Assembly (NCBI RefSeq): GCF_009914755.1
Contig: NC_060930.1
DNA from: the human T2T-CHM13v2.0 reference genome, Homo sapiens
DNA length: 64,000 nucleotides
Direction: 5' to 3' (one strand)
A program made the translations under genes and the position numbers. Below the pieces are notes generated by a model. The model made no database searches and had not been told where the DNA came from. It worked only from the letters and a program-made list of their open reading frames with translations. Within the stretch, counting starts at the first letter, position 1, and each line of letters opens with the position of its first letter. Shown here in pieces: positions 1-64,000 of the stretch.

Positions 1-165
1 CAAGAACAAAACTCTGTCTCAAAAAAAAAAAGAAAAGAAAAATATTAGCTGGGCATGTTAGTACACACCTGTAGTCCCAGCTACTTGGGAAGCTGAAGCG
101 GGAGGATTGCTTGAGCCCAGGAATTCAAGGCCAGCTTGAGCAACAAAGTGAGACTGGCCTCTTAA
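1..165 (+). mobile_element. Alu tail plus Alu fragment
   Basis: actctgtctc-A(n), then tagctgggcatg...tgtagtcccagctac...gagcccagg. Confidence 0.8.
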
Positions 166-309
166 AAGAAAGACCAGTCTCACTTTTAACATTTTAAACA
201 AAACTAAAAAATAAATTTACCACACATCTGTTATGTGCCAGGCTCTGCACTGGGCATGGGAGACAGACTGTGGAATATGCCATGGCAAGGTGTGAAGGTA
301 CAGGGGAAA

Positions 310-520
310 GCAGAGCCCAGATGATCTGGGTTAACGTCTCAGCTCTGCTCCTTCTTATGACCTAGCTGAGCTGCTTAATCTCCCTCATCTTTACTTTCTC
401 TCTCTGTAAAATGGAGCACGATGAGAGTTTTCACACACTAGCTTTGTTATGAGGCTAAAATGAGTTAATAAATGTGAAGTCCATGTACTGGCACATAGGA
501 GGCCCTCAGTGAAGGCAGGC
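310..520. mobile_element. MIR SINE, degenerate
   Basis: Core-like ctctgtaaaatggag ... tggcacatag. Confidence 0.55.
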
Positions 521-658
521 TGTCATCATTCTTGCATATCCTGTAAGTCAGCCAGTCACCTCAGTGTCTCTAATGACCTCTGCAGGTTACCTGGCATAAA
601 CTAGACTGAGGCATCATCTCCTACAAGAATTTCTTTTCTCTTCTATAAAAAAACAAAA

Positions 659-800
659 CGGGATACATGTGCAGAATGTGCAGGTTTGTTACATAGGTAT
701 GCGTGTGCCATGATGGTTTGCTGCACCTACTGACCCATCCTCTAAGTTCCCTCCCCTCACCCCACTCTCCAACAGGCCCTGGTGTGTGTTGTTCCCCTCT
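659..800 (-). mobile_element. L1 (L1PA/L1PB-type) 3' end fragment
   Basis: gggatacatgtgcagaatgtgcaggtttgttacataggt...tgtgttgttcccctc is the antisense of an L1 3'UTR end. Confidence 0.85.
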
Positions 801-1803
801 CCTTACAGGAATTTTAGTGTCTGGCTTCAAACTAACATAAAATTCAAAATGCACCTCTCGTCTTGGAGGATCCCACACAGAAATGACCATGAAGTAGTTA
901 TGATGTTTAACCTAAACAGAGCAGAGATGCCCGTGCCAACCAGAGTTATTAGGAACAGCTTCATGCTGATATCATCTGAGTTTAAAATAACCAAGAAAAA
1001 GAAGAACTTGCTAAATGTTTTCTCCCAAGGTCAGCCAAGCAGAGGAGTGTGGTTTTCCAGAGGAACTTTGTCATGTTGTCCATATAATTTCCATATAATT
1101 TCCAGGCTGACGGTGGAACTTAAGTGGGGGAAAATAATTCTACTAAGAAGAGTTTCATGACATCAGAAAACACAGAGAAAGTGCTGCAACGAGGTCTCAA
1201 CACTGTTCGTGTTGGGTCTCTAGAGCCACCACTAGTTTCTGGATGCACTGCTGTTACTATTAAGAAAGCTGTAGGGGGTTGAAACCCACTTGTTTTTATC
1301 AGAACAAGACAGAGACTTGCAGTGTATTATGGGAAATCAGCTCCAAAGGACATGAGGATATTCAGTGAACTAATGGGTATGTAATTGGACGCAGGTAGTT
1401 TTTCTTTTTTAAAATGCTATACTTTGAGTCGATGTGGGGGGAGCTGTTGTCACCTGGAAATCTATGAGTAATTCACTATGAATGGGAACCTTGAGAGATT
1501 CTCTCTCTCAGATTGTTCTTTCAGAAAGAGAATACACAAGCCTTCTCTTCCTCTGTGTCTCCTGCGTTAGAAATTCCACTCTTCCCATTTAGTTAATTAA
1601 CAAATGTTTACCATCCTTATGCTCAACCAGCATGGAAGGTACAAAAAATATATAAAATGGACAACAGTCAACAGCTAACCACTTGATCCCTCCCTGCCCA
1701 GCACAGTTTATGCTGTGTGTGAACAATTTATAAAATTGTTCAATGAAAGAAGTATCCTGTTTCATTGGCCAATAAATGCTTCTATTAGAAGTGATACCGC
1801 CAG

Positions 1804-1966
1804 GGCAGGCGCGGTGGCTCACGCCTGCAGTCCCAGCTGCTGGGGGAGGGGGGCTGAGGCAGGAGGATGCTTGAGCTTAGGAGTTAGAGGTTGCAGTGAG
1901 CCATGATGGCGCCACTGCCCTCCAGCCTGGGTGACAGAGCGAGACCCTGCCCACCCCCCAAAAAAA
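1804..1966 (+). mobile_element. Alu monomer (FAM/FRAM-like)
   Basis: Single Alu arm with a short A tail. Confidence 0.8.
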
Positions 1967-2795
1967 GTCATACCCCCATGGTTTAGAGGCTGTCTCCACA
2001 TTGTCTTCCTGATAGTTCTTAAGCTTCTTTAAGGAAAAACCAGTTTCCCGTTTATTGCTATATCTATAATATACAGTGCCTGAGACATGATACTCAACAC
2101 TATTTGTTGAATAAATGAAGGGATTGGGGGTGGATAGAGGACAGATGGATGTATCATGTATGTGTGAATGGATGAAGGAATGGTGACTGAAAGGTAGGAC
2201 TTAGGATCAAAGGAAGAAGTAGAGCAAATTAGATCGGAGAAACAAGATAACGACAAACAATGAAACCAATGGGAAATCTTTGTGGAGCAAGAGTGTGCCA
2301 AGGAAAAGAAGACAGGTAGATGGATTGTTCCATGACAATGTTGAAACAAATTATACTCCTTTTAAGATATTTCCTCTTATTCAGTCATTAGAAGAAAATG
2401 GGTATCTGCCAGTCATGGGGTTTCCCTTGTAAACCCATTTGAAAACTATAACTATTTAAACTGTATCTTGTTTTGCTCACAGTTGCATCTGTGGGACCTG
2501 ACACCTATTAAACACGTAATAAACAGCTGTTGAAGAAAGAGTTCATGCTTTAAGCTTCCTCTTTCCTACAGCCTGGCAGCCACTGCAGACCTTCCCAAGC
2601 CCATGCATGAAGCCAGGTTTCAGAGTTCCAGCGCTTCCTTTCCAAACTGATTCTCACACAAAGAATAATGAATTTGAGTTGCCCAAGCTCTAGGAAATGT
2701 TACATGATTATTATGATTATATTTCAAAATAGGAGTGATGAAAGGCGTTTCACCAAAGATTTAGAGGTCAAACACCATTCAGAAATGTGAATGTG

Positions 2796-3210
<415 letters not shown>

Positions 3211-5022
3211 TTAAAACAATGGCAATGGCAGGAATTATGAAGATGACATTCCGGGTAAGTTCCTGGTTGCGTCTTCCCCAGTTTCATACCTGTTTAAAGT
3301 CTAGTGTAAGTCTGGCCTTTCGTTGTTAAGCTGAAGCTAAAAAAGTATTGGATTAGGAAGGATTCTGCCTTCTGTTCAGTCTTCTAACAGTCCTTCTTTT
3401 TCTGATTAAGAAAAACTTCTGTCCCCAATTTACATCTACTTATGCTTTCAACCAGCACAGAGTATACCTGCTCTACTTCTATACTAAAGACTGACTTCTC
3501 CCTTCTTGGAGTTAAGAACCCTGAACCATGATCCATTTCTTACCATCCACCTTTGCTATCTAGGACACCCTCTCCTTCTTCCCTTGAACCGTCTGCCTCC
3601 TCTCCTATAAAGCTTCAGCAGCAGGATGAAGACTCTCTAGTATTCTTCTCATACTAATTGCGTCTCCTTGACTGGCTGTTGCCTCCCCCTTCCTTCCAGC
3701 TGGGTGCTCTGCTCTTCTTTTCGCCACCCGTTTGGTGGATTTTAAGCTTAAGAGCACAGACTACAACTGCTGCCTTCTTCACCAACTTCACAGCAGAGCC
3801 TTGCAGACAGTAAAATCCCAATAAAATGACGGCTGACTCACCCTCTGGGTGTCACCTCTGTCAGCCTCTTCCATGGGACCCTACGTTTACTTTATACTCA
3901 CAGCTCCACTTACCTTCCCTAGGCCAAAGCTGCTAACTGCTTTAACCTCTACTCAGCATCTGAATATCAGACAGTGTTTTGTTTGTTTATTGGGTTTGGG
4001 TTTTTTGTTGTTTTTGTTTTGGCTGTGCTTCTGAGGAAGTCTTGCTCTTTTTCCTTTCAGTTCTATTCCATTAGGCTTTTTGCTGTGAAATTTTGAATCT
4101 GGAAACTCAAGAGAACCGACATCGCAGACTTTGATTTACATGCTGTCAATCTGCTTTGGAAGGTCATGTGGCAAATCTGCCCTTGAGGACCATTTTCAGG
4201 CAGGAAAAACAGTAATTTCAGCCTGGCTGCTTTTCAGAATTCTTTGCAAACATCAGATGCTCACAATCCAACCGTTTCTCTGTGTACTAACATGTGCTTT
4301 TCAAAATGAGTGTCATATTCTTTTTAGTAATACTTTTCTGTGTGTTATGCCCTTTAAATAGTTCTCGTCTTTAACTCCATGTGGCTCTGGTTTGTTTTGT
4401 GCCATGCTATTTTGCCCCATTTTCAGGTAACTTTTCTACCTGAATTACTTAGGACCTCTGGATTTATAGCAGATTTGATAAGACATAGATGATAGCATAT
4501 TTAGATAAGGATCACAGCAAACAGAACCTCACTGAAACCACCCATTCTTCCTGCTTCCACATGGCAGGGTTGCTCAAGGTTTATAAGTAATGATTTTGGC
4601 TTTAGCAGCCGGAAGGTATGAGGGCTAAGTGACCTTCACACATGTTTATCTTAAATTATAGATAATTTTAAGAGTCATGAATGGGATTACTACTTATCTA
4701 TTTTATAAAAGCTAATTATTTGGGATGCCCATCAGAAGAATGGTATCCCTTATCAAACGCTTCCTTAGACGTACTGAATAAAAGCATCAGTTTAGCCGGT
4801 ACCTGTTAAGAGGCCCACTAGGACTATGTCTTTCTAAGAGATGTGTTATTTGATTCTAATTATAATTAACTTTGCTTATTACTAAGTAGATAATAATTTT
4901 CTCATTTCATATTTTTTCTGAATATCAGTTTTTCTCCCCATAGAGAATATTCAGAAGATGGAATCCTTTTAACGTAGAACTCAAGATGTGCCCTGTTCTC
5001 CCTGCCCGCCTCCCATTTCCCT

Positions 5023-5024
<2 letters not shown>

Positions 5025-5060
<36 letters not shown>

Positions 5061-5063
5061 ACA
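5025..5063. repeat. (CA)n microsatellite
   Basis: Seen directly. Confidence 0.95.
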
Positions 5064-5809
5064 TTCTCCCTTCTCTCAAGATACTTTTTTTCCAACTGAG
5101 AGTCGTTGACTAATCACAGATGAGTTAATCCTTCCACAGTTTTGAAAAAGTCTAGCAACCCTCACCTTGAAGAGAGTGAATAGCGGGGCTAATCCATCTA
5201 AGAACAATGCACGAAAACGAAAAACGGAGAATCCTGCCCGGCAGTTAATTTGTTACTCATACTTGTTGAACTTAAGATTTGGAGCTAAATAAGTGCAGAT
5301 GAGAGCAAAGACCCATCTTTTAAATATTTAAGCTTTTAGGCAAACCTGGGCAGGCAATATCACATTTATCAGTGCGAATTCTCCAATGCTCTCTAAAACT
5401 TTATTTCAATGATCTCACCTCCTGTAAGGAATTAATTCCCCCTTAGCTTGACCACAGGATCAATATCGTATCTTAAGAAGTGTTTAGGTTTTCTAAAAAA
5501 AGACCAGACACTGAAGACTTACATAAACATCAAAGCATTCCTTTTTTAATTCCTCGATATGGAGAAATTCATAGGCCGAAAATTAGGTAAATAGAGAGGT
5601 AATTACCAATGCCTGTTTCCTTGACAACTCCCCTCCCCCACCCCTCCTGTGATAGGGAAAAACCAAAATGAAAGTGAGGAGGGGTAGCCACAAGCCATGC
5701 TGGATTTTAGCAAACCAAAGCAAGAAGCAGAGCAGAAAGCTGCAAACTAGACACAAAATACAAATAAATCAATGTATATCGGGGCTGCATATTGTGTAGT
5801 ATTTTTGTG

Positions 5810-5837
5810 GTTGCCATAGAAACGTCAGCGACGGAAG
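5810..5837. promoter_or_regulatory. RFX X-box overlapping a CRE half-site, with an adjacent ETS core
   Basis: GTTGCCATAGAAAC (5810-5823), ACGTCA (5822-5827), CGGAAG (5832-5837). Confidence 0.55.
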
Positions 5838-6260
5838 AACATGTTGCATGACACAAAAGAGAGCAATATGTAATAGGAACATTCCCCCCACCACCACCCC
5901 CCGCCCAGCTTCGTCTATAGCAGAGAAAATGCTTTAGCCCCGGGAGGGGGCTGGGTGGGTGGGTAAATGAAGCCAGGAACAGCAGCTTGAAATCACAGCC
6001 CAGAAAGGGACGCTCACCCGGCCCAGCACAAAGCGAGGGTCCTTTTGTACCAGCAGAGCCTCTCTTCGCCTCCCTCCAGGCGCCCCCTGCACCTTTCCCC
6101 CGCCCGCCTTGCACTCCCCCCCCCCGCCCCCGGAGCCTACCCCTTCCAGAGGTCCTAAGGAAATCCAGCCCAGGAGAGAAAAATATGCTGGGAAGAGGAA
6201 TGCAAACATCAGCCACACCCAGCGGGGAAGGTGCCTGCGAACGGCACCAGGACCACATAC

Positions 6261-6390
6261 CTCCTTCCTGGCAGCCTTTGGCACATGGACTTAGAAACCA
6301 GAAGCTGAGATGGAGCCGGCTGGGTTCAGAAATTGCCACTAGTTTATAAGAGCTGTAAGTCAGCCAACACTGGAAAGAAAAAGCGAGACT
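6261..6390 (-). other. AGPAT4: AGPAT4 (LPAAT-delta) non-coding exon 1 (5'UTR); upstream boundary approximate
   Basis: Minus strand reads TGAACCCAGCCGGCTCCATCTCAGCTTCTGGTTTCTAAGTCCATGTGCCAAAGGCTGCCAGGAAGGAG, which I recall as the start of the AGPAT4 cDNA. It is followed directly by a strong donor GAG|GTATGT (acatac at 6255-6260) and lies in the most CpG-rich unique region of the window. Confidence 0.85.
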
Positions 6391-8100
6391 CCACCCATGG
6401 GGTGGACCCTTCAGGAAGAAAAAAAAAAAAAAAGTGGTCCTCAGCTGACGTCTCTCCCCACCCATGTCACTTCCTTTTAAAGCTACAAGTTAGCAGTTGC
6501 CGAGAGGGAAGAGCGAGCTGGTGTAATATGAGTCACTCCCTTCCCCTTCCAATTAGTGTAAGGCAGTGCTTCAGTTGGCTTCACGTTTGAAATCGCTTTT
6601 GAAATCTGGCTCGGGAAGCTGCCAGGATAAAAAAAAAATGAAAGCCCCCTGGAAGTGGCCTTGCTTTCTCTCCCCTTTCTCCCAAATCCTGTTGCATCCC
6701 TGCGCCCTAACGGCTCCTCTAACCTCAACCCAGACTCCGGCTCCGTCTGTGTTGCAACCTGGAAATTGTCCTCAGTTGGCTCATTTTTAATTCAGCAAGC
6801 GTAGGATCAATATGCCCACCCTCAAAACTCTCCCCTCACCTCTCCTCGGTCCGCTGTGCTGGAAGGAGATTGCGTTGCACTCAGAAGAGTCCAAATCATC
6901 TTAAACAAAATAAGCCTCAGCACTCAAGAGATTGAGATGTTATGAAGTGGGATGAAAGAAGCTTGGAGGTCGATTGATGTATTTTCTGTTTTCAAACCTT
7001 AGCACCATGGTTGATTACCACTGCACAGGCGTGCACACACGTACTGTCGCATGCTCACATGCACGTGGCATTTACACAGGTGTATCAGAGAGGGTCTGGG
7101 CAGACCTTTATAGTAAAAGTGTCTTCACAATTTTTAAAAAGGGTGGGCTGTTGAAAGTCCAGAAATGCCAGGATCTAGAAAATTATTTCAATTTCAAAAT
7201 ACTGAGGTGTATTCCTTTCAAATGTCCACTATTACAGCCATTGTCAAAATAATATTTAACTATTTACTTGACTCCTGGGTTAACCTTGTTCTTTAGATGT
7301 TTATAATCTATAAAGGAAAAATACATGTGCTCACAAATAGCCCAAGCACATTGCAGAATTACTAACAGCTATGCAAGTGTCAAAACCAGTGTGTCATGAA
7401 GACAGAATAGAAAGTGCTTTTTTGATTGCGATGGGGGAAGGCATTGATCATTCAGGAAACAGGGTTTGGAGTGGGTCCTATGGGAGGTGGCATTTTTCTT
7501 GTCTGTGATGAGAGACGGGGAGAGTGAAGCAGAATGTGGTGGAAGAGAAAGGATATGTGAGGCAAACAAAAAAAGGATCAGAACAGAAACCCATTTGTAG
7601 CAATAACTTGTTTTAATATCCATGTGAAAATAAATTTGACCACAGAGTAATGCTTATAAAAGATTTTTATAAAAAGTTCCTTGTAGTCATCATCTCTCGT
7701 AACTTTTCGAACTATGTTTTACGACCCATGTGCTTCTAGATTTGGTGGAAACTTGAGTTTTTCAAAGTGTTTTTCAAGTAGAGTTACACTGTTTTTCACG
7801 GTTGAATTCTGAATGGTAATTTATTTCAAAACCTACAAATTGCATAAATTCCTGATAATGTTATAAGTACAGTCAGTGATTTCAGTGGAAATGATAGGAA
7901 ATTTAAAATTTGGACAATTGTAACTTTTATCCTGATCTCAGTACTTTAACATCCTCATTCCATTATTACATTACAATTATTATTATACTTATTATTGCTA
8001 ACACTTTGCCTGTCTAGACAATGTTGCTCAGTCCCAGTTATCTCAGATATAGCTGAGAAATATGGGAGAAAAAGTTACTATTTCTAAAAATTTAACATAG

Positions 8101-8421
<321 letters not shown>

Positions 8422-8929
8422 CTATGCACATTATTGAGTGCCATTTAGAGTCTATCCTTATGTGCCCTTATTTAGCTATTTCTATCTATACAAGGAATTG
8501 TGAATATTTCCAGGTCACAACGTAACAACTCAGTTCAATGTATGTTTATTGAGCATCCATGTTAGTTGCTGAAGATACAAAAACACAGATAAGACATGGA
8601 AATGGCCCCAAAGTGCTCAAAGTCTTAGAAGGGAAAGCGAAATGTAAACAGTTAAGACACAATGGAGGCAATGATTGACATTTGTACAAGATTCAGAGGT
8701 GGTTCGAGAATGGGAAAAGGAGAGGGAGGATACATCTACATAGTTTCTTAGCTAACAGTGGACTCTAAAAGGGGTGGAGGTGGACAGTATACTCATCCGT
8801 GAGATGGTAAGAAATAAATACTGGCAGTTGGAGAGAGGAGAAAAAAATTGAAAAGGAGACACAAATCATAAATTGGTAACCTAAAAAAGATATATAAGTG
8901 GTCCGTAAACAAAGAGGCAACCTTACATA

Positions 8930-9420
8930 AAAATACAAGTCACAAAGTAAGGATGTTATTTCTTTGCCTAGTCACTTGTCCAACACTCAAAAAGCTAGAA
9001 CGTGCAGTGCAGAGAATGCAATGCCATGGGTTCTCTCTTCTGCTGGTGATGGCAAATTGATACAATCTCTGGAATTCAATTAAAGAAGATTTTTCATGAG
9101 CCTTTAAAATGTTCATACCCCTTAATCCAATAATTCGACTCAGAATAATTTATACCAAGGACATAAGCAGAGATAAATTCAAAGATTTGGGAACATGTAT
9201 ATTCATCAGAGCCATTTATAATAGTAAAGTCTGGAAACCATCTGAGTGTTTGAAGTAGCAGGTTAGCTATGGAAATGATGTAATCTTCATATGATGAAAC
9301 ACTCTACAAAAAATTAAAATTCTGTGTTTGAAAGACCTAGGGAAATTCATGGTATCTTAAGTGTAAAGGGAACTAAGCTTTATATAAATTATGGTCCCGT
9401 TTTCGTGATTCTATAAATAT
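8930..9420 (+). mobile_element. Old L1M fragment
   Basis: Degenerate L1 ORF2-end/3'UTR phrases (ctgctggtg...gatacaatc, ctggaaacca...). Confidence 0.5.
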
Positions 9421-9433
9421 ATATTACAGTGTG

Positions 9434-9887
9434 TGTAGTGGGTTGAATAAGTGTCCCCCAGTGTCCCCCACAAATTCATGTTCACCCAGAACCTCACAAT
9501 ATGAATTTGTTTAGAAACAGAGTCTTTGCAGATGTTAATCAGCTGAGACGAAGTCATTCTGGATTAGGATGGGCTATAGACCCAATACCTGGTGTCCTTA
9601 TAAAAAGAGGAGAGGATGCAGAAAGACACACACATAGAATAAGGCCATGTGATGGCGGAGGTAGAGATGGGAATGATGTGTCTATGAATCAAAGATTGCT
9701 GGCAAACACCAGAAACCAGGAGAGACGCATGGAACAGACTCTCTGAGAGCCTCCAGAAGGACCCAACCCTGCTGATGCCTTAATTTTAGATTCCTGGCCT
9801 CGTGAACTGTAAGAGAATAAATTTCTGTTGTTTTAAGTCACACAGTTTGTGCTAATTTGTGATGGCAGCTCTGGGAAACTTAATGCA
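9434..9887 (+). mobile_element. MaLR solo LTR (MLT1B/C-like)
   Basis: TG...CA ends, 5-bp TSD GTGTG (9429-9433 and 9888-9892), typical ctttgcagatg and gagaataaatttctgttgttttaag motifs. Confidence 0.9.
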
Positions 9888-11243
9888 GTGTGATGAAGAT
9901 CATGAAACTGTTAATAATCATTACTTCTGGAGAGTGAGATTGAGGATGATTTTTATTTGCTTCTTTATATGTGATTGCACTTTGGAGAACTTTCTACAAT
10001 GGATGAACACGTGTGACTTTTACAGTAACAAGATTAGGACTAAAAACCAAATAACCTAGGTTTCTGAAACTGTTTCTGCAATTTAGAACAGACATAAACA
10101 ATAATCAGTGATGCTTACGACACGGTGAGTCCTGAGGAGTAACATATTTTCAAAGCCCAGTGAGAGGTAGAATTCTGCATATCTCAGAAACTTCTTTAAA
10201 CCTAAGTTTTGGTACTTAAAATGATAACTATCACTTATCTGAAATGTGAACTTACACACTATGTATTAACTGTTGTGCTAGATAGTGGAGTCACTGATGG
10301 CATTGTTACAAATTGCCCATTCTGTTAGCACAATGTTATTACACATTAACAGTATTTTTGCTTTATTTCCACTTGCCTCGTGTTGTGAACATTGATACAA
10401 CATCCACACAAACCTATACACTGAGTTTAAAAATGTTCTCAAGTTATACAATATGAAGATATAGATTTGCAACTATGATGACCTCATTATGTGCTACATT
10501 GGAAATTGTGGCTGCTTAGAGGAGACAAAGGAAAATTGTAAATGCTAAAGTTAATTTGATATTTGGGGTCTATAATCTTATATTTAATAGTTATATATGT
10601 CAATAAAAACCCAATAAAGTTCTTAAAATGTTGTATGTTTTTATGACCAACAAACTCTTACGGCTCTCGTTATTATTACAATCATTTCAAGTACGATCAA
10701 AGAGGTGTAACATTAATATCATTGGGGAAAGTGCAGAGGAACTAAGAAAAATTTCCTCCTTTGCCAACAATGGTTATGACCTAAGTTATTCCCATAAGAT
10801 GGATGTATTTACAGAACCTTCGTTTCTATTGATTAGCTCTCAATGAATCTTAACACTGAATTTTATGCTAAAAATTGTTCTTGATATTTACTTGGCTTTT
10901 TTCTCTTATTGCCATCTTCAGGTCAATTCAGCCCGCCTGAGATGGCCCCAGAAAGCCACCCACTACCCTGTCCTGAATTCAGGCAATGAGCAACTTGAAA
11001 TCATACGATACAGAAGCAAATCTACCACAACAGAAGGAACTGAATTCAAATCAATTAACGCATAACTGATTGGCAACAAATTGAAAAAGATACCAGTTTC
11101 ACAACCTGATTTTAAAAGACAAGGTAATACGATGCCAATACTGAAACCTAGCACTTGTATTCTTCATAGCCAAGTGACAATAGAGCACATTAGTTCAAGT
11201 GGTATGAAACTTGGGATGATTTTTACTGTCATTGCATGGTATG

Positions 11244-11553
<310 letters not shown>

Positions 11554-11627
11554 TATGTGATTTTTTTAAGAACAATTTTCGTAAGCATGCATTACTTTTA
11601 CAAACAGAAAACTAAAGCTATATTTGT

Positions 11628-11838
11628 ACCAGCCTGGGCAACATGGCAAAACCCTGTCTTTACAGAAAACACAAAAATTAGCCAACCATGGTGGTGCACA
11701 CCTGTAGTCCCAGCTACTTGGGGGACCGAGGCAGGAGGATACCTGAGCCCTGGAGGTCGGGGCTGCAGTGAGCTGTGTTCATGCCACAGCACTCCAGCCT
11801 AGGTGACAAAGTAAGACCCTGTTTCAAAAAAAGAAAAA
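11628..11838 (+). mobile_element. 5'-truncated AluJ
   Basis: Alu from accagcctgggcaac to the tail; aaagctatattt on both flanks. Confidence 0.85.
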
Positions 11839-11964
11839 GCTATATTTATTTTCTAAAATAAGTATTTATTGTTATCCATTGTTGACATAATGCTTTTCTT
11901 TATTTGGTAGTTGTTATAGCTTACAGCATGATGGCACCTTGGAGGGTGGCCTAATTGGAGTGCG

Positions 11965-12100
11965 ATCCTGAGCCAGCAGCATCAGTATCACCTAGGAACT
12001 TGTTGGAAATGCAGAGTCTCAGGCCCCACCCCAGGTCTGGTGAATACATACTGCATTTTAACAACATCCCCAGAAGATTCACTAAAGTTTGAGAAGTACT
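11965..12100. mobile_element. MER5A-like hAT-Charlie MITE
   Basis: ccagcagcatcagtatcacctaggaacttgtt...ctgcattttaacaa...aaagtttgagaag. Confidence 0.8.
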
Positions 12101-12109
12101 CGTGTCAAT

Positions 12110-12250
12110 CCAAATCCCTCATTTAACAGAGGAGGGATCAGAGCCAGGGAGGCTGGGTTTGCCTGTCCAGGGTCACACAAGTAACAGGAAGCAGCGCTGA
12201 ACCAGACTCAGTGTTTAATGATTCTCACCACAGAATTCTTTCCACTGTAT
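12110..12250. mobile_element. MIR fragment
   Basis: ccctcatttaacagaggag...tccagggtcacaca... Confidence 0.55.
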
Positions 12251-12989
12251 TTCCTAGGATTTCAGATCCAAAGGCAAGGCTGAAACAAAATTCTATTAAC
12301 ATGAAAGAGTAAAAAGACAATTTCTACTTAAACTCATGATCATTCTACGAAGTGTCATTGAAAGTCCATCTGTAGTACATGCGTTTTGAGTTTATATAGA
12401 GAGAGTCAGTTTTACACCCAAAAAATAGCACTGAAATTAGGCAACTATCAGACAAAAGTTGGCAGAAGGTATAGGAGATCTTTTCTCCAGGATCGCTCAT
12501 TTTATCTTGGTTTAAAGCCAAAGCTATGTCTAGTTCAATGAAACTTAGCTTCAAGATTGATTTGCAAGAGAGGCAGCAGAAAAGAAAAGGATCCCAGCTG
12601 GCCTCCGTGTCTCTGTTCTTGCCCCCTCCAGTCTGCTTCTCACCCACAGCCTTTGCAAAAGTGAGTTTTGCAAAACAAAAATGAGAACATGCTGCTCTCC
12701 TCTCTGAATTTGGGTACCCCGAGAGTCCCCTGTATTCTTATAATAAATTTTACCATTAAGCTAGCTTTGTCATTTGCAACCAGAGTCCTAATTCTTAAGT
12801 TTTGGAGACTCAACGTTCCTTATACACAAAATTCATGGGTCTAGTTGTGATGTTCAAATGAGACAGAATGTGTGAAGCACCAGAAATAATGTAGAACCTC
12901 AAAAAATGACCACTCTTTCCTCCTCCCTTCACCCCATCCATTAATATACAGGTAACTTTCAGATCTATATTTCCAGTTGGCATTTTTTC

Positions 12990-13440
12990 CCTAAACCTCA
13001 GACAGTTATCCAATAACCTGGTAAATATCTTCATTTATCTGTCCCAAAGGAAGCTCAAATTGAACAAGTCCAAAAACAAACCTTTGGCCCCAACTTGGCC
13101 AGTTCTCTGAGGTCCAATTTCCCAACTTTCTAGTTCCACACTTTGGTGCAACTGATGACTTTGAAGTTATCTTCTATTCTTCCCTGTTCCTCTTGCTTCT
13201 TTTCCCCCCACCAACCCCTAAAGCATCCTATTAATTCTCTTCCCTCACAGCCCTCAAAGCATCCTGTTAATTCTCTTCTCAAAGATATTTCTCCAAAGTC
13301 CTCTCCTCTCACCACCACTGCTCCTGGGTTAGTACAGGGCCCCTCTACTCTTGAATGACTTCAAAGAAACCTCTTCTTCTACTTTTTATTTCAGGAGAAA
13401 AGTCAAATTATTTAGAATGACATGCAAGATGTTTCATGAT
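12990..13440 (+). mobile_element. L2 fragments
   Basis: Degenerate L2 phrases (ctcaaattgaacaagtccaaa, tttcatgatctggc). Confidence 0.45.
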
Positions 13441-13444
13441 CTGG

Positions 13445-13472
13445 CTCTCTCTCTCTCTCTCTCTCTCTCTCT
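13445..13472. repeat. (CT)n microsatellite
   Basis: Seen directly. Confidence 0.95.
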
Positions 13473-13499
13473 AGTTTCATCTCTTATCTCTTTCCATAC

Positions 13500-13884
13500 T
13501 GTCTGAGTCCGTTTTTCACTGCTATAACCGGTTACTACAGACTGGATCACTTATAAAGAACAGGAGTTTACTTGGCTCACAGTTCTAGAGACTGCGAAGT
13601 CCAAGAGCATGGCATTGCATCTGGGAGAGTAAACCCATGGCAAAGGTATCACATTGTAAGGAAGCATGCACGAGAGACAGAGAGAAAATGAGGACCAAAC
13701 TTATCCTTTTATCAGTATCCCACTCCCGTGATAGCAAACCCACTCCCTCAAAACAGCATTAATCCATTTGTGAGACCATAGCCCTCATGACCTAATCACC
13801 TCTTCAAGGTCCCACCTTCCAGTTCTGTTACATTGCCAGTTAAATGTCAACATGAATTTTGGTGGGAAAGTTCACATCACAGCA
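13500..13884 (-). mobile_element. MaLR solo LTR (MST-like)
   Basis: TG...CA ends, 5-bp TSD CATAC (13495-13499 and 13885-13889), ggctcacagttct and cctcatgacctaatcacctc motifs. Confidence 0.88.
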
Positions 13885-14169
13885 CATACTTTTCCAAGGA
13901 CCACCCTTACCTCACCCCTCATCAGTTAGCTAACCTCCCACAGCCTTTAAGACTATCTTACCATCTGCTCTAGGAAGCCCAACTCCTGTCAAAGATAGTG
14001 TTGCCTTGTATTAATCTCTATTAATGCATTTCACACAATGGGATTTAATTGATTGTTTTTATATGTTTATTCCCTACTAGTTTGTGAGGGCAAGATACTT
14101 GTTTTCAAAGATCTGGAACAATAGAGTCCAATAAATGCTAATTAAATGAATGAACATTATCACTTGCAT

Positions 14170-14172
<3 letters not shown>

Positions 14173-14204
<32 letters not shown>

Positions 14205-14492
14205 GTGAGACAGGGCCTTTCTCTGTTGCCCAGGCTGGAGTGCAGTGGCACAATCATGGCTCACTGCAGCCTTGATTTCCTCAGCCCAAGCAATCATCCC
14301 TCCTCAGCCTCCTGAGTAGCTGGGACTACAAATGTGAGCCAACATGCCTGGCTAATTTTTAAATTTTGTTTTTGTAGAGACAAGGACTCACCATGTTGCC
14401 CAGTCATGTCTCGAACTCCTGGGCTCAAGTGATCCTGCTGCCTTGGCCTCCGAAATTGCTGGGATTACAGGTGTGAGCCACTGCACCCAGCT
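14173..14492 (-). mobile_element. AluJ (putative donor of the copy at 54.1-54.9 kb)
   Basis: Antisense dimer with AluJ features (ctcctgggctcaag, cactgcagcct). Confidence 0.92.
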
Positions 14493-14500
14493 GTGTCACC

Positions 14501-14639
14501 TTTTACCAGGGGCAGTTGGGACATTCTCTTTCCACTCCTATAACTCAAATGAGTTTCTTTTAGACATCACTTTTATTCTTGGTTTTTATATATTATACGT
14601 ACATTTAAGGAAAAGTTTTAAGTCTCCATAAAATCATCT
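14501..14639. repeat. About 140-bp segment repeated in inverted orientation at 54114-54570
   Basis: ttttaccaggggca...ctcctataactcaaatgagttt...catcacttttat...cttggtttttatat...ctccata.aatcatct matches the reverse complement of 54114-54141 plus 54453-54570. Confidence 0.9.
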
Positions 14640-15357
14640 TTCTCCTTTTTCTTTATCACATTCTTTTCTAGTCTTTGTTTATATGCATGCATATTTTATT
14701 TAGCTATAATCATAGTGGATATAGAAAATTGTTACCATATTTTTACCTAGCACAACCTAAACACATTAACTTATCAGAACTGTCCTAATTATCTTCTCGA
14801 TGTTTTTCAAGTACTCTACCTACTTAGCATATAGTATTTTTTTTAATTGTCCTCCTGTGGGATATTGCGCGTGGCCAGCCTTCACCTACTGCGGCTCATT
14901 CTTCAATGGCACTTGCTTCTATGTACTGGGCACTAAGCACTTTGTGTCAGATATATTTTTTTTTCTATTTTATAAATGAGGACCTGAAGCTTAGCTTTGT
15001 TTAGTCACTTCCTCCAGGTTAGCTAGTAAATATCAGAGGCAGGATTTCAAGTCAAGTGTGCCTAACTCAGAAGATCATATTCTTTACCTCTATAGTATAC
15101 CACCATGACAACACACACATTTTTCTTCTTTTGGTTAAATTTCTAAGATGAAGTCCCAGAAGAAGAGGGTTTTGTGACTAATTACATGCACTACTGAATG
15201 TACCAATACTCGTCACCACTTTGCTAATGCCTTGAAAATGTTTTGAAAATTTTACAATTTTGATGAACATCAATTTTAATTTTTGTACCTTACATATGAA
15301 GTTTAAGGTCTTTCAAAGTGTTTATCTATCTTATCATTTACATTTATTATTGTGTAA

Positions 15358-15681
<324 letters not shown>

Positions 15682-15684
15682 ACC

Positions 15685-16635
<951 letters not shown>

Positions 16636-17047
16636 TTCAATAAAAAAGCTAAAAAGAAAAATTATTCACTCCAACTTCTCCATCTGTTGTCCAAGAGAAA
16701 ACTCTAGATCTCCCTCCAAAACAACAGATTTTAGTCTCTCCCAGTCCCATACTAATTTTGAAATGTATTTCTCTTTATTCAGGTTACCCAGGAATGAAAT
16801 TGATTCTAGCTTTGGTTTCTGAAAAGGGCTTCATGAACACTGTCACAGGTAAGCCTGGCCTATGTGATATGACTGGCATACACTATAATAGTTTGCATTT
16901 GTTGAGACAACCTTTGCCATTATTCTGTTTTTTTTTTTCACCTGGATCTGTTTGGACACCTTTCCTTATTATAACAATACGTCATATAATTTAGTATTCT
17001 TTTTAACAGTAAAAAGTATATTTTATCAAGCCTTTGATACTTGATAC

Positions 17048-17327
17048 TTGAGATGAAGGCTCACTGCAGTCTCAAACTCCTGAGTTCAAGCAATCCTCCC
17101 ACCTCAGCCTCCCGAGTAGTTGGGACAACAGGCACACGCCACCACGCCCAGCTAACCATACCTGGCTAATTCTTCTAGTTTTTTTGGTTTTTTTGTTTTT
17201 ATTTTTTTGTAGAGACAAGATCTTGCTATTTTGCCCAGGCTGTTCTCAAACCCCTGGGCTCAATCGATCCCCCCACCTCTGCCTCCCAAAGTGCTAGAAT
17301 TACAGGCATGAGTCACTACACCTGGCC
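17048..17327 (-). mobile_element. AluJ, partial
   Basis: Antisense Alu with an extended linker. Confidence 0.85.
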
Positions 17328-17427
17328 TGAATTTCCTTCTTTCTTGGGACAATTGTTACATTGTTTTCTTAGAACCCAGCATCTAGGAAATGGGAAGATG
17401 TTTGTCTAAATGCATAAACTCAGTTAA

Positions 17428-17660
17428 AAAATGAATAAGTTCTGAAGACCTGACGTACAGCATGGTGACTACAGTTAATAATGCATTCTATACTTGAAAT
17501 TTGCTGAGAGTAGACCTTAAGCGTTCTCACCACAAAAATAGGAATTATGTGAGATGATGGATATATTAACTAACTTGGTTGTGGTAAGCATTTTACAATG
17601 TATTCATATATCAAATTCTTTTTTGTCAATTATGCCTCAATAAAGCTGAAAAACAACACA
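17428..17660 (+). mobile_element. L1MA 3' end
   Basis: gaataagttctgaagacctgacgtacagcatggtgactacagttaataa...ttctcaccac...cctcaataaagctg. Confidence 0.85.
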
Positions 17661-18234
17661 AAAACCCAGCAGTCAGCTTAAATCCCAAAGAATTAAATCC
17701 CAAAGAATGAGAGTCTCTGCAGTTTATTGTATACTCACCCTGTTCCGGGAAGAACAAATAGAAACATATGCTAAGTATATTGCATACGTATTTCATTTGT
17801 TTTTGTGTTTCACAAAGCTATGCTTTGATATAGCATCACTGATTTATGGAAGAGGAAACTGAGGCTCAGAGAGGTTGAGAACTTCCTTCAAGGAGAAGCA
17901 GAACTGGACCTAACTCCAGGGCAGTTAGGCCCTAACCCTAAGAAGTTCTCAGAGAGGCTGAGAATTCCTACAATGGTAAGTAGACCTGGACCTAACACCG
18001 GGGAAGTTAGACTGTAAAGCCTGTTACCTCGGGCACCATGTTCCCTTCCCTGCTCCACCTTCTCACTAAGTAGATTCAGGGGTTTGTCTCCCTTGCATTT
18101 TCTTTTTTGTCCAGATGCACAAGTCACTTTAGCAAGCAATCTTGATAATTTCCTCTCTTATTTCATCCCCCAAAACATGACATTCCAAGGATCCTCCAGA
18201 ACTAAAACTGACAACTTCAGAAAATACCTGTGAT

Positions 18235-18735
<501 letters not shown>

Positions 18736-18972
18736 CTAGAGAAGGCTTGTCTCTGGAAAAGGCTGAGGTGGCTCAGTGGTGAGATGTCACTCTTTCCTGG
18801 GGAGTCCACGTAGCTGGAGGTACAGGGCAACCCCTCTTCCAGCTGCATTTAACTGTGAGGGACGGAGGAGGCTGGTGGGGAGAAGAGTCAATGGTTAACT
18901 TCTACAAACGATTTCACCCAGTGCCCAGGAAGGAGCAGGTGTTTCCTGCAAGCAGTTAGTTTGCACAAGCCT

Positions 18973-20560
18973 CATTCATTCATTCATTCATTCATTCCAC
19001 ACACATGTGCCTGCTGGGAGGCAGGCCCTCTTCCGGGAGCCTGGCATTCTTCAGGGAACCCAACAAAGATTCTGGGCATTACGGACTTTCCTTTCTAGTG
19101 AGAAGAGACTGAAAACAAAGGACAATTATAATGAAGAAATTGCCTAATAAGTTAGACATTGTTATTTATGGAAGAATGAAAAAGAGTTGGGAAGGAGTAT
19201 CAGAGTCCTGGGAGGTGAGCAGTTTGGAAGGTGAATAGGTCAGTGATGAGGTCAGCGCCGGCCTCACTGAGGTGAGGTTTGAGCAGCGATTTGGGGGCAG
19301 ACAGGAGCTATCTCCATGATGCACACCGGAGCCAAGAGCATTCCGGGAGGAAGGAAGGAGCCAGGGCCACAGCTCCGCAGCAGGAGCATGCTGGCTGGTG
19401 GGAGCACCCAGGAGGCTGCGGGAGAGGGAGTGGTCTGGAGGAAGAGTGGAAGAGTTAAGGTTCCAGAGACCACAGAGTCACAGGGGCTTTGCAGGATGGG
19501 GCAAGGACCTTGGGCTTTTACACTGAGTAACATGGGGACCTGCTGCAGGGCGATGGGCTGAAAAGTGACATGGCATGAGAAAGTTTTCAAAGAGTCATTC
19601 TGGCTGGCATGTTGAGAAAAAAACCATGTGAGGCACAGGACAATGCAGGGAAAGGAATGGGAGGTGGTTGCAGTGACCAGCAAGAGGCACTATTAGTGTA
19701 GCCCAGGAGGACCAAGGACCTCCTGGCAGACTGGATATGGGGTGTGAGAAGAACAGAGTCAAGGCTGAGTGCAAGGCTTGTGGGTGAGCAGCTGGGGGGA
19801 CGAGACTACCTGTGAGAACGGCAAGGAATTGGGGGAACAATGAGTGTTGTTTTTGACATGTTCAGGTTGAGACACCTATTCATTACCCAAGTGGCGATGT
19901 GCTGGAGGCAGCAGGAGTCTGCAGTTCAGGAGAGAGACCTAGGCTAGAGATAAACATTTTCAGAAGAGTCACCATAGATGGTATCACCTTGAAACTGAAA
20001 TCATGGCAGGATTACCTGATGAAACCCAGCATGCCCAGAGACATTTGGACTCAGACAAATAGTCAATACTCTTTAGCATAAGTATGTCTTGTGCAATTTT
20101 TACTTATTAACTAAGTAAATATTTGGGGCCATGCAATATTTGGGACATGCTTATGCCATAAAACTCTTTGTCGTTGATCTGAAATTCGATGTCACTATGA
20201 ATAGGAGGGCTGGATTTTTATTTCGGATGCTGGCAGTGCTGCCTTGGGACAGAGAGCAGGCAGGGCAGGGGTCTGAGGATGGAAACCCGGGCTCTGCAGC
20301 ACTCAGAGGAGGGAGAAGAGAAGGAACAAATGAAGGAGTCTGAGTGATGAATGAGGCAGAGAAAATGATCCTAGAGTAGGGCATCTTGGATCCCTGGGTT
20401 GGGGGTAAAGAGCGTTACAGAGGAGGCAGTGATCTGCAGGCCTCCAGTCAGACAAGGACTGGAGTTAACTGTCCGATTTGGCAATGGGGAAACCATTGGC
20501 CACCCTGACAAGGCAGTTGCCTCCCAATAGCCTGAGCATTTTGGGAGCTCTGTGTTTGCT
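18973..20560 (-). mobile_element. L2 (3' end and body), interrupted by MER53
   Basis: (CATT)n L2 terminus followed by typical antisense L2 sequence (gagcagctgg...ttttgacatgttcaggttgagac...cagttcaggagagagac). Confidence 0.75.
20007..20240. mobile_element. MER53 palindromic hAT MITE
   Basis: ttagcataagtatgtc ... gggacatgcttatgcc and tcagacaaat ... gttgatctgaaattc inverted arms. Confidence 0.75.
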
Positions 20561-20655
20561 GCAGCAGGGGCCCACAATACTCTGAATTAGTTCATCCACA
20601 CTCAATTGGTAAAAGCATTCAAGGTGAGTTTCACCTTTGTGCTCACTGTAGAATC

Positions 20656-21319
<664 letters not shown>

Positions 21320-21406
21320 TAGCATCCTTCAGAAAAGGGCAGCCTTGCATATGGGTGAGGAATTGAGTAGATAAATGGTAAAGTGCACTGATAAAAATAG
21401 GGAACT

Positions 21407-21679
21407 GGCCGTGCGAGGTGGCTCACACCTGTAATTTCAGCCCTTTGGGAGGCCAAGGTGGATGCATCACTTGAGGTCAGGAGTTCAAGGCCAGCCTGGC
21501 CAACATGGTGAAACTGCGTCTCTACTAAAAGTACAAAAATTAGCTGGGCATAATGGCACATGCCTGTAATCCCAGCTACTCAGGAGGCTGAGGCAGGAGA
21601 ATCACTTGAAGTTGCAGTGACCCGAGATTGCACCATTACACTCCAGCCTGGGTGACACAGCAAGACTACAAAAAAAAAA
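21407..21679 (+). mobile_element. AluS
   Basis: Dimer with a short right-arm deletion. Confidence 0.9.
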
Positions 21680-21895
21680 TTAGGAAACTGACTGACGATA
21701 AAACTGGAGGAGTTTCCCACAGGGAGCAGCAGAAGTGAGGCCCATCTGGAAACTGGAGTTTGCAAGAGCAGGAGGAGCTGGAGGTGCCCAACACCTACAA
21801 CACACCAGAGCCACCTTCCAAAGCTCAAATCCCACATCTATTTTTCTGGAAAAAGTAAGCATTGTTGGTACCACTTGAATCTTCTACTTCTTTTA

Positions 21896-22255
<360 letters not shown>

Positions 22256-22524
22256 TTATCTACTTGCCTTTAAAAAAAACGTTTACTCTCACAACGTTGT
22301 GACTACTATAGAATCCATGTACTTAATTAAGTCTAAATTCATTTGGTTATCATGAGTTATCCCCCTAAAAAACTCAATGACATAACTTTGAAAAATAATT
22401 TGCATAGAGCTCTATAAGCAAATTATTACACGACTATTTATGAAAGCGTTTTGTGTATTGCACATTTAATCAGAAAGGGGTGTCTGGTTAACCGTGCTGC
22501 TGGTTCTTTAAAAAAATAATGTTT

Positions 22525-22660
22525 GGTCAAACACAGTGGCTCTCACCTGTAGTCCCAGCACTTTCGGTGGCCAAGGCAGGAGCATCGCTTGAGCCCAGGA
22601 GTTTGACACCAGCCTGAGCAACATACTGAGAGTCTGTCTCTACAAAATAAAATGTAATTA
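22525..22660 (+). mobile_element. Alu left monomer (FLAM-like)
   Basis: Single left arm. Confidence 0.8.
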
Positions 22661-22884
22661 AAAATAATTATTATTGACTTAAATGGAAAATATTACATAT
22701 TTATAAATTGTTTGTGAAAACTTACTTATTCTGGTACTGAAGCTAATGTGTCTAATGTATGCTTTCCAATGTTCTGTGATTTTTTTTGAAATAAGTATTG
22801 TTTACTCTTTGTTATCTGCCTAATAGTAAAGTGGTGAGGCCCTATTCCACACATTCAGTGACTCAAACTTTTCGTTTCTATTAA

Positions 22885-23030
22885 AGCAGTGGCTATAAAA
22901 CTTCAGAATACACTAGAATGTCCTGGAGGGTTTGTTAAATCACAGAGTTTCTGACTCTGTAAGTTGGCAGAGGGAATTCTGAGAATTTACCTTTCTAAGT
23001 TTCCAGGTGATGTACCTGGAGAATGACTGT
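22885..23030. mobile_element. MER5-like MITE
   Basis: cagtgg...cctggagggtttgttaaa...cagagtttctgactc...ttccaggtgatg. Confidence 0.6.
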
Positions 23031-23065
23031 ATTAGAGCATATTTATTAAAAAGTTCCCCACACAG

Positions 23066-23361
23066 GGCCAGGTGCCGTAGCTCAAGCCTGTCATCACAGT
23101 ACTTTGGGAGGCCAAGGCAGGAAGATCACTTGAGCCCAAGAGTTTGAGACCAGCCTGGGCAGCATAGGGACACCCCCATCTCTACAAAAACAAAAATAAA
23201 AAACTAGCCGGGCATGATGTTGCACACCTGTGGTCCCACCTACACAGGAGGCTGAGGCAGGAGGATCACTTGAACCAGGAGGTCGAGGCTACAGTGAGGC
23301 ATGATTATGCCACTGACCTCCAGCCTGGGTGACAGTGAGAACCTGTCTCAAAAAAAAAAAA
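23066..23361 (+). mobile_element. AluJ
   Basis: Dimer; aaagttccccacacag on both flanks. Confidence 0.92.
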
Positions 23362-24237
23362 ATTCCACACCCACAAATAAAGTTCCCCACACAGAACCAT
23401 GCAGGGGCCATGAGGAACATCTGTCCCCATTTCCTGCTTTACGGATGAGAAAACCATGATGCAGATAACCAGGATGAATAAATGTCAGCATCGCTCCAGG
23501 GTCCATGTCCAATCTCCCAGAATTCCAGAGGAGCTCATTGCCATTTCCATCCACTGACATTTCCCTCATATCTGTTCCAGGCAGAGAGGAACTAATTTTT
23601 CTTTTTAAATCTCTCTTAGTCAAAAGGGAACCTATTTTTAAATATGTTTAAATTATGCAAGTTTGTTCTTTTTTTTGATAATAGGCAGAAAGGAGTTTGA
23701 ATCAGGGCTAGAAGAAAGAAATAGCCTTTGTAAATATCAAGGACTTTCACGTTTCTGGCTATCCTTCTTTGAACTGGAACCTCAGCCTTGCTTCTCCATC
23801 TGAATTAGATAAGCCACACCTTTGATGCCCATGGTCCTTTGGGAAGTTCCTCCCCACAGACCCCTGGGGAGGTGCCGTGAAAAAATCCTAGCCGCTCTCA
23901 CACACGGCTGCTAATGTCTTGGCCTGTATGACTTTGTCCCTCTGATTAGAGGAAGGGGCTCACTCCTGTCACCAGGGAAGGCATTTGGCTGCTCCCTGAG
24001 CCCTCCCAGGACCACCAGAACTCTACAAACCTGCCCCAATCCCCACTGCCTGGCCCCCACCCAGGCACCCCTACTCAGGTCCTGGTGGCTTGGGGAACCC
24101 TGGGAGGTCCCCATGGACATGGGGCACTCATTTCCCCCATGCTGGGATATCCACCTATCTGGGGGGTTCTGCTGCCCCCAGTCAAGGTTCCACACAGGAG
24201 GCTGATGCAACAGGCAGTAGGTCTCCTTTGACACCCT

Positions 24238-24958
24238 CGAAAGAGCCTTTGCGAAAATTATAACTAAGGAAATTATGACAGTGAAAGAGATCAGACCTAA
24301 TTGACTCCATCTTGTTTGCAACCGTTAAGCTGTCCCTGTTCATTCTTGGGCATAGGCCGAACTAACTTTGGGAAGGAATTCAGTTCATGGCTTGACTCTG
24401 AAACAAAACAGATAACGGCCCTTTCCTGAAAAGACCACCTTTTATCTGGGGACCAGTGTGTCTTTGCAGGACTAACAAATGAGTTACAATATTAGAAATT
24501 ATGGTTTAGGGGTCATGTAACCTCTGGCTCCAAGAGCCTGAACCTCCCCAAATTGTTCTTGGGGATAACATCATTATTGCAAAACCTAAGATCACTGCTT
24601 GAGATATTTTGTGGACCCTACACTGGATGGATCAACTAACATCACCCAGTCCTGTAATCTGAACCAGCTCTGCCATCGCACCCAGGAACAGAAGACAGTA
24701 AGGAAACCTCACTTCGACCTCTCGTGATTCCATCTGCAACCTGACCAGTCAGCACTCCCCACTTCCTAAGCTCCTACCCACCAAATTGTCTTTAAAAACT
24801 CTGATCCTGGAATGCTCAGGGAGACTGATTTGCATATCAATAAAACTCTGGTCTCCTGCACAGCAGGCTCTGCGTGAATGACTTTCTCCATTACAATTCT
24901 CCTGTCTTGATAAATCGGTTCTGGGCAGTGGGCAAGGTGAACCCATTTGGCAGTTACA
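24238..24958 (+). mobile_element. 5' LTR (LTR8A-like)
   Basis: gacagtgaaagagatcagacctaattgactccatcttg...ggcaaggtgaacccatttggcagttaca. Confidence 0.88.
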
Positions 24959-26748
24959 ATTTTGGGGGCTCATTTGGGATTGCCCGTGGCTGCCCATGGT
25001 TTGGTAGCCCCCCTCTGGCAATGGATCCAGAGGCCAGCCCAAGCAGGTACCTAGTTCTCTTGAACTGGGGGCTGACTCTGGAACCGGCCTCTACCAGCGG
25101 AGCACTGCTGACCCAATGAACATGGATTTAACTGTAATGGAAAAATAATTCTGGGGAAACATCCCATAACTGTAGCCCTATCACAGGGTGTCTGTCTGTA
25201 GCCGCATGGTGGGGTGTCTGATTTGGTGAGTATCCTCGGTGCTGCCAACAGCCTCTTCCTTCTCCTGATTTATTGGCGTCTCTGGAGGTGCTGCTGTCTC
25301 TTGGTAGCCTCTCAGGGTGTCTGTCTGTAGCCCTATTATGGGGTGTCTAATTGGACAGAGAATAGGATACTTGTTTGAAGGAATACTCTTGGTTTGAGAC
25401 TGGGTCTAGAATCTGTGTCGTGAAGGTCTTCTGTTCATCTTACTCTGTGCGTATGTGTGTTTATACGTGCAGAGGAATTGCTGATGGACGTCCAGCAGGC
25501 CTAACTCAGGGAGGCTGTCTGTTCTTCTGTGCTGCCTAAAGACGTCACTGGGTCCCTGGCCAAAGGTTATCTCTCCTCCCTGTGAGAGAACTGCAGACAA
25601 GGACCAAGAGGAGAAAGTTTGAGCCTTGCCAGGTCGATACTGGGTGCCGAATGAGGTGAATAGTGTCTGTTTTGTTATGTGTATTTTGCCTGTTTTGTGT
25701 ACTTTGTGTAGTTATTTTAATGTATTTATTATGTATATTTTGTTAGTGTATTTTGTTACATGTCTTTTACTGGGATGGAAAATGTTAATTTGATTCCCCA
25801 TAGCCTGCTGGGCAGCATCTTCCAAAATTAAGAATCTTTTGCCTATGGTTCCATAAAACAGAAAAGGGTGAATTTTTTTTTTTTTTTTTTGGTTAAGTGG
25901 CTCGATCCCCAGAGCTAAGACACAGGGAACAAGGTAATCAAAAGCCGCTTTGTTCTTCTGGAAGCTGCAGAGAAAGGGAACCTGGAAACCTAGTGTGCTT
26001 GCAAAAAGGGTAAGAATGTTTTACTAGCCAAGTTTCTGGTAACCTTCTCTCTCTCTCTGCGTGTGTATGTGTGTGTATTTGAGTGCAAATGGTAAACATC
26101 ACTGTTTGTCTCCTCTGAAAAGATTTGATTAATAGAAAAAAAGGATCTGTGGGACTAGTCTTGGAGTATAACAAACCTGGTATACTTTGTGCTAAGAATT
26201 TGCCTTTCTGTATTGTTCTGTAATGGAGAGAGGGTTATCACAAGATAAAATGTGAGCGTAGAACCCCTATAAGCCTGCTTTTCAAGCCAGCCTGGCAGGC
26301 TGGTCAGTTACAAACTTTACTGAGGGTCCCTGAAACCAAAACCAGATGAAGTTTCTCTTTATGTCCTTGAGAGCTTAACCTTGTGACCATGTGGGGATAC
26401 CTTAGTCTCTGCCATCCAGAGGACTGGAATTTTGGGTTCATGTCATAGTTAGCCCTAAAAATCATCTTGAACAGTTAAAAGCCTTTGCAAGCTTGAAATG
26501 GACTCCTCTAGACTCCTTCTGGAGTGAACAATGAAACCCACTCAATTCTGTAGCTCAGTAGCCAAAGCTTTGTCTACTGACAGTGCTCAGATTCAAATCT
26601 TGGCTTAGAGAATGACTCCTTTCTGGTTTCTCATTTGTGTAACTTTTTGCCATTTATTGATTATTTTCCCACCATGGATAGCTTTTGATTTCCTGTCTTG
26701 AATTTTCCTTTGTCTGAACTACCTGTGGGAAGATTCTCAAACTTATTT

Positions 26749-26780
<32 letters not shown>

Positions 26781-26856
26781 CTGCTTACTATCTCTTTGGG
26801 AGACCTTATGTGTCCCTGGTTAGGTAATAACCTAATATTTAAAATTTACTAATTTT

Positions 26857-27241
<385 letters not shown>

Positions 27242-30200
27242 TCATAAGAAATTTAAAAAAAAAATTAAAAGAGCTCTATGGTTAAAATCAGCTTAATTAA
27301 AAACAGATATCCAAGCACTCTCTCTCTATATTTTTTTAAAGGGCTTTATTTTTTTTTCTCAGATCTTGGTTGTTTTTAAGAAAAAATTTTTATTTGTTTG
27401 TTTTTCTTCTCAGTCAACTGAATTATTTCTCCATTTTGCCCTCTTGCTAACCTTGATGCCCACACAAGAAAACCTAAGATAATTTCTAACAACTTCCATT
27501 ATGGAAAAAACAAAATACAAACAAAAAAACCCTCTGTTTTCCTCATGGAACCCTGGAAGTTGGAAGCAGATAAATTTCTCTCAAAATCTAAGGCTTTGGT
27601 TGGTTTGACATTATGTTACCTAACATTTTTTTTTCTGTGACTTTTGGGAGCATCAGCAATTTCTTTACATTATGGGAGAAGTTTTAGCCTTGGTGTGTAA
27701 TGGCATTTCCCTCTTTTTTAGGATCTGGGATACAATATAAACATGGGACCCTTAACTGTAGGGATTTGTTTTTTCCCTTCCAGCTGTGCCTACTTATTAT
27801 CCCCTAAAAACTACAGGCTCTCCTGACCCCGTCTGTTGAAGGGCTCCACCCTGAAACCAGTAATCCAATTAAGAAACTTTAAGGAATTGGCAAGTGAAAA
27901 AAATCTTACAACTACTGGATCTTCTGTCTGTATTTATATGTGTTGTGTATGTATTGTTTATATAAAAGAGCTCTAATTAATTGGCTTAAAGAAATAAACA
28001 CTTAAATATTTTGTCAGGAAAATTAAAACTAATGCCTTTTAGTTCACATGACTTTAACAATCTTTCAGAAATAAAGACAGTTTTAAAGGTTATTGGTAAA
28101 ATATAAACGTCTTCAAAATTTAGACATTTGGTCTAAATTAGGTCAGATATTAAGTTTACTAAATGCTTTAAGGTCATAAACTGTTTCTTTGACTTTTGAA
28201 AATTATTTAATTTATCTACCTTGAAGCCATTAAATTCTAGATAAGGCCTAGAGAAATGTAGAATTAACCATGCCCCCTAAATATACACAAAAAAAAGGGT
28301 TATAAAGAAAAGAGATTTTATATAAGAAAAGATCTTGTCTGGTAAATTCTTGTCCTAAAGTAAATTAACTGGCTATTTAAAAATAGAGATGTTTAGGGCA
28401 AGACAGAAAGTCCAAACATATCATAGATTGTCTGTGTAAGTTGTAAAAAGATTCGTGAAAGGGAATTTATACAAGAAATGTTGTACAATTCAAAGGTTGT
28501 TAGGCCTCCTAAATGCTTCATAAAATACTTGATAAAATGCCACTATGACTCTTACTGTACAACTTGCCTACTTTACAACTAAATAAGGCCTGGGACATGT
28601 GAAATGAACTGTGCCCCCTAACTATACTGGAAAGAGTCAGACCTTCTGGTGTCCCACATCCATACCTGGTATATAATTATCACTTACTAACCAGGTTTTT
28701 TAACAAAAATAAAGTTACTAAGAGTTAACAGTGTTAACACGTATTTGAGACTACTGAATAAAGACTTCTACACACAAGGTGTGTAAGGAAAGTAGAATGT
28801 ACTTTTGGTATAAAAAAATTATAAAAAGATCTGGGAATGTGGATTTCTTGCCTCAGTTTAGAGGCTTAAAGGATTGTTTTAAGCAGGATAGGAAAGATCT
28901 AAAGGTTTGAACAAGTTGTGGAAGGTTTATAAAAAATTAGTTGTAAAAGATTCTGTGTGTGAACATATTGACTAAAGTTAAAGTGACATTACTCAGTTCT
29001 CCCATAAATTGGACATTGGAATAAAAGCACAACAGAGTTTTCTGAGAACATTGTTCTGCAATAAAAAAATATAAAGGGTTATAAAAGGCTTATACAAATC
29101 TTACAGTCAAACTAATTAAAACTGGATACATTTATAGAATTTTATCAAAAACTAGCTTTAGCATTAAAGATGCACTAATACATCCATGAAATTTGTTTTT
29201 TTCTTTTGAAAAAGAGTTTTACATAATATTGAGAGACACTGAAAGATTTTTGTTTGCCTTTTAAGAAAACTACAAAAATAAGGGGAGGGGAGGGAAGAGA
29301 GAAGAGGAGAGAAAACTGGCCTCAAACTATATTCACTGGGACTTGTTTAGAAAGCCAAGTCTCCTCTTCATCAGAATAAAGGTTTTTTTTTCCTTTTTAA
29401 AATTTTTGAGTTATCACTTTGGCTAAATAAATGACTTACGGTAACCTAGAATTCTATTTTGTAATCTCCAGTGTTTTAAATCTTTGATATTTAACCAACC
29501 TCCCAAAATCAAACTTAAGTAAAAAACAAGAAAAAAAAATTAGGTCCCCTGAAGTCCAAAAAAGACATATTTGACTTACTTAATGTATTAAAATCATACA
29601 GGAAACGTAAAATATAAAATGGTGTTTAATTTTCTTTGGTTTATTTGCATATAAATTTGTTATTAGTATGTGTATACATAATTACATAAGATTTCTATAA
29701 TTCTGATATGCCTCAGTATATGTCATCAGTAATAACTATAATTGTTATGTTAAATTATTGTGTGTCACAGAGGTAACAAATTTCTCTGTTAATTGTGTCT
29801 TTGACTGTGGCTTCCCTAAAACTTTGTTGTCATCCACAGAAAATTGTTGTCTGGATTTGGTCCTCTTTAAAAGTTGGTTTTATGATCAACTATAAAACTC
29901 TGACAAGTGCTCTTAAGTACAAATTTCTGATAACTTTAAAGATTATTACATTAGAGTAAAGGAAAAAAGCCTTTCAAGGCTCTCATAGAGAACTAAAATA
30001 TTAATGAATATCAAACAGAATAAGAATTACCTAAATGGACTGAACTAATAGAAAACTGAAGTAATCTTTTTTAACTTTTTTTGCTTAAAACAATGCTGAT
30101 CCTTTTCATTTTTCAGATCCAAGGAAACCTTTCTTTTGAACTATTTCCAACTTCTAACAATTGAATAAAATATACTCCTGTGAAAAAAATTTAGAACATA

Positions 30201-31042
30201 CATTTTTTCTCTCTACCTAATTTCTCCACAATTTAAAAATTTTGTGAGCATTCTTTACTTATGACAATATGGTTATTTACATAAGTACAATAAGAATATT
30301 TTCTTTTACAACATAACACAATTAGAGAAACTGGTTATTTCACCAAGACTGACTAGAATGACATACTTTCCTTTAAAGAATCAAACTTGACTTGTAGAAC
30401 CAATAAAAACCCCTTGAGAAAACTGGCCTCATACCTTGTCCACACAGTCCCTATACAGTGTTCCTGACCTGTGATAAATAAAGAATGTCACTTTCTAACA
30501 GGCCCAGGTGCCCTATGGTATCTTGGGACCTCAAGAGAAGAGGAATTTACCCAACTCATAGGTACTTGAGGCTACAAACCCATGACAGGACTTGGCTTTA
30601 AAAAGTCTTATCTGAGATTCCTTATGGAACAGAGTTCCATCAAAGCAAAATTTAAAAGCCTATGTAAAAAATAACTATTCTTACTGCACTTCATACAAAT
30701 AATCAGACCAAGTATAATAAAACTAAAATTTATTCTACAAACAAGTCAATCCTATTATGATTTGTTAATAAAAATAAGGATTGGAAAGAGAAAAATTGTG
30801 TTCCAAAAACTATAGTACACCTGTTGTTGGTTGTTTTTGAGTTTTTATTTTTATTTTTCTTCAATTTAGACTTAATCCTAAATTATTTATAGACTACAAG
30901 TCTCCAAACTAATATTTTCAAATCTTTACTTTTAAAACTGAGAATTATACTCCTTATCCTATAACTCATTTTTTACCTTATAGTACATTGTCCACTTAAA
31001 TCTGTGCTAAAACTATAGATGGGAATACTAACACTTTTGTCA

Positions 31043-31349
<307 letters not shown>

Positions 31350-31555
31350 CCTTGGACTCCCAGCCCAGCCTATGTGAGTATGCTCAAAAAACTCAGACAA
31401 CTACAAAGTGGTTCCACTCCTCTCACCTGGGAGTCAACTCCTACCCCCACTATGCCCCCTGTCAGGAGAAAGAAGCCAGAGTGATTGATGGCTGTTTCCC
31501 ATCTGCATAGCCCACACCTTAAGAATAAGATGCTTTGAAACCCAAAGGGAGGGAT

Positions 31556-32276
31556 TGAAACTGCTTTTGCAAAAATTATACCTAAGGAAAGTATGACAGT
31601 GAAAGAGATCAGAACTAATTGACTCCATCTTGCTTCTAACCTTTAAGCTGTCCTTTTTCATTCCTGGGCATAGGCCAAACTAACTTTGGGAAGAAATTCA
31701 GGTCATGGTTTGACTCTGAAACAAAACTGATAATAGCCCTTTCCTGAAAAGACCCCCTTCTTGTCTGGGGACTAGTCGGCCTTTGCAGGACTAACAAATT
31801 AGCTACAAGATTAGAAATTACAGTTTGGAGGTCATGCAACCTCTGGCTCCAAGAGTCTGAACCTCCCCAAATTGCTCCTGGGGATAACATCACTATTGTA
31901 GAACCTAATATCAGCGCTTGAGATATTTCGTAGACCATACACTGGATGGATCAACTACCACCACCTAGAATGGTAATCTGACTCAACTAGTTCTGCCATC
32001 CCACCCAGGAACAGAAGACAGCAAGAAAATCTCATTTCAATCCCGCTATGATTCCATTTCCAACCTGACCAACAGCACTCCCCACTTCCCAAGCTCCTAC
32101 CTGCCAAATTGTCTTTAAAAACTCCAATCCCCAAATGCTTGGGGAGAGTAATTTGAGTAATAATAAAACTCTGGTCTCCCACACAGCTGGTTCTGCATGA
32201 ATTACTCTTTCTCCATTATAATTGTATTGTCTTGATAAATCAGCTCTGTCTGGGCAGCTGGCAAGGTGAACACATT
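31556..32276 (+). mobile_element. 3' LTR (LTR8A-like), last dozen or so bases missing
   Basis: Homologous to the 5' LTR; stops at ggtgaacacatt without the ...gttaca end. Confidence 0.88.
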
Positions 32277-32424
32277 TTCTCCCCAGTCTAGAGAGCGAAA
32301 ACAGGATCTTACATTATCACGAATTTTCTAAACTCTTTTATGACATAAACTCAGCTCTGGAAATCCTGTATCTCTTTCTCTTAAACTATTATCTTGGCTT
32401 ATTTTGAAAGTCAGAAGCTAACCC

Positions 32425-33610
32425 AGCATGATTCACAATAGCCAAAATATGGAAACTACCCAAACATCTATCAAGAGATGAATGGATAAACAAAATGTGG
32501 CATAGCCATACAATTTAATGTTATTTGGAAATAGAAATAAGTACTGACGCATGCTACGACATGGATAAAGCATGAAAACATCATGCTGCATGAAATCAGC
32601 CAGACACAAAAGGACAAATATTGTATGAATCCATTTATATGGGCCTAGAATAGGCAAAGTCATAGAGACTGTGTGATAGAGGTTACCAGGGGCTGGAGAC
32701 AGTGGGTACGGGAAGTTATTATTTAATGGTGTTTTAGTTTGCTATGGCTACTATAATAAAATACCAAAACCTGGCTAGCTTAAATAAAAATAGTTCAATA
32801 AAAATAGTTAAAATGGTAAAATGCATTTTCTCATAATTCTGGAGAACAGAAGTCCGATATCAAGATGCTAGCAGGGTTGGATTTCTCTCTCCTTGGCTTG
32901 CAGATGGCTGTCTTCTCCCTGTGTCTTCACATGGTCTTTCCTCTGTGCCTGGCTGTGGCTGTGTCCAAATCTCCTGGTTTATTTATTTATTTATTTATTT
33001 ATTTATTCATTCTTGAGACGGAGTCTCGCTCTGTCGCCCAGGCTGGAGTGAAGTGGCGCGATCTTGGCTCACTGCAACCCCGCCTCCCAGGTTCAAGCAA
33101 TTTTTCTGCCTCAGCTTCCCGAGTAGCTGAGACTACAGGCATGTACCACCACAATTTTTGTATTTTTAGTAGAGATGGGGTTTCATCATGTTGGCCAGGC
33201 TGGTCTTGAACTCCTGACTCAAGTGATCTGCCCACCTCGGCCTCCCAAAGTGCTGGGATTACAGGCATAAGCCACTGCGACTGGCCCAAATCTTCTGTTA
33301 TTATAAGGATACCAGCCATATGAAATTAAGGCCCACCCCAATGACTTTGTTTTGACCTCTTGGAAGACCATGTCTCCAAATACAATTACATTCTGTGGTA
33401 CTGGGGTATAGGACTTCAACATAGAAATTTTGAAGACACAGAGCAGCCAATAGCAAATGAGGACAGAGTTTCTGTCTGGGATCATGAAAAAGTTCTGGAA
33501 GGGAATAGCTGTGATTGTGCAACATTGTGAATGTACTTAATGCCACTGAATTGTACACTTAAAAATAGTTAAAATGATAAATTTTATGTTATGTTTTACC
33601 AGATTTTTTT
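32425..33610 (+). mobile_element. L1MB-like 3' end, split by an antisense MLT1 LTR (about 32730-33445) that contains an AluS (32978-33286, -)
   Basis: attcacaatagccaaaa...gaatggataaacaaaatgtgg resumes at acagagtttctgtctggg...gccactgaattgtacacttaaaa; MLT1 motifs in between. Confidence 0.8.
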
Positions 33611-34035
33611 TCAAAGAAAAAATCAAAAGCTAAGCAACATCTCTTTTGGTCTCTTGATGTGTGGAAAGTCTTAGCTTCCTGGGCTGGAGGGAAGCCCAAG
33701 GGTGAAGGGGGAACACAAAGCTGTCTTTGGTATCTCAGTGTTGACGGCCGTCATGTGCAGAAGAGCAGACTGTGTCCTTGTCAAAGCCCACGGATGTGCC
33801 AGTGCAAGAGCTACCACCTGGGGTGTCAGGCATGGAGAGGGTGGGACTTCAAGTTTGGAAACAGCACATGCCCAATGCATGAAGCTGCACAGCCTGCTCC
33901 TGAAGCTATGGCCAGCAGGAAAAGACAGGAACCCTCGCATGCTCAGGCCAGGACTTAAGTGGCTGGATTCCAGTCCTGTTCTGCCAGCAACATATTTCAT
34001 AACCTCTCCATCGGGCAAGTCCCTTCTCTAAGAAC

Positions 34036-35126
<1,091 letters not shown>

Positions 35127-36879
35127 GAACTTTAGTTTTCTCACCACCAAATGAAGGCACTGGACCAGATTATTTTTGTGTCTTCTCGAAACTCCAACAT
35201 TCTATGAGTCTACCTAAAACATTAGCGTTCTGACAAATGTTAGTTGAATGAGTCAATGTAAACAGAAGGATTTGTGTCCCCCTTGAGAGAAAACTGGGGG
35301 AAGTCCTGGGACCCTTTTAGGGCAGGGAGGAGCTGGATGAACCTGGGCATCTGCCGCCCTCGCCAACAGGAGTTGTGGGAGTGCTCCCTTCCCCAGGAGG
35401 TCACAGAAAACAAGCATGTCCAGTGTGCCAGAGGATTCGGACTGAGAGAACTACTCTTTTCCTTTAAGTGTGATTGTTCATCTCAGGATAAAATGGGAAA
35501 GGAATGACCAAACCAACAGAACATAAGAAAGAAGAACTCGGAGTCCAGGAAAGTCCTGGTGAGTGAGGGTGGAGGAGACAGAACCGTGGAGAGAGGGGCA
35601 TGTCCTCAGGAGAGACCAGGTCTCTCCCTCCTCTGGACTCTGCCCTGGGTTCTGCGGCTGTAGGTCAGGCGGGTAGGTATCTGTGGGTGTTGTGGTGGTG
35701 TTCTTGTCTATTTGGTGGGGGTGTGGATTGAAAAACAAAGACGTCATGTGGCTTTAGCTAAGAGGGAGGGAACAGAGATACAACCACTAAATCCCTTTCT
35801 TTTAATTTTGCAATAATTGCAATTTTTAAAGAATTTTAAGACAGATTCTTGGTATTTGGAAAGCACTGAGTTCTTAGGAAAGAAGGTGCCGAATGCATTG
35901 TAAATACCCAACTTCTGTTTTCTGGGAAAATCCAATTTTCTGAAAGAAAATTGGAATTAGATATGGCATGTCAACTTTAAGTGCTATTATACGCACAATT
36001 ATAATATGTTCTTTTGGCCTCGAAACTCTCAACTTGAAAAGGCGCAATTTGCAATCTCCTTGTGCCCAGAAGGCTCTGAAGAAGAAACACAAGTGAGATA
36101 GGTACAGTTTGTGCTCATTGTGCACCAGGGGGGATGAGAAGCTCCACTAAAATCAATTTTCCCCTATCTGAACCTTTCATCTGGAAACAACAAAACAGTT
36201 TTCAGATTCCAATAACTTTGAAACATTTACACAATAGAGTACAGGCTTGCCTGTTCTCCTAACTAGCATATTCAGAACATAATTTAACCTTTTTCTTGTT
36301 GACTCACTATGAATCATCATTATGAATCAAAACTATAGAATTTTAGTACAAAAAGAGACCCTAGAGATCAGCTAGCTCTGATTTCTTCATATTCTAGATG
36401 CCCAAATGCTGGTGTGATTGGAACTGGGTGTGGGGAGCTGGTCTAGAACCCACGACTTCAATTCTTGTCCAGGCTGAGAAGGCCGTGTCCTGGGCCTGGC
36501 GCTCATGGCATGTTAACGGCGGTGGGGTGCCCCTGTGGTTGTGGGCGCCACCCAGGCCAGCTGCCCGCTGGCGAAATGGGCTTGGTCTCTTCCTGCTCCG
36601 CACACTTTGACATCAGCTCGTTGTGGCTCCCTGTCTCTGCTCTCCCGGGTGGCCAGTGACGCTGTGCGGGGTGCAGCGCCTGTGCTGTCTGCTTCTGAAG
36701 GTAATTCTCCCCTCCTCAGGGTACTCTGTACATTCTGCGGGCAGGGGCCTCCCAGGGTCTTTCCTCTAGGAACCCCGTCCGCTCTCAGACCTGCTGCCTC
36801 TGGGTCCAGGGCCCGGGTGGCTTTCTTTCCTCTTTACAGCCCCGTCTCCCACACTTTCTGCTCCACTTACAGGACTGGC

Positions 36880-37190
36880 TGCCAGGTGGGCCACTCAAAC
36901 CAGAGACATTGATTTCTCAGATCTAGAGGTTTGAGGCCCAAGAGCAAGGTGTCATCAGGGTTGGTGTCTCTGTGGCTTGCAGACAGCTGTCATCTCCCTG
37001 TGTCCACATGGTCTTCCCCTGTACCTGTCTGTGTCCCAATCTCCTCCTCTTCAGGGGATACCAGTCATATTAGGCCCTATCCTAATGGCCTATTTGAACT
37101 CAATCAACTCTTTACAGACCCAAATACAGTAACTATATGTTAGGACTTCAACATACAAATTTGCAAGGGTCACACTTCTGCCCAAAACAG
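36880..37190 (-). mobile_element. MLT1-type MaLR LTR fragment
   Basis: caaggtgtcatcagggttgg...cttgcagacagc...aggacttcaacat. Confidence 0.75.
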
Positions 37191-37704
37191 GCCCCTTTCA
37201 CCTTTCAGCTTACCGCAGATCACTCTGAGGAAACACACTTTCCAGGTTCCAGAATTGTATAAAATTCTTACAGCTAAGATCTCCGAATTATAGTTTTAGT
37301 CTTACTTGCAAGATGGTAAATGGAATGAGGAAGGATGGATGGAGTCACTCACTGACTCCATGAGGATTTTTTCACACATCATTGCAACACAGGCAGTGAC
37401 TGACGCCACCACCTTTGCCCTGGAGGCTGGTTTCTGGGCCCTGCCGGTGCGGGACATAAAGGCCGGGTGGCTGCCTCTGGGCTGCAGAGCAGGAGGCACG
37501 GGAAAAGCTGGGGTTGGGGACATCCAGGAATGGCAGCCCTGGAGCCAGGACGCGGTTGGGGGCCTCCTGGGTTGGCAGTATCACTGGGGGTTTTAACCCC
37601 TTTCTAGTCCTGTGCCCTTCCGCTTAAGTGATAGTAGGCGAAGAAAAGGCCACGGAAAATACACTGGTCACCTGGGTACGAGGGAGTAATTAAAAACCAG
37701 CTGA

Positions 37705-38332
<628 letters not shown>

Positions 38333-39211
38333 TATAACTGAGCAAGTTTTTCTTCTCAACTATGTCTGAGGAGAACAAAAAGTTCTTTGTAGGTACAGTG
38401 GATTCAGAACTCGGCATCTGGTCCCACAAAACCAGATGTTCATCCAGCTGAGCCTAGGACCCTTGGGTGCCTGTCTCTCCATCCTTCCTAACACAGACCT
38501 CGGTGCCAGCCAGCCTGTCCTTCTCAGTGTCAGGGAGCTCCGTCCCGGCCCTTCCCACATCCTGCCCAGGACTGGCTGTGCAGGGAAGGTCACCCCTCAG
38601 TGTCTGCCCACTCTCTAAGCCCCGGACCCAAGCAGGGCACCCAGGCCAGCCCTCTTCCTTTACTCATTTTCTTATTCATCTTAAAAGGAATAACTGAGAA
38701 GCTGGAGACCAACCCTGCAGGCTGGATGTGCTGCTTGAGAACTAACAGCCCCCAAAGAGAGATCAAAGATGCCAGAGAAAAGGGGAATAAATAGAGCAAC
38801 CTCCCAGAAGATGCATGAAGGATACAAGAACAGAGATGACAGAGGGGTTGGTTTCATCAGCGAAAAGAAATAATTCTTACTCAGCAAGAGAAGGAAACGG
38901 GAAGGAGAAAATGGAGGGGCTCAGTTTACTTAAGGATGTGGGCATTAGCAAGAGGTAAAGTCTAATAATTTTTACCACTAAAAGGGACCTTGAGGACCCC
39001 CTGACCCAGCTTTATATACAGCCAGGACTCAGAAAGAACAAGAGCAACAAGAGCGTATTGCCAGTTATACTGAGGCCTCACTGGAGCTTTAGGGCATGCA
39101 TGTGGGGTGGAGCAAATCTACCAAAACAGAATTCTGGGGTTGGAAATCCAGATGGTAGCAGGGCAGAGGTTGGAGTTAAGTCGTCTGTGAGGGTCAAGGA
39201 TGGGGGCATCA

Positions 39212-39572
<361 letters not shown>

Positions 39573-39603
39573 AAGAAGGCCAAAGAACCCTGAAGTTGAG
39601 GCA

Positions 39604-40155
39604 TATATTAGTCAGGGTTCTGTAGAGGGACAGAACTAAACTAATAGGATAGATGTATACATGAAGGGGAGTTTATTAAAGAGAATTAACTCACGAGCAC
39701 AAGGTGAAGTCCCACAGTAGGCTGTCTGCAAGCTGAGGGGCCAGGAAGCCAGTCGAGTCCCAAAACCTCAAAAGTAAGGAAGCCAACAATGCAGCCTTCA
39801 GTCTGTGGCCAAGGGCCTGAGAACCCCTGACAAACCACTGGCTTAAGTCCAAAAGTCCAAAAGCTGAAGGACTTGGAGTTCGATGTTCCAGGGCAGGAAG
39901 CATCCAGCACAGGAGAAAAACGGAGGCCAGAAGACTCAGCAAGTTAGCTCCTTCCACCTTCTGCCTGCTTTATTCTAGCTGTGCTGGCAGCTGATTAGAT
40001 GGTGCCCATTTGGATTGAGGGTGGGTCCACCTCTCCCAGCCCATTGACTCAAATGTTAATTAATGTCCTTTGGCAACACCGTCACAGGCACACCCAGGAA
40101 CAATACTTTGCATCCTTCAATCCAATCGAATTGACACTCAGTATTAACCATCACA
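39604..40155 (-). mobile_element. MLT2A (HERV-L) solo LTR
   Basis: tattagtcagggttct...gacactcagtattaaccatcaca; flanks aggca and aggtg are consistent with a CpG-decayed 5-bp TSD. Confidence 0.9.
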
Positions 40156-40478
40156 AGGTGTCAGAAAGGTCAACTTGAGTGTGAACATCACTACGTGTGA
40201 TCTGGCTGGCTGGTGGCATCCCATGCCATCTTCCATGGCCTTCTGCAAAGCCCTTCTGAGCCAAGACAAAGCAGGGGGTTTGGTCCATCTTCTTTCTGAT
40301 TTATATTTATAAGCGTCCTCTCTGCTTTCCCCTTTACTAAATATCCATCCAAGTGCTGTTGGGCCATCCGCATCTGTGGTGCACCTCCAGCACGAAGGCC
40401 TGGCACAGGCTCAGGTGAGGGACTCTGCATAGCAGGGGCCCCTCTCCAGTCCTCCTTGGACTTGGCCAGGAGACCCTG

Positions 40479-41414
40479 TGATATGGCTCTGATGAGTGAA
40501 GGAACTCCAGGTTCTTCATCTCACGTCAAATTGGAAAAACCTACAGGGACACACAGGGAGTGGTTTTAAGGAGCAGAGAGTTTAATAGGCAAGAAGGAAG
40601 GGAGAAGAAAGAAGGAAGAAGTTCCTCTGTTAAGAGACAGAGGGAGGTGGGCTCCAAAGCCTAGAGAGAAGACCCCACATGCTAGGTACAGGAAGAGGCT
40701 GGAGCAGGCGGTGTCTGATTTGCATAGGGCTCAGGGGATTGGTTTGACTAGGCATGTCATTCACATAGCCCGGGAAACAAACTGGCCCTCCCACCCTAGC
40801 TTTTAATATGCAAATGCAGGGCACCATGATGTTCTAGGCACGTGGGGATATGGGGGGCAGCCATGTTGCCAGGCAAATGCGAGGGCAAGGAGAAAAGGGA
40901 GGGAATCATCATGTTGGAGTGGAACCAGTTTCTAATGGCCTGCAATTGCATATCAAAGGTTGCCTGCCCGGCTCTAAATGCTGGGGCTTTCCTGTTAGAC
41001 AAGAAAGGTTTGGGCCAGGTGCAGTGGCTCATGCCTGTAATCCCAGCACGATGGGAGGCGGAGACAGGTGGATCACCTGAGGTCAGGAATTCGAGACCAG
41101 CCTGGCCAACATGGAGAAACCCCGTCTCTACTAAAAATACAAAAAATTAGCCAGGCTTGGTGGTGGGCGCCTGTAATCCCAGCTACTCGGGAGGCTGGGG
41201 CAAGAGAATCGCTTGAACCCAGGAGGCGGAGGTTGCAGTGAGCAGAGATAGCCCACTGCACTCCAGCCTGGGCAATAAGAGCAAAACTCCATATATTAAA
41301 AAAAAAAAAGGAAAATAAATAAACATTTGAGGAGCTGCTTTAAAAGAGATGAAAAGTTTCCAAGGACCCCTTTTCCTATCTGCCTAAAATTATTTCTTAA
41401 TAACTCCTACCACA
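40479..41414 (-). mobile_element. ERV1 solo LTR (LTR9B-like) containing an AluS (41013-41322, +)
   Basis: Minus strand starts TGTGGTAGGAGTTATTAAGAAATAATTTTAGGCAGATAG; two perfect octamers inside. Confidence 0.7.
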
Positions 41415-42700
41415 TTTGGACTCTTGGTCTTCTGAGGGCCTCCACTGTGGGCCAAAGAGTCTGCCTTGTGCCCACCCATGGCCCAGCCCAGTCCTCAGGA
41501 ACCTGCTAAAACCTCTGGGCAGAAGCGGGGGCTCAGGCGAACCCAACCCATCTGCCACAGTCCCACCTTCTGGGAGTTGGGGTTTGTGGAGGCAGCTTAC
41601 TCGTGCCCCACCAATGATTTCTGACCCTAAGATCTAGTCTTCTTCATCTTTTTATTAGAAAAAAATATTTGGTCTGTAGATTGTAAGCTCCTTGAGATGA
41701 GAGATGATATCTTTTCCTCTAATTTTATATTGTGAAAAATTTCAAAACAACACAAACAGGTGCATGATAAATACAACGAAAACCCCTAGACTCTTCATCT
41801 AGATTCACTGATTTTTAATATTTTGTAACATCTGCTATCTTTATTTTTTATTTTATTTATTTATTTATATTTTTTTGAGAGAGTTTTGCTCTTGTTGCCC
41901 AGGCTGGAGTGCAATGGTACGATCTTAGCTCACCCACAACCTCCACCTCCCAGGTTCAAGCAATTCTCCTGCCTCAGCCTCCTGAGTAGCTGGGATTACA
42001 GGCATGCACCACCATACCCGGGTAATTTTGTATTTTTAGTAGAGATGGGGTTTCTCTATGTTGGTCAGACTGGCCTCCAAGTCCTGTCCTCAGGTGATCT
42101 GCCCACTTCAGCCTCCCAAAATGCTGGGATTACAGGTGTTATAAATAAAGTTTTGGAGCCGCAAAAGAAATAGCACTCAAATATAAGATTTTCTTTTTAA
42201 TTCTCAGCAAGGCAATGTACTTCTATAGAATGGTGCACCCTTACAGATGCAGCAATGGTGAGCGCACACTTGGACCAGGGAGGGGAAGGGGTTCTTATCC
42301 CTGACCCACGTGGCCCCTGCTGCTGTGTCATTCTCCTATTGGCTAGGGTTAGACTGCACAGGCTAAACTAATTCCGACTGGCTAATTTAAAGAGAGTGAC
42401 GGGGTGAGTGGTTTGGCAGGAAAAATGGTTATGATACAGCAGGAAATTGAAATGACTCAGGGCGGAGAATGAGCAGGTAATCTGAACGAGTCAGGGTGGA
42501 GCAGGTAATCGGAATGAGTCAGGGTGCAGCAGGTAATCGAAAAAGTTTGCTTTACGAGGAGTTAAGTTTAAAAGTAGAAGACAAAGAGTTGAACATACTG
42601 ACATATTGATTCTTTGAAGAGAAATTTAGAACTCATATCTAACAACCCCTCCTCTTGCATTTCCTTACAGTTCTTTCTCTTCAAACTTCTTTAATATGTC

Positions 42701-44700
42701 TTAGCTTAGTTGTTCTGCTTGATTTCCTAAAAGAAGAATCTTCTCTGGATAAGGTGGAGGATAGTGAAGGGAGGTTTCAGTAAGTGCCATTTTTATGAGC
42801 CTCTGCATCAACCCACGGATGCATGGTGTGACACAGCACCCGACAAGAATAAGTACACCCATTACTGCTGCAAGAGAAGTAAGAATTGAGACTATTATTC
42901 CTCTCCATTTACAAAACCACTTTTCTAGCCATCCTGTAAAGGGGTCATTTACCCGTAAGTTGTTGGCTAACTCACTGGACAGAGCAGTCAGACCTTGCAA
43001 TGCCTTTGTTATACTTCCATCAGGGGCGATGTTGTTTGGGATGAAGGTACAACATTGAGTTTTAATCATAATGCAAACTCCTCCTCTTTCTGCTAATACC
43101 ATGTCTAAGGCTATCCTATTTTCCCAAGCCATCTGGCCTGTAGCCCCTAATGGCTCAGCTATTCCTTCAACAGCATCTCTAGTGTAGTTACTAAATCACT
43201 GTTGGTTGTAGTAGATGTAGTTTATCCAATCTACATTTTTATTAATTGTCACCCACCAAGATATTGACTCAAATCCTGCAGCTATTTGATTTCGGAATTC
43301 AAATTGATCTGGTATTCCCCGTGGGACTCCAGTTGCGTTTAAATAGACATGAGAGTCGAAAGACCCATAAGGGGCTTCTCTCGCATTATGATGTCTTATT
43401 TTTCCTTCCTCTAGTTGATGAAATGCCAGGGTGAAACGGATAGCCAATTGGACTAAAGCACAAGTGCCGCTCCAGTTATTCGGCAGAGTGTCCAGTAAAG
43501 GTCCACCAGAATACCACCACACATCCACTAGGGGATGAACAAGGGCTGACTGATTGATAAGTTCTTGAAAATTCTTAAGCTCACTGCATCCCCCCAGGTC
43601 TCCAAGGAATGCTGTTTCCTCCCTGTCGTGAGAGATATGAAGTTAACTTAGTGTTGGGAGACAGAAGCTGGATGGCCCTCAGGGGCTGGCCCATAGGATG
43701 CCGGACTTCGGGATATAGCAGAGAGAGAGCATGGCACAACTTGTTACTCCAGGCTGTAGGATCCGGGAAAAGAGCTATCATGCAGCCCACTCCTGGTCAA
43801 CTGGAGGACCACCCTACTAGAAAGGGGACAATCTGGGCCTCTGGCCTGCCATGCACACAAGCATAACAATTGCTTTCGTTTAAAGTGCGGACGGAATATC
43901 TGATCCATTCCAACCAGGCATTTGCAACTTGGTAACCTGTTTCAATTGCCAATACTTGTTTTAAGTCTTTAACTTCTACGACAGCCATCTTGGTCTTGTG
44001 GTTAGATGGAGGAGGAGCAATTATTCCGTTGTGAGAGGTTTTGGAAGAAGGCTTAGAAGAAGGTGCAGGCAGTGCGGGATCAAAGAAATACATTTTAAAG
44101 AATCCAATAGGGTCTGTCCCTCAAACCTCAACCCCCATACCATAAAACTGGCTTAAAGGAGGGAACCGGCTTAGAAAAGGGGAAGAAGTTTGAGGATTCG
44201 AGATAATAACCTGTATAGGATTGCACTGGTTTAGCTGACACTTAGTGGGGGGCTGTCCCTCTAGTAACATGAATGTACAGTTTTAGGAAATTACAAAAAC
44301 AGGTTGGGGCGGTCCATCCTTGCTCTTTAGTGGTCCACAGAATGCTGGACCAACTATGGCATAAAAGCTGTACATTGGGAGGGCAAGACTCCTGGTTGAC
44401 GCCGGGGTCTTTATCAAAATCTCCTCGGATTAAATGGTCCCAGTTCACTAATGCCTAATCTGAGAAGAGTCAGGAGGGACAGAGGTGCTTTTCTGAAGTA
44501 GAGAGCTGTCTCTGACTTGGCAAGTTCCCACAGGGTATAACAAGGCAAGCACCAAATGCAATAGTTTGAGGCGAAATTGACTTGGTTATGTTAATAACTA
44601 GATGGTCAGCAATAGAGTGAGGAAAGAAGAAAAAGTAATAGAATAGATGAAAGAGTTAAATTTTTCTTAGCTTTAGTTTGGTAGCGTTTTCCCCTGGGAC
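42701..44700 (-). pseudogene. env: Disrupted retroviral env
   Basis: Spread over several ORFs: hydrophobic leader (LSSILLLFLL), SU with CYAC motif, and TM with ISD-like WENRIALDMVLAERGGVC, CX6CC (CIMIKTQCC) and a membrane anchor. Broken by stops and frameshifts. Confidence 0.9.
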
Positions 44701-45039
44701 TATGGCCCACGACTCTGGAGAAGGCGGTGCTTTTTTGACTCGGGTGTGATGAGTCCATCCCCTTTCCACTGTATGAACAGCAGTCTCGGTGATTAGTAAC
44801 ACAAGGTAAAGTCCTTCCCAGGCTGGCTCGAGTTTTCCTTCTTTCCACCCTTTGATGAGAATGTGATCCTCAGGCTGGTGCTGGTTTACCGGAAATTCTA
44901 GGGCTGGTACCTGTGCTAAAAGACTTTTAGTTTTGAGGGAAAGGAAAGTAGAAGATAAACCAAGTATATAATTTCTAAGAAATTGATCTTTTGTTTTACA
45001 TGTGGGGACATCAGCAATGGACTTTATAGTCCTTGGCAC
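44656..45039 (-). pseudogene. pol: pol remnant (integrase C-terminal GPY/F-like region)
   Basis: HQPEDHILIKGWKEGKLEPAWEGLYLVLLITETAV...WTHHTRVKKAP resembles the gammaretroviral integrase C-terminus. Confidence 0.85.
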
Positions 45040-47912
45040 CTTCTTGCTGAGAAATTTTCTTTAGCACCTATTTTTATTATTTTTTAGACCAAAGAAAGCC
45101 AAACACCATTTTATATTTGCCAATGCTTCCTGTATGATATTTATACCAGATAAGCTAAATTTCACCTTTACATTAGTGTGTTTTTAATGTTAAACTTAAT
45201 TTTAATAAAATCTTGTAGCCATATTTATCCAATTTTTAATGTCTGACCATATGGTAAGATTTGTATAGACGCTTTTTAACCTTTTATAATTTTTGTTTAA
45301 AAGCAGGTTAGTGCTTTAAGAAAAACCTGTTGTGCTTTTATTTTAATGTCCAGTTCTCAGAAAAACTGGGTGATATCCCTTTAACTTTACCCAATATGTT
45401 TACACACAGAATTTCCTTTTCAATTAACATTTCAAAACTTGCCTAAACCTTTAAAACAATTTTTTTTAACCATTTAATGTAGGTAAAAATCCACATTCTT
45501 ATGTCTCCTTATAATCCTTTTACCAAAGTACGTTTTACTTTCCTTACACACCTTACACATAAACTGTTTCTTCAATAGTTTTACATTCAGGAGGCCTAAT
45601 TACTTTTAAATTATACAACATTTCTTGCATAAATTCCCTTTTATAACTTTTTTTTCCCATAACTTTCACAGACAATTCTTCAACATGCCTCAACTTTCTG
45701 ACTTGTTGCAAACATCCCTTTCTCTAAACAACCAGTTCATTTATTTTAGGACAAGAATTTACCATATAATATTCCTTTTTACATAAATTCTCCCCCCCCC
45801 CTTTGTTTTTTCTCAAAGATGATAACCATTCTTTTCCAAATTGAACTTCCTTCATTTCTGTGGACTAGACTGTCTAAGGCCACAAGATTAGAAGTTAGGA
45901 TAATACATGTTACACTCTTAACTTTTAGCAAACTTTACTTTTGTTGAAAACCTTGTAAGTTTGGGATTTCAATTATTCTTTGCTATTAATAAGACCTCGT
46001 TCAGTCCATATTAACTTAGAATTAGTATAGATGACTCCTTCCTGATTCTGTAAGCACTTTAAGGCTTGGCTGAGTGCAAACAGCTCGCAGGCACGTTTGA
46101 GCAGACCAATTGTTAGGCAATTTTCCTAACTTGGCTTCTCCAAGAGTTTCCTTATCACTTACTGAATACCCATTGTGTCTTTTTCCTTCAATCACCCAGG
46201 AGGAAGCATCTACAGTCCTGTCCTGAAGGTAGTTCCTCCTAGGTCTGGTTGGACCTTTGTATGGTAATTAAGATTTAGATGCCCTGTTAGGAAACCTGGT
46301 GGGTTAAGGGAATTTTCAGTGGTTCATGTTAAATCATCTTTTTCTAACAGAATAGCCTCATACTTTAAGATTCTTGAGTCAGTAAGCTATCTTTTGTTTT
46401 CTTTTTGACTTAGGATAGTTCTGACCTGATGAGGTGTGCTCACAATGAAGTTTACTCTAAAAGTTATTTTTCTACTTTCTTCTGTTAGCGAAGCAGTTTC
46501 CACTACAGATTGAATGCATTTGGGCCATCCACGGGTTACTGGGTTAAGGATTTTTGATTAGGAAGGCTACGGGTTGTCAGTCACCTCAGGGCTTTTGGGT
46601 TACAACCTTGTTTACACTGGCAACAAGGTGGTATTGGAGTGTTATAGGGTCAGGGAGAAGACCTTCAATTATTAATTATAGGTTTTAAATTTACCCTGGC
46701 TTTTAAAGGAATAGGGTACACTGTTTTCTCTTTACTACTCTCCCTCTCTCTGTTTGTCTCTGTCTCTTTCTCTCTCTCTGCCTCTCTCTCTCTTTGACTC
46801 TGTCTCTTTCTCTGCCTCTGCCAGCCGCTTATGCTGCTCTTCTCCCCTCTCCTTCCCCTTCCCCTAGGGGAGGGACCGGTGGGAGTGCAGCTACTCTTTC
46901 TTTCCCTGAGAAGAAAGGAAAGGGGAGTTCTGAATATTTTTCTTACTACAGGAGGTTTGTGTGAGGTTCAACCCCCTGAAATTTGCGGAAGGCTCAACCC
47001 CGCAAACCAGGGGGTGTCTTGCCTTGCTGCTCTAGAAGGTTGACCTGTTTCCTCCCTTTCCCCCTCTGAAGGTCCCTTGCACACTTCCCACTCGTGTTGT
47101 CCTCTCTGGCTGCTCCCCCAAGGGAGAGTTAGGCCCCTCTTAGTGTTAGAGTGCCGGTATAAATCCCATGGCAGGATCAGCCCTAAGCTATATGAGGTAG
47201 CTACGGAACCCCGGAGAGGTCCCACTCACTCTGTCCAGCAGTAGGACTTGTCACCATCCACACGAAGAACACCACAAGTAGGGTTGTTTGTGATCATTCA
47301 CACACACACACATTTAGCCCTCCAGAATTTGACCAACAAGGAAGTACTTTACCGGCTCCCGCGGCTTCTCCTTCCTTGGTCTGTGCACAGAGTCACCGCT
47401 GCAGTATGTGAGGATCCTTTAAGCTAGGTTGCTGGCCAGTTTCTTTCTGCGTTGCCGAGAGCTCGAGTTATTCCTGGAACTGGGTGGGTCCTGATTTCTC
47501 ACCCCTGAGGCCCCCACAAGGCGGCGGGGCGCACGTCCTCACCAGAGAGAACCAGAGACTGCCCGGAAGGGGAATGTATCACGAGGGAGCCCCCAAATTG
47601 TTATAAATAAAGTTTCGGTGCTGCAAAAGAAATAGCACTCGAATATAAAATTTTCTTTTTAATTTTCAGCAAGGCAATGTACTTCTATAGAAGGGTGCGC
47701 CCTTACAGATGGAGCAATGGTGAGTGCACACTTGGACCAGGGAGGGGAAGGGGTTCTTATCCCTGACGCACATGGCCCCTGCTGCTGTATCCTTTCCCTA
47801 TTGGCTAGGGTTAGACTGCACAGGCTAAATTAATTCTGATTAGCTAATTTAAAGAGCGTGAGGGGGTGAGTGGTTTGGTGGGAAAAATGGTTAAGGGCAG
47901 AGCAGGAAATTG

Positions 47913-48280
47913 CAATGAGTCAGGGTGGAGCAGGTAATCAGAATGAGTCAGGATGCAGCAGGTAATCCGAAGGAGTCAGGGTGAAGCAGGTAATCAGAAT
48001 GAGTCAGGGTGAAGCAGGTAATCGGAATGAGTCAGGGTGGAGCAGGTAATCGGAATGAGTCAGGGTGGAGCAGGTAATCGGAATGAGTCAGGGTGGAGCA
48101 GGTAATCGGAATGAGTCAGGGTGAAGCAGGTAATCTGAATGAGTGTCAGGGTGGAGCAGGTAATTGGAATGAGTCAGGGTGAAGCAGGTAATCCGAATGA
48201 GTGTCAGGGTGGAGCAGGTAATCGGAATGAGTCAGGGTGCAGCAGGTAATCAGAATGAGTCAGGGTGAAGCAGGTAATTG
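47913..48280. repeat. 28/30-bp tandem array (13 units) with AP-1 sites in the 5' LTR10
   Basis: Unit gaatgagtcagggtggagcaggtaatcg; 13 units counted, 10 with intact TGAGTCA. Confidence 0.95.
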
Positions 48281-48473
48281 AAAAAGGTTGCTTTACGAGG
48301 AAGTTAAGTTTAAAAGTAGAAGGCAAAGAATTGAATATACTGACATATTTATTCTTTGAAGATAAATTTAGAACTCATATCTAACACAGGCGTGAGTAAC
48401 CGCACCCGGCCCGTATCTGCTATCTTTAAAGAGATACATATACACATTTTATGTGTATATATATATATATATA

Positions 48474-50200
<1,727 letters not shown>

Positions 50201-50408
50201 TATGTACACAGTATATACACATTATATATATGTGTGTGTGTGCGTATGTGTATATATACATATGTGTATGTGTATATGTACATATAGTGGCAATGATCGT
50301 GCTGTCAGGTTCTACAAAATCCTCTTTGTACGCAAACACTGCTGATCCAACAAACGTGACCACAGTGGAATCTGTATGTGTACATATACACACACATATG
50401 TATATACT
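50201..50408. repeat. Compound (TA)/(TG)/(CA) microsatellite interrupted by an 85-bp insert
   Basis: Low-complexity tracts on both sides of 50290-50375. Confidence 0.85.
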
Positions 50409-51190
50409 TTTTGCCAAACTGTTTGATGTCGTAGACATCATGATACTTCACCCCTAAATATATATCTCTCAAGAATAATGACGTTCTCCTACTCAATTAC
50501 AATATAATTATACTCTTTGGGAATTATACATTGCCACAATAGTAGGATCTAACACAATGTCTTCTACAGCTCGTTTTTTTTCCAGAGATGATGTAATCTT
50601 TACCTTTGATTCTGCTCTTTTGCCCCTCTCTGCTTAACCTGCTCCACTCAGGATCTAGCAAGAGATGTCACACATAAGGCCCCAAATAACTTAGGGAGTT
50701 GAATGAATGAAAGAATGGATGCATAAATGTGAAAATCCTTTCTGATGTGTCTTCAGGACGTGGAAAGGTGCATGACCCCATGTGGGAATTCAGTGACCTT
50801 CAAGCCCTTCTCATTGGTCTAGACAGAAACCTTACACCTGGCAGGATACGCATTTTGCAGCTGAGGCTCTTTGTGAGCAGTTTGGTGATATTTAAGTTCC
50901 TGGTGATTAGGGAAACCGTCAGGAGCTTGGCAAACCTATTCAAAATACAACATATTAAAATTCCTGTTAATCATAGATCTTAAAAGCACTGGGCTACAAC
51001 ACTTGGTTAAAGTACCAAAAATGCAAACCAGTTATTATGAAAACAAAGCCGGGGAAGTAGGTGGCACTGCATTGTAGGAGTCCACATTCAGCAACAAAAG
51101 AGGGCACAGGCTCTACTGTGGTCACATTCATTGCATCAGCAGTGTTCGGTACAAAGAGGCTTTTGTGAAACCTGACGGCACGATCATTGC
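50290..51190. repeat. Inverted repeat pair, 50290-50375 and 51106-51190
   Basis: gcaatgatcgtgctgtcaggtt...cctctttgtac...aacactgctgat...gtgaccacagt matches the reverse complement of 51106-51190. Confidence 0.92.
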
Positions 51191-53100
51191 ACAGGCACAC
51201 CATTGAACGAAGGCAGACTTTCCCCTTCTATGAAAGGATAATTTTCTTCTCATATTTGACACCGATTAGCTCTAGCAGAGAATTCTATTTAAAGCAATCC
51301 CTTGAAATTAGACCATGTATGCCAAGGGCAGGGCTGTGTATTCAGCCCTGTCTTCCTAGCAACTTTAGCGATGTATCCTAAGTATGGGAGGAGGGCACTG
51401 AAAAAGTGAGGCATGAAAGAGATATATCTAATAATCATGACTACTTACTATCACAACTTAGAAGAAATAGCTGGATTTCAATCTCTTTTCCCAATCCGAC
51501 GGTTTATTATTTTCCTTTTTTCTTCCAAAATTTCATACGCATCCCAAGTTTTAGCATAATGATATCAGCAGCAAGTTGTTAAATAAGTTCTGTGGGCTCA
51601 TCAAAGCAATTATCTTAAAGTGTTCTATGAAACAGCATTGGTTCAGTGCTGATTGCGTTATAAACTTTGAAATGAAGAGCACTGCACTTTAGAAACTCCA
51701 GGTTATGAAGAATTTTCTGTTTTTCATTTTGGCCTCCTTCTCTACTAACCAATGTGTTTGAAAACCTGTAATGTGACTCTTCAGGTTAGAGGGTGAGTTT
51801 TTTAACCCTTCCCCAGCTCTCAACACTATCCCTCTCCATCTCCAGCCTTTGAGTTCTGTCTAGCGCTCACCATAGGATATGTCCTGATGAAAGCCTCATT
51901 GTTCCACATCTGAGAAGATCAGTTGCTGTGCACAGCTGCATGGGAACTGGATCCAGTCCCCATCTGGATCTAGGAACAAATCGGTCCCTAGCAGCTTGAC
52001 AACTGCTCATTGTCTAGTCAAGGGGGTTGCTTTCTTTTCCTGGAAAACGTCTTCCAGGGTACATTTGATATGAAGTTTTCACTGCTCATAAAGTTAGGGG
52101 GAAGGAGACTGGAAGCTCAGGGCAGAGGTACCACAGTTATCAAGTTCTATTTGTTTTGCAAACTCTAGGTTTTCTTTATTATGTGTTTCCTTTGTCCACA
52201 TGAATCTTGTGGACATTTCTTGGTCTAAATTAATGGTATTTTCTCCTGAACAGTGGTTCTTCAAATATTACCCAAAATGAAGGAGGGAAGGATCATTTTT
52301 AAAAATCCCAAGTAGTTCTATTTTATTTGTACAAGTGAATAATTTCCTACAGGATAAAATAAAAGACATTGATAATAAGAATACTAGTAACTATTGTTTA
52401 AGAAGCATGGTTACTATTACAATAGTGGAATTTAAGGACATGTTTTGGTTATTTTATAAATTGCATTATTCTATCCTGTATCTTTTAAATTGAGTAATAG
52501 ATTTCTTAAAAGAAGCTTATAAGATATTAGTTAGAACAATCAGCATATTTGATAAATAAAATGACAACCAGTAAAACTGCCACCTCCCTGGATGAAAAAA
52601 GCATTGTATTATTCCCACTGTGAAGGGAGGATAGTGACATCAGATAAGAGTTAGGAAAGTGAAATTGTTGGCAAAATCAGCCGGTGTCTTTATGAAACAT
52701 TGTCTTCATGAAACATTGTCTTGGATGACATTTCACCTAGTCACCAATGTCTTCCAGTGACGCCACCTGTTTGCTTTCACACACCTGTGGGAAGACAGAA
52801 TGTTTGATTCTGGCATATTTTTTACAGTTTGAATTAAAACCAACTGACTGAACTTGGTGGATTGAGTGAGAAAATAATCCTTGTAGGATAGTCTTCTCCA
52901 CCTGGTAGTGATGCACTCACTTTGAGGCTAATGATGCAGGTGAAAAAAAAAATCTTTGCTTTGACAACTCCTGTCCCTAAAGAAAGTACTGTGCAGAGAA
53001 GCAGTTAAGATCCTAAACCCTGGACTCCAACAAAGTAAGGTTAGACTACTTTCTAGCTGGGCAAACTTTAGTAAGTTAACTTCTTCAAGAATCTATTTCT

Positions 53101-53485
<385 letters not shown>

Positions 53486-54141
53486 TTACATGGTGCCTGG
53501 CACATAAGTGCTTAATAAACAATTGCAATTAGTATTATTAACTCTAATCAGATATTGTTGTTTTAAACAAGGGAGTCACTCAAAAAGGTACATGCAGACT
53601 TCTCTGTAAGAAAAAAAAAAAATATATATATATATGTTTACACACACATACACATACACACACACACAAATATATAAGGCTAGGTCTTAATGCCTCTTTC
53701 CTCAAATCAAAGCAAAAATCTGTTTCCTTGTCCAGTTACTTCTATTTAGTTTGGGAATTAGGCCTTCCAGTCCATGCATTTAATTCTATTCCTGGCCTGC
53801 TTAAATTAGAATGAGCCTCAAAGATAGAAGACCAAGACATACAGGTGCTTGTATACCTATATACAACAAGGTATATAGGTATTTATTTTCATATTCAGAA
53901 AAAAATCTAGTTTTTACCCATACATTCATTCAAGACACATTTATTAAACACCAAATTGGTAGCAAGAATGAACATATTAGTAATAATTTTTCTCTCAGAA
54001 AAATATATCCTATTTTCTATATTTATTTTCTATAGATTCTCTTTTAATGTTTGTTTGCATCTTGCAAATTTCCATGTTACTTTCTGGCTTAACTACCTCA
54101 GGCTGGGCACGGGAGATGATTCTATGGAGAGTTAAAACTTT

Positions 54142-54462
<321 letters not shown>

Positions 54463-54577
54463 TAAATATATGTATAATATATAAAAACCAAGGATAAAAG
54501 TGATGCTTAAAAATAAACTCATTTGAGTTATAGGAGTAGAAACGGAGTGCCCCAAATGCCCCTGGTAAAATGGATGC

Positions 54578-54900
54578 ACCCAGGCACAGTGGCTCACGTC
54601 TGTAATCTCAGCACATTGGGAGGCCAAGGCGGGTGAATCACTTGAGCCCAGAGGTTTGAGACCAGCCTGGGCAACATGGTGAAAACCCCATCTCTACAAA
54701 ACATTTTAACAAAATTAGCCAGGTGTGTTGATGCACATTTGTCCCAGCTACTCAGGAGGCTGTGGTGGGAGGATCACTTGAGCCCAGGAGGTCAAGGGTG
54801 CAGTAAGCCATGATGGTGCCACTGCACTCCAGCCTGAGTGACAGAGTGAGACCCTGTCTCAGAAAAATGAAAATAGAAGTAAATAAATAAAACAAAATTT
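54578..54900 (+). mobile_element. AluJ (3' part of the composite at 54101-54914)
   Basis: Dimer with AluJ features; ctacctca after the tail. Confidence 0.9.
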
Positions 54901-55204
54901 AAAAGTCTACCTCATATTTGAAAACAAAGTCTGTATCACTGTACTAATTTTATGTGAAGTCAAAATTACAGAATACCCAATGCTTGTGAACATTTTAAAA
55001 AGGTTTCTAGAGGGACAAAAATGCTAGCACTCATTCTATTTGTGAGCAATCATCTTTTTTGAAGTGGAAAATCTAGAATGTTTCTCATCTAACCTAGAGA
55101 CTCTGAAATGCCCACTAATGGAGAGCCAGTCTGGTGGTGTATAACCTTCATGTCTGACCTGGGATTCTGTGGATCATGTGTCTCATCCACTGTATTTCAG
55201 TGGT

Positions 55205-55336
55205 TTTGTTTTGTTCGTTTGTTTTTGTAGAGCCAGGGTTTCACCATGTTGCATAGGCTGGTCTTGACTTCCTGGGCTCACCCACCTCAGCCTCCCAAAG
55301 TTCTGGGATTACAGGGGTGAGCCACCATGCCTGGCC
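55205..55336 (-). mobile_element. Alu left monomer
   Basis: Antisense left arm. Confidence 0.8.
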
Positions 55337-56196
55337 AGAATGGCTATTATTAGAAAGATAAAAAATAACAGATGCTCGGGAGGATGCAGAGAAAAGGGAA
55401 CTCTTATACACTGTTGGAGAGGATGTAAATTAGTACATCTTCTATGGAAAACAGTATGGATATTTCTCGAAAAACTAGAAATAGAACTACCATATGATCC
55501 AGCAATCCCTCTACTGAATATTTATCCAAAGGAAAATAAATCAGTATTTCAAAGGGATACCTGTACTCACATATTTATTGCAGCACTATTCACAATAGCC
55601 CAGATACAGAATCCATCTAAGTGTCCATCAGTGAATGAATGGACAAAGAAAATGTGGTACTGATACACAATGGAATATTACTCAGCCATAAAAAAGAATG
55701 AAATTCTGTCATTTGCAGCAACATGGTTGGAACTGGAGATTATTATGTTAAGGTAAACACAGAAGGACAAATATCACATGTTTTCACACATATATGGGAG
55801 CTAAAAATGTTGATGTCATAAAGGTAGAGAATAGAATGATGGTTCCCAGAGGCTAGGAAAAATGTGTGTTGGGGAGGGGGCACGAAGAGAGATTGGTTAA
55901 CAGGTACAAACATGCAATTAGATAAAGGGAATAAGTTCTAACGTTCCATTGCAGAGTAGGGTGACTATAGTTAACAAAAATGTATCGCATATTTCAAAGT
56001 ATATATTCCAAATAACTAGAAGAGAGGACTTTACATGATCCTAACACAAAGTGATGAGAAATTGTTGAGGTGATGAACACCACAAACACCTTGACTTGAT
56101 TATTATACAGTCTCTGCATGTAATAAAATATCACTTCTACCCCATAAATATGTATAAATATGTGTATCAATAAAAAATTTTAAAAACAACAAAAAA
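55337..56196 (+). mobile_element. L1MA-type 3' fragment (ORF2 C-terminus, 3'UTR, A tail)
   Basis: ORF 55340-55663 ([16 protein letters not shown]...[11 protein letters not shown]...FIAALFTIA) is the L1 ORF2 cysteine-rich end; aataaa and an A-rich tail follow. Confidence 0.92.
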
Positions 56197-56375
56197 GCAC
56201 GAATGGTAAAATTCCACCCGACTAATCATCTCTTGATCACCAACCCAAAACATCTAGTAGGCAAGTTCTGGCTTATGTCCAAAGAAAAGCCATTGCTTAC
56301 TTCAGCAAATTGAGGTTTTTAGCTCAACATCCAAAATGGAATGGAAGACACAGCTAGTTAAGAAGTGGTACTGGC

Positions 56376-57032
<657 letters not shown>

Positions 57033-57808
57033 GTAGTGGTGACAATAGAAAATGACATTACTATATGTAGGTATCTGCCAAGGATGTAAAATGAGAAGCA
57101 CTTTGAAATAATAGACAGTAGACTCTACTTGGTATTGTGAAAATAATGTGTGATAAGAGGTCCTGTGGATGAATTTTGCACTTGACATCATTTTGTACCT
57201 GGGAAAGTGATTTGATAAATAGAAACACTAAAATATGCCACAGTGCATTTTTATTTACACAAATAATTCACACAGTCTTTTTTAATTTGCAGAACATCTC
57301 GACAATTAGAAAGTCTTCAGTGGAGCTGGGAAACTGAAAACTTTCCAGGGGAAGCAGAAACCCAGGTTCTGTTACTTTGCTTCTGGAGACTTGAGCTTTG
57401 ATTGTAAGTGAATTCCAGCCCTCTTGGCAGGTAGGGGAAGGAGCCCGGGATACTCCTATATAGTCCTTATTTATCCACAGGCAAAGTACAGCCTGTGGAA
57501 AGATTTTCCTGAATTGCCTTAATTTTATGTTTTACCTCTGCTCTGAGGCCAATTCTCCTGTGGCTAAAAGAGCAGTTTACAATTCACTACCAGAATAACC
57601 TGGGCTTTCTCCAAAAATGGTCGTGCCCAGTACATCTTCCCAAAGGAATTACACTGCTGTTACCAGATGATTTCAGCCAGATGAGAAAACAGTCTGCAGC
57701 CAAGAAATTTAGGTCAAAAAGTGCCCTGGTGAATACATATGGGGAATTTGAAAGGAAGACATGAAATAAATCTAAACATACAATGTTGTAGAAATAGTGT
57801 AGGGCATC

Positions 57809-58025
57809 ACATTCACAATGGGGAGGTGATTTTGCCCCCAGGGGACATTTGGTAATGTCTAGAGACAATTTTGGTTCTCACAATTGGGGGTGACAATGAG
57901 GGTGCTACTGGCATCCAGTGGGTAGGAGCCAGAGATGCCACTAAACATCCTACAGTGGACAGGGCAGCCCCACAGGAAAGAATTCTCCAGCTCAAATGTC
58001 AACACTGCTGAGCTTGAGAAACCCT
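57809..58025. mobile_element. MER20 hAT-Charlie element
   Basis: gattttgcccccaggggacatttgg...gctactggcatccagtgggtag...tgagaaaccctg. Confidence 0.9.
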
Positions 58026-58431
58026 GTGTCAGAGGAAGCAAAGTAAGTTTGGATTCACGGAACAAATGTGCCAATGAGGAGTCTGCATGGATTTTTATAG
58101 ATTTGTGAATTTGCAGGGGGCTTTTTGCATAGCTGTCTTTTTGCAAAGAGTTCATGGCACTCTGACCTGAATCTGGGGTGCAGGTGAGAAGGGAGACTGT
58201 CCCATGTGAAGCACTATTTGGGGCAGGTACCTGAGATTTTTCCAGATGTCTGTAGTGATGATGGCTGGACAGGTGGAGCACTCTCACTGCTGGCCCAGGA
58301 AGGACCACCCTGCTGCCCCAGTCCTTTGAACACACCCATGTTTGGGGGCAAAACATGGGCTGAGACCCAAGCAGGGCTGAGACACAAGTTTATGGCTGTG
58401 ATTGTGTGATCCCAGGTTGGACTAATCAGAG

Positions 58432-62210
<3,779 letters not shown>

Positions 62211-63353
62211 TAGGACTTCCTGAGTTTTGTCACAGGTACATCCTTAACCTTGGCAAAATAAACTTTCTAAATTGATTGAGACCTGTCTTGCATACTTTGG
62301 GTTCACAAATTGGTAATCATGAAGGGATTGTGAGTGGAAGGGCCCCTGACCTTTGACAAATCTGTTGTTGCTTGGTACCAGCTTGAGCTATCCCTATGGC
62401 TCAAACCAACAGGAAAATTTGCTGAGGCCTAGGCACCCCCTCCCTCCAGGGTATCACTGTTCTCTCAAAATTTGGTCAAGTTCTGAAGTTTTTTTTGCTG
62501 TGCAAGTACTTTTGTGGAGTTTTGCTTGCTTCCAACAATGAAGGCAAGTTTTCCTGCTTCCATGATGATGGAAGGCAGGCAACTCTTTTCTGGACTTGCA
62601 GCTCACTTCCAACAGGCAAGGCAAGTTTGAGTTTTTCTCCTGTTTCTAGGATGGTAGAGAGCAGTCTTCAACCTGGGACCCATTCCTAGGTAAGTAGCTG
62701 AATTGTTCTTTTTTTTTTTGTCTTGGAAATTCTTCTTAATCACTAAAGTTAAGATTCACAACCAGCTAGTATTAATTACGCCTTACCATTAGAGCGCTCA
62801 GTAATCGTATAAATTGTGCAATTGTTTGTTTTGCTTAACTCTTTTGTTGTTGTTGTTTATTTGTTTCTGTTTTGTTGTTGTTTTGGTCTTTTTCCCATTG
62901 GGTTTGACCAACTCCATCCAACTTGATCAAATCCAAAGAAAAGTTTCAAATTATAGGGAACAAGTCCTCTGAATTGGCTACATTCCTGCAGCTGGAAAAA
63001 AAAAAAGGAAAAAGAAAAAAATGGCCAGCAAAAGGGAAAAAAAGGGAACGATTTTTGATTTTGACTGCCCTAGGGGCTTTATTTCCATAACAAGGCCACG
63101 TTTTTGCTAGCCAAGCCACACTGAAAGAGAGCAATGGCTGTTGCCCCACTGCAGTTCAATAGCTTAGTTCTGCCCTTTTTTTCCACTACTACAGCCTGGG
63201 TTTGGTTCCTAAATCAAGTCCTTTTCGGTTTGATATTTGTGCTACTTTTGAAATATCAGCAATTTGGCCCAGCTAAAATATGGTAATAAGATTTTAAAAA
63301 TTTGTTCTAAGGAGCTCAGTGGTTAAAAGTCAGCTTAATTAAAAGCTAATATC

Positions 63354-63406
<53 letters not shown>

Positions 63407-64000
63407 TGTTTATTTAAAAGATCTTTTTTTCCTCTCGTAGAACCTTGTTTTTATAAGAAAAGTTTTTTTTCTTTCTTTCTTCTCAGTTGACCGAAATCTG
63501 TTTTCTACGTTAACTTTTGCTGCCTCTCCTTGCTCTTGACACATTGCTACATGAGAGACCTAAAACATTTTCTAACAGCCTGTGATTCCTTAAAGAAAGC
63601 AGAGAAGGTGTCAGACTCCCCTTTGGGGTGAAACCTCTGTTTTTTATTTTGGAACCCTAAAAGTGTAAACAGACAAGTTCATCCTATATCTTAAATTCCT
63701 TGCTTTTGTATTGTGTTACCTGATGTTTTTTTTTTTTTTCTGACTAAAATAGTTACTTCAGCAGAGTCTACTCTTGGGTGTTTTACTTAAGGAAGAGTGT
63801 AGTTTAGACACTTAGAGAAATGTCTTTATTAAAAAATAGGTACACTGTAAAAGCATCATGTGTTCTAGTCTCAAAAAATTATATGTTTTGGGAGACACAG
63901 GATTCAGTGTGGGCTCTGCCCAGAGCTCAGAGATCCAGTTAAAAGCTAGAGACTAAATTTAGAACTACCTATCTAAATAAAATTGGTCTCCTTATACAAT
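62211..64000 (+). mobile_element. Second MER4-group element: 3' end of its 5' LTR (to 62307), PBS and internal region running off the window
   Basis: aataaactttctaaattgattgagac...gggttcaca followed by PBS-like tggtaatcatgaagggat; (TG)n at about 63356-63408. Confidence 0.8.

What the first reader, a model, noticed from the sequence alone, without database searches (positions are those of the whole stretch)
47913..48280. Asymmetric expansion of an AP-1 (plus CAGGTA) tandem array in the 5' LTR10 upstream of AGPAT4
Seen: 13 units with 10 perfect TGAGTCA sites in the 5' LTR, against 3 units with 2 AP-1 sites in the 3' LTR (about 42450-42540). Units 5-7 are identical and units 8-9 and 10-11 form a 58-bp higher-order duplication carrying a GT insertion that destroys the AP-1 site. 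Every unit also carries CAGGTA, a ZEB-type motif. Known: LTRs are identical at integration, so the copy number changed afterwards; LTR10 elements are reported MAPK/AP-1-responsive enhancers with variable arrays in epithelial cancers. Inference: a copy-number-tunable enhancer for AGPAT4, about 41.5 kb away, combining AP-1 and ZEB inputs. The family phenomenon is described; I do not know of this locus-gene link being described.
Basis: partly seen in the sequence, partly recalled or inferred. Interest (0 to 1): 0.8.

Follow-up and report, generated by a model that had tools for sequence, protein, structure and literature searches.

The report
Expanded AP-1 repeat in retroviral LTR
One end of an ancient retrovirus remnant upstream of the human AGPAT4 gene has grown a 13-copy repeat full of AP-1 binding sites, a real but already described kind of cancer-responsive enhancer whose link to AGPAT4 is still untested.

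Summary
Window 47900-48278 is a 28-bp tandem array (13.4 copies) with 10 TGAGTCA sites. The partner LTR has 3 units and 2 AP-1 sites.

Both LTRs belong to one degraded HERV-I provirus on the minus strand (42137-48386). It has a 4-bp target duplication and sits inside an Alu. LTR divergence is 7.5%, roughly 18-31 My.

The AP-1 context matches the published LTR10F motif, whose consensus has three AP-1 sites. So the 5' LTR expanded; the 3' LTR did not shrink.

Unequal arrays are normal for this family: 12 of 14 provirus pairs differ. This pair differs most. The array ranks high but is not the largest inspected; chr1:73.03 Mb has 15 AP-1 sites.

The 28-30-bp AP-1 VNTR, its polymorphism, MAPK dependence and ZEB1/ZEB2 binding are all published for LTR10A/F (Ivancevic 2024).

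The AGPAT4 link could not be tested. No searchable paper states it. The paper's per-element tables could not be read.

Verdict: a real, strong new member of a known kind, of modest interest.

The parts
42133..42136 (.). Left copy of the 4-bp target-site duplication (CAGG), inside an Alu
   Evidence: The same CAGG follows the right LTR at 48387-48390. Left and right flanks rejoin into a continuous Alu-like sequence; the Alu identification is from recall of the Alu consensus.
42137..42644 (-). 3' LTR (508 bp) of the provirus, TG...CA ends
   Evidence: aligns end to end with 47599-48386. Outside the array 370 of 400 positions are identical.
42439..42538 (-). 3' LTR array: 3 units (TGACTCA, CGAGTCA, TGAGTCA) plus a truncated unit
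   Evidence: Inter-flank length is 107 bp.
42646..42656 (-). Polypurine tract (AAGAGGAGGGG in sense), just upstream of the 3' LTR
   Evidence: sense-strand read-out. This fixes the provirus on the minus strand.
42704..43195 (-). env remnant (C-terminal part of the TLV_coat envelope polyprotein)
   Evidence: PF00429, E 5.7e-06, profile positions 455-560 of 560.
44659..45060 (-). pol remnant (MLV-type integrase C-terminal domain)
   Evidence: PF18697, E 4.2e-07. The other 16 of 18 minus-strand open frames of 50 aa or more had no Pfam hit at E<=0.01.
47578..47595 (-). Primer-binding-site-like stretch, 3 nt after the 5' LTR
   Evidence: sense read-out (TGGGGGCTC...). Its likeness to a tRNA-Pro/Ile primer site is from recall and was not tested.
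47599..48386 (-). 5' LTR (788 bp), LTR10F type
   Evidence: boundaries; 10 copies of the LTR10F-specific AP-1 context and 0 of the LTR10A contexts given in Ivancevic 2024 Methods.
47900..48278 (-). Expanded 28-bp VNTR in U3: 13 units, 10 TGAGTCA, 13 CAGGTA, 6 GGAATGAGTCA
   Evidence: It covers sense positions 109-487 of the LTR, upstream of TTTAAA (534), CCAAT (583) and ATTAAA (724).
48014..48097 (-). Three identical units (5-7)
48098..48213 (-). Two copies of a 58-bp higher-order unit, each with one intact AP-1 site and one broken by a GT insertion
   Evidence: 56 of 58 identical. Both differences are CpG/TpG.
48387..48390 (.). Right copy of the target-site duplication (CAGG), followed by the rest of the Alu
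47472..48685 (.). RefSeq 'enhancer' functional element (hub annotation)
   Evidence: Taken from the hub's table, not from a call. Its centre (48078.5) lies 10.5 bp from the array centre (48089) and 86 bp from the LTR centre. The 3' LTR has no such feature.

Best explanation
What it is. This is the U3 enhancer repeat (VNTR) of the 5' LTR of a fixed, degraded HERV-I provirus of the LTR10F type. The provirus lies on the minus strand at 42137-48386 and inserted into an Alu roughly 18-31 My ago.

How it arose. At integration both LTRs probably carried about three 28-bp units. The 5' LTR later gained about ten units by replication slippage or unequal exchange. Traces include a triplet of identical units and a duplicated 58-bp double unit.

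How it most likely works. Each unit pairs an AP-1 heptamer with a CAGGTA Z-box. By inference from the family, the array is silenced in normal tissue. In cells with high MAPK/AP-1 activity (colorectal and other epithelial tumours, trophoblast) it would become an AP-1-bound enhancer whose strength scales with AP-1 number. ZEB1/ZEB2 would act as repressors on the interleaved sites.

Shown versus inferred. The anatomy, the origin and the direction of change are shown here. Enhancer activity at this copy is inferred from the family and from the RefSeq feature. The target gene is not established. AGPAT4 is the nearest protein-coding candidate (TSS 41.5 kb away, same strand).
For: - Array and motif counts.
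- One integration event: matching LTR ends, 4-bp duplication CAGG, flanks rejoining one Alu, PPT and PBS-like stretch on the minus strand.
- Gammaretroviral interior: integrase and env remnants.
- Age: 30 mismatches in 400 aligned non-array positions, K2P 0.080, giving 18-31 My at 0.13-0.22% per My. The published family age is about 30 My.
- LTR10F type: 10 of 10 intact AP-1 sites sit in the context cctgactcatt, which Ivancevic 2024 give for the three LTR10F consensus motifs.
- Consensus has three AP-1 motifs: Frost 2023.
- Family context: among 67 distinct LTRs measured (73 of 80 loci passed the flank test), this array is the longest at 386 bp. The other 66 have median 90 bp, maximum 244 bp, median 2 AP-1 sites and maximum 6.
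- Genome-wide: 7 of the 74 exact matches to a 34-nt AP-1-to-AP-1 pattern lie in this LTR, the most for any locus. The reversed-pattern control gave 0.
- Family function (passages of Ivancevic 2024): FOSL1/JUND binding; luciferase activity dependent on the AP-1 motifs and on MEK; AP-1 number correlated with H3K27ac and FOSL1 signal; VNTR polymorphism with 28-30-bp periodicity; ZEB1/ZEB2 ChIP enrichment.
- Locus level: the RefSeq enhancer feature is centred on the array and absent from the 3' LTR (hub table).
Against: - No binding, chromatin, contact or expression data for this copy could be examined.
- Ivancevic 2024 state that many LTR10 elements have no predicted regulatory consequence and that the elements are H3K9me3-silenced in normal tissues.
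- Frost 2023 report weaker JUN/JUND binding on LTR10F than on LTR10A.
- Three of the 13 units have lost the AP-1 heptamer.
- The lncRNA LOC105378094 TSS is closer (about 20.5 kb) than the AGPAT4 TSS (41.5 kb). Three other RefSeq enhancers lie between the LTR and AGPAT4 (hub table).
- The sample of 67 LTRs is not the whole family. Targeted look-ups found one larger array (chr1:73.03 Mb, 15 AP-1 sites) and one equal in AP-1 number (chr5:116.44 Mb, 10).
Confidence: 0.75

Rival explanations
1. One reading: the array is a copy-number-tunable enhancer specifically of AGPAT4. It would integrate AP-1 activation and ZEB input, so that unit number sets AGPAT4 expression.
For: - AGPAT4 is the nearest protein-coding gene and its TSS lies 41.5 kb away on the same strand (hub table).
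- A RefSeq enhancer feature is centred on the array.
- CRISPR-tested LTR10 enhancers act on genes within 1.5 Mb.
- AGPAT4 is aberrantly expressed in colorectal cancer (abstract of PMC7099097).
- In head-and-neck carcinoma lines AGPAT4 has upregulated eRNAs and H3K27ac HiChIP loops, reported alongside MAPK genes (PMC9343809 passages).
- A second LTR10F array of 8.7 units lies inside AGPAT4.
Against: - No contact, perturbation or eQTL data for this element were available.
- AGPAT4 is not named in the main text of Ivancevic 2024; only AGPAT5 is.
- The PMC9343809 supplements give counts but no coordinates.
- Closer annotated enhancers and a closer lncRNA TSS exist (hub table).
- Polymorphism at this locus is unknown, since only one haplotype was seen.
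Confidence: 0.2
2. Neutral repeat drift: the array is a mutable VNTR that expanded by chance in a silenced provirus and has no regulatory effect on any host gene in any normal or tumour context.
For: - Unequal arrays are the rule: 12 of 14 provirus pairs differ, with no bias in count (6 vs 6).
- Array lengths across the family range from 11 bp to over 400 bp.
- The family is H3K9me3-silenced in normal tissues, and many active copies have no predicted target.
- Unit decay by CpG transitions and a GT insertion shows no purifying selection on the AP-1 sites.
Against: - The RefSeq enhancer feature is centred on the array and absent from the 3' LTR, which is 92.5% identical (hub table).
- The published correlation between AP-1 number and H3K27ac/FOSL1 signal predicts that a 10-site copy is among the more active.
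Confidence: 0.2
3. Promoter rather than distal enhancer: the expanded U3 mainly drives transcription from the 5' LTR through the provirus, in the same direction as AGPAT4. The product would be a non-coding HERV-I transcript or a read-through or chimeric RNA.
For: - The array sits in U3 upstream of TTTAAA, CCAAT and ATTAAA elements in sense orientation.
- Frost 2023 show LTR10A-driven proviral transcription.
Against: - Most LTR10A/F elements are not transcribed.
- RefSeq lists a single AGPAT4 transcript starting at 6384 and no gene over the provirus (hub table).
- No RNA data could be examined.
Confidence: 0.1

Closest known systems
LTR10A/LTR10F AP-1 VNTR enhancers (Ivancevic et al., Sci Adv 2024, PMC466953; e.g. 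LTR10.ATG12, LTR10.XRCC4)
   Same: - 28-30-bp unit containing an AP-1 site.
- Same AP-1 context as the LTR10F consensus.
- HERV-I origin.
- Copy number varies between copies.
- ZEB-type motif in the unit, matching the published ZEB1/ZEB2 enrichment.
   Different: - This copy was not named in the main text.
- Activity, polymorphism and target are unknown here.
- It is a two-LTR provirus, so the 3-unit 3' LTR dates the expansion as post-integration at this very locus.
LTR10A/F JUN-bound trophoblast enhancers (Frost et al., NSMB 2023, PMC10113160; ENG, CSF1R, NOS3)
   Same: Same LTR family, with three AP-1 motifs in the consensus and JUN/JUND binding.
   Different: The tested examples are LTR10A. 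LTR10F binding is reported as weaker. Nothing is known about this copy in trophoblast.
U3 enhancer direct repeats of exogenous gammaretroviruses (e.g. the 72-75-bp repeats of murine leukaemia viruses; recalled, not from a call)
   Same: Tandem repeats of transcription-factor sites in U3, upstream of the promoter, with copy number affecting enhancer strength.
   Different: - The unit here is 28 bp.
- The expansion happened in the host genome, in the 5' LTR. By the standard retroviral replication scheme (recalled), that LTR's U3 is not passed to progeny virus.
SVA VNTR polymorphism
   Same: A fixed retroelement with an internal, unstable VNTR that creates regulatory variation. Ivancevic 2024 draw the same comparison.
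   Different: Different element class, unit and transcription-factor content.

Membership tests
HERV-I provirus with LTR10-type LTRs | Two LTRs with TG...CA ends flanked by a short target-site duplication | tested here: met
   LTRs at 42137-42644 and 47599-48386, CAGG duplicated, flanks rejoin one Alu.
HERV-I provirus with LTR10-type LTRs | Gammaretrovirus-like internal genes between the LTRs | tested here: met
   MLV-type integrase C-terminal domain (E 4.2e-07) and TLV_coat env C-terminus (E 5.7e-06). 2 of 18 open frames hit; no gag, protease or RT hit, so the interior is degraded.
LTR10F subfamily | AP-1 motifs in the context cctgactcatt (LTR10F), not cctgagtcacc or cttagtcacc (LTR10A), as printed in Ivancevic 2024 Methods | tested here: met
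   10 vs 0 in the 5' LTR, and 1 vs 0 in the 3' LTR.
LTR10F subfamily | Best match to the Dfam/Repbase LTR10F consensus (RepeatMasker call) | not testable with these tools
   No repeat library is on hand. The hub table gives no family names.
LTR10A/F AP-1 VNTR | Internal tandem repeat of 28-30 bp that includes the AP-1 motif | tested here: met
   period 28, two 30-bp units, 10 AP-1 sites.
LTR10A/F AP-1 VNTR | Length polymorphism among humans at the locus | not testable with these tools
   Only the T2T-CHM13 haplotype is held. The paper's per-locus tables and figures were unreadable.
LTR10 MAPK/AP-1-dependent enhancer (functional class) | FOSL1/JUN occupancy with H3K27ac or ATAC signal in tumour cells, lost on MEK inhibition | not testable with these tools
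   No epigenomic data are available. The only hint is the RefSeq 'enhancer' feature in the hub table, whose basis I could not see.
LTR10 MAPK/AP-1-dependent enhancer (functional class) | Down-regulation of a nearby gene when the element is silenced or deleted | not testable with these tools
   This is an experiment. AGPAT4 is absent from the main text of the CRISPR study.
ZEB1/ZEB2-bound LTR10 | ZEB-type motif (CAGGTA/CAGGTG) present and ZEB occupancy | tested here: inconclusive
   Motif is present 13 times; other copies also carry CAGGTG units. Family-level ChIP enrichment is published. Occupancy at this copy was not testable. Reading CAGGTA as a ZEB Z-box is from recall.

The most novel reading that the evidence does not exclude
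The AGPAT4 promoter is bracketed by two independently inserted and independently expanded LTR10F AP-1 arrays. One is this 13-unit 5' LTR, 41.5 kb upstream. The other is an 8.7-unit solo LTR about 48.7 kb inside the gene. They are the two longest of the 67 LTRs in my similarity-based sample. Together they would make AGPAT4 MAPK/AP-1-responsive and copy-number-polymorphic. That could help explain its aberrant expression in colorectal cancer, and would point to a regional tendency to repeat expansion, or selection for it, at 6q26.
Probability: 0.1. Interest if true: 0.55.

Novelty: new member of a known kind. Interest (0 to 1): 0.3.

Why it matters
If this copy is active, it offers a natural within-locus comparison. 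The two LTRs come from one provirus, lie 5.5 kb apart and are 92.5% identical outside the array, yet carry 10 and 2 AP-1 sites. That is a clean system for measuring how AP-1 copy number sets enhancer strength.

AGPAT4 converts lysophosphatidic acid to phosphatidic acid. It has been tied to colorectal cancer progression through macrophage polarisation (abstract of PMC7099097). A MAPK-responsive, length-polymorphic enhancer for it would be a plausible source of variation between people and tumours.

As it stands, the finding adds one well-characterised locus to a phenomenon already described genome-wide.

Tried and rejected
- Fuzzy-regex unit counting undercounted: it gave 4 units for this array. 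I dropped it for inter-flank length.
- The first anchor-chain count also undercounts diverged arrays. I used it only as a first look.
- The script ended with a JSON error after printing its table; the numbers were recomputed.
- Seven of 80 loci failed the flank test and were left out of the family statistics: L027, L034, L037, L043, L044, L049, L057.
- L082 also lacks the normal flanks. Its AP-1 sites were counted directly.
- Supplements of Ivancevic 2024, which hold per-element AP-1 counts, predicted targets and VNTR variants, could not be read. They may already list this element and its predicted target.
- Supplements of PMC9343809 mention AGPAT4 only as counts, without coordinates.
A 34-place pattern was used instead.
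- Shared origin or gene conversion between this LTR and the AGPAT4-intronic LTR was rejected. The intronic LTR has its own duplication (GAAT) and lacks the GT-insertion units.
- 'This is the largest LTR10F array' was rejected. The chr1:73.03 Mb array has 15 AP-1 sites.
- 'Identical units prove a recent or human-specific expansion' was rejected. Three identical 28-bp units are unlikely to be as old as the integration (P about 0.04 at 3.75% per site), but they remain compatible with an age of many millions of years.
- A general 5'-LTR bias was considered. Counts are 6 vs 6, and by my reading of the table the unpaired 5' and 3' medians are both about 90 bp.

Full report
**1. The observation**

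The sequence at 47900-48278 is a head-to-tail array with a 28-bp period: 13.4 copies, 90% matches, TRF score 589. A short array of the same unit (2.5 copies) lies at 42471-42539 (read directly).

Splitting at GCAGG(T/A)AAT gives 13 full units plus a truncated 14th.
- Ten units carry TGAGTCA.
- Unit 3 has GGAGTCA.
- Units 9 and 11 have TGAGTGTCA, the GT insertion.

CAGGTA occurs 13 times in the array, against 29 in the whole 64-kb window. From base composition, 0.05 TGA(G/C)TCA sites are expected in 379 bp; 10 are present. The rest of the window holds 14 sites against a whole-window expectation of about 8.

Units 5-7 are identical. Units 8+9 and 10+11 form a 58-bp double unit duplicated at 56 of 58 identity, and both differences are C/T changes at CpG. 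The left array has three units reading TGACTCA, CGAGTCA and TGAGTCA, so two consensus AP-1 sites.

**2. What it sits in**

The two arrays lie in two LTRs that align end to end: 42137-42644 (508 bp) and 47599-48386 (788 bp).
- Both LTRs start with TG and end with CA on the plus strand.
- CAGG flanks the element on both sides.
- Joining the outer flanks minus one CAGG gives a continuous sequence that I recognise, from recall of the Alu consensus, as the antisense 5' part of an Alu.

On the minus strand a polypurine tract (AAGAGGAGGGG) directly precedes the left LTR. A TGGGGGCTC... primer-binding-like stretch follows the right LTR after 3 nt.

Of 18 minus-strand open frames of at least 50 aa in the 4954-bp interior, two hit Pfam:
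- an MLV-type integrase C-terminal domain (E 4.2e-07);
- the C-terminus of the TLV_coat envelope polyprotein (E 5.7e-06).

No gag, protease or reverse-transcriptase hit was found. The interior is a degraded gammaretrovirus-like genome.

Outside the arrays the LTRs differ at 30 of 400 aligned positions: 20 transitions, 10 transversions, 10 at CpG. K2P distance is 0.080. At the commonly used 0.13-0.22% per My per lineage (recalled rates) this gives about 18-31 My. That agrees with the roughly 30 My stated for HERV-I in Ivancevic 2024 (passage).

**3. Subfamily and direction of the change**

The Methods of Ivancevic 2024 print the AP-1 contexts they mutated:
- cctgactcatt for all three LTR10F consensus motifs;
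- cctgagtcacc and cttagtcacc for LTR10A.

The reverse complement of the LTR10F context occurs 10 times in the 5' LTR and once in the 3' LTR. The LTR10A contexts occur 0 times in either. [quoted passage not shown] I could not run a Dfam or RepeatMasker classification.

To place the array in its family I searched the window's own assembly (T2T-CHM13, held as G000) with three queries: the array-free part of the LTR, the leader next to the 5' LTR, and the env end next to the 3' LTR. Each search scored 40 of 740, 161 and 169 first-look candidates, and 80 loci were kept.

I measured the distance between the two conserved flanks of the array. This worked in 73 of 80 loci, representing 67 distinct LTRs.

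| | Inter-flank length | AP-1 sites |
|---|---|---|
| This 5' LTR | 386 bp (longest) | 10 |
| Other 66 LTRs, median | 90 bp (about 3.2 units) | 2 |
| Other 66 LTRs, maximum | 244 bp | 6 |
| This provirus's 3' LTR | 107 bp | 2 |

The 3' LTR is therefore close to the family norm and to the three-motif consensus. The 5' LTR gained about ten units; the 3' LTR did not lose them.

**4. How unusual is it?**

Among 14 proviruses with both LTRs measured, 12 have unequal arrays: 5'>3' in six, 5'<3' in six, equal in two (built). Post-integration change of this VNTR is the rule. This locus shows the largest difference at 279 bp, or 10 units. The next largest are 166 and 136 bp.

Genome-wide pattern counts point the same way.
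- A 25-nt unit-junction pattern has 168 exact matches (reversed-pattern control 0). Of the 100 listed, 9 are in this LTR.
- A 34-nt pattern running from one AP-1 site to the next has 74 matches, all listed (control 0). Seven are in this LTR, more than at any other locus; the next loci have 5, 4 and 3.

I fetched eight of those other loci. At least one array is larger and others are close:

| Locus | AP-1 sites | Array size |
|---|---|---|
| chr1:73.03 Mb | 15 | about 17 units |
| chr5:116.44 Mb | 10 | truncated LTR, flanks missing |
| chr18:50.44 Mb | 9 | 322 bp |
| chr5:83.46 Mb | 7 | 297 bp |

The paper reports up to 33 AP-1 copies among LTR10A/F in the reference genome. This array is in the upper tail but is not a record.

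**5. History inside the array**

The two copies of the 58-bp double unit differ only by CpG-to-TpG changes. That duplication is therefore old enough to have suffered methyl-CpG decay.

Units 5-7 are identical over 84 bp. If they were as old as the integration, at about 3.75% change per LTR lineage, the chance of no change would be about 0.04. They are probably younger, or were homogenised. Identity over 84 bp is still compatible with millions of years, so nothing here shows a human-specific or recent expansion.

**6. How it most likely works**

The array occupies sense positions 109-487 of the 788-nt LTR. It lies upstream of TTTAAA, CCAAT and ATTAAA elements, so it is in U3, where retroviral enhancer repeats sit.

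For the family, passages of Ivancevic 2024 report the following:
- FOSL1, JUND and ATF3 binding;
- reporter activity of the LTR10A/F consensus that depends on the AP-1 motifs and on MEK signalling;
- H3K9me3 silencing in normal tissue;
- a correlation between AP-1 number and H3K27ac/FOSL1 signal;
- germline and somatic length variation of the VNTR with 28-30-bp periodicity;
- ZEB1 and ZEB2 ChIP enrichment, with both treated as repressors.

Frost 2023 report JUN/JUND binding in trophoblast stem cells, weaker on LTR10F than on LTR10A.

By inference, this copy is a conditionally active, multi-AP-1 enhancer with interleaved ZEB-type sites. The hub's RefSeq table lists an 'enhancer' at 47472-48685. 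Its centre is 10.5 bp from the array centre and 86 bp from the LTR centre. No such feature covers the 3' LTR. This fits a dependence on AP-1 number, but I could not see what experiment underlies the feature.

**7. The AGPAT4 link**

This part remains untested.

In its favour:
- AGPAT4 is the nearest protein-coding gene, on the same strand.
- CRISPR-tested LTR10 enhancers act within 1.5 Mb.
- AGPAT4 is aberrantly expressed in colorectal cancer (abstract).
- AGPAT4 has enhancer loops in head-and-neck carcinoma lines (passages).

Against it:
- The lncRNA LOC105378094 starts closer, about 20.5 kb away.
- Three other RefSeq enhancers lie between the LTR and the promoter (hub table).
- Many active LTR10 copies have no predicted target.

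Searches for papers holding AGPAT4 together with another term gave nothing relevant:
- with LTR10: 0 papers;
- with 'endogenous retrovirus': 1 paper, on a pig genome;
- with VNTR: 1 paper, on hand osteoarthritis.

The main text of Ivancevic 2024 names AGPAT5, not AGPAT4. Its supplementary tables list every element and its predicted targets, but they could not be read. The link may therefore already be tabulated there.

**8. Verdict**

It is a strong new member of a known kind, the LTR10F AP-1 VNTR enhancers. The ZEB component and the copy-number variability are family properties already in print. The locus-specific claim is plausible but unsupported by any data I could reach. Interest is modest at 0.3.

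Noticed in passing
L002 (G000 chr6:162582137-162585431; LTR at about 162583.3-162583.9 kb, roughly 42-43 kb left of the window start): A solo LTR10F lies inside AGPAT4, about 48.7 kb downstream of its TSS and antisense to the gene. It has its own duplication (GAAT), an 8.7-unit array and 5 AP-1 sites. It is the second longest of the 67 LTRs sampled, and 95% identical to the array-free part of this 5' LTR. The AGPAT4 promoter is thus bracketed by two independently expanded arrays.
   Followed up: partly
window 48014-48125, 48156-48183, 48214-48241 (units 5-8, 10, 12): In 6 of 13 units the AP-1 heptamer is abutted by GGAA, giving GGAATGAGTCA. This also reads as a TEAD MCAT core (GGAATG) or an ETS core; both readings are from recall. 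The exact 11-mer is reported as a non-canonical AP-1-IRF composite element bound by mutant IRF4-C99R with JUNB but not by wild-type IRF4 (bioRxiv 10.1101/2022.12.29.522203, passage). TEAD is not mentioned in the main text of Ivancevic 2024.
   Followed up: partly
14 provirus pairs (loci L021-L081): Counts of 5'>3' and 5'<3' arrays are equal (6 vs 6). However, the six largest differences (3 units or more) are all 5'>3', while all 5'<3' differences are 2 units or fewer. Two of the six were found because of their length, so this is only a weak lead towards preferential large expansions in 5' LTRs.
   Followed up: partly
L081 (chr14:47388700-47390900) and L083 (chr1:73024300-73026500): The chr14 5' LTR has five identical consecutive units in an array of 239 bp, against 73 bp in its 3' LTR. 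This is another asymmetric, homogeneous expansion. The chr1 array has 15 AP-1 sites and an Alu inserted just beyond it.
   Followed up: partly
L083-L088 arrays: Other copies mix CAGGTAAT units with CAGGTGAT units; CAGGTG is the canonical E2-box form, from recall. The ZEB-type site is therefore a conserved family feature with two variants. This locus carries only the CAGGTA form.
   Followed up: no
window 42000-42136 and 48387-48411: The provirus split an older Alu. An exact empty-site sequence can therefore be written for checking presence or absence in other primates.
   Followed up: no
window 42137-42644 vs 47472-48685: Only the expanded 5' LTR is covered by a RefSeq enhancer feature; the 3' LTR is not (hub table). 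The feature is 1214 bp long and centred on the array. Its size is like that of the 1200-bp feature at 35829-37028, which suggests a fixed window around an assay peak.
   Followed up: no
window 46738-46822 and 48456-48474: A CT-rich low-complexity tract lies inside the proviral interior, and a (TA)9.5 microsatellite lies just beyond the Alu remnant.
   Followed up: no
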